From assembly GCF_013329165.1 (NCBI RefSeq), contig NZ_DUKV01000039.1: a stretch of 64,000 nucleotides of DNA; one strand, 5' to 3'. Positions 1-64,000 of this stretch are shown piece by piece. This stretch comes from Methanocalculus sp. (GTDB lineage: Archaea; Halobacteriota; Methanomicrobia; Methanomicrobiales; Methanocorpusculaceae). The translations under genes and the position numbers were made by a program. Numbering within the stretch: the stretch's first letter is position 1; each line of letters opens with the position of its first letter. Under the pieces are notes generated by a model that was not told the origin of the DNA, did no database searches, and saw only the letters and a list, made by a program, of their open reading frames with translations.

Positions 1-1
1 A

Positions 2-1612
2 GATCGTCTCTTCGTTTTCGCCTTCGAGCACCTTCAGCAGCAGGGAGAGTTTGGTGACTTCGACTGCCTGCGTATCGATATCAACACCGAAGATGTTGTT
101 TAAGAGAATCCGTTTTCGTTCAGCCGAGGTGAGTTGCCAGGTACTCCGGACACGTGAGACCGATCCATCACCCCCGGCGAAGATCGGCAGTTCAATGTGA
201 TCGTTCTGTGTTCGGGATCTGGACTTCGCACTTTTCTTTCCTGGCATCACCTGATATTGTGCCGGGATGAGTGCCTGCACCTCTGTTGAGGTTGCCCCTT
301 TCCCCTTGATCATCGGCACCAGATGTTCAATGTACCAGTCACGGTGCCAGTCAAGGAGATACTGGTATGCTCCGATCAGAAACGATCCCGATCCGCAGGC
401 GGGATCGAGTATTTTAATCTCAGAGACCTCTTTGGGTGTTTTGTCCCTGACAAGCTCCCCTACCGTTTTGGTGACAATGTAATCGACGATATAGGTCGGC
501 GTGTAGAAGACCCCTCCCGCCTTCCTGACTTCAGGCTTATATTCGACCTTTGCCTGTCCCCCGTCGGTGAGCCGGATCACCTTTCCGAGGAATTGTTCAT
601 AGACATGTCCGAGGATCTCAGTCGGAATGACAGAGAACTCAAATGGACTCTCAGGGTAATAGAGGCGGTTGATGATCTCCTTGAGGACTTTGTCATCGAT
701 TGTTATTGAGAGTGATAGGGTGTCTGGGCTCTCGGTTCTCCCTCGTTCCTCCTGGAAATAGAAGATCCCCGAGTTGTAGCGGTCATCTGCTTCGATGAAG
801 ATGTCGCAGAGCCGCTTGTAGATCCCTGTTCCTTCCCGGAGATCGAGAAGCCGCTCATATCTCTCAATACCCCTGTCTTCGCAGATCCTGAGGAAGATGA
901 TCCGATCTATCGTCCGCTGGACAACGGTATTCAGCTCTTCCAGTGTGATATCATTCCGAAGGGCGATATTTCTGGCAAGAAGATCCCGCCACTTCTCGAT
1001 ATCCTCAAGGAACGCATCATCCACGCGGGCAGTTCCACGTTTCCCCTTTTTGGATTCGGCAAACCTATCGAATGATCCGAGCTTGATCGATTCCTGTGCG
1101 AATATCTCCTCGATCCAGCCCCATTTCTCCGGGTATTCCTTGAAGGTGAAGTAGGCGATCCGGGCGGTTGCTGCGGTATCGTTCTTTCCAATCGGGATGG
1201 TGCAGTCATAGACCGCAAACTCTTCAAAATCAGTCAGGATGCTCAGTTTCAGGTTTGCATTCCAGGCATATCTTCTGAGCTGGAGGGCTGCGTTGGTATC
1301 ATCCTTTATATTGACATCGGGCTTTTTAGCCTCAACAATGAATTTTGTCTGCCCGCCGATCCGGAATGCATAGTCGATGAAGAGCGTCTTCCCTCGGATC
1401 TTAATCGGTTCTTCATGGGCGACTTCCTTGTATGCCTCAGAGTATCCCTTGTTATTATCGACATCCCATCCGAGGGCATGGAAGAAGGGATCGAGGAACT
1501 GCCGCCTGAGTTCGGTTTCATTCTTCTGCCCGCGTTTATACGAAGGAAGATGAAAACCGAAACGCTCGACAAGATGTTGTATTGCTTCAGGGCATGCAGC
1601 CGAATCAACCAT
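2..1612 (-). CDS. Type IIG (Eco57I/TaqI-like) restriction-modification enzyme; 5' part only, runs off window start
   Basis: Not in the ORF track because it has no stop in the window. Manual translation from ATG at 1612 gives MVDSAACPEAIQHLVERF..., an N-terminal HsdR_N-like PD-(D/E)XK region (IDYAF...IVEAKKP...QLRRYAW), then GVFYTP, methyltransferase motif I ILDPACGSGSFL and NNIFGVDIDTQAVEVTKLSLLL. Confidence 0.9.
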   Translation of the reverse strand, partial: MVDSAACPEAIQHLVERFGFHLPSYKRGQKNETELRRQFLDPFFHALGWDVDNNKGYSEAYKEVAHEEPIKIRGKTLFIDYAFRIGGQTKFIVEAKKPDVNIKDDTNAALQLRRYAWNANLKLSILTDFEEFAVYDCTIPIGKNDTAATARIAYFTFKEYPEKWGWIEEIFAQESIKLGSFDRFAESKKGKRGTARVDDAFLEDIEKWRDLLARNIALRNDITLEELNTVVQRTIDRIIFLRICEDRGIERYERLLDLREGTGIYKRLCDIFIEADDRYNSGIFYFQEERGRTESPDTLSLSITIDDKVLKEIINRLYYPESPFEFSVIPTEILGHVYEQFLGKVIRLTDGGQAKVEYKPEVRKAGGVFYTPTYIVDYIVTKTVGELVRDKTPKEVSEIKILDPACGSGSFLIGAYQYLLDWHRDWYIEHLVPMIKGKGATSTEVQALIPAQYQVMPGKKSAKSRSRTQNDHIELPIFAGGDGSVSRVRSTWQLTSAERKRILLNNIFGVDIDTQAVEVTKLSLLLKVLEGENEETI

Positions 1613-1686
1613 TGTAATCAATTGGAGGGATGGGATGTTGGAATAGAAAAAGGGGTATGATCTGAAGCTCTATAATTCTGGCTGGC

Positions 1687-3123
1687 TTATCGGTTTTTAT
1701 CTGCAAGGAACCTCTCTGAAAGCAGGGTGATGTCATGAAGGTCAATGACATGGTATCCCTCATCCCGTAGCCGCTCTTTCCCGTGAATTTCCTTTGCTAC
1801 CAGTGCATAGCGGTCTATCCGCTTGCCATCTCTCCATCGCACATTTTCTGCCTTCTCCTTTAAGGCTGTAATGACTGCCCGTGCATCCCGAATGCTGAGC
1901 TCAGACCATTTGCATTCACAAAAGAGTGCGGTACCTGTTTGTTCATCGAGCCCGACGATATCAATCTCTATTTCGTTCTGCCACCATCGCCCAAGACGTG
2001 AGTATGTTGTATCTGGAAACAGGATACCTCTCCGTATCAGATCCTCGATAAGTATCTCGAACATCTCTCCACAATATGGAGCGATCGAGTCCTGAATCGA
2101 TTGAAGAACCGCTGAAACCTGTCCGGTTTCAGTTTCTGCACGCCTGGGATACACAAAGCGGAACCAGAATGTGAGATAAGGATCATATAAACGGTAATGC
2201 CGCCTTCTGAATCCGGCATGGGCGGTTACCGGAGCTTCATCCCGAATGAGCTGCATGCGTGATAGTATGGCAAGGTATTTGGATACCATCCCTTTATCAA
2301 GTCCGGTTGCCTGGCAGATTGCTGATAGTGTTGTATGTCCGGACACAAGGGCACGAAGAATTGAGATATAGTTGCCTGCTTCCCGGAATTCATAGTGCAT
2401 CAGGAGTTCTGCCTCAGAGTAGAGGTAAGCACCCTTTGTCAGGATCTGCTCCTCCACATTCTCCCAGAACGAGCGTTCCGGGTTGAATAATCTGATATAT
2501 GCAGGTATTCCCCCAAGGATACACCAGGTCAGCATCAGGTCATGTTCAGAATACGGGAGGAGTTGCCTGAGGTACGGGTAGGGGAGCGGTTCAACCTGCC
2601 ACTGGCCTGTTCGTCTGCCATACAGGGGGCTTGTGTATGCCAGGACTTCACTTTCCATTGCGCTTACTGATGATCCTGAGATGATCAGCATCACCGGCTC
2701 ATGGGCAAGGATCTGATCCCATATCTTCTGGAAGATTGAAGGAGTTGCCTTATCACGGGAGATCAGGTACGGAAACTCATCGATCACAATCACGACCTTC
2801 TCTCCATCTGGTGGTGCAAATCTCCGGTGTGATATAAGAGCCTGAAATACTGCCTTCCAATCCGGATAACTCCCCCGCTCAAAATCCGGATCGTGTAGGT
2901 ATTCTCCTGCATAGTGTGCAAAATCCGAAATATTCAAGGCTGATCCCTCCTCGGAGGCAAGGAAGTAGAAGCCTCTGGCCTTGTTTAGAAATTGAGTAAG
3001 GAGAGTTGTCTTCCCGACACGCCGCCTGCCATAGATGATTATGCACTCCGGCTTCTGTGAATGGTATCGATCAAGAAGGAACCGGAGTTCATCATTCCGG
3101 TCGATGAAAATTTGTTGATACAT
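1687..3123 (-). CDS. Archaeal ATPase (ATPase_2) with wHTH and C-terminal DUF234-type PD-(D/E)XK nuclease domain
   Basis: Walker A YGRRRVGKT, Walker B IVIDEFPY, GGIPAY motif, HTH (TTLSAICQATGLDKGMVSKYL), C-terminal EIDIVG...FCECKW. Confidence 0.85.
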   Translation of the reverse strand: MYQQIFIDRNDELRFLLDRYHSQKPECIIIYGRRRVGKTTLLTQFLNKARGFYFLASEEGSALNISDFAHYAGEYLHDPDFERGSYPDWKAVFQALISHRRFAPPDGEKVVIVIDEFPYLISRDKATPSIFQKIWDQILAHEPVMLIISGSSVSAMESEVLAYTSPLYGRRTGQWQVEPLPYPYLRQLLPYSEHDLMLTWCILGGIPAYIRLFNPERSFWENVEEQILTKGAYLYSEAELLMHYEFREAGNYISILRALVSGHTTLSAICQATGLDKGMVSKYLAILSRMQLIRDEAPVTAHAGFRRRHYRLYDPYLTFWFRFVYPRRAETETGQVSAVLQSIQDSIAPYCGEMFEILIEDLIRRGILFPDTTYSRLGRWWQNEIEIDIVGLDEQTGTALFCECKWSELSIRDARAVITALKEKAENVRWRDGKRIDRYALVAKEIHGKERLRDEGYHVIDLHDITLLSERFLADKNR

Positions 3124-3289
3124 AAGTATACTACTTTACTGTCAACTTACAAGATAAAGGTGATGGTGTGTGGTGAATCCCGTGTTTGAGGCTCAAAAGG
3201 ATCACCCTCTCTGGCTGATGGTCTCAGGTGGATCAGTATTTGATGCGCGAATATGAAATTGTATATTCTATATCTCACTATGGGTTACT

Positions 3290-3358
3290 ATGGCAACAAC
3301 GATTCAACTTCAGCCGGAGACAAAATCCCGTCTGGATGACTTGAGAATGACGACATAG
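3290..3358 (+). pseudogene. Truncated small DNA-binding antitoxin-like ORF (22 aa)
   Basis: ATG GCA ACA ACG ATT CAA... = MATTIQLQPETKSRLDDLRMTT*. Resembles the N-terminus of archaeal RHH-like antitoxins (TTIQ(L/I)xxETKxRL) and stops early. Confidence 0.5.
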
Positions 3359-3497
3359 GTCATAGGTACTCCTGCGCTCTTGGACATCGAAACGAGTGAT
3401 GTCGAAAATTCAAATGATATCTGTGACAGGTCTGCACTGTTTTTGCTCATTTAATTTTGATCCACTTGGCTCATCAAAAACCGATCCAGTTGGATTC

Positions 3498-3561
3498 CGG
3501 ATTTTATTATCACGATTGATGAAGATTTATTGAGACATAAGTAGACTACTTTGTAGTCAAC
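3498..3561 (-). repeat. Degenerate copy of ATPase promoter and first codons (pairs with 3083..3146)
   Basis: Ungapped manual alignment of 3498..3561 with 3083..3146 gives 50/64 identities. Translates MSQ*IFINRDNKIR versus MYQQIFIDRNDELR. Confidence 0.8.
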
Positions 3562-3759
3562 AAACTGGAGGATCATTAAAACAACATCCTTCCTATGTGA
3601 TAGTATGACATTCCAACTCGATCTCTCCTTTCAATCTTCAGGTCGATCGCTGAATTGTTCGATACTGCGATATCTGTCCTTTAGAGCGAATGATCAGGAT
3701 CAAAGTATCCTAAAACGAGTAATGCATGTCTGGATCTCGATTTAACGTCCTTAAAAGAG

Positions 3760-3833
3760 AGCCGCCGGAGGGAGTTGAACCCTCGACCTGCTGATTACGA
3801 ATCAGCCGCTATGCCGGGCTAAGCCACGGCGGC
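3760..3833 (-). tRNA. tRNA-Thr (anticodon CGT)
   Basis: Acceptor GCCGCCG/CGGCGGC, anticodon arm GCTGA-TT-CGT-AA-TCAGC, T-loop GGTTCAACTCC, discriminator T, no encoded CCA. Confidence 0.95.
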
Positions 3834-3961
3834 ACTGCGACCATTCTATTGGCTTTGAAAAGGTTAAAAGGTTCTGTTCTCCTGCCTCTTTACCCCCTCA
3901 TCCTCAGGAATATCCCACGAGTATCCCGTGTGCGATCTCCTGTCTTTGTTCAGACTATCGC

Positions 3962-4255
3962 TTACGAGTATCCACGCATCGTCACCGATTCGCCAGCCTG
4001 CTGCTCTTTTGGGGGCTCGATGGTGCCGAACTTGGATTCGAACTCGGCGACACTCTGCTGGAGCACTGTCAGGAACTTCTTCGCATGCTTTGGGCTGATG
4101 GTAACGATGGACTTCGCCTTTGCCTGGTTGATATTTGGTATCTGGTGGAGGAAGAGGAAGGTAAATTCGTCGTCCCGGAAGGCGATCTGGATCATGTTGC
4201 TGTACACGGGATCGAGATCCTGCGGCACATTTACGGTTATTTCCTTGGAAGCCAT
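3962..4255 (-). CDS. DUF3467-like conserved hypothetical protein
   Basis: YSNMIQIAFRDDEFTFLF...ISPKHAKKFLTVLQQSVAEFESKFGTI pattern. Confidence 0.7.
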   Translation of the reverse strand: MASKEITVNVPQDLDPVYSNMIQIAFRDDEFTFLFLHQIPNINQAKAKSIVTISPKHAKKFLTVLQQSVAEFESKFGTIEPPKEQQAGESVTMRGYS

Positions 4256-4296
4256 GCAAATCTATTAGCGGAGTGAAAAGAAAAGCTTTGGTACGC

Positions 4297-5109
4297 ATGT
4301 CTGCTCCAGCAAGACCCTCAGAACCACAGTTCATCCCGGTCTCGACACTCGTCCGCACCTCGGTCTGCCCGGTCCGGGTGTACCTGGAACGGCATGAAGG
4401 GATCGTAGAACCGCCGGAATACACCATTGCAAAACAGGTCGGCTACCATCTCGGTTCACTGGCGTTATCAGATACCCCGTCGGTTGCGGAATCTGAGACT
4501 GTCTTGTCTATTGGCTCTCCACAGGATCCGGCCGGTCATTCAGATCCCCTTGTTGAGGGGATCTGGGAGGAGATCAGGATCGTCAGGCCAGATATCGACG
4601 ATTCAATGAAAGAGTATCTGGAAAGATGCATCGCCGCCTGCCGGGGGCTTGCCTGGGAGGAGCCGGTGGCAGCCGATGTTGCCTGTGCGAACAGGAAGTA
4701 CGGCATCTCCGGCCGGATCGACTGGATGTTTGGCAGAAGGCCCGCACTTGGAATCCTCAGGGCAACCCGTGCCCCGACCTATGGTGTCTGGAAGCAGGAT
4801 CGGATCCGGGCGGCTGCATATCTGCTGGCAGCAGAAGAGATGGATCAGCTGAAGAATGGAGGGGAGACATTCCCCTCGGAAGTTCGGATCGCCTATATTC
4901 CATCCGGCATCGTCCGCACGGTCGCCCCAACCGCCTCGGACCGACGGCGCCTCCTCGCCGCCCTCAGGAAGGCAGAGGCGATCTATCGCGGCGAAACGCC
5001 GCAGGCACCGCCGGATGCCCCCTGCGACCGCTGCCCGAAGCAAGACATCTGCACCCGGGGCGCCCGCGACCCACAGACGCTCTTTGATAGGTTCTTCAGG
5101 AAAAAGTGA
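4297..5109 (+). CDS. Solo Cas4/Dna2-like PD-(D/E)XK-fold protein with 4-Cys Fe-S motif
   Basis: N-terminal Cys (VCPVRVYL), ISGRID, C-terminal CDRCPKQDIC. Start placed at ATG 4297 (track start 4273 is GTG). Confidence 0.7.
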   Translation: MSAPARPSEPQFIPVSTLVRTSVCPVRVYLERHEGIVEPPEYTIAKQVGYHLGSLALSDTPSVAESETVLSIGSPQDPAGHSDPLVEGIWEEIRIVRPDIDDSMKEYLERCIAACRGLAWEEPVAADVACANRKYGISGRIDWMFGRRPALGILRATRAPTYGVWKQDRIRAAAYLLAAEEMDQLKNGGETFPSEVRIAYIPSGIVRTVAPTASDRRRLLAALRKAEAIYRGETPQAPPDAPCDRCPKQDICTRGARDPQTLFDRFFRKK

Positions 5110-5188
5110 TTCTTAAAAAAGGGGTGGTATTGGGGTGCTTATCCGGATTGAGGTTTATCTGGATTGAAAGCTGCTCAAATTGCGCAGA

Positions 5189-6130
5189 TCATCTGTTCAG
5201 CAGTGTTCGTGAGAGGATATATTCGCCCCGTGCCTCGCGGGTGGTCCCGACGATCAGCCATTTTTCATCTCCGTGATCCTCGACAACACCTGCTGCCTCG
5301 ATCACCTCTCCTGCAAGGGCCTGCCCGGCATAGGTGTGGGTGAAGGAGAGAACAAAGCTGATCTCCTCGTGGTCGATTGCATAGACGGACGGGTTATCAA
5401 ATGCAAGTGAGGCATCGGTCACGGTCGCCTCGATAACATCACGGCCGATTGGAACTCCTTTTTTAATCGGAACAGCGTTCTGCTCTGTGTATCCACGTGA
5501 GAAGAGGAGATCGAAGTAGGTGCCTTCGTACTCTCCCCGGTTATATTTCCGGGCTTCATGGGTAACGAAGTCGTCAAAGGAGATCTCAGGGACCCGCTTC
5601 CTGTAGACTTTCCTCCACATCTCCTCGCTCATCTCCGGGATCTTCCCTTCTGCAACAGCCTCGGCAAGCTGCCGCTGTGCTGAGAACCAGTGTTCTCCAT
5701 AGACGACGAGATCGATATCGGATGCCTCGTTCTCCAGCCCGCAGAGGAGGGAGCCGGTGCAGCCGAAACTCTTCTCAGGGAGGCTGAAGAGATTTGCGAG
5801 GTTCCGGACACGTGGATTGTCCTGCATGATCCTGCCCATCTCTTCTTCCGGCTTCAGGACAGACACGATCTGATCCAGCGGGATCCGATGAACGGTATCA
5901 TTCCATTCGGGGTGATGCTCAAGAATCCAGGCGAAGGCCTCGTCAAACTCGATCTTCCGGTACCGCTTTCCATCTGCACATGTTCGCTCACCATCAGGAT
6001 CAGGCAGGTATCTCAGGACACAGCCTGCCCGCTCGTCGTTGTCGTACACTGAAACGGCATATATCCCCCCGTCTCGATCAATTACAAAATCACGAAGCCG
6101 GATAGGCTTCTCCAACCGAACTCTCTCCAT
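5189..6130 (-). CDS. Archaeal DNA polymerase-beta-like nucleotidyltransferase (COG1665-like)
   Basis: GCTGSLLCGLENEASDIDLVVYG nucleotidyltransferase signature; C-terminal OB-like region with THTYAGQAL. Confidence 0.7.
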   Translation of the reverse strand: MERVRLEKPIRLRDFVIDRDGGIYAVSVYDNDERAGCVLRYLPDPDGERTCADGKRYRKIEFDEAFAWILEHHPEWNDTVHRIPLDQIVSVLKPEEEMGRIMQDNPRVRNLANLFSLPEKSFGCTGSLLCGLENEASDIDLVVYGEHWFSAQRQLAEAVAEGKIPEMSEEMWRKVYRKRVPEISFDDFVTHEARKYNRGEYEGTYFDLLFSRGYTEQNAVPIKKGVPIGRDVIEATVTDASLAFDNPSVYAIDHEEISFVLSFTHTYAGQALAGEVIEAAGVVEDHGDEKWLIVGTTREARGEYILSRTLLNR

Positions 6131-6135
6131 AGTGC

Positions 6136-6723
6136 TCAGTCCATGTCGATGAGGAACCTGACGATCTCATCGAGCTGTGAGCCGGGTCTGACGATCTCTT
6201 TGGTGGCGAGATCCACAACGGTGCTTGGTGTCCCCGGAAGCTCTCCTCCATCGACGAAGAGTTCATGCCGGACATTCACGTCATTCTTTGTTCTTGGGGA
6301 GATGTCGCCTGAAATATTTGCGCTGGTTGCGGTGATCGGGGCATCAAGTTCACTGATGATTGAAAGCGCTATTCTGTGATCCGGCCAGCGGATCCCGATC
6401 ATCCCGGTGCCACCGGTCAGTTCTGTCGGCACACAGCTCTTTGCCTTTAGGATCACTGTCACAGGACCGGGGAGGAACCGGTTGATGAACGCTTCTGCCG
6501 CAGTATCAAGATGGGCCACACAGGCGAGCATCTCGATATCGGATACCGCAATTGATATCGGTTTTCCCCTGAGCCGGTTCTTTGCTTCATACACGCGCTC
6601 GATTGCAATATCCGAGAAGGCATCCCCGCCAAGACCATAGACCGTCTCGGTCGGGTAGACGATTAAACCGTCATGCCTGAGGATGGAAACTGCCTGCTGT
6701 ATGATATCATCCATATCTTTCAT
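6136..6723 (-). CDS. tsaC: L-threonylcarbamoyladenylate synthase (short TsaC/YrdC type)
   Basis: VYPTETVYGLG, KNRLRGKP, PGPVT, TSANISG, PSTVVD motifs. Confidence 0.9.
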   Translation of the reverse strand: MKDMDDIIQQAVSILRHDGLIVYPTETVYGLGGDAFSDIAIERVYEAKNRLRGKPISIAVSDIEMLACVAHLDTAAEAFINRFLPGPVTVILKAKSCVPTELTGGTGMIGIRWPDHRIALSIISELDAPITATSANISGDISPRTKNDVNVRHELFVDGGELPGTPSTVVDLATKEIVRPGSQLDEIVRFLIDMD

Positions 6724-6761
6724 AGTACCAGATCAACTCTTTGGAACGTATGTTTCGCATG

Positions 6762-7436
6762 TTAAAACTCGCGTCCCTTCACTTTGCTGATGTCAAAGAT
6801 TGCCTTTTCAGAGACATGCATCACGGCAAAGACTCCTGCCTGGATTGGGTCGGTGACGACGAGATCCGCATGTTTTGTGACACTTCCCGCCATCTTCAGG
6901 GCGATAACCGGTATTCCTTCTGCCTTCACGTTCTCGACTGCCCGGCTGATCTTTCCACCCATGATCGATCCGGCAAGAACCAGGATTGAGGCACGGGGAA
7001 GGCGGGTCACTGCATCAACTGCGAGTGCCAGCGTCTTCTCCCCGACAAGCGGGATGGTATCGACAGAGATCCGCTCCCCCCGGATATTATGCCGATCCGC
7101 CTCATTCACAGCACCCATTGCCACCTGAGCGACCTGGGCTCCTCCGCCGATGATGATCACCCGCTGGCCGAAGATCTTCGAGAAGGTCTCATGGGTCTCG
7201 ACCTCAACGATATGGGGGAGGGCTGTCAGTGCAGCAACAATTGATCCGAAGTTGTCATCTACCTCAAGCTCCATATCAACCCATGCAAGACCGGTCTCGG
7301 GTCCGCGTTTGATGATCTCCTGCTGGATCGTCAGAATATTCCCATTCTGTTCGGCCAGGGTGGTTGCGATATCGCGGAGAACGCCTTTTTTATTCTCGGT
7401 GATCAGGCTGATCGCATAGATTGAAGAAGAGTCCAT
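6762..7436 (-). CDS. ACT-domain protein with DUF5612-like C-terminal domain
   Basis: N-terminal ACT (ENKKGVLRDI), GGGAQVAQVAMGAVNEADRHNIRGERISVDTIPLVGE conserved block. Confidence 0.8.
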   Translation of the reverse strand: MDSSSIYAISLITENKKGVLRDIATTLAEQNGNILTIQQEIIKRGPETGLAWVDMELEVDDNFGSIVAALTALPHIVEVETHETFSKIFGQRVIIIGGGAQVAQVAMGAVNEADRHNIRGERISVDTIPLVGEKTLALAVDAVTRLPRASILVLAGSIMGGKISRAVENVKAEGIPVIALKMAGSVTKHADLVVTDPIQAGVFAVMHVSEKAIFDISKVKGREF

Positions 7437-7441
7437 TCTGA

Positions 7442-7512
7442 TGCGATAACCGGGATTCGAACCCGGGCTAGAGGCTTGGGAAGCCCCTGTCCTACCACTA
7501 GACTATTATCGC
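7442..7512 (-). tRNA. tRNA-Gly (anticodon CCC)
   Basis: Acceptor GCGATAA/TTATCGC, anticodon arm GGGGC-TT-CCC-AA-GCCTC, T-loop GGTTCGAATCC. Confidence 0.95.
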
Positions 7513-7539
7513 GCCCCCTCATTTTATCTGCTTCATGGC

Positions 7540-7695
7540 TTATAGACGTTGTTGTTCTGCACCCGGAATGGAATGAAACAAGAGTTCGTTCATGCCGGGG
7601 AAGAGTCCATAGACTGAGTCAAAGATGGAGACGAGGGAGATCATCAGGAGTGCGCTGATTTCGGGGGGGACTGGGTCGTTATTAGTGGTTTTCAT
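7540..7695 (-). pseudogene. 51-aa ORF resembling a degenerate archaeal pilin N-terminus
   Basis: MKTTNNDPVPPEISALLMISLVSIF..., preceded by purine-rich GAAGGAAC. Lies directly downstream of and co-oriented with three pilin-like genes. Confidence 0.4.
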
Positions 7696-7767
7696 CTCTG
7701 TTCCTTCTGGGTTCTATTCTGTATTGCTCTTTTAAAAAATGAGTGTAGGGGGTTCAAACACCCTTAT

Positions 7768-10700
7768 TCAGAACGGATAATCATTTGGATCTCCGATATA
7801 CTGGTCAAGGTTTTTGAAGGTGACCTGTGTTCCGCCACTTGTCACATAGAATCCATCACGGGCAATGACGACACCTTCGAGGAATGCTCCGTTAAAGGTT
7901 ACCCTGCCATTTGGTGCAAAGAAGACGCCAGTAACGCCACTTCCACCCATGCCGGTGATGGTGATATCCCCGGTTCGAGCGATAATGATGACATTTGTTG
8001 CAGTATCCTGATATGTTGTGGAGGAGTAGCTGTCAGCAAATATCTTCATATTGCTTGTTAAAGCTCCGCCAGAGACGTACCCGCGTTCGTCATACCAGCC
8101 AGCTGGTTTCGCAGGCGGGATCTCCTGATCCGGCATGTCGAACCCAGGAACCGTTGCCTGATGGATGCATTTGGCAAGGATATCTGCCGGGTAATTTCCT
8201 GGATGGGCAATCGTCCCAGTATAATAGATTCGTGTATCTGGAGAGAGCGTTGGCGTATTTCCAAGGTTCAGATTGCCATCAACATAGACATTACCATGGA
8301 TACGGGCATCTTTAAGATCAAAGTTGCCATTAACATAGACATCTCCATAGATATCCCGCTCTCCTGTCCAGAGCCTCATATCCCCGTTCACGTAGATATT
8401 ACCCGGCTGAGTTGATGATCCAAGCCCTGCACTTCCAGAATTGAGATTCACATTTCCATCAATGTATATCGTTGAAACTGCAACAGCTGCGCCCCCATTT
8501 AAATCTGAGGTGACAAGGCCGCCAGTAATCACCACCGTTGCTCCAGGGCCATTGACATTATCTCCTTGGAAATTCAGGACATTCCCATACACAAAGACGT
8601 TCTCATTGATTACAAAGTCAACGAACGACTCTCCTTCGACTGTTATATAATCAATCTTCGTCCCGGTTATGTTTGCATCTAAATTATTCACATCCTTCTT
8701 CGTCACCGTCAGGCTGACAGTATACGTTCCCGCTGTCACATAGGTGTGGGTGGGGTTCTGGGCTGTCGAGGTATTGCCATCCCCAAAGTCCCATGCCCAC
8801 GCGGTTGGAGAGTGAGTGGTCAGATCGGTGAACTGGACAGTAAGCGGGGCAGTGCCGTTGGCAACATCGGAGGTGAAGTCAACAACCGGCGGGCATCCGG
8901 CATTATAGTTATCCAGGATCTCCTGCGGGGTGAATACCCGTTCATGTGTCCCAAGGCAGAGGATGTTGCCGTCGAATTTTCGTTCCATCGATGTAGGATC
9001 AGGCCACTCGATGCCGGCAGGGCCGCCGATCTGGTATAAGCCGGGCGATGGAATGAGCCCTACGGCAGAAGCCCATCTGCTATTCTCCTCAACACCATTG
9101 ACATAGATACGGAGCCGCTCATTTTCGGGATCATAGACGCCCACCACATAGTACCACGCTCCCTCAACAGGTGATGTGGTTGAGAGCAGAGTGGGTCTTG
9201 CATTATCAGCTGTCCTGATGGCAATCTCAAAGTTCTGATTATTCTGATTATGCTGAAGGTGATAGCGGCTGTTTCCATCTGAGTTCCCATCGACAACGAT
9301 CGTCGCCCACCACTGATCGTTGGCGTCCGGTGTTGGATTCCTGTTCCATCTGACCCATGACTCTACCGTGAACCCTATTCCAGAGCTGGTGACCGTGATA
9401 TAGCCCGTCTTTGTCTCAACCCCAGATCCCTCATCTCCTGATGCAAACAGGCTGACCGTGTAGTTGCCGGGTGAGGTGTAGATATGGGTTGGGTTCTGGC
9501 TCGTCGATGTTCCACCATCCCCAAATGTCCATGACCAAGAACGGTTCCCTGATAAACCGGTTGAGAGATCGGTGAAATTGACGAGCAGTGGCGTATCTCC
9601 ACTCAATGGAGTGGCAGCAAAATCAACCTGGTACTCTACCGGATCGGTGCAGAAGCTCTCGATGACGCGGTCTGTCATGTTTGGAGACTCCCATCTGAGC
9701 TGGAGGGAGGAAGCCCCTGTATTCTCAAACATCTTTACCCGCACCGGATGATATCCAGTTTCCAGATATTTTGTGCCTGTAACTGTAGTGGGTGCATGGA
9801 AACCCCAGTTGTCAACCACTGGTGTATCAGCATCATCGATCTCGTTGATCCAGAGGCGTGAGCCATCATCGGAGCGAAGTGAGAATGTATAAGTATCTGC
9901 CGTATCAACGACCAGATACCCCTCATAGATGATGCTGAAGTCCTCCTGTTTCCCAAGTGTTGCGTCGGGCCAGTTCACCTCATCAGTCGGCTCTCCATAC
10001 TGGCTGACTGCCTGGGCATCGGCAAACCGGAGGCGCGGATCGATCCGTATGACCGGGATGCCGGAGAAGTCCTGTTGTGGGTAGTAGAATCCGCGAAGAC
10101 CCGGGCTGCAGGGTTGCTGCTCGAAGTTCGCCACAAGGGTTACATCTCCTGCCGGCATCGTGAAGATGAATGCAGATGTATTGGCTATCTGCACGCCATT
10201 CTGTGTCCAGTTGATGAACTGATAGCCTGCACTGGCCTGGGCAGATACGGGAATTTCTTCTCCAGCCTCATACAGGCCTGAGCCATTGACGGTTCCCCCC
10301 ACCAATGGATCGGCAACAAGTGTGAGATTATATGTAACTGTTGGATCTATTGCGAAGTTTGCCACCAACGCCACACTTTCTGCTGGCATAGGATAGGTGA
10401 AACCTGGTGATGCACTGACCAATACGCCATTTCGTGTCCAGTTGCTGAAGAGCCAGCCCGGATTGGCATGGGCATTGATCGCCACTCCTGTTCCGGCTTC
10501 ATAAAAGCCTGCACCTGTCAGCATCCCCGCTCCAGATGGTGAGGCAATGAGAGTAAGTTGGTAGGTATCCGGCCACGGTCCTGGCGGCACCCCGATATCC
10601 CCGATTGTGAAGAGGAGTGCCGGGAGATCCGGTCCGGTATGGACGATCTGCACACTCACATCCTCTTCGAACATTCCGGGAAGGATAAGCCAGTCCCCGG

Positions 10701-10995
10701 CACCATACCCCTCCCAGCTCTCACCTTCAAGAATAAAATTAGACGTTTGATCCACGCCATCCACAAAGATTCTGGTCTTCTCCCGGAAGAGCATATCACC
10801 GCCACGATGGATAAGAGTCAGGTTCCCTGACTCATTATGGATATCCACCCGGAGCGCCGGCACTTCAGCAGGCGGCCCCTGGGAGAGGAGGGTCACCCCG
10901 ACGATCCCAATGACCAGGACGATCAAAGCGGAGAGGATCAGCGTGCCGACCAGTTCAGAGGCGGCGGTGGTGTGGTGCTCCTGTATCATTCCCAT
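7768..10995 (-). CDS. Large type IV pilin-like adhesin (pilin N-term, 2 B-repeat-like Ig domains, PA14, PKD, LamG, PKD, beta-helical C-term)
   Basis: AASELVGTLILSALIVLVIG class III signal; two ~75-aa repeats ending VANFA/VANFE; PA14 (FSLRSDDGSRLWI, VDNWGFH); two PKD (WTFGDGGTS, WDFGDGNTS); LamG (WYYVVGVYD...IYVNG). Confidence 0.85.
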   Translation of the reverse strand: MGMIQEHHTTAASELVGTLILSALIVLVIGIVGVTLLSQGPPAEVPALRVDIHNESGNLTLIHRGGDMLFREKTRIFVDGVDQTSNFILEGESWEGYGAGDWLILPGMFEEDVSVQIVHTGPDLPALLFTIGDIGVPPGPWPDTYQLTLIASPSGAGMLTGAGFYEAGTGVAINAHANPGWLFSNWTRNGVLVSASPGFTYPMPAESVALVANFAIDPTVTYNLTLVADPLVGGTVNGSGLYEAGEEIPVSAQASAGYQFINWTQNGVQIANTSAFIFTMPAGDVTLVANFEQQPCSPGLRGFYYPQQDFSGIPVIRIDPRLRFADAQAVSQYGEPTDEVNWPDATLGKQEDFSIIYEGYLVVDTADTYTFSLRSDDGSRLWINEIDDADTPVVDNWGFHAPTTVTGTKYLETGYHPVRVKMFENTGASSLQLRWESPNMTDRVIESFCTDPVEYQVDFAATPLSGDTPLLVNFTDLSTGLSGNRSWSWTFGDGGTSTSQNPTHIYTSPGNYTVSLFASGDEGSGVETKTGYITVTSSGIGFTVESWVRWNRNPTPDANDQWWATIVVDGNSDGNSRYHLQHNQNNQNFEIAIRTADNARPTLLSTTSPVEGAWYYVVGVYDPENERLRIYVNGVEENSRWASAVGLIPSPGLYQIGGPAGIEWPDPTSMERKFDGNILCLGTHERVFTPQEILDNYNAGCPPVVDFTSDVANGTAPLTVQFTDLTTHSPTAWAWDFGDGNTSTAQNPTHTYVTAGTYTVSLTVTKKDVNNLDANITGTKIDYITVEGESFVDFVINENVFVYGNVLNFQGDNVNGPGATVVITGGLVTSDLNGGAAVAVSTIYIDGNVNLNSGSAGLGSSTQPGNIYVNGDMRLWTGERDIYGDVYVNGNFDLKDARIHGNVYVDGNLNLGNTPTLSPDTRIYYTGTIAHPGNYPADILAKCIHQATVPGFDMPDQEIPPAKPAGWYDERGYVSGGALTSNMKIFADSYSSTTYQDTATNVIIIARTGDITITGMGGSGVTGVFFAPNGRVTFNGAFLEGVVIARDGFYVTSGGTQVTFKNLDQYIGDPNDYPF

Positions 10996-11004
10996 TCCTG
11001 AACC

Positions 11005-12096
11005 TCAAGGTGTGATAAGCAATTCTCCATTTTCGTATATGGTTACACCATCTCTTTTTACAATATTGGCCTGGCCTATAAATCTAATAAAATCATTTTG
11101 ATCATTTGGATAATCTAGAATAATCAATGTAGGCTCTGCAGGCTTCAAATTGATAAATTCATATTTTAAATTATTTACTCCTTCATCGATTGTCTGGTTC
11201 TTTATTATAAGTCGCGTAAATTGGTTTGTACCATCTGATGTAAATACAAGGCTTGATTCGTAGTCAGTATATTGTGTTATCCAACTTTCCTTTAAATCTC
11301 CACTTAATAAAACATCATTCCTATAAATTGTGGTATAATCACCTGAAATAGACCATCCTTTATTACCCACTGAAAATAAATATGCGCTAGCTTGATTTGG
11401 GTGTCCACCAAATTTAATCGATAATCTATCTCCAGAAGTAAGATTCACTCTTGTTGGTGCAACGTCTCTAATTATATATGAATTAGTATTATTAATAGTT
11501 AAATTAACAAATCCACTTATTGAAGCCTTGTTTCCAAGCCTGATTCGAGTAAAATAAATTGCATCCTCATCGAGCTTTTCAGAGAAATATTCCACATAAT
11601 TATCTTCCAGATATTCCTCGGCATACTCGTCCAGCTCCTCCTGCGTACACTGCCCGCCGGGACCCAGTGTCGGCGGCGTCCCTGGGGTGATAGGTACACC
11701 GCCTCCGGTTACCTGCCCGATACTGATCTCGCGGATAAGATTCTGCTGCCCGCCGCGTAACGAGATGATCTGGATGCGCTGTGGCGTTGTTGTTATCGGT
11801 ATTTCGAGGACTTCCCCTATCTCCCACGGCCATCCTCCGGATGGTGCCGGGATCGGATCAACGGGATTCCCATCAAGAAGAAGGGCAAACTCCCCGGGAA
11901 CCATCGGATCTCCTCCATCATGATAAATATAAAGTGTGGTTGTTGTATTGCTCGCAATCACATTCAGATCCTGTGTCTGCACGGGAGGTGGTTGAGAGAG
12001 GAACCCGGCACCAATGACCGCTACTGCGAGTACAACTAGTGATATGAGAAGGATCGATCCTATAACCTCAGAAACTGCTGAACTCCGGTACATCAT
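11005..12096 (-). CDS. Type IV pilin-like protein with AT-rich C-terminal domain
   Basis: AVSEVIGSILLISLVVLAVAVIG class III signal, YHDGGDP motif, Pro/Gly/Thr linker. Confidence 0.85.
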   Translation of the reverse strand: MMYRSSAVSEVIGSILLISLVVLAVAVIGAGFLSQPPPVQTQDLNVIASNTTTTLYIYHDGGDPMVPGEFALLLDGNPVDPIPAPSGGWPWEIGEVLEIPITTTPQRIQIISLRGGQQNLIREISIGQVTGGGVPITPGTPPTLGPGGQCTQEELDEYAEEYLEDNYVEYFSEKLDEDAIYFTRIRLGNKASISGFVNLTINNTNSYIIRDVAPTRVNLTSGDRLSIKFGGHPNQASAYLFSVGNKGWSISGDYTTIYRNDVLLSGDLKESWITQYTDYESSLVFTSDGTNQFTRLIIKNQTIDEGVNNLKYEFINLKPAEPTLIILDYPNDQNDFIRFIGQANIVKRDGVTIYENGELLITP

Positions 12097-13193
12097 GTTG
12101 CTCCTGTTGCAATTGACTGCACCGAGATGGTGTAATATATATATCTGTACTGGATTTCCTCAGGACCTCCCTGGAGGTCGATTCTGACCACGTCTGTGGG
12201 ATTGCGATAAATAGTACATGCACCTGATGAAACGCCAGACTGGAATCGCAACTCCTTCAGGGCATTCTCCCAACCGCGTGCAACATTGGCGTCCTCAAGA
12301 TAGATGGTAATATTTGAATAGGGTGTAGCTGGTGCAGGTATCAGGGAATAGCTCTGTGTCCGATTCGTCATTTTGGTATCGATACGAACCGGCCCCTGCC
12401 CTGAAAGTCCAACCTGCCCGGCTCCTGCCAGTTCTACCAGGGCAATAAATGTACCTCCTGTCTCAAAATTGATAAGTGGAGAGACACGTGCGACCGTCCC
12501 TGATGACTGTTTGAGGAAGACGCCCCCCATCTGGTAATAGTATGACTGCGGGATCCAGTAATGGTTTGTTGCGTCATACTCAAGTCTGCCCATCTCGAAC
12601 TCGATGACAGCGGGTGCACCATCCTTGCTAATCTCAATTCTTTCCACGCCACCGGATGCGGCAGGCTGATTCGCCACTGCAATCGCCCCTGTCGATCCTA
12701 TAGGACTCATCACCGGCAGGAACAATCCTCCCGCCTGCGTCGCACCGCCCTGAGACCCGAGGGTGAGCGAATTTGAGAAGGTTACACCGGTAAGTGACTT
12801 GTAGGGATCATTCGGCTCATGATTCACCCACAACGAATCCGCCGTCACCTTATATTGCGTGAACCAGGTCCGGACATAGTTCATATGCTCGATCTCCTGC
12901 TGCCGCCCTTCCGCAGGAACCACGTACACCATCCAGAGGGAGAGGAAGATCATGAGGATAGCAATAATCAGGATGAACCCGATCACTTCAGAGAGGGCAT
13001 CATCTGATCGTGGATGACCTGCTTGTAGATGACCTGGTTGTAAACGACCAGGTTTTGAACGACCAGCTTTTGGACGACCTGATCGTGCTGTATCGGATGG
13101 TTCCGTATCAGGCCATCCACCATTCAATCGTGACGTACCAGATCGTCCAGTATCCAGGCGGGCAGTCCGGGACCGGTTCATTCGCCTCGGCAT
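12093..13193 (-). CDS. Archaeal pilin/flagellin-like protein (DUF7289-like); start uncertain (13181-13214)
   Basis: DALSEVIGFILIIAIL...GRQQEIEHMNYV...NHYWIPQSYYYQMGGVFLKQ, typical of this minor-pilin group. Long basic repetitive leader. Confidence 0.75.
   Translation of the reverse strand: MPRRMNRSRTARLDTGRSGTSRLNGGWPDTEPSDTARSGRPKAGRSKPGRLQPGHLQAGHPRSDDALSEVIGFILIIAILMIFLSLWMVYVVPAEGRQQEIEHMNYVRTWFTQYKVTADSLWVNHEPNDPYKSLTGVTFSNSLTLGSQGGATQAGGLFLPVMSPIGSTGAIAVANQPAASGGVERIEISKDGAPAVIEFEMGRLEYDATNHYWIPQSYYYQMGGVFLKQSSGTVARVSPLINFETGGTFIALVELAGAGQVGLSGQGPVRIDTKMTNRTQSYSLIPAPATPYSNITIYLEDANVARGWENALKELRFQSGVSSGACTIYRNPTDVVRIDLQGGPEEIQYRYIYYTISVQSIATGAT
13016..13090 (-). repeat. Five degenerate 15-bp tandem units in pilin leader
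   Basis: gacctgcttgtagat / gacctggttgtaaac / gaccaggttttgaac / gaccagcttttggac / gacctgatcgtgctg, encoding ...RSGRPKAGRSKPGRLQPGHLQAGH. Confidence 0.8.
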
Positions 13194-13406
13194 GATGATA
13201 CATGGCATCATCATAATGAAAAAGGTACTCTTCAGGAGATCTCTCTCAACCCGGCGTTTCCCTCCTCCCGCATACCCGGATCTCTCCACTAACCTTCCGC
13301 ATACAGTTTTACTCTCCTGTGACCAATAGAGAAGCAGAGATCCAAATGACACTTCCCACTCCCCCCTCAACACAGATACTTACTACCACCCCCGCGGGGC
13401 GATCCC

Positions 13407-14444
13407 ATGGACTATGATGAACTCGTATCCGGCCTCATGGAGCGGGTTGAGACCCTTCGGCCTGACAACCTCAGCGACGGCTGTATCCTCTGCTACCAGG
13501 GGGCAAAGCTCGTCCTCTTCGTCACCGGCCTCTGCGACCGCACCTGCTGGTACTGCCCCCTCTCGGTCGAGCGGAAAGATCTTGATGTCGTCTTCGCAAA
13601 CGACAAGCCCGTTCATTCGGATGCCGATCTTATCGCAGAAGCAGAAGCGATGGATGCACTCGGTACCGGCGTCACCGGCGGTGAGCCCCTCCTCTTCATT
13701 GACCGGACGGCTCGCTACTGCAGGCTCTTAAAAGATCACTTCGGAAAGAAGCACCAGATCCACCTCTATACCGGCCGGGCCCCGACAGAAGCAGATTTAG
13801 CCGCACTTCAGGGGCTTGTTGACGAGATCCGGATGCACCCGCCGTACGAAGTCTGGGAACACATCATGGAGACGGACTATCCGGCATCCGCACGGAGAGC
13901 AAAAGAGATGGGCTTTGAGATCGGGATCGAAGTCCCCTCCCTCCCCGGCATCGGGCATCTCAGACCCATGCTCCCATTGCTTGACTTCTTCAATATCAAT
14001 GAACTCGAATGGGGCGAAACCTGTGCAGACGAGATGCGGAAACGCGGCATGGAGTCGGAAGAAGGCCTCTATAACGCCATTAAAGGGGCAAAAGAATGGG
14101 CTGAAGAGATCACCGATGATCCGAAGGTGCATTTCTGCTCCTCCGGCTTCAAGGACGCCGTCCAGCTGAGGGAGCGGCTCATACGGATAGCAACAATGAC
14201 CGCCCGGAACCTCGATGAGATCACCGATGATGGCACCATCGTCTATGGGAGGATCAGATCCACAACTGATCTCAGTCACCTCCTCGCCACATTCGAAGAA
14301 GGGAGCTACGAACTCCAGCCGGATGGCAGTGTCGAATGCGAGTGGTGGCTTCTTGATGATCTGAAGGGAGAACCCGGCCTTGAACTCGAGATCATCGAAC
14401 GGTACCCAAATAACGGCATGATCGTGGAGATAGAACCCCTATGA
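13407..14444 (+). CDS. Radical SAM protein (COG2108-like, archaeal)
   Basis: CDRTCWYC CxxxCxxC motif, TGGEP. Confidence 0.85.
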   Translation: MDYDELVSGLMERVETLRPDNLSDGCILCYQGAKLVLFVTGLCDRTCWYCPLSVERKDLDVVFANDKPVHSDADLIAEAEAMDALGTGVTGGEPLLFIDRTARYCRLLKDHFGKKHQIHLYTGRAPTEADLAALQGLVDEIRMHPPYEVWEHIMETDYPASARRAKEMGFEIGIEVPSLPGIGHLRPMLPLLDFFNINELEWGETCADEMRKRGMESEEGLYNAIKGAKEWAEEITDDPKVHFCSSGFKDAVQLRERLIRIATMTARNLDEITDDGTIVYGRIRSTTDLSHLLATFEEGSYELQPDGSVECEWWLLDDLKGEPGLELEIIERYPNNGMIVEIEPL

Positions 14445-15220
14445 TACTCAGATCCCTCCTGGAACCCATCTATTTCCGCATCCTCAGATCGACAATCACC
14501 CATATCCCAACCCATATCGCGATCATCCAGGATGGAAACCGGCGGTATGCAAAAAAGATGGGGCAGAAGACGGGGTTCGGGCACAGCCAGGGTGCCAACA
14601 CCACCGAGACGATGCTCGAATGGGCGCAGGAATTTGGGATCAAACACATCACCCTCTATGCCTTCTCAACCGAGAACTTCAGACGGAGCGATGAAGAGCT
14701 TGCAGAACTCTTCGAACTCTTCAAGGACCGGTTCTTAAAAGTAATCACAGATGAGCGGGTACACAGAAACAAGATCCGGGTCAGGATGGTCGGCGACAAG
14801 ACCCTCCTTCCGGGCGATGTCCTCGCCTGTGTCGAAGAAGCAGAAAAAGCAACAAAAGAGTACAGCAACCACTACATCAATGTCGCCATCGCCTATGGGG
14901 GGAGAAACGAGATCGTCCATGCCGCCCGCCGCCTCGTCTCACAGGTCAGGGCGGGCACCCTCAGATCTGACGAGATCACCCCGGCGATGGTCGAGGAGAA
15001 CCTCTACGGCGGCCTCGGCCTCCCGCCGGTTGACCTGATTATACGAACAGGGAATGAATACCGGACCTCAAACTTCCTGCCATGGCTCGCAAACGGAAAC
15101 GAATCCTCAGTCTACTTCTGCGCACCATACTGGCCGCAGTTCCGAAAAATTGATCTCCTCAGGGCGATCCGGGTCTATGATCAGAGAAGACGATCAGGCC
15201 CCAAATCGTCGTGCCCGTGA
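14441..15220 (+). CDS. uppS: cis-prenyltransferase (tritrans,polycis-undecaprenyl diphosphate synthase)
   Basis: HIAIIQDGNRRY, YAFSTENF, AIAYGGR, DLIIRTG..RTSNFLPW. Confidence 0.92.
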   Translation: MILRSLLEPIYFRILRSTITHIPTHIAIIQDGNRRYAKKMGQKTGFGHSQGANTTETMLEWAQEFGIKHITLYAFSTENFRRSDEELAELFELFKDRFLKVITDERVHRNKIRVRMVGDKTLLPGDVLACVEEAEKATKEYSNHYINVAIAYGGRNEIVHAARRLVSQVRAGTLRSDEITPAMVEENLYGGLGLPPVDLIIRTGNEYRTSNFLPWLANGNESSVYFCAPYWPQFRKIDLLRAIRVYDQRRRSGPKSSCP

Positions 15221-15787
15221 CTGGAAGTCCCTGATCGCACGGAGCAGATCGGTCTTCCTGAAGAACTCCCAGTTCACATCAAGGAAGAAGAGTTCGGAAT
15301 AGACCGACTGCCAGATGAGAAAATCAGTGAGGTAACTCCCGCCCGTCTTGATGATCAGATCGGGTGAGGATCTGAAGGTGAGATGTGACTCGATCGTCTC
15401 CTCTGTAAGATCACAGGGATCAATTCCTTCATCCGCTATCTTTTGAATGCTCTCTGTGATCTCTTCCCGACCACTCCTGCCCACGACGATCAGAACCGGG
15501 AGCCCCTCTCCTGAACAAAATACCTCATCTTTCAGATGCAGCTCGAGACGGGCATGCTCCGAGACCGCCTTCAAATCCTCGATAAAGGGTGTCACGCAGG
15601 AGAGATCATCGGTATCGATATGAAAGGTCAGCATCCCGATCCCCGGCACGGCTTCCGCCCATCTGACGACATCGTTGATCCGCTCAGGCGCAGAACGGAG
15701 ATCGAAGACTGTCAGCATAAAACAGATCTCGCGGGGGGGGGTGGTGATCTCCCGCATCAGCAGGTATTCATAGAGCCTGTGTATCAT
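15194..15787 (-). CDS. UppS-like paralogue (catalytically degenerate)
   Basis: GREEI, PDLIIKTGGSYLTDFLIWQSVYSELFF; lacks the DGN motif. Confidence 0.8.
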   Translation of the reverse strand: MIHRLYEYLLMREITTPPREICFMLTVFDLRSAPERINDVVRWAEAVPGIGMLTFHIDTDDLSCVTPFIEDLKAVSEHARLELHLKDEVFCSGEGLPVLIVVGRSGREEITESIQKIADEGIDPCDLTEETIESHLTFRSSPDLIIKTGGSYLTDFLIWQSVYSELFFLDVNWEFFRKTDLLRAIRDFQSRARRFGA

Positions 15788-17475
15788 CGGAAATAGTCCA
15801 GTAATCCGGGTAATGAATAGGTATTCAGAATATCGCGAGCTCCGCACCAGCCACGCCGGGCCGTCATCACGCCATATCTCATCGCGGCAAAATCTCCCGG
15901 CCCATGAGAGTCGGTCCCGATTGTAATCTTCACTCCTAGTTCTTTTGCCGTCTTCAAATAAATATCATCAAGGTCGAGCCGGTATGGTGAAGCATTCAGT
16001 TCAACTGCCACCGCCGACTCCTTTGCCGCCTCAAGAATCCGTGGAATATCAATAGCAGACGGCTCCCTCCTCCCGATCAGCCGCCCCGTAGGATGGCCGA
16101 TTATATCGACATGCTCGTTCTCTATCGCTGTTATCACCCGCCGGGTGATCTGGTCGGCCTCCTGGTGCAGTGAAGAATGAACCGAAGCGATGATCAGATC
16201 GAGATCGGCGAGGACAGCATCAGGCAGCCCCAGGCTCCCGTCTGTCATGATATCCACCTCGATACCCGCGAGTATCCGGCACTCATGCCTCCGGTTTGCC
16301 ATCTCGATCTCATGTGCCTGTTCGCGCAGCCCTTCGGGAGTGAGGCCCCGTGCAACCCCGAGTGAGGCGGAATGATCCGAACAGAGGATGTACTCGTATC
16401 CACGTGCGTCTCCGGCCGCCGCAAGCTCGTCTACCGAGAGCGACCCATCTGATCCGGTTGTGTGGGCATGGAGATCCCCCCTGATATCTGACTGCTCGAT
16501 CAGAACTGGCAGTGTTCCGGCTTCGGCGGCAGCAACCTCACCGCGATCCTCCCGGAGTTCGGGGGGGATGAAATGGAGGCCGAGAAGCGAAAAGACCTCA
16601 TCCTCGGTTCTGCACCGGGTCATCTCCCCGTTCTGTTTATTCAGCAGCCCGTATTCATTCAGCTGCATCCCGCGTGCAATAGCCCGTTCCCGGAGCCGGA
16701 TATTAAACTCCTTTGATCCGGTGAGGTACATGAGCGTCGCACCAAACTCATTGGGATCTGCAAACCGGATATCAACTCGTTTCCCACGATAGAAGAATGA
16801 GGTCTTCTTCATCCCCTCATCGATCATCTCACTGGCAATCTCCCTGATCCCGGGATTGACCGATTGCGCAGGCTCGGTCGTCACGATATCGATATCTCCG
16901 ACTGTGCTCCTGCCGCGCCTGAGCGACCCCGCATATTCAAATGTCCCGGGAACGAGTGTGGTGGCAACCTCTCCGGCAATCTCCTCTGCCTCCGAGATGA
17001 GCATCCTGCCGGATCGGTTTGAATAGACCCTGACCGCCCGGAGGATCTCTTCTTCTTTCTTCTCTCCAAATCCCCGCAATCCCCGGATCCGTCGCCCCCG
17101 GGCTGCTGCCTCAAGCTCTGCAAGTGATGTTACATTCAGGTGGCTCCAGAGCTTCTGCACCGTCTTTGGTCCAACCCCATCCAGTTCAAGCAGTTCCGGA
17201 AGATCAGGAGGCACCTTCTCCATCAGGGCTTCCAGTTCAGAGCAGGTTCCCGTTTCAGCAATAGCAAGAATGGCCTCGGCTGTTCCCTTCCCGATGCCAT
17301 CCAGTGCCATCAGTTCAGAACGGCTCATCCCGGCAACCGCGTGCGGGCTCCTCCGAACCGCCTCTGCTGCGCGCTGGTACGCACGGACTTTGAAAGGATT
17401 CTCACCGATCACCAGCAGGAGATCGGCAACCCTCTCAAGCACTTCGGCAACCTCCGCGTTCACCCCGCTTCCCAT
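15784..17475 (-). CDS. polX: DNA polymerase X with PHP domain
   Basis: NPFKVRAY, HhH (GIGKG, GVGPK), GSLRR..VGDID, TGSKEFN, PHP DLHAHT..SDG, HPTGR, TDSH. Confidence 0.92.
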   Translation of the reverse strand: MGSGVNAEVAEVLERVADLLLVIGENPFKVRAYQRAAEAVRRSPHAVAGMSRSELMALDGIGKGTAEAILAIAETGTCSELEALMEKVPPDLPELLELDGVGPKTVQKLWSHLNVTSLAELEAAARGRRIRGLRGFGEKKEEEILRAVRVYSNRSGRMLISEAEEIAGEVATTLVPGTFEYAGSLRRGRSTVGDIDIVTTEPAQSVNPGIREIASEMIDEGMKKTSFFYRGKRVDIRFADPNEFGATLMYLTGSKEFNIRLRERAIARGMQLNEYGLLNKQNGEMTRCRTEDEVFSLLGLHFIPPELREDRGEVAAAEAGTLPVLIEQSDIRGDLHAHTTGSDGSLSVDELAAAGDARGYEYILCSDHSASLGVARGLTPEGLREQAHEIEMANRRHECRILAGIEVDIMTDGSLGLPDAVLADLDLIIASVHSSLHQEADQITRRVITAIENEHVDIIGHPTGRLIGRREPSAIDIPRILEAAKESAVAVELNASPYRLDLDDIYLKTAKELGVKITIGTDSHGPGDFAAMRYGVMTARRGWCGARDILNTYSLPGLLDYFR

Positions 17476-17563
17476 ACACGGGTATTGGTATCCATCTCCT
17501 TATAGATACACGCATTTCCCTCAAATGGCATACTATATCATTTACGACTCAGATACTCTGTAT

Positions 17564-18202
17564 ATGCAGACCTCCCTTGAGGAAGATATCCTTGAAACCA
17601 TCCTTCTGATCCAGCAGAATGGTGACGTCCCAACACAGGAGAGGATTCTATCTCATCTCTCTCAACCGGAGGCATCAATTTCCACTGCACTCGAACAGTG
17701 CATGCATCTGGATCTCATCATCTCCGGGGGCTCCTCCGGCTACCATCTTACACCGGCAGGAAGAAGAGCTGCGGAGATGATCTCACGAAAACATGCTGTT
17801 CTGGAATGCTTTCTGAAAGAGACACTTGGTCTTGAAGCAGAGGCTGCCTCCCGTGAAGCATGCCTCCTGGAACATGATATCTCCGAAGAGACGATTAACG
17901 CTCTTGATTCATTCATGCAATCAAAAGGGGGTAGATGCCGCGAACACCACAGGCGTCCCTGCCCCACCCCTCCAGCATCCAGACCACTTCTCTCCTTCCC
18001 GGAAGGTGAGCCCCTTATCGTCACCTTTGTCAGTTGCCCGGGCCGCCACCGGAGGCTGATCGATCTGGGTGTTATCGAGGGTGAACCGATCATCATACGG
18101 AGAAAACTCCACAATGAAGCCGTCGTCATCTCGGTGAAAGGGTGCGATATCGCCCTCTCCCCGGAAGTCGCTTCCGAGATCCATGCACGGAGAAGTAGAT
18201 GA
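17564..18202 (+). CDS. DtxR/MntR-family metal-dependent repressor with C-terminal FeoA/SH3 domain
   Basis: EDILETI, LTPAG, RKHAVLECFL, EACLLEHDIS, RRLIDLGV..G. Start moved to ATG 17564. Confidence 0.85.
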   Translation: MQTSLEEDILETILLIQQNGDVPTQERILSHLSQPEASISTALEQCMHLDLIISGGSSGYHLTPAGRRAAEMISRKHAVLECFLKETLGLEAEAASREACLLEHDISEETINALDSFMQSKGGRCREHHRRPCPTPPASRPLLSFPEGEPLIVTFVSCPGRHRRLIDLGVIEGEPIIIRRKLHNEAVVISVKGCDIALSPEVASEIHARRSR

Positions 18203-20061
18203 CCAGACCCCTTTCCTGCGCGCTCATCGGAAACCCGAGTGTGGGAAAATCACTCATCTTCAACCATTTGACCGGCCTTGGTGTTGAAGTCAGCAACTAT
18301 CCCGGCACCACCGTCGATCTGATGCGTGGAAATGTCTGTTTTCAGCGCGAGATGATCGAACTCGTCGATCTCCCCGGCATCTACTCCCTAGAAGGGGAAT
18401 CCGAAGAAGAGACGCTTGTTCGGGGAATTCTGAAGCGGAAGGAGGTGGATATTCTTATCGCCGTCCTGGATGCCACCCATCTTGAACGGAACCTCTATCT
18501 TCTCCTTCAGATCGCAGAATACAAGATCCCGATGGTTATCGTCCTGAATATGGTCGATGAAGCGGAAAAGTATGGGATAGAGATCGACTACGATATCCTC
18601 TCAGAAAAGATCGGATCGCCTGTTATCCCGACAATTGCCTCTGAGGGAAAGAATATTGAGGCGATCATCGATCTCGCAACCGGAAAACCCTCTATCCCGA
18701 CAGTCGCTGTTCCGTACGATCACCATGTCGAAGCAGCTGTCCGGAGCCTTACCACGGTCTTTGGTATCGAGAGAAGTGCTGCTCTCCAGGCACTCGTACG
18801 CCCTGAGGGATCAGATGATCTCGCTGACTCGGCGCAGGGGCTTGGAGCCGAGATCGAAAAGCGGCATAATATGACTCCGCACCAGATCATCGCAACCAAC
18901 CGGCACAACTTCTCTCATGCACTGGCAGGGGAGGTAACCGAGCAGCACTCCCGCCCTCCCCGTTTTGATCTTGACACGATTCTGACACGGGCATTTCCCG
19001 GTATTCCCATCCTGATTGCCATGATCATCGTCATACTCCTGCTCGTATTCACTGCAGGCGCATTCTTTGAAGACGTCATCGTCACCTTCTTTGATGTCTA
19101 TGCAATCGAACCATTCCTTGCCCTCGAACTTCCCGGAATTGCATCAGCTGTAGGCCTTTCCATAATCATCGCCCTTCAGGCCGGCATGGGGATCGCGTTT
19201 CCCTATGTCTTCATCTTTTACCTGGTCATCTCGATCATCGAGGATTCAGGATATCTCACCCGTGCCGCGTTCCTCGCGGACCACTCAATGCACCGGTTCG
19301 GGATGCATGGGCAGGGGATCATTCCGATGGTCCTTGGGTTTGGATGCAGTGTCCCGGCACTGATGAGCGTCCGCCTCCTCACAACACGAAGAGAGCGGAT
19401 CATTGCCTCGGTCCTCGTCACGATGATTCCCTGTTCAGCCAGAACTGTTGTCATATCAGGGATTGTCGCCTCCTTTATCGGTCTTGCCGCTGCATTCTCC
19501 GTCTATGGAATCGTCTTCCTTCTCGTCTTTGCAACCGGGATCGTACTCTCGAAAGTGACGCCCGGCCAGCAGTTTGGGATGATCCTTGAGATGTCGGTAC
19601 TCCGGGTTCCCCGGCCCGATATGGTTGTGAAGAAGGCCTGGACCCGTCTCTCGGAATTTCTCTTCATTGCCATGCCGCTCCTCCTCGTATCCAGTGTCTT
19701 CCTTGGAATCTTTGAGTATCTCGGACTTGTGTCGACATTCCAGGATATTATAACCCCCTATTCCGAGGCCGTCCTCGGGCTTCCGGGATTTGCCGCTACC
19801 GCTCTTCTCTTTGGCATCCTCAGAAAAGAGATGGCATTTGAGACGCTGGTTGTTCTTGCGGGAACAGCAGATCTCGGCGCAGTCCTCTCAGGTGTGCAGC
19901 TGTATATTTTTGCGGTTGTCTGTGTCCTTTTTATCCCGTGTATCTCAACAATTGCTGTTTTAATCAGGGAAATTGGAAAACGGTGGGCGATACTCATATC
20001 ATTGTATACCGTCGCCGTAGGTATCATTGTAGGCGCATTGTTAAAAATAGGGATGACGTAA
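18199..20061 (+). CDS. feoB: Ferrous iron transporter B
   Basis: GNPSVGKS, NYPGTT, DLPGIYS, GFGCSVPA, PCSAR, membrane domain. Confidence 0.93.
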   Translation: MTRPLSCALIGNPSVGKSLIFNHLTGLGVEVSNYPGTTVDLMRGNVCFQREMIELVDLPGIYSLEGESEEETLVRGILKRKEVDILIAVLDATHLERNLYLLLQIAEYKIPMVIVLNMVDEAEKYGIEIDYDILSEKIGSPVIPTIASEGKNIEAIIDLATGKPSIPTVAVPYDHHVEAAVRSLTTVFGIERSAALQALVRPEGSDDLADSAQGLGAEIEKRHNMTPHQIIATNRHNFSHALAGEVTEQHSRPPRFDLDTILTRAFPGIPILIAMIIVILLLVFTAGAFFEDVIVTFFDVYAIEPFLALELPGIASAVGLSIIIALQAGMGIAFPYVFIFYLVISIIEDSGYLTRAAFLADHSMHRFGMHGQGIIPMVLGFGCSVPALMSVRLLTTRRERIIASVLVTMIPCSARTVVISGIVASFIGLAAAFSVYGIVFLLVFATGIVLSKVTPGQQFGMILEMSVLRVPRPDMVVKKAWTRLSEFLFIAMPLLLVSSVFLGIFEYLGLVSTFQDIITPYSEAVLGLPGFAATALLFGILRKEMAFETLVVLAGTADLGAVLSGVQLYIFAVVCVLFIPCISTIAVLIREIGKRWAILISLYTVAVGIIVGALLKIGMT

Positions 20062-20074
20062 CACGTAGTATATT

Positions 20075-20785
20075 ATGTACAGCTACCAGTTCGGTATCCC
20101 TGCACTCGACGATCAAATCGGCGGATTGACCTCGGGTGCGAATGTACTTATCCTGGCACCCCCGTTATCGGGTGCCGAGCGGATTGCATATAATCTCTCA
20201 TTTCCTTCTGAAAGCGAATACTCGGTTCTTCTCTCGACAGATGAACGGGCATCCGAGATCCTGAATTTTTTTAAGCTGAATGGAACGGAGAGGAGAGCCA
20301 TTGCGATCATCGATGCCATCACAAAAAGCGATCTGCCGAATGTGCCTGATACCGACCGGATGAAATTCATCGCAAGTCCGGTTGATCTGACCGGTATCAG
20401 CATCAAGATGAGCAAGATGTTTTCAGGTATCGTCGATGAGAGCCTGAAGACTCCAAAACCCGGTATTTTTCCTCCCCCTATTCGGTTCTGTGTCAACTCG
20501 CTCTCAACATTCCTGATGTACCGGAAACTGGAGGTGATGTATCAGTTTGTCCACGTCATCTCTGCCAAGATCAAGAAGAACGAGTGGATCGGGCTTTATA
20601 CTTTAAACAACGAGTCGTTTGATGCCCGCACTGTCTCGGTGATTAAACAGCTGATGAACGGAGTGGTTGAAGTGAGAGAAGGGACAGATAGCTTTGAACT
20701 GAGGGTTGTTGGTCTTGGAGGACGGATGACTCCGTGGCTTCCGTATTCATTTGATCCGAATGGGAAACTGGTGGTGGAAGGATGA
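20075..20785 (+). CDS. KaiC/RAD55-like RecA-fold protein with degenerate Walker A
   Basis: FGIPALDDQIGG...VLILAPPLSGAE; IIDAIT; CVNSLST; QLMNGVVEV. Confidence 0.7.
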   Translation: MYSYQFGIPALDDQIGGLTSGANVLILAPPLSGAERIAYNLSFPSESEYSVLLSTDERASEILNFFKLNGTERRAIAIIDAITKSDLPNVPDTDRMKFIASPVDLTGISIKMSKMFSGIVDESLKTPKPGIFPPPIRFCVNSLSTFLMYRKLEVMYQFVHVISAKIKKNEWIGLYTLNNESFDARTVSVIKQLMNGVVEVREGTDSFELRVVGLGGRMTPWLPYSFDPNGKLVVEG

Positions 20786-21948
20786 TATATACTGGAATTG
20801 ATGCGCTGGATGGACTGCTTGAAGGAGGGATTCCTGATGGGAGCCGGGTTCTCTTCTCAATCGAGCCGGAGGCAGACGGACAGCATTTCCTGATTTCGAT
20901 GCTCCATACTGCTGTAATTACCGGCAAAAAAACATTGGTTATTGCACCGTTTACCGGCAAAGATGCATACTATGTTGATATTGCGACACAGAGTCATTAC
21001 CATCTGGACTGTTATGATGAACTGATCAGTTTCCTTGATCAGCATGATGTCGAAGCAATCACGAGACAAAATCCTGACCGGAATGCATGCAGGGCAGCAT
21101 GGCGGGACAGAATCCGGAGCATTGTCACAGAGGAAGAGATAGACGTTGTCGTCGTCTATCTTGATGTCCTCTCGGATTATTTTGAATTTGCCGGAGCAGT
21201 CTCCCTCTTTGACGATCTTGGATCAGATAAGCCGGTCACCATAGCCTTTGAGTATTTTAATCTCTTTGGTGAGGAGATGCTCAATTCAATCCTCCGCGAA
21301 ACCCCCTGCGATCTCGTAATAACCCTTCAGTCGGGAGCGGGAGTTGTCTCTTTCTTCAACTACTTCACACTCCATACCGTATCCTGGCTCCCACTCCCGG
21401 CCCGTTCGCTCCCCTATATCGTCACCGAAGGTCATATTGTCCCCTATATCCCGAAGATTGTCGTAACCGGCCCCTCAAATTCCGGCAAGACAACCTTTGT
21501 CAAGAATATCTCGGAGAGCGGGATGTCAGTCGATCGCCTCGGGGTACTTGGCACGCCGACAACCGTTGCTCTTGATATCGGCCATATGGCAAGCAAGGGT
21601 TTTGATATCAATATCTATGGTACTCCGGGCCAGGAACGTTTTGACCCGATTGTTCCCCAGCTGGCACGGAATGCGATGGGTGTCATTCTGATGGTGGACG
21701 TCACACACCCCGATCAGATGGCCCGGGCATTGAAACTGAAGACAATAGTTGAAGGAAATGCTGTTGTTCCGCTCATAGTTGTTGCAAATAAAGCCGATCT
21801 CGAATATTCAGTCACTGAAGAGGAGATCCGCACCGCTCTTGAGATCGGGCCGGGAACACCGGTATTCTTCATATCGGCAACCGACCACAGACAATGCCGT
21901 GCTGTCATCGATTCAATGGTCGATCAGATCACGCGGTTTGAGTATTGA
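20782..21948 (+). CDS. Degenerate KaiC-like domain fused to MglA/Arf-like small GTPase
   Basis: N-terminal [13 protein letters not shown] without a P-loop; C-terminal [31 protein letters not shown]. Confidence 0.8.
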
Positions 21949-21956
21949 GGATACAG

Positions 21957-22730
21957 ATGCTGACATTTATCGGACTTGGGCTCTTTGACGAGCATGATAT
22001 CTCCTTAAAAGGACTTGCTGTCATCCGTGAGGCAGATGCAGTCTTCCTCGAAACCTATACCTCCAGGCTGATGGGTGCGGATATGCCTGCTCTTGAAGCA
22101 CTCTACCAGCAACCCATCCGACTCCTCTCCCGTGAGGATGTCGAACAGCACCCTGAACCGATCCTGGATGCAGCAGAATCGGGATCCGCCGTCTTTCTGA
22201 CAGCCGGGGATACCATGGTCTCAACCACCCACGCCGATCTCAGGATTCGAGCGGCTGAGCGTGGTATCCGGACCACAATCATCCACGCGGCTTCGATTGC
22301 AAGTGCAGTCTGCGGCCTTTCCGGCCTCCAGAACTACCGGTTCGGAAAGTCATGCTCACTCCCGTACCCGGAAGCGAGATGGATGCCCACCACACCTGTT
22401 GAGGTGATTGCAGCAAACCGTTCCCAGAACCTCCATACGATCGTATACCTGGATATTCAGAAGGAACGGTATATGCGGATATCTGAGGCCATTGCGATCA
22501 TCGAGGAGATCGGTGCCCGGCTCACTATCACAATCCCTCTCTATGTCGGCATTGCACGTGCAGGTTCAGATGATCCGGTTGTCATCGCAGGTACGGGAGA
22601 TGACCTTAAAAGAATGGATTTTGGCCCGCCGCTCCATATCCTGATCGTGCCTGCAGATCTTCACATGATAGAGCGTGAGTACCTTGAGTTGTTTGCCGGC
22701 CTTCCTCCTGAATCAGATTCAATCCAATGA
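21957..22730 (+). CDS. dph5: Diphthine synthase
   Basis: [40 protein letters not shown]. Confidence 0.92.
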
Positions 22731-23305
22731 ATGCTCCGCTTGCCGAACTCTGCCGGTCTTTCACCGAAGCGCTTGAGAAAACGGATCCAATGATCAACCC
22801 TGCATCTCCCTATCTCCGGGTTGCAGAAGAGATCCTTGAGATGGCGTTTGCCTACCTTGAGGATGGTGTTGTCTTTTACAGAAGGGGCGATCCCGTCAAT
22901 GCCCTTGCCGCCTGGTGCTATGGATATGGGTGGCTTGATGCCGGTGCAAACCTTGGTATTCTGATCGTTCCATCACTATTCAGAGAGATCCCAGGACTTC
23001 ATGGTTCGATCCCCTCAACCTGTATTGAACACCTTGACGAGAAGACAGAACGATACCAGCGGATGCTCCATGAAGCCTGCCTCTCAATTGAAGATGCACC
23101 GGATGTATCAAGCCCAGTATATCCATTATGCAGCATAATCAGGGACTGTGTGGAAGAGTGGCACATGAAGGGCGAGGCATACCATGCCCGGCAGGATTCT
23201 GCATCGGCACTTGCTGCATACAGTTATGCATATGGATGGCTTGATTGTGGCGTGAGGGCAGGGCTCTTCCGGATAACCGGAGATCGGCATCTCTTCACGG
23301 CATAA
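22727..23305 (+). CDS. Tandem DUF357 domain protein
   Basis: Two copies of A..YxxGWLDxG ([18 protein letters not shown]). Confidence 0.8.
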
Positions 23306-23373
23306 CTGCCAGAAGATGTTTTAAGAATGGCAGATAATGATTGATGACATAATTGTGATGTACAGGTACTGAG

Positions 23374-24426
23374 ATGAATCAAGAACATAAGAAATGGATC
23401 TGGATCTCAATTGGGATCAGCACCCTCTTTCTCCTCGGGCTCCTGTACTTCACCTTTGACGAGTCCACGATCGTCGCCCTGAAAAACCTCAGCCCGTTTA
23501 TTCTCCTCCTTGCCCTCACCATTCATGTTATTGCCCTCGTCTGCTGGGCTCTCCGGATCAAGGTGATGGCATATTCGCTTGGATACCGCGTGGGACTCTT
23601 TCATTGCATCAACCTCGTCTTTGCCAACCTTTTCCTTGCCGGGATCACCCCTTCCCAGGCAGGAGGCGAACCGGTGCGGGTGCATGAACTCTATCGGGCG
23701 AATGTAAAACTCGGGGATGCGACTGCCATTGTGATCATGGAGAGGGTGCTTGATGGTATCATCTTCGGACTTGGCGGAGCAATAACCCTCTTTCTCCTTG
23801 GCACTGCCTGGAAAGATGTAAATCTCCCTCCAATTGTCAACACCGTCATTTACATTACCTGGATCGGTGTCATAATCGGGGTTGTTCTCTTTGCCTTCTC
23901 GGTCAGAAATCCCCTTATCTTAAAGAGGCTGATGCGGGTACTCACCGGCTTTCTGACCAGGAAGTGGGAGATGGCCCGGATCGAGCGGTTCATGGAGAAG
24001 GTCGATCGTGAGGTGGATAACTTTCATTTCAGCCTCGGCAAGTTCATCGGCAGAGGGAAGCTCGGTCTCCTTCTCGGTCTTATATTCACCGGATTTTTCT
24101 GGTTCCTCGAATTCCTTATCGCCTCTGTCCTTCTGATCGGCCTTGGTCAGGGTCCGCATTTCCTGGAATCATTTGTATCGCAGCTGATTATTGCAATCAT
24201 CATGATGATCCCGCTCACACCGGGTGGTGCCGGGGTTGCCGAGATCTCGATCAGCTCGATCTATGGTCTCTTCATCAGCACATCGGTCATTGGTGTCTTT
24301 GTCCTGCTCTGGCGGATTATCCTCTATTATTTCAATATCGGAATTGGTCTGGTATCAAGCCTGCTGATCGTCAAAAGGGAAGTTGGATCAGGTGAGGGTG
24401 ACCAACAACTTCATAAAGAGCAGTGA
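23374..24426 (+). CDS. UPF0104/AglD2-like flippase-domain membrane protein
   Basis: ITPSQAGGEP, ER..D, PLTPGGAGVAE, LLWR motifs. Confidence 0.85.
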   Translation: MNQEHKKWIWISIGISTLFLLGLLYFTFDESTIVALKNLSPFILLLALTIHVIALVCWALRIKVMAYSLGYRVGLFHCINLVFANLFLAGITPSQAGGEPVRVHELYRANVKLGDATAIVIMERVLDGIIFGLGGAITLFLLGTAWKDVNLPPIVNTVIYITWIGVIIGVVLFAFSVRNPLILKRLMRVLTGFLTRKWEMARIERFMEKVDREVDNFHFSLGKFIGRGKLGLLLGLIFTGFFWFLEFLIASVLLIGLGQGPHFLESFVSQLIIAIIMMIPLTPGGAGVAEISISSIYGLFISTSVIGVFVLLWRIILYYFNIGIGLVSSLLIVKREVGSGEGDQQLHKEQ

Positions 24427-24433
24427 CATTGAC

Positions 24434-24889
24434 ATGGTCATGGAGCAGGTCAGCTGCGAGGTGGCGGGTGTCTACCTTGCGATACACGATCTTGGTGTTG
24501 CCCCGGTTGTTCTTCTGAAAACGCAGGATGAACGTTATATTCCAATCTTTATCGGTCTCTTCGAGGCTGTATCCATTCATTCTGCTCTCAATGGTCCTCA
24601 ACCCCCCCGCCCCCTGACGCATGATCTCTTCAGTGACACCCTCACCGAACTTGGAGCAGCATTAAAGGAGGTTCGGGTCGATTCCGTTGATGACGGGGTC
24701 TACTATGCCACCCTTTTTCTTGATACACAGGCCGGTGATATCTCAATTGATTGCCGGCCAAGTGATGGAATAGCGCTGGCAGTCCGTCAGAAAGCTCCGG
24801 TATTCGTCGATTATGAACTGATGCCGGACTCAGCTGTACCGAGAGAACGGCTGCCCGAACTCAGGGAGTTTACAGAATATATAGGGTAA
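24434..24889 (+). CDS. Bifunctional nuclease family (DUF151)
   Basis: IPIFIGLFEA, RPLTHDL, DCRPSDGIALA. Confidence 0.88.
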   Translation: MVMEQVSCEVAGVYLAIHDLGVAPVVLLKTQDERYIPIFIGLFEAVSIHSALNGPQPPRPLTHDLFSDTLTELGAALKEVRVDSVDDGVYYATLFLDTQAGDISIDCRPSDGIALAVRQKAPVFVDYELMPDSAVPRERLPELREFTEYIG

Positions 24890-24893
24890 AAAT

Positions 24894-25205
24894 TTAGTCG
24901 TGGAGATTCATTCCTGTTCTGCGAACAGAAAGCTCCTCTTTTACAGCATCAAAACTGATATCTGCTGCTTTTAAGCTCACCATAAGGTGGAAGATGAGAT
25001 CTGCAGCTTCAGAGGTGATGCGGTCAGGTTCACCACCTTTAACGGCAAGAATATATTCAATTGCTTCTTCACCAACTTTTTCAAGGGATTTATCGATCCC
25101 CTTCTCATGAAAGAGGAGTGATCTGACATAGGATTTCTTCCCGCTTGTATCAGTTGCACGCTCCTCAATCACTTCCCAGAGTCTCTCGAAGATATCAGGC
25201 TCCAT
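24894..25205 (-). CDS. hisE: Phosphoribosyl-ATP pyrophosphatase
   Basis: KVGEEAIE, EAADLIFH. Confidence 0.9.
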   Translation of the reverse strand: MEPDIFERLWEVIEERATDTSGKKSYVRSLLFHEKGIDKSLEKVGEEAIEYILAVKGGEPDRITSEAADLIFHLMVSLKAADISFDAVKEELSVRRTGMNLHD

Positions 25206-25644
25206 GGTCTTCCTCAACGGTAATATCCCCGCTATCGGGTCCAAAGAAGCGGCGTACGATCATCCGTGCTTTCTCGATTGTGCAGCCGCCTTTTCCGATC
25301 GCAATCCCTACCTCATTCTTGTTCCTGACCGTCACCCGGATTCCGCCGGTCTCCCCTTCAGGGAAAGAAACATGCAACACTTCGGCAGGTTTGAAGATGT
25401 TCCTGATGAACTGGTCCCGATCCTCTGCATACTCAACCATCTCAATCCGCTTGCCGAGCACCTTCTGCATTTTTTTGATGTTGTCGCCACTCTTCCCAAT
25501 GGCGATGCCCATGTCGCCCGGTGTTATGATATATATCAGGCGGTCAAAGCGGTCGTCGATGATACAGTCAATTGCGGTTGATTTGGTGAGGATACGGAGC
25601 TCTTCAATATACCTGCGTTCCTTAAAACTAATTGTTCGCTCCAT
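25195..25644 (-). CDS. nusA: Archaeal NusA-like KH-domain protein
   Basis: Two KH domains (GIAIGKSG, GIAIGKGG), KRIEMVEY. Confidence 0.82.
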   Translation of the reverse strand: MERTISFKERRYIEELRILTKSTAIDCIIDDRFDRLIYIITPGDMGIAIGKSGDNIKKMQKVLGKRIEMVEYAEDRDQFIRNIFKPAEVLHVSFPEGETGGIRVTVRNKNEVGIAIGKGGCTIEKARMIVRRFFGPDSGDITVEEDHGA

Positions 25645-25782
25645 TGTACTATCCCGAGATGATGGTTCATTCTCTTTAGGAGGAATATTGTCAATATTCC
25701 TCATTAAGCATTTGTATTCTCCGGTACTGATGTGGCAATGCTGAAAAAAAACAGAAAAAGAGGATGAATGGATGCTGATCTT

Positions 25783-26523
25783 TCAGCAGATGTAGGTGAT
25801 CGAGACTGTGGCGGTGACGGTTACCTCACCCGCTTCAATCGGGGTTGCCGCTTTCTCCATGCCTGCACCGAGCATCATGGTGTCGTACATCCTGCTGGTT
25901 GGCGGATAGTATCCGCCGCCGATTGTCACCTCGTTCACATCACGGACTGAGATGCCAAGAGATGCAGCAACGACATCGGCATCGGCACGGGATTGTGCAA
26001 CCGCTTCCTGAAGCGCCTCTGCCCGGAGGCTTGCCTGTTTCTCGTCACTCAGGGTGAACGAGATATAATTGACGTTGTTTGCTCCGCTTTCAATGGCGAT
26101 GTCGATAATCTCGCCAGCTCTTGTTGTGTCGGTAAGGGTGATCATGAGGGTGTTCGTAACCCGGTAGACCTGGGCCCGCCTGTCCCCCGGCAGGATCCTG
26201 TCTTCATCCTTTGTCACCTGGTAGATCGAGTATCCGGTGGTCTTTATATCATCTGAGGTGAGCCCGGCATTCTTCAGGGCATTCATGACAGTGTTCATCT
26301 TCACAGCATTCTCCTGTTGTGCAGCCTTTACATCGGCATGTTCGGTCATAACCGCAACCGAGATCTCGACGCGGTCGGGAGTGGTTGTAATGGTGCCGGT
26401 TCCCTGGGTGTGGATCATCCGTTCATTCGAGGTGGTTGCCGCAGATACCGGCAGCACTATCAGGCTGAACACGAGGATCAGTGCCAGCATTGGTGTGAGT
26501 ATATGATTGCGCATAGCGATCAT
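25783..26523 (-). CDS. Secreted SIMPL (DUF541) domain protein
   Basis: Signal peptide, GTGTITTTPD, EALQEAVAQSRADA, TPIEAGEVTVTATVSITY. Confidence 0.88.
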   Translation of the reverse strand: MIAMRNHILTPMLALILVFSLIVLPVSAATTSNERMIHTQGTGTITTTPDRVEISVAVMTEHADVKAAQQENAVKMNTVMNALKNAGLTSDDIKTTGYSIYQVTKDEDRILPGDRRAQVYRVTNTLMITLTDTTRAGEIIDIAIESGANNVNYISFTLSDEKQASLRAEALQEAVAQSRADADVVAASLGISVRDVNEVTIGGGYYPPTSRMYDTMMLGAGMEKAATPIEAGEVTVTATVSITYIC

Positions 26524-26558
26524 ACTATCAAGGGTTTGTATATATCTTATAGTTTCTC

Positions 26559-26581
26559 TTAACTGCGAAGATATTTGCAGT
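26559..26581. promoter_or_regulatory. Palindromic candidate TF site upstream of SIMPL gene (copy 1)
   Basis: ttaactgcgaagatatttgcagt; 20/23 identical to 28105..28127; just upstream of the minus-strand TATA-like run at ~26537-26552. Confidence 0.6.
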
Positions 26582-26678
26582 CTAAATCAAAAAATAAGCC
26601 AAATTTCAAGGAAATACATCTTATACTATCTGGGCTGCACCTTTCATCAGGGATACCTGCACAATAGTACTTTCAGAT

Positions 26679-27299
26679 ATGGGCATATTTGATCTCATCT
26701 CAATATTTCTTATCGGGCTCGCAATCGGTCTCACCGGGGCACTTGCACCGGGCCCCACCCTGATTGCGACCATCAACGCCTCCGTCAGATCAGGATGGCG
26801 TGCCGGCCCGCTCGTCAGCCTTGGCCATATGGTAGCCGAGATCGGGATCATCCTGCTCATCATAGCCGGTCTTGGCACCCTGATCGGATCGGCGACATGG
26901 GCAATCGGGCTTGTTGGGGGTCTTGCTCTTGTAGCCTTTGGTATCCTGACCCTCTCCTCGGCCCGTGGAGCTCTTCTTCCGAGAGGAGACAGTTCTATAG
27001 ATGCAAAGAGGCCGGTTGCTGCAGGCCTGCTCACAAGCGTTGCAAACCCGTACTTCTGGATCTGGTGGTTTACTGTGGGAGCGGCTCTCCTCTGGAGTTA
27101 CATGGAGGGTGGCATTCTTGCAGGAGGTGTTTTCATGGCCGGCCACTGGGCAGCTGATATCGGGTGGCTCACACTCGTTTCTCTGAGCCTTCACCGGGGC
27201 AGGTTCTTCCTCTCGGATTCAGGATATCGGATCGTTCTTCTCGCATGTGGTCTCTTCCTGATCGCATTTGGGATATGGTTTGTATCTGGTTCAATCTAA
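26679..27299 (+). CDS. LysE-family translocator
   Basis: ALAPGP, GHMVAE, SVANPYFWIWW. Confidence 0.85.
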   Translation: MGIFDLISIFLIGLAIGLTGALAPGPTLIATINASVRSGWRAGPLVSLGHMVAEIGIILLIIAGLGTLIGSATWAIGLVGGLALVAFGILTLSSARGALLPRGDSSIDAKRPVAAGLLTSVANPYFWIWWFTVGAALLWSYMEGGILAGGVFMAGHWAADIGWLTLVSLSLHRGRFFLSDSGYRIVLLACGLFLIAFGIWFVSGSI

Positions 27300-27351
27300 A
27301 AAAGGGTGGCAGCGTCCTGCCAGGCAGCATGAACCCAAACCCACGTGGATG

Positions 27352-28059
27352 TTATGCTTCACTGTGGTATTGCCTGTAGAGCTCCCACTCATCAACTTCA
27401 GTTCCATTCGGAAGAATGGCAACCCCATACTCTCCATCGGGACCGGATCGGATCTCATATGCATACCCAAGCTCTTTCACAAAGACGGCGGCGGGATTTG
27501 CCATGCCGACCATGGAGGGTTTGGATTCGGTGATCGAGAGGATCGTCACAGGCTGTCCCCACTGCTGGATTGTCATGACATCTTCAGGTGTTGCCGTGAA
27601 GGTGACAGTGAGTCCGTCTACTTTGAATTCTTCTGCCAGGTTCAGGGGGAGGTATCTGGTACCTGCGCCGGATATGATCCCATAGAATCCGCCTTCAAGA
27701 TCGATGTAGGTGATAACCCCGGTGCCGGAGATCGCAGGCGCACTGGTGTCGGCACTGATCCCGGTGATCTGGATCGGGGTGCCCCACATATACGTCGTGG
27801 CACCCCCCTCTACCGGCACCCCGGTGAATGTAACCTCTCTTCCATCGACTTTGAATTTATCTTCCAGATTTACTGGGAGGTACTGGTCGCCTGCATCGGT
27901 AATGATTCCGAAGAATCCTCCTTCAAGGTCTATGTAGGTGATTGTTCCACTCCCTGACACCTCCGCTCCTGTCGGAGGCTCCTCAGTCACACATCCTGCT
28001 GCTAAGAGGAAGCATGCGGCGGCTGCCATGAGGGCTAGGATAATCAGTTTCACTTTCAT
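27352..28059 (-). CDS. Lipoprotein with two ~60-aa OB-like repeats and C-terminal DUF333-like domain
   Basis: Lipobox LAAGC; repeats GTITYIDLEGGFFGI / GVITYIDLEGGFYGI; GMANPAAVF...EWELYR. Confidence 0.75.
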   Translation of the reverse strand: MKVKLIILALMAAAACFLLAAGCVTEEPPTGAEVSGSGTITYIDLEGGFFGIITDAGDQYLPVNLEDKFKVDGREVTFTGVPVEGGATTYMWGTPIQITGISADTSAPAISGTGVITYIDLEGGFYGIISGAGTRYLPLNLAEEFKVDGLTVTFTATPEDVMTIQQWGQPVTILSITESKPSMVGMANPAAVFVKELGYAYEIRSGPDGEYGVAILPNGTEVDEWELYRQYHSEA

Positions 28060-28104
28060 TGCTATCAATGGGATAGTGGGCAGTATGATAATAAATATAT
28101 ACCT

Positions 28105-28127
28105 TTAACTGCGGAGATTTCTGCAGT
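28105..28127. promoter_or_regulatory. Palindromic candidate TF site upstream of DUF333 lipoprotein gene (copy 2)
   Basis: ttaactgcggagatttctgcagt(ta); taactgcgga/tctgcagtta arms match 9/10; adjacent to the AT-rich TATA-like run at 28091-28100. Confidence 0.6.
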
Positions 28128-29053
28128 TATCTATTCGAAAATCCCCTGTTCAGCCCATATTCCCGTGCAGTTGCGAGTGCATCATCGAACTCCTCCTGCG
28201 TAATCCTCAGCCGAAGAGCCTCAGGTACACAATCAATCTCCCAAACCTTCCAGGCAGGCAGGTACTGCGGCATTATATTCAGATAAGTTGAGAGAGACAG
28301 CTCGTCTGCAATGAACCGCAACACCTCTTCAGTTCCGGCAAGGCCGCCCGGAAGCACCAGGTGCCTGATGATCATGCCCCGTTCTGCAATTCCGTCCCGG
28401 ATGATGATGTCCCTGACCTGCCGGTGCATCTCGGAGAGTGCTTCTTTCATCCGATCAACATAGTCGGGAACACCTGAAGAGAGCGTGAGCGATCCCGTTG
28501 CTCCCGTACTTCGCATCCGGCATATAGATGTCAATGACTCCATCAAGGAGGTGCAGGGTTTCGACTGCATCATACCCGCCGGTATTGTAAGACGATCGGG
28601 ATATGAAATCCTCGTCCTGCGTCCTGCTGCGATATCGAGCGCCCTCAGAATCTCCGGCACCTGGTGGGTGGGCGAGACCAGGTTGATATTGTGGCACCCC
28701 CTCTCCTGAAGCCGGAGCATGATCTCTGCCAGATCCTCTGTATGAACCTGAAAACCTCTCCCGCACTGGTTAATCTGATAGTTCTGGCAGAAGATACATC
28801 CGAGATTGCAGTTGGTGAAGAAGATCGTTTCTGATCCTCTTCTCCCGACAAGCGGCGGTTCCTCACCAAAATGAGGAGAATAGCTTGAGATGATCAGCGT
28901 ATCCCCTGTCCGGCAGAACCCGGTCTCTCCCGCGGGTCTGTCAACATGGCATGTATGGGGGCAGAGGGTGCAGTCACTCAGTATCTCATATGCGGCATCT
29001 GCCCGGTTCCGTACTATACCTTCTGCATGGAGGTCTGGGTATCGCTCTTTCAT
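28127..29053 (-). pseudogene. PflX-like radical SAM protein (COG1313) with three internal insertions that restore the frame
   Basis: CTLCP..C, CNLGCIFCQN, RHLVLPG intact. The conserved YNTGGYD...DIYMPDAKYG block is in another frame (ORF 28455..28766). Confidence 0.8.
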
Positions 29054-29171
29054 CTGTTCATTGGTGGTTCTGGTTGTATAACATATCCTCAGCACTGCCG
29101 TTTTGCTGAAAGAAACCATAATACTATCATGCATCAGGCACGATCATCTGCTTGTTGCCGGAGGATTATGC

Positions 29172-29753
29172 ATGGATACCAGTATACACACCCTCACCCG
29201 GAAGAGCAGGAGCACCCGGAGATTTCAGGAAGATCGTCTTCTGCCAGAATCACGGATCATTGATTTGATCGATATCGCCCGGCTCTGCCCCTCTGCCAGG
29301 AATCACCAGCCACTGAAATATATCATCTCGGTTGACCCGGAGGAGACACAAGAGATCAGATCTGCCCTCCTCTGGGCACTGGATCTCCCGAACTGGGACG
29401 GACCATCTGTTGGGGAGCGGCCGCCTGCCTATATCACGATCGTGGCCCCGGAGAACTGCAGTCCCGATCCGGCGATCGATCTTGGGATTGCCGCCCAGAC
29501 GATCCTTTTGGCAGCTGCCGAGCAGGGGATCGCCGGGTGTATGTTCGGATCCATCAAGCGTAAGGAGATGAACCGGATCCTTCCTGTTCCAAAAGGATAT
29601 GAGATCCTTCTTGTAATTGCCATTGGCTATTCCGGGGAGGAGATCCGGCTTGAGCCCCTCGGAGAAGATGGAGATACCCGGTACTGGCGGACACCGGACG
29701 GCGTTCACCATGTGCCAAAACGATCCCTCGAAGACTGCCTTGTCAGGAGGTAA
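29172..29753 (+). CDS. Nitroreductase family protein
   Basis: RSTRRF, PSARNHQP, DLGIAAQ, HHVPKR. Confidence 0.88.
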   Translation: MDTSIHTLTRKSRSTRRFQEDRLLPESRIIDLIDIARLCPSARNHQPLKYIISVDPEETQEIRSALLWALDLPNWDGPSVGERPPAYITIVAPENCSPDPAIDLGIAAQTILLAAAEQGIAGCMFGSIKRKEMNRILPVPKGYEILLVIAIGYSGEEIRLEPLGEDGDTRYWRTPDGVHHVPKRSLEDCLVRR

Positions 29754-29875
29754 TCGTCTCGGGGATGTTCACCTCCCCGTCCGCATGTGCTTCAATCGCT
29801 CCTCATGATGTGCGTGTTGCATTGGGATCAATCCAAAGCGTCCATTATCCATGTTTTCGTATAGCGAGGAGGTCC

Positions 29876-30968
29876 TTATTGTTGCTGCTCTCCTTGCTCC
29901 GCACCCTCCCCTGAATGCCCCTCTGCAATCTCCTCGAATATGGTATCCACTCCAACCAGCGTATTGATCCATCGTGTCTCCTCGCTTGACTGGAGTATTA
30001 TCAGAATAAGCAGGGTGAACGGCACGGCAAAGACGAGCCCGATGAGACCCAGTGTCCAGCTCCAGAAGATGAGCGAGAGGATGACAACGAGTGCGGGCAT
30101 CTCAAACCGTTTTGATGCCAGATGTGCATACACGGGATTCTCAACAACGACATTCAGGATGATGACAAGAACGACCACTGCCACCGCACCCCAGATCCCA
30201 AACTGGAGCCATGCAAAGAAGATCGCAGGTAGTGCGGCGATGATCAGCCCGATATAGGGGATGTAGCCGAGGATCACTGTCAGGATTCCCCAGAGGATGG
30301 CAGAGTGCACCCCCATCACATACAGGATGCCTCCAAAGAGGAACCCATGGACGATTATTCGTCTCTGTCCTGACGACGACAAAATCCACCATGAACCTGC
30401 TCATCCTGGCGAACTGTCTGAGGGATTCGTTCTCCACGCTACCGTAGATCTTCCTGATCCGTTCTGGAATCTTTGGTGCTTCAAGGAGGGCGAAGAAGGT
30501 GGTGATCGCAATGAAGAAGATATATAATAATGCTTCACTCAGGCTGATCATTGACTGGGAGATGATCATGGCAGTTGACTGGAGATTTATTGTCGGGCTG
30601 GTAATTGCTGTCCGTTCGATCCCGAGTCTGTCAAAGAGCATGAAGATGTCAGCGAGACGTTCCTGGAGCTCCACCTGGAAGAACGGGAGGTCGGCGATGA
30701 GCTGGCCGATTGATGCGAGAATCAGAAGAATCAATCCGATAATAATCAGGACTGCCCCGCCTGTAATGACCGACACTGCGGCAATGTCGGGGAGCCCTTT
30801 CTCCTTCAACCACCTGACACAGGGGTAGATGAGCATGGTGAGGACGAGCGAAAGGAGGAGGATATTGATGATATATGAGGTGATCTGGATTCCTATTACA
30901 ATAACGATGAGGAGCGCCAGAAAGACGAGTGTCCGATAGGTGACGGGGATTCTCTGGGTGTCAATCAC
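29876..30968 (-). pseudogene. AI-2E family transporter, frameshifted
   Basis: N-terminal part in ORF 30141..30968, C-terminal part (LGYIPYIG, ENPVY, W..GLIGLVFAVP) in ORF 29876..30382; one extra A near 30355-30356. Confidence 0.8.
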
Positions 30969-31867
30969 AGGCCACTCCCCCTCTCTTCAAAGAGTTCATG
31001 CAGTCGGAACCGGTAGGGTCCCAGCCTGCCGTCAAAGTTTGATGCACCGATCGCGAGGATGCCGCCATGTGCAGTTGCCGCCTCTATGCCGGCCCCCATC
31101 GCCATTTGGATCGCCTCTTCACCGATCCCGTTGATCACCACTTCATAGATCGTATTCACGCCGTCAGGGACCTGTGAGCCTTCCACCTCTCCTTTCAATG
31201 TCGGGCAGAGGAGATGGTTTGTGCTTGCAGGCATGGGGAAACGGTAATTTTTGCATCCGACTTTTGATCCGCTCCCGACAATGCCCCCGGCAAAACTCAT
31301 GATCACATCGTTTATCGGCTCTATTGCCTTCACTCCCGCCTGTGCGGCGGCGAGTGTCTGGTGGCGGTCATTCCCCATCACGAGGAAGTTTCCTCCTGCA
31401 ATGCCTTTCACGGTTCCATACCGTTCCTCTCCGATATATTCCCCTTCCATGACAGGAATACGCCAGCACTGCCTGGTGCCGACCAGATACCGCTCCTCAT
31501 ACCCATCTCCAAAGTAATGCAATCGGGTATAGAACCGATCAGGTGCATCGGGGAGTCCGTCATAGGCGGATGCCGTGGGCGCCGGGAGGATGCACTGGGA
31601 GATTCGATCCGATACATGTGATCGCATCTGTTTCTTCTCGGCAGAGATCAGGATCGAGACACCCGGTCTGCCATCGGGGGTATCATCCCTGATTCCTTCT
31701 ATCCCTGCCTCGCAGGGGCAGTAGATCTTTGAGGTGGCAAAACCTGTTGCTTCTGCTGCTGCCGCATATGCCAGCTCGCGTGTATCTGCTGTGACGATCA
31801 CTCTTGAGATCCAGATGGGAAATGCCTCGGCAAAGGTATCGATTATGGTGATCCCGTTTCGTTCCAT
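30965..31867 (-). CDS. ftr: Formylmethanofuran:tetrahydromethanopterin formyltransferase (possibly a paralogue)
   Basis: DTFAEAF, ATGFATS..CPCEAG, TPDGRPG, FGDGYE, GIAGGNF, GSGSK, EVVING. Confidence 0.85.
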   Translation of the reverse strand: MERNGITIIDTFAEAFPIWISRVIVTADTRELAYAAAAEATGFATSKIYCPCEAGIEGIRDDTPDGRPGVSILISAEKKQMRSHVSDRISQCILPAPTASAYDGLPDAPDRFYTRLHYFGDGYEERYLVGTRQCWRIPVMEGEYIGEERYGTVKGIAGGNFLVMGNDRHQTLAAAQAGVKAIEPINDVIMSFAGGIVGSGSKVGCKNYRFPMPASTNHLLCPTLKGEVEGSQVPDGVNTIYEVVINGIGEEAIQMAMGAGIEAATAHGGILAIGASNFDGRLGPYRFRLHELFEERGSGL

Positions 31868-31873
31868 CCGGGA

Positions 31874-32440
31874 TCATCCTCTCTTGAAGATGACTCCGTC
31901 TTCGGTAATGATCGCATCCATTGGAATATCGTGCGGGTCAAGCGGGAGTGCTTCCATCTCCTGGCATGCAAAGGCAATACCGATCTTTCTGATCGACGGG
32001 TACTTCGACAGGAAACGGTCATAATAGCCTGCACCATAGCCGATACGCCCACCCCGGCGGTCAAAGCCGAGCATCGGGAGGATGATCGTATCGATATCAG
32101 CACCATCAGCCGGGATCTCATTCCCGATCGGTTCAGGTACTCCGAAGGTGCTTGGGATCAGAACCCCCATATCCTCAATATATGATAGGCGAAGGCTGTA
32201 ATCTTCCTTCTGGATGATCGGAACAACGACCGGATTCTTGTATGCAAGGAGCATCCTGATGAGCGGAATCGTGTTCACCTCCTTCTCCTTTGAGGTGTAG
32301 ACCATCACCGTCTCATTCGGCTGGATCATCTTCATCAGGTGTGCACAGATCCGCCTGCTCCTCTCAAACCGCTCTTCCGGTGTCTGCATCTCCTTTCTCT
32401 GCCTGAGTATGTTCCGAATTGTCTCCTTATCCTGACCCAT
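31874..32440 (-). CDS. 5-formyltetrahydrofolate cyclo-ligase
   Basis: FGVPEP, PMLGFDRRGGRIGYGAGYYDRFL, PHDIPMDAIITE. Confidence 0.9.
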   Translation of the reverse strand: MGQDKETIRNILRQRKEMQTPEERFERSRRICAHLMKMIQPNETVMVYTSKEKEVNTIPLIRMLLAYKNPVVVPIIQKEDYSLRLSYIEDMGVLIPSTFGVPEPIGNEIPADGADIDTIILPMLGFDRRGGRIGYGAGYYDRFLSKYPSIRKIGIAFACQEMEALPLDPHDIPMDAIITEDGVIFKRG

Positions 32441-32489
32441 AGATACTCATCACCTAATGGCAGTAGTGGAGCAGGAAGCTATATAAGAT

Positions 32490-33629
32490 TCATCCTTCGA
32501 GCAGAGCCGCTTTGTCATTCTGCTTCCTGAGGATGTATGCCAGAATCATCCCGATCAGAAATGCAGGGGTGATGCCGCCGATGAGAGCGATGATTCCCAT
32601 TGCGATCGTGACCGGATAGGAGTCGGTCTTCATGCCATGTTTTCCAAGCTCAAGGGCAACGAAGATGAGAAGGCCGCCGAAGATGCCATAGGGGATCAGG
32701 GTGAGGACTTCAGGGGGTGCAAAGGCGATTGCAAATCCGATGATGATAACTCCTGCGATGATGTTTGCACCGCCGGTCCGTGCACCGAACCGGTACATGG
32801 CGGCGAGACCCCCGGCCCCGTGACACATGGGGAAGCCGCCGAAGGGGGCAGTGGTCAGGTTCATGATCCCGATCGTCTTTGCCAGCCGGTCAGGTTTGAT
32901 CTCGTGCCTGAAGAGGTCAAGGGTGAGGAGCGATGTAGCAAGGATTGCATTGCCGATGGTGAGTGGGATCTGCGGGATAACCAGATGCAGAGCTGAAAAG
33001 AGCCAGTCTCCTGATGCGGGGATGATCAGTTCGGGGAATGGGATCAGCCGGAACGGCGGCAGTCCTGTCATGATGATGCCTGCGCCAAGACCGATTCCGA
33101 TCACGATAAGCGAGGAGATATCCGGTATCTGTTTTACATAGCCGGCAATAAAGAACCCACCGATGATCAGAATTGCGACTGCGGCAAAGACTGGATCCGG
33201 TACAATATAACCAAACGATGTTCTGAGAAGAATCAGTGCTAAGCCAACCTGAATGCCCCGGATCACACTGATTGGAATCAACTTCTGGAGCCGCTCCATC
33301 CCCTTCAGATATCCAAGGATGATGAGAAACAACCCGATAATAATCCCGGAAGCGGCGATCTCGCCTGCCGTTAATCCTTCAGCGATGGCGATGGCACCGA
33401 TCGCCTTCATCGGCTCGATCGGGACAGGGAGCTTGTAATAGAGTCCTGCGATGATGAACCAGAGCCCGACACCGAGGAATGCATAACTGACATTGACTCC
33501 GGCGGCAATCCCTGCACCCAGGATGATCGGAAAGATCGTCCCGAAGTCGCCGACCGATCCTGCAAACTCCCGGAGGGAGAAACGGATGCCTGTCTTGTGT
33601 TTCTCTTCAGGAGCCTGTTCCACATCCAT
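32490..33629 (-). CDS. Putative molybdate/sulfate transporter (MOT1-like)
   Basis: EFAGSVGDFGT, PVPIEPMKAI, PMCHGAGGLAAMYRFGARTG. Confidence 0.85.
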   Translation of the reverse strand: MDVEQAPEEKHKTGIRFSLREFAGSVGDFGTIFPIILGAGIAAGVNVSYAFLGVGLWFIIAGLYYKLPVPIEPMKAIGAIAIAEGLTAGEIAASGIIIGLFLIILGYLKGMERLQKLIPISVIRGIQVGLALILLRTSFGYIVPDPVFAAVAILIIGGFFIAGYVKQIPDISSLIVIGIGLGAGIIMTGLPPFRLIPFPELIIPASGDWLFSALHLVIPQIPLTIGNAILATSLLTLDLFRHEIKPDRLAKTIGIMNLTTAPFGGFPMCHGAGGLAAMYRFGARTGGANIIAGVIIIGFAIAFAPPEVLTLIPYGIFGGLLIFVALELGKHGMKTDSYPVTIAMGIIALIGGITPAFLIGMILAYILRKQNDKAALLEG

Positions 33630-33719
33630 CCGCACCACTCTTCTGGTAAGAGGGATAGGAACTGTTTATTTATAAAGAACATGGATGGCGTCAGAATGCC
33701 GGGGTGAGTCTCACAGCCT

Positions 33720-34061
33720 TTATCGGGGAGGCTCTCTCAGAAGATCAATTATTTTTTTTGGAAATCTCTCTGAAAAAATTCCGGCATACCGCTGATCGAT
33801 TATGGAAACGATTGCATCGGTTCCTTTGCTTGTGGTGGATATGCCCACCCGCTCGGCTCTCCTGATAAGCCCGTCCTTCTCCATCGCGGCAAAGTGCGGC
33901 AGGACATAATAGTGGGGTATACCAAGGTGTTCTGCAAGCCGCCGTGTTCTGGGGAGTGATATGGAGACCTCCTCCCCGGTAACACTGATGGTGATGCGGC
34001 CTTCTTCCAGGATGAGCCGGATGGCCGCATCAAGCATTTCGTGGTGTTCGTATGCCTTCAT
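33720..34061 (-). CDS. Small GntR-like wHTH protein
   Basis: LPRTRRLAEHLGI...MEKDGLIRRAERVG. Confidence 0.6.
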   Translation of the reverse strand: MKAYEHHEMLDAAIRLILEEGRITISVTGEEVSISLPRTRRLAEHLGIPHYYVLPHFAAMEKDGLIRRAERVGISTTSKGTDAIVSIIDQRYAGIFSERFPKKIIDLLREPPR

Positions 34062-34135
34062 TGAATGCTCTCACTTTTCTGCTCTCCTGGTAAGAGTGGT
34101 TCAGTTCAGATGCCAGACTGTCCCTGTGTGCTGTT

Positions 34136-34363
34136 TTACTTTGATCTCTTCTTGCCGTGCTGGTCTTCAGGCATATCCTGAAGATAGACGATCTCAGCAT
34201 CGGTATCGGTTGCAATCTGTTCAAGTTCGGTCTTCCGGAAGTGGGTTCCCTCAACCTTCAGCTGTCTCTTGTCATCTGCACCTGCTGTGACTGCAACAAC
34301 CCTGAATCTGGGCTGTTTCACACCTGTGCCTACCTTCTGTCGTTCTCGTACATAGATCTTCAT
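34136..34363 (-). CDS. Small conserved hypothetical protein
   Basis: MKIYVRERQKVG... with a GAGGTGA RBS-like sequence upstream. Confidence 0.6.
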   Translation of the reverse strand: MKIYVRERQKVGTGVKQPRFRVVAVTAGADDKRQLKVEGTHFRKTELEQIATDTDAEIVYLQDMPEDQHGKKRSK

Positions 34364-34379
34364 ACCTTTCACCTCATTT

Positions 34380-34403
34380 CAGTTGGTATATCAGTTGGTA
34401 TAC
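34380..34403. promoter_or_regulatory. 12-bp direct repeat between TATA box and start codon
   Basis: cagttggtatat cagttggtatac, next to the AT run ttattatataaa at ~34406-34417. Confidence 0.5.
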
Positions 34404-34582
34404 CTTTATTATATAAATAAGTTTGCACAAAAGACTCCTTTTCGGATTGTTTGGGATCTGTGATCTACGGGAAAAAGTTCATATTGTTCATTAAACTTAT
34501 TGAATGTATTTAATCAACAATACATTATTCATATTTGTCAGCGAATGAATACGCTGATACAGATGAAAGAGGAGAAGGGTTC

Positions 34583-35281
34583 GTGATCGTTTATCTTGGC
34601 ATTGATGATACGGATACGCAGGAATCACGGGGAACCGGAAGGCTTGCCCGTTTTATCGCAGATGAACTGTCTTCAGAGTATGGTATACTTGGCGTCACAC
34701 GGCACCAATTATTTGTTCATGATGAGATTCCCTATACATCCCATAACAGTGCTGCTGTTATTCATATCGAGGGCAATGGCAATGGATCTATGCAAAAGAT
34801 CTACCAGAGTGCCCGCGAGATGATGCTCTCCGACTTTATCGTTGGCAGTGATCCAGGTATCTGTATCGCAGCAGCAGAGACAGTCCCTCCTCCGGTTGTT
34901 GCATTCGGATGGAGTGCAAAGAAGACCGTTCTCACGCAGGAAGCAGCACGTTATCATGCACAGAGCTGTGGTATCACCCTTGAAGGGCTTGGTGGGACAA
35001 ACGGTGGTATCATCGGTGCACTTGCCGGGGTCGGGCTTGCGGCTTCAGGGGAGGATGGCAGGTTTGTTATGCGAGGACGCTCCCGGATGATGACCGGAAG
35101 CCGGAGTGTTGACGAGCTCCTTGCCTCCGGGATCGATCAGATCATGACACGGGATCGCGAGCTGGTGAGTGAAGGCCATGTGGAGATCCGGAAGTTCCCA
35201 AAACCGGCTCTCGTGAATGGGGAGGCAGTCCTGTATGTGGCCGGAACAGACGGGCACTATCAGGATCTCGTGGTTGGATAA
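34583..35281 (+). CDS. TiaS N-terminal-domain-like (COG1571-related) protein
   Basis: VYLGIDDTD...GTGRLAR...RHQL....IPYTSHNS, GSDPG, GGIIGALAGVGL. Confidence 0.65.
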   Translation: MIVYLGIDDTDTQESRGTGRLARFIADELSSEYGILGVTRHQLFVHDEIPYTSHNSAAVIHIEGNGNGSMQKIYQSAREMMLSDFIVGSDPGICIAAAETVPPPVVAFGWSAKKTVLTQEAARYHAQSCGITLEGLGGTNGGIIGALAGVGLAASGEDGRFVMRGRSRMMTGSRSVDELLASGIDQIMTRDRELVSEGHVEIRKFPKPALVNGEAVLYVAGTDGHYQDLVVG

Positions 35282-35391
35282 CATCATCACGGGATCGGTT
35301 TGCTTCTTGCGCCACTCAGGATAGTAAATAGCCGATTCCGAATGAATGATAAGGATAAAAATAATTGAAATTTCATAATGGTTTGATTATT

Positions 35392-36198
35392 ATGCACAGA
35401 AGAAGGGAGATTGAATCAAAACTGAAAGGTGAGACGCTTGGTCGTCGTGGCCTTCTGAAACGGTATGAAGGTTCCAATCAGCTCAGGATCACTCCGGATC
35501 TGCATGTTGTAAAGATCGGAGGGCACGGGATCGTTGATTATGGAGCGCCTGTCTTAATGCCGCTTGCAGAAGAGATCGGGTCGCTCTCACGAAACCATCA
35601 GATGATGGTTGTGACCGGCGGGGGTGTGCGTGTCCGGCATATCATGGATATCGGTCTGGACCTCGGCATGCCAACCGGCGTGCTTGCGGAACTCTCCGGG
35701 AAGGTGAGCGAACAGAATGCGCTGATGGTGTCGGTCCTCCTCTCCGGGTATGGTGGAACCCGCATTCACTCATCTGATCTTCTTGATCTTCCGATGCTCC
35801 TCAGGATGGGTATTCTTCCGGTAACTCACGGCACTCCACCATATGGGTTGTATGAATCACCCTCTGAAATCGGCATGATCCCGGCTCACCGGACAGATAC
35901 CGGTGCCTTTCTTATGGCCGAGGTGCTCGGGGCGAAATCCTGTATTCTTGTCAAGAATGTTGACGGTCTCTTTACAGAAAATCCATTTGATAACCCGGAT
36001 GCCGAATTGATCGAAGAGATCACCGCTGCAGAACTCCTGGATCTGGGGATGGAGGATCTTGTGCTTGAGGATAAGGTGGTTGAGATGATGCAGGATGCAA
36101 AATGTGTCCGTAAGGTTCATATCATCAATGGGCATGTTCCCGGAACACTGACACGCCTCCTGAATGGGGAGCGGGTTGGATCGATTATAAAAGCCTGA
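35392..36198 (+). CDS. Molybdenum storage protein (MoSto)-like, amino-acid-kinase fold
   Basis: VVKIGG, TGGGVRVRH..DIGLDLGMPTG, PPY, IPAHRTDTGAFL, KNVDGL, INGHVPG..G++VG++I. Confidence 0.8.
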   Translation: MHRRREIESKLKGETLGRRGLLKRYEGSNQLRITPDLHVVKIGGHGIVDYGAPVLMPLAEEIGSLSRNHQMMVVTGGGVRVRHIMDIGLDLGMPTGVLAELSGKVSEQNALMVSVLLSGYGGTRIHSSDLLDLPMLLRMGILPVTHGTPPYGLYESPSEIGMIPAHRTDTGAFLMAEVLGAKSCILVKNVDGLFTENPFDNPDAELIEEITAAELLDLGMEDLVLEDKVVEMMQDAKCVRKVHIINGHVPGTLTRLLNGERVGSIIKA

Positions 36199-36212
36199 AT
36201 GTGAGATGTGAT

Positions 36213-36249
36213 GGTTTAGTGTGTTAATTAAATACGATTAACCTAAACC
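36213..36249. promoter_or_regulatory. Imperfect inverted repeat upstream of tupA
   Basis: ggtttag(tgt)gttaat-N8-attaacctaaacc. Confidence 0.4.
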
Positions 36250-36298
36250 TAAAAAATAACCGTTAAATAGTAAAAGATAGTAATAAACCCTGTTTACT

Positions 36299-37252
36299 AT
36301 GAAATGGAACAGCATTATTCTCGTGGCTGGCCTTCTGATTGCAGGGCTGCTTGTTGCAGGATGCGTCAGCGGTGATGCACCTGCCGTACCGGATGCGACA
36401 CCAGTTCCAACAGCTGCCCCAGCTCCCGAAGAGCTTCGGATCGCGACAACCACAAGCCTCTATGATACCGGGCTCCTCGATCACCTGACGCCCGCGTTTG
36501 AAGAGCAGTATAATGCCAAACTCCTGATCGTCTCTGCAGGTACCGGGAAAGCCCTTGAGTACGGCCAGCGTGGCGATGTCGATGTGATGATGGTCCACGA
36601 CCGTGCCCGTGAAGATACCTTCATTGCAGAAGGCAATGGAGTCGAGCGGCGTGTTATCGCGTACAATTACTTTGTGATCGTCGGTCCCGAGTCAGACCCT
36701 GCAGGCATCCGTGGAACAGAACCTGAAGAAGCGTTCCAGACCCTTATGACCGAGGGCAAAGCAGGGACTCCGGGTGTTGTCTTCGTCTCACGTGGCGATG
36801 CTTCCGGAACACATGCAAAAGAGAAAGCTATCTGGAAGGCAGCAGGCTATGACTATGCGACTGATGTCCAGAACTCAGGTGACTGGTATGTCGAAGCAGG
36901 AACCGGCATGGGTGCAACCCTTGTGATGGCAAATGAGAAAGAAGCATACACCCTCTCTGATATCGGGACATTCCTTGCATACAAAGGAGATCTTCAGCTT
37001 GTGCCTCTGGTCGACTCCGGGGATATCCTCCTGAATATCTACTCGACCATGCTGATCAACCCCGAGAAGCATGAGGGCATCGACACCGAACTGGGGAAGG
37101 CATGGATCAACTACCTCATCTCCGATGAAGTGCAGCAGGAGATAAAAACCTTCGGTGTCGAAGAGTACGGTCAACCCCTCTTCTTCCCGGCTTCCGGTAA
37201 ATGGGATCTGATGGGAGTTTCCGAGGCAGAAGTTTCGGCTCCTGTTGTCTGA
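36299..37252 (+). CDS. tupA: Tungstate ABC transporter substrate-binding lipoprotein
   Basis: Lipobox VAGC, ATTTSLYDTGLL, GTGKAL, SRGDASGTHAKE, YTLSDIGT, LLNIY. Confidence 0.9.
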   Translation: MKWNSIILVAGLLIAGLLVAGCVSGDAPAVPDATPVPTAAPAPEELRIATTTSLYDTGLLDHLTPAFEEQYNAKLLIVSAGTGKALEYGQRGDVDVMMVHDRAREDTFIAEGNGVERRVIAYNYFVIVGPESDPAGIRGTEPEEAFQTLMTEGKAGTPGVVFVSRGDASGTHAKEKAIWKAAGYDYATDVQNSGDWYVEAGTGMGATLVMANEKEAYTLSDIGTFLAYKGDLQLVPLVDSGDILLNIYSTMLINPEKHEGIDTELGKAWINYLISDEVQQEIKTFGVEEYGQPLFFPASGKWDLMGVSEAEVSAPVV

Positions 37253-37265
37253 TCGAAAACCAACC

Positions 37266-37273
37266 TTTTTTTT
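37266..37273 (+). terminator. Candidate archaeal oligo-T terminator after tupA
   Basis: T8 tract 14 bp after the tupA stop. Confidence 0.35.
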
Positions 37274-37308
37274 GTCGCCTTCGACAAAATTGTCCATGAG
37301 AGTATGCT

Positions 37309-37995
37309 ATGAATGAGATTGTCGCAGGTTTCACCACCGCACTTGAGCTGATAATAAGCCTGGATCCGGAGGTGATCGATACTGCTATCCGGAGCATGAC
37401 CATCTCGCTCACCGCAACCTTCTTTGCCACCCTGTTTGCGATACCGATCGGATCTGTCATCACCTTTTCAGAATTCCACGGGAAAAAGGCACTTATCAAT
37501 CTGATCCAGACGCTCTATGCTCTTCCGACGGTACTTGTCGGGTTGTTTGTCTTCCTCCTGATCTCGCGTGCGGGTCCACTCGGTTTCATGCGGCTCCTCT
37601 TCACCCCTGAGGGGATGGTGATTGCCCAGATGATCCTGATCCTCCCGATCCTGATCGGTCTGACGATATCTGCCCTGAAAGGAGTGGATTCGACGATCCT
37701 TGACACCCTCCGGTCGCTGGGCGCGACCCGGTACCAGTTCATGAAGAGTGTCGTCCGTGAGGCACGGTATGCGATCATGGCAGCGGTGGTGCTCGGATTT
37801 GGTCGTGCCATCTCTGAAGTTGGGGCTGCGATCATGATCGGAGGGAATATCCGGGGGCATACCCGCGTGCTGACAACCGCTATCTCGCTTGAGACCTCGA
37901 TGGGGAACATCGCGCTGTCGCTTGCGCTTGGGATCATCCTCCTCGGAATAGCCCTTGTGATCAACCTCATGTTAGCATATGTTCAGAACCGGTGA
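37309..37995 (+). CDS. tupB: Tungstate ABC transporter permease
   Basis: LPTVLVGL, GFGRAISEVGA..IGGNI..HTRVLTTAI. Confidence 0.9.
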   Translation: MNEIVAGFTTALELIISLDPEVIDTAIRSMTISLTATFFATLFAIPIGSVITFSEFHGKKALINLIQTLYALPTVLVGLFVFLLISRAGPLGFMRLLFTPEGMVIAQMILILPILIGLTISALKGVDSTILDTLRSLGATRYQFMKSVVREARYAIMAAVVLGFGRAISEVGAAIMIGGNIRGHTRVLTTAISLETSMGNIALSLALGIILLGIALVINLMLAYVQNR

Positions 37996-39068
37996 TCCTG
38001 ATGCTCAAACTGCGTGACATAACCAAAAGATTCGGCGACACCGACGTGCTCAGGGGAGTCTCGGCGGAGATTCAGAAGGGTGAGATCTTTACGATCATCG
38101 GCCCTTCGGGTGCCGGAAAGTCGACACTCCTCAGGATAATCGATTTCCTGGATACACCAACTTCGGGGTCGGTCATCTTCGGTGGGAGAGATATTACCTC
38201 CGAGGGTTCAATTGAGGTTCGTCGCAGGATGGGTATGGTCTTCCAGAAATCAGCGACCTTCAACACAACAGTCTTTGAGAATGTTGCCATCGGCCTCAGG
38301 TTCAGGGGGGTGCCGGAGACGGATGTCAGAAAAAAAATTACAGAAGCGCTTGAGATTGTCGGGCTCACCGGTTTTGAGGAGAGGAAGGCAAAGACACTCT
38401 CAGGTGGGGAGATGCAGCGGGTGGCTCTTGCCCGGGTACTGGTCACAAATCCGGATCTTCTTCTCCTTGATGAGCCAACTGCAAACCTCGATCCGGTCTC
38501 GGTGGAGATGATCGAGGATCTGATCAAGAAGATCAACCGGGATTTTGGGATCACCATTCTCATGTCAACCCATGATATGGTTCAGGGACAGAGGCTGGCA
38601 CACCGGATAGGGGTGATGATGAATGGGATATTTTCCCAGATCGGTACCCCCCGTGAGATCTTTTCAGCTCCTCATGATCGCTACGTTGCCCGTTTTGTCG
38701 GAATTGAGAATATTATTGAGGGTACCATCACTGCAAAAGAGGGCGGCCTTGCCACCATTGAGGCAGATGGCACGCTTCTGTATGCGATCTCCCCGCTTAC
38801 AGAGAGAACCCATGTGCATCTCTTTCTCAGACCTGAGGATATCGCCCTCAGTTGTACAGGCGAACATGCGACAAGTGTCAGGAATGTCCTGCCCGGAAAG
38901 GTTGTTGAGATCACGCCGATGGGGCCCTTGAACCACCTCATCCTTGACTGTGGGGTAGAGCTCATCGCAGTTATTACCTGGAAAGCAACCGAGGAGCTTG
39001 GGATCAGGGTGGGATCTGAGATCTGCGCCTCATTCAAGGCATCGGCTGTGCATGTGGTAGAGAGGTAG
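37992..39068 (+). CDS. tupC: Tungstate ABC transporter ATPase with TOBE domain
   Basis: GPSGAGKST, LSGGE, LLLDEPT, C-terminal TOBE (FKASAVHV). Confidence 0.88.
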   Translation: MILMLKLRDITKRFGDTDVLRGVSAEIQKGEIFTIIGPSGAGKSTLLRIIDFLDTPTSGSVIFGGRDITSEGSIEVRRRMGMVFQKSATFNTTVFENVAIGLRFRGVPETDVRKKITEALEIVGLTGFEERKAKTLSGGEMQRVALARVLVTNPDLLLLDEPTANLDPVSVEMIEDLIKKINRDFGITILMSTHDMVQGQRLAHRIGVMMNGIFSQIGTPREIFSAPHDRYVARFVGIENIIEGTITAKEGGLATIEADGTLLYAISPLTERTHVHLFLRPEDIALSCTGEHATSVRNVLPGKVVEITPMGPLNHLILDCGVELIAVITWKATEELGIRVGSEICASFKASAVHVVER

Positions 39069-39088
39069 GAGATATAATCCTTTGGATT

Positions 39089-39328
39089 TTACGCACTATT
39101 CCTGAAGAGATGCGGGTCCAAGCCAGCCACGCTCTTCCTGCACCCTTCCCGGCTGCTGTTCAGGCCTATACCAAGTTCTTTCCCGGCATGAACAGGAATT
39201 GAGAGATGAATCTGGCTACCAGCTTTCACCAGGATATGATGACTCCCCTCAATATGATTGACAATCCATCCTGCTCTTTTGAAGGCTGCGATGTGTTTAA
39301 TTGCGTTTGCTCGCGGGAGCTTAGGATC
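39089..39328 (-). pseudogene. hicA: HicA-family toxin relic (no start codon, foreign C-terminus)
   Basis: Open frame (D)PKLPRANAIKHIAAFKRAGWIVNHIEGSHHILVKAGSQIHLSIPVHAGKELGIGL containing GSH and PxH motifs; in-frame TAG just upstream, no ATG. Confidence 0.75.
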
Positions 39329-39516
39329 GATAGTCTATGTGAACTCATATACTGAAAAGATGATATGACTTGCTTGGTTCTTCAGAAACATCAGCAAACA
39401 TATCCTCTTAATATTTCTGAGTATCAGGGAATGTCTATGAGTGAACAGATCTTCGGCTTCTCAATTGGATAATATATTGCGCGTTATGATTGGTGAAATA
39501 TTATATAAATTAATTA

Positions 39517-40227
39517 CTATATAAGTTTTGAATTAATCATATCGGCGAGCATTCTGCCCAATTCAGTGAGCCGTATTGAGATATTGCGTCCTTTCTTTAC
39601 CTTTTTAATAAATCCGGCCTCCTCAAGCTTTGAGAGATGGTGGGAGAGCCGGCTCCGCTCGCTCTTGAATTCCTTGCTATCCTTCTCGATATCGGGGGTA
39701 ATCATGAAGATAAGGCTGTCGAGTGACTCGACTCCCTCTCCAATGAGAGTGATAATATGCCGCTGTTCTTCACCAGGATAATCCACCGGGATGACCGGGA
39801 TCTCAATGACCTCCTCAATTCCGATCTCCTCTCCCATGTCATCATATTTCGGGATGGCTGTAATCATCTTCGATCCGGTCATACAGGCGGCGATATAGGC
39901 ACCAACCGACAGGGTATGGGTTGAGCCGGATGTATTGAGGAAGACATCATTTCCAATCATCTTCTCTTCAGTGATCATTGTGAAGAGCTGGTTTGCTGCC
40001 TTCAGAACAGATTGCTTGTCAACTGCCCGGATGTCAATATCCCAGAGCATCTTCAGCTCATTCTGAATCTGCTTTGCAACCTTTTCGATATTCTGTTCAC
40101 TGGCTTTATTTTTATCTTCCCCGACGATAAGAAAGAGTTTTGAGAACGGAATCTCACGAAGGGCGCTGATCGACTCGATCAGGCGATCCTTCTGATTTCC
40201 CACAAAAACAATATGTGTGGTAGGCAT
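39517..40227 (-). CDS. CARF-like Rossmann + wHTH regulator (Csa3/DUF6293-like)
   Basis: THIVFVG, VFLNTSGSTHTLSVGAYIA, EIPVIP linker, RSRLSHHLSKLEEAGFI...LTELG. Confidence 0.75.
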   Translation of the reverse strand: MPTTHIVFVGNQKDRLIESISALREIPFSKLFLIVGEDKNKASEQNIEKVAKQIQNELKMLWDIDIRAVDKQSVLKAANQLFTMITEEKMIGNDVFLNTSGSTHTLSVGAYIAACMTGSKMITAIPKYDDMGEEIGIEEVIEIPVIPVDYPGEEQRHIITLIGEGVESLDSLIFMITPDIEKDSKEFKSERSRLSHHLSKLEEAGFIKKVKKGRNISIRLTELGRMLADMINSKLI

Positions 40228-40298
40228 GTACGTATAGCTATCTCGTTGAATCGTGTATATATCTTTCTATGGATCAATCTCATTTTCGAAGTCCTTAC

Positions 40299-40316
40299 AT
40301 TAAAGTTGACTTTAAT
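40299..40316. promoter_or_regulatory. Perfect 8-2-8 palindrome between divergent CARF-wHTH and protease genes
   Basis: attaaagt-tg-actttaat. Confidence 0.55.
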
Positions 40317-40494
40317 CTTTTGACTCATCAATTTGTTTTCCAGGCAATAGTTATGCATTTCCTCTAAAAATACCAGAATCGTGTAAAGCATCGACCATTG
40401 TATTCATGGCTGATTTTTCTCTTCTATCACCCGGGGAAGGGAACGTGAAAATCCCCTGAATCACAATAATTATCCTTCTGAAAAAGATTAGTAT

Positions 40495-41370
40495 ATGGAA
40501 TCTACTCCTTCCTCTGATATCAAAACAGGATCTACAATCCACTCAAATCCATTGATTACGATTTCAACCTTCGTCATTCTCACCTTCATCTTCTCTTCAC
40601 TCTTCTGGTACCTGATATCAGAGACCCCGGCAATAGCAGACAATATCTCCCGCTTACTTCTCTATACGGTAGTCGTGATGTGGTGCCCGACGCTTGCTGC
40701 CATACTCACCTGGCTGTACTTTCAACGGAACCTGAAAGGCTTTGGAATAGGTTTCAAAAAGCCGATCTGGCTTCTTGGTGCGGCCCTCTTACCTATTGGA
40801 GCCGGTCTCCTGATGTTTGGGTCCGCCTGGATCTCAGCTATTGCCCCTTTCAGCCATGAAGGAGCAGCGATGATCTTCTCGATCAGCTTCATCCCTGCAT
40901 TCTTTACCGCACTTGGATTCAACCTCTTCGCAGCAGCCGGTGAGGAGTTTGGGTGGCGGGGGTTCCTGGTTCCCGAACTTGCCCGGTTCCAGAGTTTCGC
41001 ACCCCTCGCACTGATCTCTGGCGGCATATGGACGGTCTGGCACTTCCCGCTGATCATCTTTGGATCCTATCATGGGGCCGGATCTCTTGCCTTCTCCCTT
41101 GCCGTCTTCATCCCCTCGGTGATGGGTGCAGGACTCATCCTTGCCTGGCTCCGCCTTATGTCGGGATGTGTCTGGGTTGCCGTACTCTTCCATGGCTTCT
41201 GGAACTATTTTATCCAGCAGTTCTACCCGGCGCTTACACAGATGACCGATTCCGGGGAGATGATGCTTGGAGAATTTGGCTGGTTTGCTCCTGTCCTGTA
41301 TGTGGTTCTGGCACTCATCTTCTGGCATTACAGAAATGCACTGCCGAAACTGCCAGCAGAGGGGTTGTGA
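40495..41370 (+). CDS. CPBP/Abi-family intramembrane glutamic endopeptidase
   Basis: GEEFGWRG, WTVWH, AVLFHGFWN. Confidence 0.88.
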   Translation: MESTPSSDIKTGSTIHSNPLITISTFVILTFIFSSLFWYLISETPAIADNISRLLLYTVVVMWCPTLAAILTWLYFQRNLKGFGIGFKKPIWLLGAALLPIGAGLLMFGSAWISAIAPFSHEGAAMIFSISFIPAFFTALGFNLFAAAGEEFGWRGFLVPELARFQSFAPLALISGGIWTVWHFPLIIFGSYHGAGSLAFSLAVFIPSVMGAGLILAWLRLMSGCVWVAVLFHGFWNYFIQQFYPALTQMTDSGEMMLGEFGWFAPVLYVVLALIFWHYRNALPKLPAEGL

Positions 41371-41438
41371 GCCGAGGCTCATTCTGAGGATCTGATCTCA
41401 GGGGCAATGGTTTTTCAGAAGGGGTGACTCTTTCTTCC

Positions 41439-42077
41439 TCAGTTTGAAATCCTCTTTTCCTTTGAAGGCTGAATCCGAAACCCTCCTTTTGGAACCTGGA
41501 TTTAAAACCTCGTTCCCTCTCCGGGCATCCCGGTCTCTGAAATGGAAATTCCGGGAATCTCAAGGATCTCTCTGACATGGAAAAGGCCAAAACCTGTATG
41601 TTTTCCAACTTCACTCTCAAAGATCTTCTCTTTCTGATCATATGGGATTACCCGGCCCGTCATCTTCCCAAGTGATGAGGAGGCCGGCATCTGTCTCCTG
41701 GCATTGAATAGTGATGCCTGTTACCCCTTCTGCATGCCTGAGGCAGTTATCATAGAGGTTCATAAATACCTTCTCGATCATCGGCTCAGCATCGATCAAC
41801 ACTGGATCACAATCAGAGGTGATTGGTAACGTGGAGTCGTCGATCACATTGGGGAGGCCGGATAGCGAGATCCACTCAGGTTCGTTGACAGCGATCTGGT
41901 CATACTGGCGGGTAAATTCGATCTGTCTCTCTATCGCATCAGCAGCGACTTTCAGCTCCTCAAGGTACTCAGCAAGCTCCTCGTCTGATTCTTTCTCCCG
42001 ACAACTGCCAGGTACCCTTTGATCGTCATAATCTTATTCAGTATATCATGGCGGCTGATGCTCGAGAGAAGGTTTAA
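41439..42077 (-). pseudogene. Sensor histidine kinase C-terminal fragment, decayed
   Basis: SISRHDILN (H-box), NLYDNCLRHA, EDDGPG, KHTGFGLF, GEGTRF spread over three frames, with an in-frame TAA and no sensor domain. Confidence 0.85.
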
Positions 42078-42402
42078 GACTGGTTTTGGTCCCCCTCTCT
42101 CAAAGCGGGCGTTAAAGAGCCGTTCAACGGAGATAAGAGAGGCAAAGAATTATTACCCCCAATAGCAGATACAGGTACCGGCGAGGAGTACCCCCTCTGG
42201 GCATAATTGATCTCCTCGTCGTGCTTTGCCACGATAGGAGAATATCCTATATTTTTGCAGAAGCAATGAACCTTTTGTACCGTATAATCGGTGGAGCATA
42301 GAGCAGTTGATCATCCCGGACATCTCTGAATATCAATCCATTTGGTCCATGTCCTGTAAATATCCTTAAATGGGCTTACATTGACACTCTACACAGCTCC
42401 AC

Positions 42403-43005
42403 ATGAATGTTCAAACCATCGAACACTATTGTTTAGGTATTCTGGAACTGATTATCATCTGGTTTGCCTGGAAGGCTTTTCTCAATGAAGATACCGTCCG
42501 TTTTTCTGTTGCCATCATCTCTATGGCTCTTATACTCATTCCATCTCTCATGGAGTTCTTTTTATCCATCCAGCTCCCAACAGGCACCCGTCTTGCCGTG
42601 GCCATCGCTCTCCTCTTCCATGTGGTTGGTGGAATAAACCAGTATTACTGGACAGATGCTCCCTACTATGATAAGGTGGCCCATTGCATCTCAGGCTTTG
42701 CTCTTGGCCTGGTTCTCTTCTCGACTTACCTCTATCTTGGCATGAGGGGTGTCCGGCTCTCACCATCTCATATCATTACAGGAATAATCTTTCTTGTCTT
42801 CGTTTTTGGTGTCGGATGGGAGATCGGCGAGCTTACCATTGACGCTCTGACCGGCTCCACCTATAATCCGGGAGCAGAGGATACCTTCTTCGATATGATC
42901 GGAAACACTCTCGGTTCACTTGTAGCGGCTACGTATGCACTCCGTACGATGAAAACAGCCGCTCCCGGAAAACCGGTCTTTTCCATCCTTAAAAAAACAG
43001 AATAA
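42403..43005 (+). CDS. Membrane protein, DUF2238/VanZ-like
   Basis: YYDKVAH, GWEIGE, DTFFDMIGN. Confidence 0.65.
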   Translation: MNVQTIEHYCLGILELIIIWFAWKAFLNEDTVRFSVAIISMALILIPSLMEFFLSIQLPTGTRLAVAIALLFHVVGGINQYYWTDAPYYDKVAHCISGFALGLVLFSTYLYLGMRGVRLSPSHIITGIIFLVFVFGVGWEIGELTIDALTGSTYNPGAEDTFFDMIGNTLGSLVAATYALRTMKTAAPGKPVFSILKKTE

Positions 43006-43039
43006 CTCTCCTATTGTGCACAAAATCCGAAAAATGAAA

Positions 43040-43113
43040 AGCCTCAGCCGTGATTTGAACACGGGACCTGCTGATTACAAGTCAGCCGCTATGCCGGGCT
43101 AAGCCACTGAGGC
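43040..43113 (-). tRNA. tRNA-Thr (anticodon TGT)
   Basis: Acceptor GCCTCAG/CTGAGGC, anticodon arm GCTGA-CT-TGT-AA-TCAGC, T-loop GTTCAAATC. Confidence 0.95.
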
Positions 43114-43273
43114 GCTTCTGACGCATTATCAGAGACGTGCAATGGGAGTACATTGCCAGCACAAACACCCTGAAATGCTTATAATAATATGCCTGCCACA
43201 TTAAAAAGGTCTTCGGAAGGTGTTTGCAAAACATCCCCTCTCCCCCGGCTCACTCTGCTTCGCTTGCACACTA

Positions 43274-45025
43274 CTACCAGTACAATCCGATCACCGAGAA
43301 CATCAGGATCGAGAGGATAAATGCAAGGATCAGTATTCCAAGGCTTAAGGGGGGAATAAAGATCAACATGGCATTCACGGTGCCTGCAAACTGGGCGATC
43401 CGGTGAGAGCCAAAGATGATGAGCCCTTCACACCATGTTGTCACAGATGCTGACTTTGCGGGTTTCATGTCATCAAGTGCCTCAAGAACAGCAGATCTGA
43501 CATGGGGGATGATTGAAGATACAGGAATGATATGGCCGATAGGGTTCTTTCCGCTCACGGTATTAACAACATGGGTGTCTGTCGTCATAATTTCGGACTC
43601 ATCAACAAGATCACTCATTGCATCCCGTATCTCCTCTCTCACCCCTTCATGGATATTGTTGCCATCGAAGAGAATAAGGGCGGATTTGATATCGTCTACG
43701 TTCATCGCAAGCACCTGGATGCCGAGATCGCCAAATCCTTCCGTCCGTGTAAATGGCAGACGGCGGTGGCATATCCCAACAGAGAACGGCAGAAGTGGTT
43801 CTGTAAGTGCTTTCTCCATCGCAGCGAGGGCTGCACGGTAATATTCTGTTCCAAGTGGTGTTGCCGGCAGTACCGGTGACGAGACCTCTGTCATACAGTT
43901 GTGGGCATCAATAAAGGCAACATCGCGGAACCACCGGTGCCCCTCGGCCATGATCATCATCCCGATATTAAAGTCGATATCCTCTGTTTTTTCAGGTGAA
44001 CGGGTGGAGATCATCAGTATCGAGTCTGAGAACCGCTGGGTCAGTATTTCGACACTTCCATATCGCGTCCTGACCGGCCTGCTTGCCCTCCTGGAAAATG
44101 AGAGGTTTTTCCGGGAATTTTCCAACGCCTCAATGATCGTATCGGCTTCCGACTCCGAAACCAGGTTGAAATCATGGGTTGCACACCCATGTGCGACAAA
44201 GATCTCTTCATCAAACCGATCGTGAATGATTTTGGGGAGGTTCGCACTTCCGATCTCCCCCATCGGACCGGGATGGACATTTGGTATAGTAAGAACCGCA
44301 TCGCCTGCTCCTTCTCGTGAAAAGAAGAGGCTCACCTGCGGAACCGTAACATCCTCGCCGATCTCGCAGAAGAAGTCCTCAAGAGTTTTTGATCCATCGG
44401 TCATATGGGCAATGAATGCATTCAAAAAACTCAGTCCAGACAGGCCAAAAGCCTGTTTCATTGGTCGATCAATGAGCCAGATGAATATGGAACTGCCTAT
44501 TCCAAAGATGATTAAAAGCCCGCTTGCCCAGAGAACAAACTCTCCCCCAAAATAATAGTATCCGGCTCCGAGCCCAAAGAGGCTCTGGAGTGCTGCAGGG
44601 ATGATCATTCTCCTGAGCCGGTAATCGGCAACAGCGACAAGCACCGGCATCCGGAGCGAAAGGATCATGCCAAGTCCTGTTGCATAGGTTATCGGAAGAT
44701 AGAACCCTGAATCTACGCCGATAGCAGCAAAGGCTGTTGTTATGATCCCGATAACCACCGATGCCAGGGCAAGAAGCCCTGAGCGGTTCCAGGCCAGCTC
44801 TTTGCCCTGGATCCTGATGGTAAAACGGGTGAAGAGAAAAGCTAAAAGAGCGGGCAGGGTAAATGCGATTGTTCCAAAGAACCAGATCGGCTCTTGTGCC
44901 CGGATTAATGCCATGTCTATTAAAAAACCGAGAATAAGAATGAGAAGAAGTGATTGCGGCCATGAAGGAGCGGTAAAGATAAACCGTGATAATCTCTCGA
45001 TCCTGACGTCGCCCCCCGGAGCCAT
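43274..45025 (-). CDS. DUF2070 family archaeal membrane protein
   Basis: N-terminal TM bundle, PNVHPGP, HGCATHDFN, DAHNC, DGNN, TTDTH. Confidence 0.85.
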   Translation of the reverse strand: MAPGGDVRIERLSRFIFTAPSWPQSLLLILILGFLIDMALIRAQEPIWFFGTIAFTLPALLAFLFTRFTIRIQGKELAWNRSGLLALASVVIGIITTAFAAIGVDSGFYLPITYATGLGMILSLRMPVLVAVADYRLRRMIIPAALQSLFGLGAGYYYFGGEFVLWASGLLIIFGIGSSIFIWLIDRPMKQAFGLSGLSFLNAFIAHMTDGSKTLEDFFCEIGEDVTVPQVSLFFSREGAGDAVLTIPNVHPGPMGEIGSANLPKIIHDRFDEEIFVAHGCATHDFNLVSESEADTIIEALENSRKNLSFSRRASRPVRTRYGSVEILTQRFSDSILMISTRSPEKTEDIDFNIGMMIMAEGHRWFRDVAFIDAHNCMTEVSSPVLPATPLGTEYYRAALAAMEKALTEPLLPFSVGICHRRLPFTRTEGFGDLGIQVLAMNVDDIKSALILFDGNNIHEGVREEIRDAMSDLVDESEIMTTDTHVVNTVSGKNPIGHIIPVSSIIPHVRSAVLEALDDMKPAKSASVTTWCEGLIIFGSHRIAQFAGTVNAMLIFIPPLSLGILILAFILSILMFSVIGLYW

Positions 45026-45027
45026 AT

Positions 45028-45696
45028 CTACCACAATCCGTTCAGGATCAATTCGCTCCTGCCAGCATTAATCCTGCGATTTTCTCCTCTCCACCTGATT
45101 GGGGTGCTATAGAAAGGTGCGTTTATTGCAAGGGTCTCGTATTCGCCCCCCTCTCCTGCGATATGTATCCGGTTCTTCCCTGAGATCTGCTTCAGCCTCT
45201 CTACCAGTCCGGCATCAATATGGGTGCCAAGCATCTCCTCACCCAGCCCGTCTGCTGCACAGACCACGATGATGGCATCAAGCCGATGTACCACTTCATC
45301 CATGATCCAGTCCGGATCCTTCTGCCAGAGGGGGGTGAAGACAGAAAGCCCCAGCCTCCTGGCAATGGTGCTGACCCGATCATACTGGTACTTCGACTGG
45401 ATTGCACCGGCGATTATGCCTTCGATTGGAAGAAGAGAGAGCCCTTTCTCCAGATCAACCAGCTCCTCCTCTTTTTTACCATGGGTTGTAATCTCTACGT
45501 ACTCCATCTGAGCCCGTTCTGCGATCAGGCGGACCGCATCCAGGTTTGATGAATGGAACATAAAGGAGTCCGGATTATCCGGCCTGACACAGACGATATA
45601 TCCGACATCAAGCCCTGCATCAAGGGCAAGCTGGATCGAGAGGACGGAATCCTTTCCACCTGATGTCAGTGACGCATACACGTGAATATCACCCAA
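45028..45696 (-). CDS. dph6: Diphthine-ammonia ligase
   Basis: SGGKDS, FMFH, GAIQSKYQ, PLW, GEGGEYET. Confidence 0.88.
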   Translation of the reverse strand: MGDIHVYASLTSGGKDSVLSIQLALDAGLDVGYIVCVRPDNPDSFMFHSSNLDAVRLIAERAQMEYVEITTHGKKEEELVDLEKGLSLLPIEGIIAGAIQSKYQYDRVSTIARRLGLSVFTPLWQKDPDWIMDEVVHRLDAIIVVCAADGLGEEMLGTHIDAGLVERLKQISGKNRIHIAGEGGEYETLAINAPFYSTPIRWRGENRRINAGRSELILNGLW

Positions 45697-46558
45697 CGTA
45701 TGTATCCAGCCGTTCCTGCATCAGTTCCCATGTCGGGAGGTTCGTCTGGCAACCGGCCTTCTCGATGACAAATGACGAACAGACTGTTCCAATCCGGCAG
45801 CAGTCTTCAAGAGGCAGCTGTTTCTGGTATGCCGTCAGGAACCCGGCACGGTATGCATCGCCTGCTCCGGTCGGGTCAACAAGTGTCACCGGAACTGATG
45901 GGATCACCGTGAGCGCACCATCTTCGTAGAGTCTGCTCCCCTCTTTCCCCCGGGTAAAGATCGCAACAGGAACGCGTGCAGACAGCTCCTCTTCAGTATG
46001 CGATAGTACTCTGGCCATAATTTCTGCCTCATACCGGTTTGCAAAGAGAATATCAATCGAATCAAGCAGCTGCTCAAACTGTTCGGCACTGTATTTGTGG
46101 ATATCCTGTCCGGGATCAAAAGAGGCAAAACCTGCACGCTCCGCGACCTTCACGTTGTACGAGGGATCGGCGGTTGCCATATGCACAAAGTCAAAGGCAG
46201 GCGGATCGGCCTTTGTAAAAGCTTCAGATGCACCCCATTCAAAGAAGGTGATCTGATCCTCCCGTTCATCGGTGAACATGCAGGCAAGGGGCGTATGGCC
46301 CTCCTCCTCGATATAGAAGTACCGCCCGACATGATGTGAATGAAGCCAGCGGTCATAATCTGTTCCTTCAAAATCGCCTCCTACGGCGGAGACGAGTGTG
46401 GATTCTCCACCAAGGACTGCAATGCCAACAGCGATATTTGCTGCCCCGCCGCCGAAGAAGATCTGGTGATCGAGGATCTGTGTCGAGGTGTTTGGATCCG
46501 GAAGATGCGGGACACGGAAGATATGATCTGTCGCCGTATGGCCGACGACATGAATCAT
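45689..46558 (-). CDS. PfkB-family carbohydrate/nucleoside kinase
   Basis: [27 protein letters not shown]. Confidence 0.9.
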
Positions 46559-46893
46559 ATCTCGATCACTTCCACAACCTGGAGCGGGATCTCCCTGAGT
46601 GCTTTTCCGATTGTGGCTTTTGCGATACGCTCGGCATGCTGCTCAGATTCTGCCTTGAAGACCTTCATGTCCAGTGTCAGGCCCACAAGGGCAGTATTTG
46701 CCACCATAAGCGCATTATTCAGTTCTTCTTCGCAATTTGGGCATGATGTTGCCCCGATCTCAACCTCGACAAACTTTGCCGTCGGATTGAGGCGTTTCCC
46801 AGCCTCGCTGATGGCAATCCCAATTGCATCATCAACGGTTTTTACATCCTTAACAATCCATGCCGATTCCAGTGTCACATGATAATCTGCCAT
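46555..46893 (-). CDS. DUF555 (UPF0212) protein
   Basis: [32 protein letters not shown]. Confidence 0.85.
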
Positions 46894-46910
46894 ACTAATG
46901 AATCTCCAAC

Positions 46911-47438
46911 TTACCAAAAATCCTCATGCATATGTTCGTGAATGGGCATCCGCTCAGGCGATACTGCCTGCTCCTTCCCCTCTCCAATCAAAAGGATTGC
47001 AACCGGCCGGGCATGAGCCGGAATTCCAAGAATATCCTTCACTTCCTCCTCGTCAAATGCCCCGATCCAGCAGGTGGCACGCCCAAGTGCATGGCTTGCG
47101 AGCATCATGTAGCATCCGGCGATAGTTGCATCCTGTACTGCATAGAGTATCCCCCGTTCTCCGTACCTGGACATCGATCTGACATAATTTGCACAGATGA
47201 CAAAGGCGGTCCCTGCATGGGCAATAAACTCCTGGTTAAATGCCGCATCTGCAAGAGATTCAAGGAGATCCTCCTGCCTGCAGATGATCACATCCCACGC
47301 TTCCCGGTTGCCTGCGGTCGGGCAGGTGGCAGCAGCCCTGAGGATATACTCCACCTCTTCCTTTGGTATCTGCTCGCCGGTATAGCTCCTGATTGAACCG
47401 CGGGATTTCAGAAAACCCAGAAAATCAGAGGATTCCAT
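46911..47438 (-). CDS. Nitroreductase family protein
   Basis: [28 protein letters not shown]. Confidence 0.88.
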
Positions 47439-47781
47439 GTGAATGAAGCACTTCCCAGGCATTCTGTGCAGCTGTTGTTGCAGCAGAGATGCCCTCGCCT
47501 GCCCGCTCTGTTGCAAGACCAAACTGGCTGCTTTCGGTGAGGCTGATCATCTCTGAGAGGGAGTGAGCCACTTTTGAAAAATCCGCATTCCCGGTCTCCG
47601 CTGATGCCCTCTCTGCATCCGCACGTACCTCCTCAATGATGCCGATCAACATCCTTCGACCGCCTGTTCTCTCTTCTTTTGGATAATCCGGCAGGCTTAT
47701 GAGCATCTTTGATACCTGAATAATTCCTGTCTTGAGACACTCAGCATACTGCCATGATAGAACTGCATTCCTGACATCCAT
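47425..47781 (-). CDS. Hypothetical helical protein
   Basis: Clean ORF in operon context; no recognised motif. Confidence 0.6.
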   Translation of the reverse strand: MDVRNAVLSWQYAECLKTGIIQVSKMLISLPDYPKEERTGGRRMLIGIIEEVRADAERASAETGNADFSKVAHSLSEMISLTESSQFGLATERAGEGISAATTAAQNAWEVLHSHGIL

Positions 47782-47832
47782 ATGGATGTACAGGCGATAA
47801 AAGAATATAAAAAGGTAGGTGGCAGTCTCTTA

Positions 47833-48111
47833 TTACCGCCTGGATTTCTGTTTTGCGCCCATCATCGTCTTCTTCGAGCGGCGAATATGGCGCCGGACAC
47901 GCGGGTCGACAACATGTCCTCCCCTGCGCCCTCCCCGGCCCTGCTGCTGGGCGTTTGCCATCTTCTGCTCAAGCTTCTTGACGATGGTGTGTCTCTTAAA
48001 TCTCTGGTTAGGTCCCGGCTTCTTAGCCTCACCACTCTTCTGAGGAACCAGTCTGATCTGTCCCTGGTTTCCTTTTACCTGGTGCCAGTTTACGCTGCCT
48101 GTCTTTCCCAT
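47833..48111 (-). CDS. Small basic protein (DUF5350-like)
   Basis: MGKTGSVNW.QVKG..GQIRLVP...KKPGPNQRFK. Confidence 0.75.
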   Translation of the reverse strand: MGKTGSVNWHQVKGNQGQIRLVPQKSGEAKKPGPNQRFKRHTIVKKLEQKMANAQQQGRGGRRGGHVVDPRVRRHIRRSKKTMMGAKQKSRR

Positions 48112-48159
48112 GTGAAACTCCTTATAACTACTGTCTGGCTTTTTGATAAAGATATCTTT

Positions 48160-49989
48160 TCAAATCACCTTCTCTATCGATCGCTTTAATATATCTGCAA
48201 CGATCTGGCCATCTATCCTGCCCCGGACCTCTTTCATCACGACCCCCATTACAGGCCCAAGCGCCGCCATTCCACGGTCCCTGATGAATTCTGCTCTTTC
48301 GGTAACAATCTCCTCGATCAGGCATTCCAGATCCTTGACAGAGAATGTCGGTCCTACTGACAAAATTGCCTCTTCGAGTGATGCTCCCCCGGCAAGGGCA
48401 CGGAGGATATCTGGCAGGGCTTCCTTTGCCACCTCCCCTTTATTGACGCGTACGAGGAGCAGAATGAGCATCTCATCAGGTACTCTTCCACAGTCCACGC
48501 CATCGCGGGATAGCTCCCGCAGGGTTGAGATGAGGGTACGCGCAGCTAATGCAGGTTTTATCCCGGCTGCAATCGCCTTCTCGAAGGTCGGAAGCCGGTC
48601 TGAGTATGCAATATGGCGGGCAAGCGCGCCATCAATGCCGAGCTCCTCTGTGAAGCGTGCCGCAACATCGGTCAACAGTTCCGGGAGCTTGATTGCATCC
48701 ATCATCTCCTCAGTGATCTCAACAGGAAGCACGTCCGTCTCGGGGTACATCCGTGCTGCTCCGGGGAGCGGCCGCATATATGCCGAACATCCTTCAGGAA
48801 GCATCTTCCGGGTCTCTTCAGGAATCCCTTCAAGTGCCATCCCTGCACGCTTCAGTGCCTGTCTGATGGCACATGAAGCCTGCTCTTCTGTTCCTGAGAC
48901 GATGATCACACAGTCGCCATCATCTGCCAGCATCCGCTCCCTCAGGGCAGCAACCTCTTCTTCAGTGACGCCGTATGCGGGCAGCTCATCGGTATGGAAC
49001 AGGCCGCCGACGCCGCATTTCTTTGCATAATCTGACATCTCGCTTCCAAGGCGGCGTCCTGGCTGGATCTCCCGCCCGACGATCCCGGCAAATCCTTTCA
49101 GGGTCGCAGCCATGATGCAAGGCGCCTTCTTCAGTACTTTCGATTTCGTGGATGAGAAGAGATCGGTGACATCAATCTTCCCCCGGGGCACCTCGGCACT
49201 CCGGCTCCGCAGTTCCTCCCTGATCGCAAGCAGGCTCACCTGCCGCTCCACTTCACGGGAGACAACCTCCGGAATGAGGTCAAGCTCCTGCACCCCCTTG
49301 ATCTCGACACGGGCTCCATCCCTGATTGAGATATTCACATCCTGCCGGATCGTTCCAAGACCGCGCTTCACTTTCCGGGTCGATCTGAGGATCATGCCGA
49401 TATATTCTGCGATCTCCTTCACTTCTTCCGGGGTATGCATGCAGGGGGCGGTAGTGATCTCAACAAGCGGTATACCAAGCCTGTCAAGTGAGAATGTCTT
49501 GTCAGTCACTCTCTGGGCTGCTTCCTCCTCAAGGCAGATCGACTCAATCGCGCAGTCACCGCCTGCAATCCCGTTCATGGCAACCAGCGCCGTCCTCTGG
49601 AAGCCGGTGGTGTTTGACCCGTCGATCACCATCTTCCGCATCGTATGCACCTGCGAGATTGGGGTCATCAAGAGCATCTTTGCGATGGTGAGGGTGATCT
49701 GAAGGGCTTCCGGATTCATCGGTGTTGGCGGCTCATCATCATTCTCGACAAGGCAGGTGGTATCGTAGGCATAGTATGAGAAGAAGCGCATCTGTTTCAT
49801 CTCTTCTTCTGCCGCACGGTCGATGCCACCCATCTCCGAGACCGTCGCCCTCAGGTACCGGCGGATCTCACCGTTTCTCTCATCAATATTCCTGAGAATG
49901 GTCGGACACCGGCAGTAGAGCTTTTCAGCTGTGTCAAGCTGCTGGTGAATCTCGATCCCTGCGGTCAGGCCGAGTACCTTATAATCCAT
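48160..49989 (-). CDS. gatE: Glu-tRNA(Gln) amidotransferase subunit E
   Basis: GIEIHQQL, IDGSNTTGFQRT, LEEEAA, LDRLGIPLVEI, RMYPETD. Confidence 0.95.
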   Translation of the reverse strand: MDYKVLGLTAGIEIHQQLDTAEKLYCRCPTILRNIDERNGEIRRYLRATVSEMGGIDRAAEEEMKQMRFFSYYAYDTTCLVENDDEPPTPMNPEALQITLTIAKMLLMTPISQVHTMRKMVIDGSNTTGFQRTALVAMNGIAGGDCAIESICLEEEAAQRVTDKTFSLDRLGIPLVEITTAPCMHTPEEVKEIAEYIGMILRSTRKVKRGLGTIRQDVNISIRDGARVEIKGVQELDLIPEVVSREVERQVSLLAIREELRSRSAEVPRGKIDVTDLFSSTKSKVLKKAPCIMAATLKGFAGIVGREIQPGRRLGSEMSDYAKKCGVGGLFHTDELPAYGVTEEEVAALRERMLADDGDCVIIVSGTEEQASCAIRQALKRAGMALEGIPEETRKMLPEGCSAYMRPLPGAARMYPETDVLPVEITEEMMDAIKLPELLTDVAARFTEELGIDGALARHIAYSDRLPTFEKAIAAGIKPALAARTLISTLRELSRDGVDCGRVPDEMLILLLVRVNKGEVAKEALPDILRALAGGASLEEAILSVGPTFSVKDLECLIEEIVTERAEFIRDRGMAALGPVMGVVMKEVRGRIDGQIVADILKRSIEKVI

Positions 49990-51205
49990 ACACAGACCTC
50001 CGTATAATTTCACCCTTCAGATTCTCCTGCATCAGCCGCCGGATCTCTCCGGTTTCATCTGTCTGCCCGAGAACCCACATCAGTTTAACAAGCGCAGTCT
50101 CCGGGAGCATGTCTTCTCCTTCAATAACACCGGCCCTGAGGAGATCGCGTCCGGTATCATAGACCCGGTCGCAGACTCTTCCTTGGAGGCATTGCGTTGT
50201 CATCACGATTGTTGTTCCATTGCAGACAAGCTCACGTATCCTCTCCATAAGCACAGTTCCGACATGGCCAAGCCCGGTTCCCGCGATGACTAGTCCCCTG
50301 CAGGATGCATATGCATCCAGAATTGCCGGATCCATTCCGGGATAGTAAGAGATAAGAGCACACTTCTCCTCCATTGCATCCCTGAGAGTCAGCACCTGAT
50401 CCCCTCTCCCTATGGCATCTGCCTGCAGCGATATCTCCAGATCCGGGTAGGTTATCCTTCCAATCGGTTCTGTTCCGATACTCTGGAATGCATCCCGGCG
50501 CGATGTATGCATCTTTCGTACCCTTGTCGCCCGGTGAACAGCACAATAATCGTCATTGACGGTACCATGCATGCAGATGGCGACCTCGCCCAGGTTCGCA
50601 GATGCAACAGCAGCACTACAGAGTGCATTCATCACATTGTCGCTGCTCGGGCGGTCGGCTGATCGCTGGGAACCGACGAAGATGATGGGAACCGGCGTAT
50701 CAAGCATAAAACTGATCGCAGATGCCGAATATGCCATCGTATCGGTTCCATGAGTGACGATGACACCCCGGGCACCTGCCTGAATCTCATCATAGATGCA
50801 ACGTGCAAGCTCAATCCACATTGAGGGTTTCATATTTTCAGAGAGGATCGAGAATGGCTGTCTGGTTCGGAAACGCCCGATTGTAGCAAGCCGGGGAATC
50901 GCAGAGATGATCTCATCTGCGGTTGATCTGCTTGTTACCGCCCCCGTCCGGTAGTCCACACGGGAAGCGATGGTTCCTCCGGTTGAAATGATTGCAAGCT
51001 CTGGTAATTTCGAATCCTGAACTACAGGCGGTTCGAATCCTTTTCTCTCTTCCCCATCCCTGATATGCCTGACTTCAGAGATGGGCACCCCGATATTATA
51101 CCCTGAGGAGAGTTTCAGGACAGCCCTCTCATCCCGTTCTGTGATATACACAGCCTCAAGCATCTTCCCCCCAATGGTGCAGGAAACAAGATCTCCGGTC
51201 TTCAT
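49979..51205 (-). CDS. gatD: Glu-tRNA(Gln) amidotransferase subunit D
   Basis: TGGTIASRVDY, HGTDTM, SQRSADRPSSD, KMHTSRRDAF, GTGLGH. Confidence 0.95.
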   Translation of the reverse strand: MKTGDLVSCTIGGKMLEAVYITERDERAVLKLSSGYNIGVPISEVRHIRDGEERKGFEPPVVQDSKLPELAIISTGGTIASRVDYRTGAVTSRSTADEIISAIPRLATIGRFRTRQPFSILSENMKPSMWIELARCIYDEIQAGARGVIVTHGTDTMAYSASAISFMLDTPVPIIFVGSQRSADRPSSDNVMNALCSAAVASANLGEVAICMHGTVNDDYCAVHRATRVRKMHTSRRDAFQSIGTEPIGRITYPDLEISLQADAIGRGDQVLTLRDAMEEKCALISYYPGMDPAILDAYASCRGLVIAGTGLGHVGTVLMERIRELVCNGTTIVMTTQCLQGRVCDRVYDTGRDLLRAGVIEGEDMLPETALVKLMWVLGQTDETGEIRRLMQENLKGEIIRRSVYGL

Positions 51206-52683
51206 GCTTCAATAAGCCCCCGTATCATGGAGACAAGCTCATCTTCAGCATCCTGTAAAGCTCTTCTCTGCATCTGCATCGTCTCATTATGATCTTTCAG
51301 AATACCTGAGCGTATCCGTATCGCATCACAGATAACCTCTTCTGCAGGTCCTCCGGCAACCTTCTTCGCGGCAACTACGAGGCCGGGATCGAGTGCATCT
51401 CGAATTCGATCTTCCGTTAGCCCCATCTCCTGAAGAGAGATGCCCGAGATCTCTTTACCAGCTCTTTCGATTACCGTCAGGGTGATCTCTTTCGAGCGGA
51501 CAGCCCGGCCGACAATGTTGTGTGCTGTTCTGAATGGAAGCCCAAACTCACGCACAAGTGTATCGGCAAGCTCGGTTGCGGTTGAAAAGCCCCGGTCACT
51601 CTCACGATACATCCTTTCAACATTGAATACTGCCGTATCCATCATTCCTGCAAGAATCTCCATGCTTGCAGCGGTATGGGAGATCCCATTCCAGAGATGT
51701 GGTGTCAGGGTCTGGAGATCGCGGTTATAGCTCATGGGGAGACCCTTCATACAGACGAGTGCGGATTGGAATGCCCCTGCGACTGTTCCGGCGTGCCCGC
51801 GCATAATCTCGGCACAGTCCGGGTTCTTTTTCTGCGGCATGATCGAACTGGTCGAGCAGTATATGTCATCAAGCTCGACAAATTCTACAAAGGCACTGCT
51901 CCAGAGGATCAGCTCTTCGCAGAGCCTGCTTGCATCTGCCATCAGAATGGTGAGGGTTGAGAGCATCTCAAGTGCAAAATCCCTCCCTGATACTGCATCC
52001 ATCGAGTTGCCAAGGATGCTGTTGAACCCAAGCAGCCGACAGGTCATCTCACGATCGATCGGGAAACCAGTCGAGGCAAATGCGGCGGATCCAAGTGGCG
52101 ATCGGTTCACACGGGCAAAGGTTTCGAGAAGTCGCTCTGCACTCCTGGAGAACGCTTCTTCATATGCAAGGAGATGGTGGGCGAGTGTTGTCGGCTGTGC
52201 ATGCTGGAGGTGGGTGAATCCCGGCATAACTGTTCCTGTGTGCTCATCTGCTCGCCGGATGAGAACCTCCCTGAGTGTGGCAACTGATGTCAGGATCTCC
52301 AGAATATCCTCACGCACCCTGATCCTGAGGCAGGTGGCCACTTCATCGTTTCGTGAGCGTGCAAGGTGAAGCCGTCCACCGGAATCGATACCGGCTTTTG
52401 CAATCAACTCCCCCTCTATTCCCGCATGGATATCTTCAAAACGCTCATCGAATGCTTCATCCGGGATACCTTCGGTATACATTCTGTGAAGGGCTGTTGC
52501 AATCTTCTGTGCATGCTCTTTTGCTATCAGCCCCTGCCGGTTCAGCATCACCAGGTGAGCCATATCCACCCGGAGATCCGGTGAGGCGATCCTCCGGTCA
52601 GCTTCCATCGATGAGAGGTATCGGGCAATGAGTGTGTTCCGCTCCCCGGTAAGCCTCCCTTCCCGTATCTGGTCGTGTCGCAT
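51202..52683 (-). CDS. argH: Argininosuccinate lyase
   Basis: RSRNDEV, PGFTHLQHAQP, SSIMPQKKNPD, YNRDLQ. Confidence 0.95.
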   Translation of the reverse strand: MRHDQIREGRLTGERNTLIARYLSSMEADRRIASPDLRVDMAHLVMLNRQGLIAKEHAQKIATALHRMYTEGIPDEAFDERFEDIHAGIEGELIAKAGIDSGGRLHLARSRNDEVATCLRIRVREDILEILTSVATLREVLIRRADEHTGTVMPGFTHLQHAQPTTLAHHLLAYEEAFSRSAERLLETFARVNRSPLGSAAFASTGFPIDREMTCRLLGFNSILGNSMDAVSGRDFALEMLSTLTILMADASRLCEELILWSSAFVEFVELDDIYCSTSSIMPQKKNPDCAEIMRGHAGTVAGAFQSALVCMKGLPMSYNRDLQTLTPHLWNGISHTAASMEILAGMMDTAVFNVERMYRESDRGFSTATELADTLVREFGLPFRTAHNIVGRAVRSKEITLTVIERAGKEISGISLQEMGLTEDRIRDALDPGLVVAAKKVAGGPAEEVICDAIRIRSGILKDHNETMQMQRRALQDAEDELVSMIRGLIEA

Positions 52684-52881
52684 CCTCTTCCTCTTCAGGT
52701 ATGATGGTACCTGAAAACTGATTATCTCTTCGTAGAAATTGATTCTATTCGGGAAGGGGTGTGGTAATCTTCTTCAGAAAAAGATTCTCGTTTTGTAGAA
52801 TTTTTGGGCAAAAGATCTCTATTACGTCTACAAAATTCCGAAATCCAATAGATTATATAGTCTACCTCACCATTCCTACTT

Positions 52882-54102
52882 ATGAAAATGAAGGTGTTAG
52901 GGTGTATCATAACTCTTCTTGCACTTGCCCTGTTGGTTGCGGGGTGCGTCACAGAAGAAGTACCGGTAACTCCCCCTGATGGTATGCAGAGTGAAGTAGG
53001 TATCATGTATACGGCAACCGGGCAGATGCCTGTATTGCTCTCGACCGGCCAGATCGACGGCTACATGGTATGGCAACCCTTCGTCTCTGTAGCTGAGGTT
53101 TCGGGTATTGGAACTGTTGTCAGCTACTCCCAGGATCTTCCGCCAGCAGGTACCTGGACAGATCACACTTGTGATGCCCTGTCTGCACGCGAGGATTTCA
53201 TGGCAGCAAACCCTGATCTTGTGAATGCATTTGCTGCACTCCTTATTCTCTCAGGTAACTACGTCCAGGAGAACCCTGATCGTGCCGCTGAGGTCTCCGC
53301 CAACTGGCTCTTTGGTGGCGGGACTATGACCTTTGGTGATGTCAAGGTCAATTCAAAGGATGTTCTTGCCCATTCGATACCAACAATCCGGTTCTCAACC
53401 GAGCCCTCTGAAGAGTGGCTCAAGAGCAATGATCGCTTCATCGAAGCGCTCCGCGAGATCGGCTATCTGACAGGAAGCCTTAAGGATGCCTCAACTGCCG
53501 ACGTACGTGCCACACTCTATGACTTCTCTCATTACGAAGCTGCGCGGGCGATGGTTGATGCAGGCGAGATCACAACTCCTGACAAGCTGACACGTCCAGT
53601 CTCCCTCGGGTACCTTCCATCTGATCATGATGCGCCCCTCTTTGTTGCTATCAAAGACTGGGAATATTTCGATGAGAACTATGGGATTGCTCTGAAGCCC
53701 CGGTCAACTGCCCCGGGAAAGGTCGATGTTGCCGATTTAATCGTCAATGGGGAGACCATCGCCGAAGTCAGGCTCGTCCAGGGTGAAGGTGGTGCCCAGC
53801 TGATGACACTCATGGGAACCGACGCTATCCAGCTCTCCTATGCAGGCACCCCGCCAACAATCTCTGCGATTGACAAGGGAATGGCTATTAAGATCCTGCT
53901 TCCAACACAGAATGAAGGATCAGGCCTTGTTGTTGCGGCATCTGCTCCGGTCGATGACTGGGATTCATTCATCGCATGGGCTGATGCACGATCTGCTGAG
54001 GGTCGGCCACTGAAGATTGCCGCACCAATACGTGGCTCGATCCAGGATGTGCAGATAAAATATGCGCTCCAGGACAGTGGTGTGGTGGTGAAAGAAGTCT
54101 GA
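52882..54102 (+). CDS. NitT/TauT-type ABC substrate-binding lipoprotein (circularly permuted)
   Basis: Lipobox VAGC; GQIDGYMVWQPF near the N-terminus; LGYLPSDHDAPLFVA and GSIQD near the C-terminus. Confidence 0.8.
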   Translation: MKMKVLGCIITLLALALLVAGCVTEEVPVTPPDGMQSEVGIMYTATGQMPVLLSTGQIDGYMVWQPFVSVAEVSGIGTVVSYSQDLPPAGTWTDHTCDALSAREDFMAANPDLVNAFAALLILSGNYVQENPDRAAEVSANWLFGGGTMTFGDVKVNSKDVLAHSIPTIRFSTEPSEEWLKSNDRFIEALREIGYLTGSLKDASTADVRATLYDFSHYEAARAMVDAGEITTPDKLTRPVSLGYLPSDHDAPLFVAIKDWEYFDENYGIALKPRSTAPGKVDVADLIVNGETIAEVRLVQGEGGAQLMTLMGTDAIQLSYAGTPPTISAIDKGMAIKILLPTQNEGSGLVVAASAPVDDWDSFIAWADARSAEGRPLKIAAPIRGSIQDVQIKYALQDSGVVVKEV

Positions 54103-54863
54103 TGAGATGGTATCTAAAAGTATTACCTCCCTTTTTTCTTCTCCTTGCGTGGGAAGTTGCTGCAATTCTGATCAATAATTCATTCATTCTCCCGACACCG
54201 GCGTCTGTTGCTGCGGTCCTGCTGAGCCCAACAGCAGATATCCTTGGAAGCGGGAGTATCATCGATAATGCACTACTCTCTGTCTGGAGAGTTCTGCTGG
54301 GTTTTGGATTGGCGGTTCTCTGTGCAGTTCCGATTGGGATTATTATCGGGCGTTACCGTACTGTCGAAGAGCTGGTAAACCCGATCATCCAGCTCCTCCG
54401 CCCGATCCCTCCGCTTGCATGGATTCCCTTAGCGTTAGCCTGGTTTAAGATTGGTCTTCTCTCAATCGTCTTCATCATCTTCATCGGGTCATTCTTCCCG
54501 ATTCTGATCAATAGCATAGACGGTGTACGGAGGGTGAACCGGACTTGGATCGAGACTGCGGCGATCTATGGTGCAAAAGGATGGAAACTCCTTGCCTATG
54601 TGATCCTGCCGGCTGCTGCCCCTGCAATCTGGACCGGTCTTCGGGTTGGGTTTGGGATTGCCTGGATGTGTGTTGTTGCAGCTGAGATGCTCCCGGGCAC
54701 CACCTCAGGTATCGGGTACCTGATCATGTACTCATACAACTGGGGGCAGGTGCAGGTGATCATCGCCGGTATGATCGTCATCGGCATCATCGGAATTGCG
54801 GTTGATATTCTCTTCCGTGAAGTTGAGAAGCGGAAGTTCCAGTGGCAGGAGATGAACAGATGA
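54102..54863 (+). CDS. NitT/TauT-type ABC permease
   Basis: RPIPPLAWIP, GLRVGFGIAWMCVVAAE. Confidence 0.9.
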   Translation: MRWYLKVLPPFFLLLAWEVAAILINNSFILPTPASVAAVLLSPTADILGSGSIIDNALLSVWRVLLGFGLAVLCAVPIGIIIGRYRTVEELVNPIIQLLRPIPPLAWIPLALAWFKIGLLSIVFIIFIGSFFPILINSIDGVRRVNRTWIETAAIYGAKGWKLLAYVILPAAAPAIWTGLRVGFGIAWMCVVAAEMLPGTTSGIGYLIMYSYNWGQVQVIIAGMIVIGIIGIAVDILFREVEKRKFQWQEMNR

Positions 54864-55618
54864 CTGTAGTCCTGAGGAATGTCAGCAAAACCTTTACAGC
54901 GCGACAGAATGAGCCTCTCACTGCCCTTCAGGATATCTCTGCCGAGGTCTCAAACGGTGAGTTTCTCTGCATCCTCGGCCCCTCGGGGTGTGGGAAGACC
55001 ACCCTTCTCCGGATGATCGGCGGTCTTGATCATCCGACATCGGGGGAGATTGAGGTTGAGGGGACTCCGGTCACCGGCCCTGATCCGCGGCTTGCCATGA
55101 TCTTTCAGGAATATTCGCTCTATCCCTGGCGAACCGTCCGGGCAAATGTGGGCTTCGGCCTGCAGATGCGCGGGATGCCACATGAAGAGCGCGAGGAGAT
55201 CGTAACCCGCTTCATCGGTCTTGTCGGTCTGGAAGGATTTGGTGATAGTTACCCGTATGAACTCTCTGGAGGTATGCGGCAGCGTGTAGCAGTCGCACGG
55301 GCGCTGGCAACCGATCCTGCTGTCCTCCTGATGGATGAGCCATTTGGCGCCCTCGATGCGCAGACACGAAACCGGATGCAGAAAGAGCTCCTCCTGATCT
55401 GGGAGAAGACGAAGAAGACGGTTATCTTTGTAACGCATAGCGTGGATGAAGCGGTCTATTTAGCCGATCGGATCATGGTACTCTCCCCACGACCGGGGCG
55501 GATAGCCGGGATCTATGATGTTGATATCCCCCGCCCCCGCGACAGAACCAGTATCGAGTTTGCTGGCCTCCGCCGGGATGTGCTGGAATTGATTGATCGT
55601 CTCGAGGACGGCCAATAA
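54860..55618 (+). CDS. NitT/TauT-type ABC ATPase
   Basis: GPSGCGKTT, LSGGMRQR, LMDEPFGALD, VTHSVDEA. Confidence 0.92.
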   Translation: MTVVLRNVSKTFTARQNEPLTALQDISAEVSNGEFLCILGPSGCGKTTLLRMIGGLDHPTSGEIEVEGTPVTGPDPRLAMIFQEYSLYPWRTVRANVGFGLQMRGMPHEEREEIVTRFIGLVGLEGFGDSYPYELSGGMRQRVAVARALATDPAVLLMDEPFGALDAQTRNRMQKELLLIWEKTKKTVIFVTHSVDEAVYLADRIMVLSPRPGRIAGIYDVDIPRPRDRTSIEFAGLRRDVLELIDRLEDGQ

Positions 55619-55678
55619 CTTTTATACCTCATACCATCCATTTTATTAAGCATATTTTCATAGCGAGGAGTTTTTTAC

Positions 55679-56185
55679 ATGGTACGAAAACCAGCAAAGA
55701 TGTACAGGGCCATTTCAAAGAAGGCATATACACGCAGGAAATATATGGGTGGTGTCCCGGGTCTGAAGATTGTCCAGTTTGATATGGGGAATCTGAAGGA
55801 AGAATTCCCGGTTGCCCTCCACCTTGAGGTGAAAGAGGCATGTCAGCTTCGTCACACAGCCCTTGAAGCTGCCCGTGTGAACATGAATCGTCGCCTTATG
55901 AAGGAAGTGGGCAGGAGCAACTTCCATATGAAGCTCCGTGTCTATCCCCATCATGTTCTCAGGGAGAACAAACAGGCAACCGGCGCAGGTGCAGACCGTG
56001 TTTCAGAAGGAATGCGCCTTGCATTTGGAAAGGCCGTCGGAACTGCGGCACGTGTACATGAAAGACAGCGTATCTTCACCATCTGGACATCCCCCCAGCA
56101 TGTTGAGAAAGCAAAGTATGCGCTTCTCCACGGCGGACACAAACTTCCAACACCTGTTTGTGTTGTCATCGAAGAGACGAACTAA
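55679..56185 (+). CDS. rpl10e: 50S ribosomal protein L10e (uL16)
   Basis: [32 protein letters not shown]. Confidence 0.95.
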
Positions 56186-56198
56186 AACCATCAATATC

Positions 56199-56206
56199 TT
56201 TTTTTT
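56199..56206 (+). terminator. Candidate oligo-T terminator after rpl10e
   Basis: T8 tract 14 bp after the stop codon. Confidence 0.35.
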
Positions 56207-56255
56207 ACCTGCATATTTCACGAGTTTTATCACCTTTCGCAACTCATTAGGCGGT

Positions 56256-57095
56256 ATGAATGCCCGTGAAGAGCAGATGCTCCGAAAGGCCGTGTCGGAT
56301 GCGACTCTTGCCTGTATCCATGAGGCTGAGGTATTCCTTCCCCCGGATGTAAAGGCTGCAATTGCTGCTGCATACGATTCGGAAGCCGATCCGGTGGCCC
56401 GAGGGGAGCTTGCCAATATTCGCACCAATATATCCGAGGCCGAAAGACTGAATCTCCCTCTCTGCCAGGATACCGGAATTGCCGTCATCTATATGACGGT
56501 ACCCCATTGTTATCCCGTACATGAAGCAGACCTGAGGGAAGCTGTCTATGACGGGGTCAGGCGTGCAACCCTCTCTGTTCCTCTCAGGCCAAATGCAGTC
56601 GATCCGGTTTCACGGCAGAACAGTGGTGATAATACCGGTGTTGCAATCCCGCCGATCCATATTCGAGAAGGATCTGATCTCACCATCACTGTCCTTCCGA
56701 AAGGAGCAGGATCCGAGAATGTCTCACGGATCGGCATGCTCCTTCCTTCACAGGGAAATGAGATCCCTGCATTTATTGTTGAAACTGTGCTGCTGGCAGG
56801 CGGTCGGCCATGCCCTCCTGTTGTGGTCGGTGTTGGTATCGGAGGGACATTTGATCATGCTGCTGCTCTTGCAAAAGAGGCGCTCCTCCTCCCGATAGAT
56901 GTGATGGATACCTATGAAATGGAGATCTGTACTGCGATAAATAACCTTGGAATCGGTCCGATGGGGCTTGGGGGGAGTACAACTGCTCTTGCCGTGAAGG
57001 TGAAGAAGGCCCACTGCCATACCGCATCCCTTCCGGTTGCTGTAAATATCCAGTGCTGGGCATGCAGGCGGGCGACACGGAAGGTGAGTTTATGA
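56256..57095 (+). CDS. Class I fumarate hydratase, alpha subunit
   Basis: PLCQDTG, PKGAGSEN, CPP..VGVGIGG, GPMGLGG, HTASLPVAVNIQCWACR. Confidence 0.9.
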   Translation: MNAREEQMLRKAVSDATLACIHEAEVFLPPDVKAAIAAAYDSEADPVARGELANIRTNISEAERLNLPLCQDTGIAVIYMTVPHCYPVHEADLREAVYDGVRRATLSVPLRPNAVDPVSRQNSGDNTGVAIPPIHIREGSDLTITVLPKGAGSENVSRIGMLLPSQGNEIPAFIVETVLLAGGRPCPPVVVGVGIGGTFDHAAALAKEALLLPIDVMDTYEMEICTAINNLGIGPMGLGGSTTALAVKVKKAHCHTASLPVAVNIQCWACRRATRKVSL

Positions 57096-57640
57096 AGATC
57101 AAAACTCCACTTGGGGATGAGATTCTCGCTCTCAGGGCAGGAGATTCTGTTCTTTTATCAGGAACCATCTACACGGCACGGGATGAAGCCCATCTCAGAA
57201 TGATGAAAGAAAAAATCCCCTTTGATCCAAAGGGAGCGGCGATCTACCATTGCGGACCTGTAATCCAGGATGATCGGATCATCGCCGCAGGCCCGACCAC
57301 CTCTGCCCGGATGAACAGCCTGACAGGTTTCCTCCTCGATGCAGGTGTCCGTTGCCTGATTGGAAAAGGAGGAATGAGTGGGGAAGTCTCAAAATCCCTG
57401 AAGGGAAGGGCTATCTACCTTGCATTCACCGGAGGATGTGCGGCCCTTGCGGCATCCCACATGAAACTCACCGGTGTCTTCTATCCGGATCTTGGGATGG
57501 CCGAGGCGATCTGGGTGATCGAGGTCACCGATCTCCCGCTGGTTGTCGGCATTGATGCAGTCGGGGGCAACCTCTTCTCCAGGGTGGATGAAAGGGCACG
57601 GGAACGGTATGATGCATGGATCAGGGATCAGGTGCGATGA
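57092..57640 (+). CDS. Class I fumarate hydratase, beta subunit
   Basis: TARDEAH, YHCGP, GPTTSARM, IGKGG, LGMAEA. Confidence 0.9.
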   Translation: MKIKTPLGDEILALRAGDSVLLSGTIYTARDEAHLRMMKEKIPFDPKGAAIYHCGPVIQDDRIIAAGPTTSARMNSLTGFLLDAGVRCLIGKGGMSGEVSKSLKGRAIYLAFTGGCAALAASHMKLTGVFYPDLGMAEAIWVIEVTDLPLVVGIDAVGGNLFSRVDERARERYDAWIRDQVR

Positions 57641-57707
57641 TGAATGTATTGATACGCAAGTGCTTATTGAATAGCCGCACAATTCTATATGCGAGGGTTT
57701 CCATTGC

Positions 57708-57980
57708 ATGAAACTGGTTATCGATGATATACGGTGTAAAGGGTGCAACCTCTGCGTGATGGTCTGCCCATATAACATATTCCAGGAGGGGCAGAGGCCG
57801 AATAAGCGGGGTGTCTTTGTACCTGAGCTGGATCGACCCGGGCGGTGTACAAACTGCCGTCTCCAGCATCTGTACCAGCGACGCCTCTGTGGAGTATGTC
57901 AGATGATCTGCCCTGACCAGGCGATCAGATGGGTGCAGGAGGCGCCGTTCGAATCCCATAAGGTGGTGATCGAATATTGA
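57708..57980 (+). CDS. korD: 2-oxoglutarate:ferredoxin oxidoreductase delta subunit (2x[4Fe-4S])
   Basis: CKGCNLCVMVCP and CTNC...CGVCQMICP. Confidence 0.8.
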   Translation: MKLVIDDIRCKGCNLCVMVCPYNIFQEGQRPNKRGVFVPELDRPGRCTNCRLQHLYQRRLCGVCQMICPDQAIRWVQEAPFESHKVVIEY

Positions 57981-59077
57981 CGCGCATTAACTTTGTGCAG
58001 GGGAATGATGCCTGTGCAGAAGGTGCAGTGGCGGCAGGATGCCGGTTCTTTGCAGGGTACCCGATCACTCCGTCATCCGAGGTTGCAGAGCAGATGGCCC
58101 GCCGCCTTCCAAAACTTGGAGGCACCTTCATCCAGATGGAGGATGAGCTTGCCAGCATGGCTGCGATCATCGGAGGAGCATGGACAGGTGTTCGGTCGAT
58201 GACAGCAACAAGTGGTCCCGGCTTCTCCCTGATGATGGAGAATATCGGGTATGCAGCATTCACCGAAACACCCTGTGTTGTCATTAATATCCAGCGCGGA
58301 GGCCCCTCAACCGGTCAGCCGACGATGGCTGCCCAGGGGGATATGCTTCAGGCCAGGTTCGGCTCGCATGGTGATTACAGCGTGATTGCTCTTGCCCCAT
58401 CGACAGTTCAGGAGATGTTTAACCTTACGGTGAAAGCATTCAACCTTGCAGATCGGTTCCGGGTTCCGGCCTTCCTGATGTCCGATGAGATCATCGGCCA
58501 TCTCCGGGAACGGGTGGAGTTCCCCGATGAGGTTGAATGTATCCCTCCAAAAACGATCAGGGAAGGTATGCTTCCGTTTGAACCAGAAGACGATCTCGTC
58601 CCCGGATTCACTCCGTTTGGCAAAGGGCACAGGGTCCATGTGACCGGACTTACCCATAACGAGAAAGGATATCCTGCATCCACCGATCCCGATCTCCACG
58701 AGAAGCTGGTGATGCGGCTTGTAGAGAAGGTCGAACGAGCACGTCATGAGATTGCAGATTATGATATTGTCAACCCTGAAGCGGAGATCGTTTTCATCTC
58801 CTATGGTGCACCGACACGTGCGGTTCGCCAGGCTCTCCTGGATGCACCCGGGAAATCGTATGGACATTTAAATCTCAGAACGGTCTGGCCATTCCCGGAA
58901 GGTCTCCTGAAGAAATTCACAAATGCACGAGTATTTCTGGTTCCTGAGATGAATCTCGGACAAATTGCACGTGAGATTCAGCGGCATGTCGATCAGCCGG
59001 TTATCCCGATTCCGCGGCTTGGAGGAGCACTCCATGTTCCGTCATATCTTCTGAAATCAGCGGAGGAACATGAATGA
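57977..59077 (+). CDS. korA: 2-oxoglutarate:ferredoxin oxidoreductase alpha subunit
   Basis: AGYPITPSSE, QMEDE, TATSGPGFSLM, QRGGPSTG. Confidence 0.88.
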   Translation: MTRINFVQGNDACAEGAVAAGCRFFAGYPITPSSEVAEQMARRLPKLGGTFIQMEDELASMAAIIGGAWTGVRSMTATSGPGFSLMMENIGYAAFTETPCVVINIQRGGPSTGQPTMAAQGDMLQARFGSHGDYSVIALAPSTVQEMFNLTVKAFNLADRFRVPAFLMSDEIIGHLRERVEFPDEVECIPPKTIREGMLPFEPEDDLVPGFTPFGKGHRVHVTGLTHNEKGYPASTDPDLHEKLVMRLVEKVERARHEIADYDIVNPEAEIVFISYGAPTRAVRQALLDAPGKSYGHLNLRTVWPFPEGLLKKFTNARVFLVPEMNLGQIAREIQRHVDQPVIPIPRLGGALHVPSYLLKSAEEHE

Positions 59078-59862
59078 GCGCTGAAGACTGGTTCAGGGAG
59101 GACCGCCTGCCTCATATCTTCTGTGCCGGATGTGGAAATGGCACCATCATCAACTGCACCCTTGAGGCAGTCGATTCTCTTGGTTGGAAGATCGATGATA
59201 CGGTCTTTGTATCCGGGATCGGCTGCTCGTCACGGGCGTCGGGATATATCAAAACCGACTCGCTCCATACCACGCATGGCAGAGCCATCCCCTTTGCAAC
59301 CGGTGTGAAGATGGCAAAAAAGGATTTCAATGTGGTCGTATTCAGCGGTGACGGGGATCTCTCGGCAATAGGAGGAAATCATTTCATCCACGCATGCCGC
59401 CGGAATATCGATATCACCGTCATCTGCATGAATAACCAGATTTACGGGATGACGGGCGGCCAGGGAAGCCCCTGTACGCCAAAGGGGGCCGTCTCAACAA
59501 CCACTCCCTATGGCATGGAGGAAAACCCCTTTGATCTCTGCGAACTGGCATCTGCTGCGGGTGCGAATTATGTGGCACGCTGGACATCGTATCACGTCAA
59601 AGAGCTGACACAGGCGATTAAGACCGGCCTTCAGAGACCGGGGCTCTCGTTTATTGAAGTCGTCGTCCAGTGCCCGACAAATTATGGCAGGCGGAACAGG
59701 CTCCGTGATGTGCAGTCGATGATATCGGCGATGAAGGATCATGCACTCCTGAAAGAGAAACGTGATCGTCTCCTCGCGGAAGGAAAACCGATCCCGGACG
59801 ATATGTTTGTTGTCGGAACACTGACAGATCGGAACCGCCCTGCGCTTGGGGTGAATGAATGA
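59074..59862 (+). CDS. korB: 2-oxoglutarate:ferredoxin oxidoreductase beta subunit
   Basis: FCAGCG, SGIGCS, HGRA, GDGD..AIGGNH, NNQIYGMTGGQ. Confidence 0.88.
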   Translation: MSAEDWFREDRLPHIFCAGCGNGTIINCTLEAVDSLGWKIDDTVFVSGIGCSSRASGYIKTDSLHTTHGRAIPFATGVKMAKKDFNVVVFSGDGDLSAIGGNHFIHACRRNIDITVICMNNQIYGMTGGQGSPCTPKGAVSTTTPYGMEENPFDLCELASAAGANYVARWTSYHVKELTQAIKTGLQRPGLSFIEVVVQCPTNYGRRNRLRDVQSMISAMKDHALLKEKRDRLLAEGKPIPDDMFVVGTLTDRNRPALGVNE

Positions 59863-60398
59863 AGTATGAAGTCTTATTCTCGGGATTTGGCGGCCAGGGA
59901 ATCATCCTCTCTGCCGTTATCCTCGGGCGGGCAGCAGCGATGTACGATGGGAAATATGCCGTCCAGTCCCAGAGTTACGGGCCGGAGGCGCGTGGCGGGG
60001 CATCTTCAAGCACGGTGATCATCAGCAGCGATCCGATCCAGTATCCAAAGGTTCTGCAGCCAAACCTCTATGTGATCATGTCTGAGGCGGGTTTTTTAAA
60101 GTTTGGTGCAGCAGCACCGGAATCTGCCCTGATGCTGGTCGATTCGGGACTGGTCCAGTCGCGGCCACGGTGCCGTTTCATAGAGATTCCGGCAACGATG
60201 CAGGCAAAAGAAGTGCTTGGAAAGCCGATTGTGGCCAATATTGTGATGCTCGGTGCTCTTGTTTCTGCAACCGGAATGGTCAGTTTCGAAGCGATGGAGC
60301 GGGCTGTCCTTGACAGCGTTCCAAAAGGGACCGAAGAGCTCAACATCCGGGCATTGAATCTGGGCCGTGATATCCTGCAGAAAGGAGGAGATGCATGA
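59859..60398 (+). CDS. korC: 2-oxoglutarate:ferredoxin oxidoreductase gamma subunit
   Basis: GFGGQG, YGPEARGG, NIVMLGAL. Confidence 0.88.
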   Translation: MKYEVLFSGFGGQGIILSAVILGRAAAMYDGKYAVQSQSYGPEARGGASSSTVIISSDPIQYPKVLQPNLYVIMSEAGFLKFGAAAPESALMLVDSGLVQSRPRCRFIEIPATMQAKEVLGKPIVANIVMLGALVSATGMVSFEAMERAVLDSVPKGTEELNIRALNLGRDILQKGGDA

Positions 60399-61483
60399 AA
60401 CTGCTTGAATACGAAGCAAAAAAGGTTTTTTCGACATTCGGAATCCCGATTCCCCCAAGCATCCTGATCACCAGTGCCAGAGAGGCATCGGCTGCCTGCA
60501 AAAAGATCGGCGGTTCGGCGGTGCTGAAAGCACAGGTCGATGTTGGTGGCAGGGGTAAAGCCGGGGGCATCCTGATGGCAACGGCAGATGATGCAGAAGC
60601 TGTTGCAACCGAACTCTTCCAAAAAAAGATTAAAGGCCTCCCGGTGAAAGAAGTGCTTGTGGAGGGACGGCTTCCAATTCAGAAAGAATATTTTGTATCA
60701 ATTGTCATTGACCGGAGCACCAGGTCCCCTGTGATCCTTTTTGCTGAATCTGGCGGTGTTGAGATTGAGGTGACCGCCGGGGAGCGGCCGGATGCGGTCA
60801 GGAGCGCACATGTTTCACCACTCTTCCAGGAAGTTCCCGGCTTTATTCTCAGGTATCTGACCCGTGGATGTGAGAAAGAGATTATGCCGGTTATCTCGTC
60901 GCTCTACCGTGCATTCCGTGAGAAAGATGCCCTTCTCGCAGAGATCAATCCACTTGTGGTCACCCCGTCCGGTGTTCTTGCAGCTGATGCAAAACTGATC
61001 ATCGATGATAATGCCCTTGCCAGGCAGGGGATCACCGGGAACCGTGATCTGACCGAACGCGAGGCCGAGGCAGAGTCGCATGGCTTCTCGTATGTTGAAC
61101 TGGACGGGTCGATTGGGGTGATCGGAAATGGTGCGGGCCTCACGATGGCAACCCTTGATCTCATTGCCCACCATAAAGGGGCCGCAGCCAATTTCCTTGA
61201 TGTCGGAGGTGGTGCCGGTTCGGATCGGGTCTTGCACGCTGTCAGGCTGGTTGCATCGGTTCCGACTGTGAAGGTGATCATTGTCAATCTGCTTGGCGGG
61301 ATTACCCGGTGTGATGAGGTGGCCCGTGGCATTATTGCAGCCGGGGTTTCACAGCAGGTGATCGTCAGGCTTGCAGGAACAAACGAAGCAGAAGGGCGGG
61401 CTCTCCTTGAGGGGGCAGGCTACCGGATGCTTGATACGATGGAAGAAGCAGTTGCAGCGGCTGTTCTGGAGGCATCATCATGA
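60395..61483 (+). CDS. sucC: Succinyl-CoA synthetase beta subunit
   Basis: MKLLEYEAK, GGRGKAGG, EINPL, GNGAGL.MAT.D, NFLDVGGG, GGITRCD. Confidence 0.93.
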   Translation: MKLLEYEAKKVFSTFGIPIPPSILITSAREASAACKKIGGSAVLKAQVDVGGRGKAGGILMATADDAEAVATELFQKKIKGLPVKEVLVEGRLPIQKEYFVSIVIDRSTRSPVILFAESGGVEIEVTAGERPDAVRSAHVSPLFQEVPGFILRYLTRGCEKEIMPVISSLYRAFREKDALLAEINPLVVTPSGVLAADAKLIIDDNALARQGITGNRDLTEREAEAESHGFSYVELDGSIGVIGNGAGLTMATLDLIAHHKGAAANFLDVGGGAGSDRVLHAVRLVASVPTVKVIIVNLLGGITRCDEVARGIIAAGVSQQVIVRLAGTNEAEGRALLEGAGYRMLDTMEEAVAAAVLEASS

Positions 61484-62355
61484 TCTACTGCGATAAACAG
61501 ACACGTATCCTTGTCCAGGGTGCAACCGGCAACCAGGGCGCCTTCCACATAGATCTGATGAACCAGTATGCCCGATCGGTCGGTGGTGCAGGCGTTGTTG
61601 CCGGGGTGACCCCCGGAAAAGGTGGCCGGGAAGTCCATGGTGTTCCGGTATATGATACCGTCCGGGAGGCGCAGGCTGCTCATGACACCGACGCGTCAGT
61701 CATCTTTGTCCCGGCAGGTGCTGCGGCAGACTCAATCATGGAGGCTGCCGATTCCGGGATTGGAACGATCGTTGCTATCACCGAGCATATCCCGGTGCAT
61801 GATGTGATGAGGGCAGTTGCCTATGCACGTTCATGTGGATCGGCCGTCATCGGTCCAAACTGCCCGGGTCTCCTCTCTCCGGGTGAATGCAGGCTTGGAA
61901 TCATGCCTTCTCCACTCTTTACACGTGGACCTGTCGGGGTCATTTCGCGGAGCGGAACCCTGACCTATGAGGTGGTTGATGAGCTCACCAGGGCTGGTAT
62001 CGGTCAGAGTACGGTCGTAGGGATCGGGGGCGATCCGGTGATAGGTGAAACCTTTGTTGATTGCATTGAGAAGTTTAGCAAAGATTCTTATACCAAAGCA
62101 GTCATCCTTATCGGTGAGGTTGGAGGTGCACTTGAGATTGAGGGAGCCGAAGCAGCACTCTCGCTCGATCTGCCATTGGTTGCATATATTGCAGGCGTCT
62201 CCGCTCCAAAAGAGAAGAGGATGGGTCACGCCGGAGCCATCATCGAAGGGGGTGAAGGTGATGCATTGTCAAAGATACAACGATTGGAGGCGATGGGAAT
62301 TACTGTTGTAGCACGCCCCTCCGAACTTCCCCAAAAAATAAGCGAACTGTTATGA
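61480..62355 (+). CDS. sucD: Succinyl-CoA synthetase alpha subunit
   Basis: VQGATG, GPNCPG, SRSGTLTYE, GIGGD, RMGHAGA. Confidence 0.95.
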   Translation: MIYCDKQTRILVQGATGNQGAFHIDLMNQYARSVGGAGVVAGVTPGKGGREVHGVPVYDTVREAQAAHDTDASVIFVPAGAAADSIMEAADSGIGTIVAITEHIPVHDVMRAVAYARSCGSAVIGPNCPGLLSPGECRLGIMPSPLFTRGPVGVISRSGTLTYEVVDELTRAGIGQSTVVGIGGDPVIGETFVDCIEKFSKDSYTKAVILIGEVGGALEIEGAEAALSLDLPLVAYIAGVSAPKEKRMGHAGAIIEGGEGDALSKIQRLEAMGITVVARPSELPQKISELL

Positions 62356-63158
62356 TCGCAGAGAAAGACCAGGTACTGATGGCGGCAGCAGCGGATCTTG
62401 CTCGTTCAGTTGATGCCATCGCCATACTTTCCTTCCTTGAATCGCAGCCTTTTGACTCTGATGTGCCGGTCATCTGGGTAAAGGAGTATCAGCCCGAGCT
62501 GATGATCAAAAAAAATATGCAGGAACTCCTGCTCTTCTGCGAACATCATATCCTTGATGCAGTTGTCCAGTATCATCTCAGAACCGAGGTTGCAAGCGGG
62601 AAGATCGTTGGTGTCTTTCCGTTTGCCATTCTCATTTATGATGTCGGGGAAGGGCGCGATTATCTTGATCTCGCCAGCTATGAGGATATTGTTCCATCTG
62701 ATATCCTCCATTCCGCGCTTGCTCTTGCACTTGAGATTGCGCATGAAGGAAGAGAAGGACGAAATATCGGCACCGCGTTTATCCTCGGGGATGGCTCATC
62801 CCTCCTTGCCCGTTCGCACCAGGCAATCCTGAATCCCTATGCAGGTCACCCCCTGTCCGTTTGTGATATCAGGAATCGTGAGAACTGGGAGAGCGTCAAG
62901 GAGTTTGCACAGCTTGATGGCGTCTTTATCATCACCAAAGAAGGGTACATCACCGCAGCAGGTCGCTATATCGATGCCGATTCGCGTGGAGTAAGCCTTC
63001 CTTCAGGGCTTGGCGGCCGCCATATGGCAACAGCTGCGATTACACGTGATGTGTCAGCTGTCGGAATTACCGTATCCGAGAGCGGCGGACTTGTCAGGGT
63101 CTTCCGTGATGGTGTCTGCCAGCTCACGCTAAGATCCGAGGTGGCGCTGACCAGATGA
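62352..63158 (+). CDS. dacZ: Diadenylate cyclase, archaeal DacZ type (DisA_N domain)
   Basis: EGREGRNIGTAF, EFAQLDGVFII, GLGGRHMATAAIT, VSES. Confidence 0.8.
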   Translation: MIAEKDQVLMAAAADLARSVDAIAILSFLESQPFDSDVPVIWVKEYQPELMIKKNMQELLLFCEHHILDAVVQYHLRTEVASGKIVGVFPFAILIYDVGEGRDYLDLASYEDIVPSDILHSALALALEIAHEGREGRNIGTAFILGDGSSLLARSHQAILNPYAGHPLSVCDIRNRENWESVKEFAQLDGVFIITKEGYITAAGRYIDADSRGVSLPSGLGGRHMATAAITRDVSAVGITVSESGGLVRVFRDGVCQLTLRSEVALTR

Positions 63159-63219
63159 ACACTGTTAAATCAAATCCAGTCTTTTTTTATATGCTGACAG
63201 AACCAAAATGAGGCTTCTC

Positions 63220-63999
63220 ATGAAACGCACTATCAACGTTGAATCACTCCGGCAGATGCCGATTGAAGAACAGGCTATTGAACTTGTTGAACGCAAATGT
63301 ATCGGGCACCCTGATAGTATCGCAGACGGAGTGGCAGAGGCCATCAGCCGCGCGCTCTGCCGTGAATATGAAAACCAGTGCGAAGCAGTCCTCCACCACA
63401 ACACCGATCAGGGTGAGGTTGTTGCCGGAGCCTCCCTCCCGTCATTTGGCGGTGGAAAGATCGTCCGGCCGATCTATCTCCTGCTGACAGGAAGAGCAAC
63501 AAAGTGTTTTGAGGGACGTGTCATCCCAACCGATGCAATAGCAGTTGAAGCAGCCAGGAAATACCTGAAGGAGACCCTTCCTACACTGAACATGGAACGG
63601 GATATTATTGTTGACTGCCGGATGGGTGACGGCTCCACTGATCTCTGTGATGTCTTCAAAACCTGTGGCGGCAACACTGTTCCCCGGGCAAATGACACCT
63701 CCTTTGGTGTCGGGCATGCACCGTTCTCTGAAGTTGAACAGATCGTGCTCGCAATGGATCAGGAGATTGCTTCTGTTCTCCGTCCGAAAAATCCGGCGAT
63801 CGGGTATGATATCAAGATCATGGGTCTTCGCCATGGTGATGAGATGACCTACACCATCGCATCAGCCATGGTCGACCGCTACTGTTCATCCATCGATGAT
63901 TATGTTGAGGTCATCGAGATCATGAAGGAAAGACTTGAGGCAGTTGCCCGGCGCCATACCAAACGGAAGGTCTCTGTTGCGGTCAATACCGCTGACGAT
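63220..63999 (+). CDS. mat: Archaeal S-adenosylmethionine synthetase; 5' part, runs off window end
   Basis: Manual translation MKRTINVESL...ELVERKCIGHPDSIADG...LHHNTD...ANDTSFGVG...DIKIMGLR. Confidence 0.93.
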   Translation, partial: MKRTINVESLRQMPIEEQAIELVERKCIGHPDSIADGVAEAISRALCREYENQCEAVLHHNTDQGEVVAGASLPSFGGGKIVRPIYLLLTGRATKCFEGRVIPTDAIAVEAARKYLKETLPTLNMERDIIVDCRMGDGSTDLCDVFKTCGGNTVPRANDTSFGVGHAPFSEVEQIVLAMDQEIASVLRPKNPAIGYDIKIMGLRHGDEMTYTIASAMVDRYCSSIDDYVEVIEIMKERLEAVARRHTKRKVSVAVNTADD

Positions 64000-64000
64000 A

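Follow-up and report, generated by a model that had tools for sequence, protein, structure and literature searches.

A conserved CARF-wHTH regulator of the DUF6293/HFX_2341 family in Methanocalculus and its most likely incidental CPBP protease neighbor

In the 64-kb stretch of Methanocalculus DNA analyzed here (hereafter the window), the gene for a 236-aa transcription factor with a CARF domain and a winged helix-turn-helix (wHTH) (39517..40227, minus strand) lies head-to-head with that of an intact, lineage-specific CPBP (Rce1-like) glutamic-type intramembrane protease of 291 aa (40495..41370, plus strand; PF02517). Does this pair work as a unit, or do the two genes only sit side by side? An earlier note, made from the sequence alone, had proposed a second-messenger-responsive two-gene stress or anti-virus module. 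The results presented below indicate that the regulator and the CPBP protease are probably not a dedicated signaling or antiviral module. With a probability of roughly 0.78, the regulator is the Methanocalculus orthologue of the DUF6293/HFX_2341 family, and the CPBP protease is an incidental and recently inserted neighbor.

The regulator was characterized with Pfam, PADLOC, AF2, Foldseek and dN/dS analyses. Its CARF domain spans approximately residues 1–145 and its wHTH residues 146–236, and the FLNTSGS sequence that the earlier note had placed in a Rossmann-like domain occupies residues 96–102. The N-terminal part matched HFX_2341_N (PF19810; residues 4–126) with 51.4 bits against a gathering cutoff of 30, the C-terminal part matched the DUF6293_C winged helix (PF22665; residues 142–230) with 46.6 bits against a gathering cutoff of 27, and a profile search of the whole genome also recovered the PF19810-type regulator. 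The PADLOC profile PDLC01862 (i.e., "CARF3--CARF," where "CARF3" is PADLOC's own name for its profile) matched it end to end (residues 1–233 of 233; E = 1.5e-106; 353 bits). The HFX_2341 equivalog NCBIfam NF051475 matched the N-terminal part only, with 22.8 bits, which is below its cutoff of 500. The regulator falls in the low-scoring (~50-bit) group of PF19810 matches and represents a shorter sister subfamily of HFX_2341. It is a conserved and unremarkable representative of a family of Csa3-like transcription factors that has been described before in archaea.

This regulator was found in all nine Methanocalculus genomes, and DUF6293-type regulators were found in 53 of 121 Methanomicrobiales genomes. 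Its dN/dS of ~0.05–0.08, the CARF domain included, reveals strong purifying selection, and its position between the ABC-transporter genes (36.3–39.1 kb) and tRNA-Thr/DUF2070 is kept both in the nearest relative (L004) and in the sister genome L006. Members of the DUF6293/HFX_2341 family are encoded on the chromosome, are inherited for the most part vertically and do not depend on CRISPR-Cas; HFX_2341 of Haloferax mediterranei itself is a global repressor that is vertically inherited and occurs in CRISPR-negative species (Turgeman-Grott et al., 2024, PMC11434293). The recognition helix F-x2-ERSR-x-SHH is essentially invariant in the family in several orders of archaea, which would point to an operator that is likewise conserved. 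The regulator is most likely a dimeric repressor or regulator that would bind DNA via this helix. Autoregulation is probable, from sites that lie no more than ~100 bp from the regulator start, and a small ligand bound in the pocket of the CARF dimer may modulate the activity of the protein.

The AF2 model of the regulator, computed as a monomer (pLDDT 90.6), consists of an alternating beta/alpha Rossmann-like N-terminal domain followed by a wHTH. A PDB sequence search with the family profile gave marginal matches only (best E ~0.05, Sso2081), and the CARF fold could be established only by searching with the structure. The top Foldseek matches in the PDB were all CARF proteins with a probability of 1.00 (i.e., SSO1393, Sis0811 and Csa3), which, together with the Pfam matches and the AF2 model, bore out the domain architecture that had been read from the sequence. 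The comparison with Csa3-type proteins held only in part. The CARF-like Rossmann domain and the wHTH are present, but the score against TIGR01884 (Csa3) was 33.4 bits and thus below the cutoff of 60.2, the PADLOC Csa3 profile gave only 34.6 bits, and the cA4-contact residues of Csa3 are not conserved in the regulator according to a comparison with published motifs (PMC8844856; PMC8699464). Judged by its sequence, the regulator is not Csa3 sensu stricto.

The cA4 motifs of Csa3 are Phi-G-F-(N/D)-x-z-F (motif 1) and pi-pi-G-Phi-R (motif 2) (PMC8844856). At the corresponding positions, the regulator reads V-G-N-Q-K-D-R (family consensus V-G-H-H-K-E-R) and S-G-S-T-H (family consensus S-G-S-L-R), respectively. 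The M. alkaliphilus orthologue has the consensus pocket (GHHK/SGSLRT). Csa3 depends on Arg98 to bind cA4. In the regulator, the equivalent position holds His, which only 4 of the 73 family members have there (59 have Arg); Ser takes the place of Gly96; and both adenine-stacking Phe residues are absent. In addition, the His-His pair of the family is replaced by Asn-Gln, and G43S is unique. These changes would suit a CARF domain that in this subclade senses no ligand and only dimerizes, which would leave the protein a constitutive DNA-binding factor. We regard such loss of sensing as unlikely, given that the CARF half (dN/dS 0.04–0.11) is as constrained as the wHTH, although dimerization alone could explain part of this constraint, that the pocket-loop residues G10, K13, K71, N98, S100 and G101 are still conserved, and that His would still be able to contact phosphate. 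The Arg-to-His change at the Csa3 Arg98 equivalent provides a natural pocket variant that is usable in ligand-binding studies of the family.

No CRISPR array was found in the window, as the earlier note had stated, and k-mer scans found none genome-wide; an 85-bp tandem repeat on C48 was considered and rejected as a CRISPR array. The genome does, however, carry a solo cas1 ~7 kb past the end of the window on the same contig, ~31 kb from the regulator, and Cas2 was not found in the genome. Searches of the genome for Cas10 detected no Cmr2 and gave only 18 bits vs. 170 for Csm1, and no SMODS cyclase was found. DacZ is the only second-messenger synthase found in the genome, where Cas10 and CD-NTase were also sought; its gene was correctly located within the window by the earlier note (~62352–63158) and is ~22 kb from the regulator.

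What CARF-wHTH proteins sense without type III CRISPR is a question raised in the literature (PMC8844856; PMC11434293), and c-di-AMP has already been suggested, as speculation, as a ligand of the HFX_2341 family (PMC11434293). It is conceivable, but decidedly improbable in our estimate, that the DUF6293 subfamily senses an endogenous nucleotide (e.g., DacZ-made c-di-AMP) with its CARF domain, independently of CRISPR, and acts on a conserved operator, possibly with TTGAA-type half-sites, and that the pocket of the M. taiwanensis-like subclade was perhaps retuned at about the time of CPBP acquisition, so that the protease came under nucleotide-dependent control.

The CPBP protease itself is well preserved, and its head-to-head arrangement with the regulator is as the earlier note had described it. 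It scored 53.8 bits against PF02517 (cutoff 22.4), the motifs EExxxR, FxxxH and HxxxN were all found, and the catalytic residues E150, E151, R155, H183, H233 and N237 are intact; in an alignment of 121 sequences, each of these residues is missing from one sequence at most. Its dN/dS of 0.17–0.23 indicates purifying selection, and its GC (0.52) and GC3 (0.60) are typical of the genome. No PADLOC profile matched it, and nothing ties it to phage defense. The CPBP family is historically named for "abortive infection," but no demonstrated Abi function is known to stand behind that name.

The co-occurrence of the pair across archaea had been set beforehand as a test of the proposed module, with a lack of recurrence as one of three refuting conditions, and the pairing proved not to be recurrent. 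CPBP is present in 4 of 9 Methanocalculus genomes, all of one subclade, compared with the regulator in 9 of 9. Among 46 regulator loci from five or more lineages, with the window's own genome excluded, CPBP adjoins the regulator in three, all of them in the window's own subclade and with regulators at least 90% identical; neighbors were detected here by crude ORF calls combined with BLAST and HMM searches, and several of these loci are short contigs. No regulator was found near the CPBP orthologues checked in Methanoregula, Methanomicrobium and metagenomic contigs. Lineages beyond the subclade were searched further for an adjacent CPBP with tblastn, with an HMM of 120 CPBP homologues and by the EExx[FWY]R motif; none was detected, and the sole find was one weak CPBP ~2 kb from the regulator in a Methanosarcina locus. 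No cas genes occurred among the recurrent neighbor clusters of the 46 loci.

These results bear most directly on the idea of an antiviral or abortive-infection module that would respond to cyclic oligonucleotides, with CPBP as the effector switched on by the CARF sensor. Its CARF fold and wHTH are real, debris of mobile elements (i.e., a HicA relic and a pseudogene) lies nearby, and the Abi name of the CPBP family would also fit. The lack of recurrence largely refutes it, and the absence of Cas10 and an SMODS synthase from the genome, the absence of the Csa3 cA4-contact residues, the lack of a PADLOC match to CPBP, the native GC of the CPBP gene and the status of the regulator as a core gene with syntenic flanks rather than island cargo all argue against it, which makes a module of this kind highly improbable.

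A comparison with L006 by blastn bears on how the two genes came to be neighbors. In that sister genome, positions 40278–42139 of the window are replaced by 165 bp, and relative to it the segment with CPBP and a sensor kinase gene is an insertion of ~1.9 kb. It is part of a variable segment from ~40.3 to 43.0 kb that is bordered by tRNA-Thr(TGT) (43040..43113, minus strand; ARAGORN; Rfam tRNA, 63 bits). No att-like repeat of the tRNA-Thr was found. This result and the native GC and GC3 of CPBP give no support to an integrated element at the tRNA-Thr or to a separate mobile island; what is seen is only a variable spot. The kinase gene (about 41440..42100, minus strand) is a histidine kinase pseudogene, as the earlier note had recognized, with its HisKA-like and HATPase_c parts split over three frames. 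HATPase_c was recovered with 48 bits only on a read-through stitched across at least two frameshifts, and ~2.2 kb of the N-terminal part, which is present in L004, has been deleted; a longer kinase reading frame is found at the corresponding position in L002–L004. The variable spot also contains a gene for a predicted 200-aa membrane protein without family assignment (42403..43005, plus strand), the DNA of which does not align with L004.

On the other side of the regulator, the HicA toxin relic (about 39089..39330, minus strand) was likewise verified: it matched PF07927 with 42 bits but lacks a start codon, its C-terminus is frameshifted and derailed, and hicB is lost, while L004 has an intact hicB-hicA pair at the same place (positions 6407–6896 of L004). 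The lower GC content noted for this region was also found, with 0.45 at 39–41 kb vs. 0.518 for the whole window. This mild dip is attributed to the AT-rich spacers (0.35–0.45) and the regulator gene (0.46), with CPBP at 0.52.

From these observations, we infer that CPBP and the sensor kinase gene entered a variable spot between the regulator promoter and tRNA-Thr, probably in the common ancestor of a single subclade of Methanocalculus, and that the kinase would have decayed later in the window genome. Their entry into a variable spot means that the head-to-head layout is best read as an accident of the insertion site, and the pairing of the regulator with CPBP is most likely incidental. It should be noted that CPBP lies divergently beside the regulator, with a common spacer, in all four CPBP-bearing Methanocalculus genomes, which speaks against an incidental pairing and makes a lineage-specific regulatory link possible. 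These four closely related genomes are, however, one evolutionary event, so that the retention of the pair is weak evidence.

The 267-bp spacer that is common to both divergent genes (40228..40494) is AT-rich (GC 0.35). A TATA-like box of the regulator is found at ~40256–40266, within a block (TTGATCCATAGAAAGATATATAC, minus strand) that is conserved across Methanocalculus in an alignment of seven upstream regions; whether or not a genome carries CPBP, this core promoter is conserved. CPBP has its own TATA-like element, AATAATTAT, at 40465–40473. Between them is a perfect 18-bp palindrome, ATTAAAGTTGACTTTAAT (40299..40316), 72 bp upstream of the regulator start, for which an equally good palindrome occurred in 2.5% of shuffles. 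This palindrome, a weak operator candidate, is a further observation that goes against an incidental pairing. It has no second copy in the genome and was for this reason ruled out as a regulon marker. Enumeration of 5-mer inverted repeats singled out no motif. TTCAA/TTGAA half-sites occur upstream of regulator genes in 80% of loci vs. 51% of AT-matched controls, a modest enrichment that is confounded by common ancestry and that, as a sequence pattern, gives a hint only of an operator signal.

In the M. taiwanensis-like subclade, the regulator might have been co-opted to control the inserted CPBP via this spacer, for example through the palindrome, in which case the two genes would form a recent, local unit that regulates membrane or stress proteolysis rather than a conserved system. 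The divergent adjacency in all CPBP-bearing genomes and the palindrome are consistent with such control, as are the purifying selection on CPBP and the substitutions H11N, H12Q, L103T and R104H, which the subclade carries in the predicted ligand loops and which could reflect functional retuning around the time of CPBP arrival. However, MSAO_Arc1 has the same loop substitutions yet is without CPBP, and L004 and L003 retain the pair but have a degraded palindrome. The palindrome is also located ~35–50 bp upstream of the regulator TATA box and ~180 bp from the CPBP start, and no TTGA-type half-site comes closer than 168 bp to the CPBP start. Given these positions, the separate TATA-like element of CPBP and the single origin of the pair, we consider co-option unlikely and prefer the incidental pairing.

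With CPBP as an incidental neighbor, the locus adds no new kind of system but one more member of a cataloged family; its apparent peculiarity, the CPBP partner, is a recent insertion. It also serves as a caution that divergent adjacency inside one subclade is no evidence of a module. Elsewhere, the family is associated with NurA-HerA, RmuC, beta-CASP nucleases and a phosphoesterase, and these associations are a better lead to its function than CPBP.

Comparison with known systems places both proteins. The protease resembles the CPBP/Rce1-like proteases (PF02517; MmRce1; bacteriocin-immunity "Abi" proteins) in that all three catalytic motifs are intact, while its score against MmRce1 was 37 bits, far below the equivalog cutoff of 425. 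Csa3a (Sso1445; PDB 2WTE, 6W11 and 6WXQ) has a CARF domain with a C-terminal wHTH, as does the regulator (Foldseek E = 3e-8), but the whole-chain TM-score is only 0.43, which is attributed to a different domain orientation, and the regulator, unlike Csa3a, has no type I-A or type III context. The best full-length structural matches were the Crn1-type CARF-wHTH ring nucleases (Sso1393, 3QYF; Sis0811, 7PQ2; TM ~0.6, E = 1e-8), and the xTGGxK motif of the ring nuclease Sso2081 aligns with the beta4-alpha4 loop of the regulator; however, sequence identity to these ring nucleases is 13%, the Lys/Arg position is His, and the genome of the regulator has no cOA synthase whose product needs degrading. 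Although the regulator has only 236 aa compared with 308 aa for HFX_2341, both have the PF19810 N-terminal domain and the CARF-wHTH plan, and both are chromosomal and unlinked to cas genes in CRISPR-negative hosts.

The gene arrangement described in the earlier note was found as described. A 236-aa regulator ORF (39517..40227, minus strand) and a 291-aa ORF (40495..41370, plus strand) diverge from a 267-bp spacer, and the latter encodes a CPBP/Rce1-like protease (PF02517) with every catalytic residue intact. The window corresponds to C34:98036-162035 of its own Methanocalculus genome assembly (1.93 Mb, 93% complete). Both flanking remnants were also recognized. The HicA relic (~39089-39330, minus strand) no longer has a start codon or its C-terminal end, nor is the hicB partner left, and an intact hicB-hicA pair lies at exactly this position in the nearest relative (L004:6407-6896). 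Variation is thus seen on the downstream side of the regulator too, where L002 and L003 carry a 647-aa ORF. The histidine kinase remnant (~41440-42100, minus strand) is broken up among three reading frames and lacks ~2.2 kb that the nearest relative still keeps. The lower-GC segment was confirmed as well: the dip is real but derives mostly from the AT-rich spacers and the regulator gene, while the composition of the CPBP gene is native. Further along, a 200-aa predicted membrane protein (42403-43005) had no above-threshold family match (DUF2238, 14 bits), and this stretch does not align with L004.

The reading of the regulator as a CARF-like Rossmann domain followed by a winged helix is well supported. 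Two Pfam models, HFX_2341_N (PF19810) and the winged-helix DUF6293_C (PF22665), matched the protein above threshold, while the Csa3 model TIGR01884 gave only 33 bits against a cutoff of 60. An AF2 model built from 73 homologues was confident (pLDDT 90.6, pTM 0.83), and all its leading Foldseek matches in the PDB were CARF proteins, the best full-length ones being the CARF+wHTH proteins SSO1393 and Sis0811 (TM ~0.6), followed by Csa3 in its apo and cA4-bound forms. The PADLOC profile PDLC01862, named "CARF3--CARF", matched end to end (residues 1-233 of 233, E = 1.5e-106), so this exact regulator subfamily has already been catalogued.

The co-occurrence of the pair across archaea, by which the earlier note proposed to check its reading, was not observed. 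Our genome-wide scan yielded 47 regulator loci, 1 of them belonging to the genome of the window or to one nearly identical to it, spanning Methanocalculus, Methanocorpusculum, Archaeoglobi, Methanoregula/Methanolinea, Methanomicrobiaceae and Methanosarcinales. CPBP neighbors were sought by tBLASTn, by clustering of all neighbors within 3.5 kb and with an HMM from 120 CPBP homologues, and an adjacent CPBP was detected at only three of these loci (L002, L003 and L004), whose regulators are 90-97% identical to that of the window; the M. taiwanensis regulator is 90% identical to it. Among nine Methanocalculus genomes, all contain the regulator and four the CPBP orthologue, in each case beside the regulator; the orthologue is absent altogether from the other five. 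CPBP orthologues with 56-73% identity in Methanoregula formicica, Methanomicrobium antiquum and metagenomic contigs occupy unrelated contexts with no DUF6293 gene. The flanks of the pair, three ABC-transporter genes (36.3-39.1 kb) on one side and tRNA-Thr plus DUF2070 on the other, are syntenic with those of Methanocalculus sp. MSAO_Arc2, in which the segment carrying CPBP and the kinase remnant (40278-42139) is represented by only 165 bp. The tRNA-Thr(TGT) gene (43040-43113) adjoins the variable segment, where a search for an att-like repeat found none.

The regulator is a further member of a known family, and its pairing with CPBP is most likely incidental, with a probability of about 0.78. 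Genomes with and without CPBP alike retain the core promoter block of the regulator (minus strand, TTGATCCATAGAAAGATATATAC). CPBP has a TATA-like element of its own ~30 bp upstream of its start, and the nearest TTGA-type half-site of the spacer is at least 168 bp away. The most plausible view of CPBP is that of an accessory gene transcribed on its own. A young, lineage-specific regulatory link between the two genes is unlikely. The spacer holds an 18-bp palindrome, single-copy in the genome, which is perfect only in the window, almost perfect in L002 and decayed in L004 and L003; 2.5% of shuffles equal it.

Other neighbors of DUF6293 regulators do recur. In Archaeoglobi, NurA+HerA (L013, L018, L019, L027, L030, L037) or RmuC (L017, L022-L024, L028, L031, L033) lies downstream on the same strand, often at -6 to +70 nt, and a ~510-aa beta-CASP/RNase J-like nuclease (MBL+RMMBL) adjoins the regulator in four clades (L021, L024, L026, L028, L032, L037, L039, L043, L048). 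Enzymes acting on nucleic acids are thus recurrent partners of the family, but not in the Methanocalculus genome, where no homologues of the RmuC, NurA and beta-CASP neighbors were found. In Methanolobus (L041, L042, L044, L045), the regulator is paired with a divergent gene ~155 nt upstream, whose product, a calcineurin-like phosphoesterase of 428 aa, has a weak ApaH-like match and could be a nucleotide-degrading partner.

As proposed, there is no CRISPR locus: in the window's own genome we found no CRISPR array, Cas2, Cmr2, Csm1/Cas10 or SMODS cyclase, and only a solitary cas1 (C34:169314-170252, 155 bits on PF01867) ~7 kb past the window end. This cas1 adjoins a TnpB-like ORF (171004-172158) among housekeeping genes, with his genes, an RFC-like ATPase and an acylphosphatase-like ORF nearby. 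A candidate from the CRISPR k-mer scan (C48:11500-12000) was rejected because its "spacers" repeat as well; it consists of an 85-bp unit repeated in tandem about five times. DacZ is indeed encoded in the window, ~22 kb from the regulator.

In Csa3, the cA4 motifs are Phi-G-F-(N/D)-x-z-F in the beta1-alpha1 loop and pi-pi-G-Phi-R in the beta4-alpha4 loop, and Ala at F10 and F14, at G96 or at R98 abolishes binding (PMC8844856, PMC8699464). The corresponding family consensus sequences are V-G-H-H-K-E-R and S-G-S-L-R, and those of the window protein V-G-N-Q-K-D-R and S-G-S-T-H. The changes H11N, H12Q, L103T and R104H, shared with its nearest relatives, replace the family His-His pair and the Arg98 equivalent (Arg in 59 of 73 family members, His in 4), while G43S is confined to the window regulator. 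Thus, a Csa3-type cA4 pocket is not conserved. The loops are also altered in the orthologues of the alkaliphilic MSAO_Arc1 and Arc2, yet these lack CPBP. The CARF half is under strong purifying selection (dN/dS 0.04-0.11) and must therefore still have some role, which could be binding of another ligand, dimerization, or both. CPBP itself matched no PADLOC profile. With the pairing not recurrent, this pocket not conserved and no cyclases of the Cmr2, Csm1 and SMODS types found, the reading of the pair as a second-messenger-responsive two-gene module is not sustained, and an antiviral module is very unlikely.

The recognition helix F187-x2-ERSR-x-SHH197 (residues 187-197, window ~39637-39669) shows virtually no variation among the 73 homologues, which represent several orders (H197 is retained in 72 of them), and this implies that they share a DNA target. 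Upstream of the regulator genes, TTCAA/TTGAA half-sites occur at 35 of 44 loci, compared to 51% of AT-matched control stretches; this modest enrichment fits, but does not prove, a conserved operator. By analogy with HFX_2341 and Csa3, the protein would regulate transcription as a dimer, probably as a repressor, and would probably control its own gene too; a ligand may modulate its activity. HFX_2341 of Haloferax mediterranei, the one characterized member of the family, is a global repressor that resembles Csa3a by HHpred, is vertically inherited and occurs in CRISPR-negative species, and its authors speculate on c-di-AMP from DacZ as its ligand (PMC11434293). Compared to HFX_2341, the window regulator belongs to a shorter sister subfamily, with ~50 bits on PF19810 versus ~120 for HFX_2341-like proteins, and it reaches no more than 22.8 bits with the equivalog model of HFX_2341.
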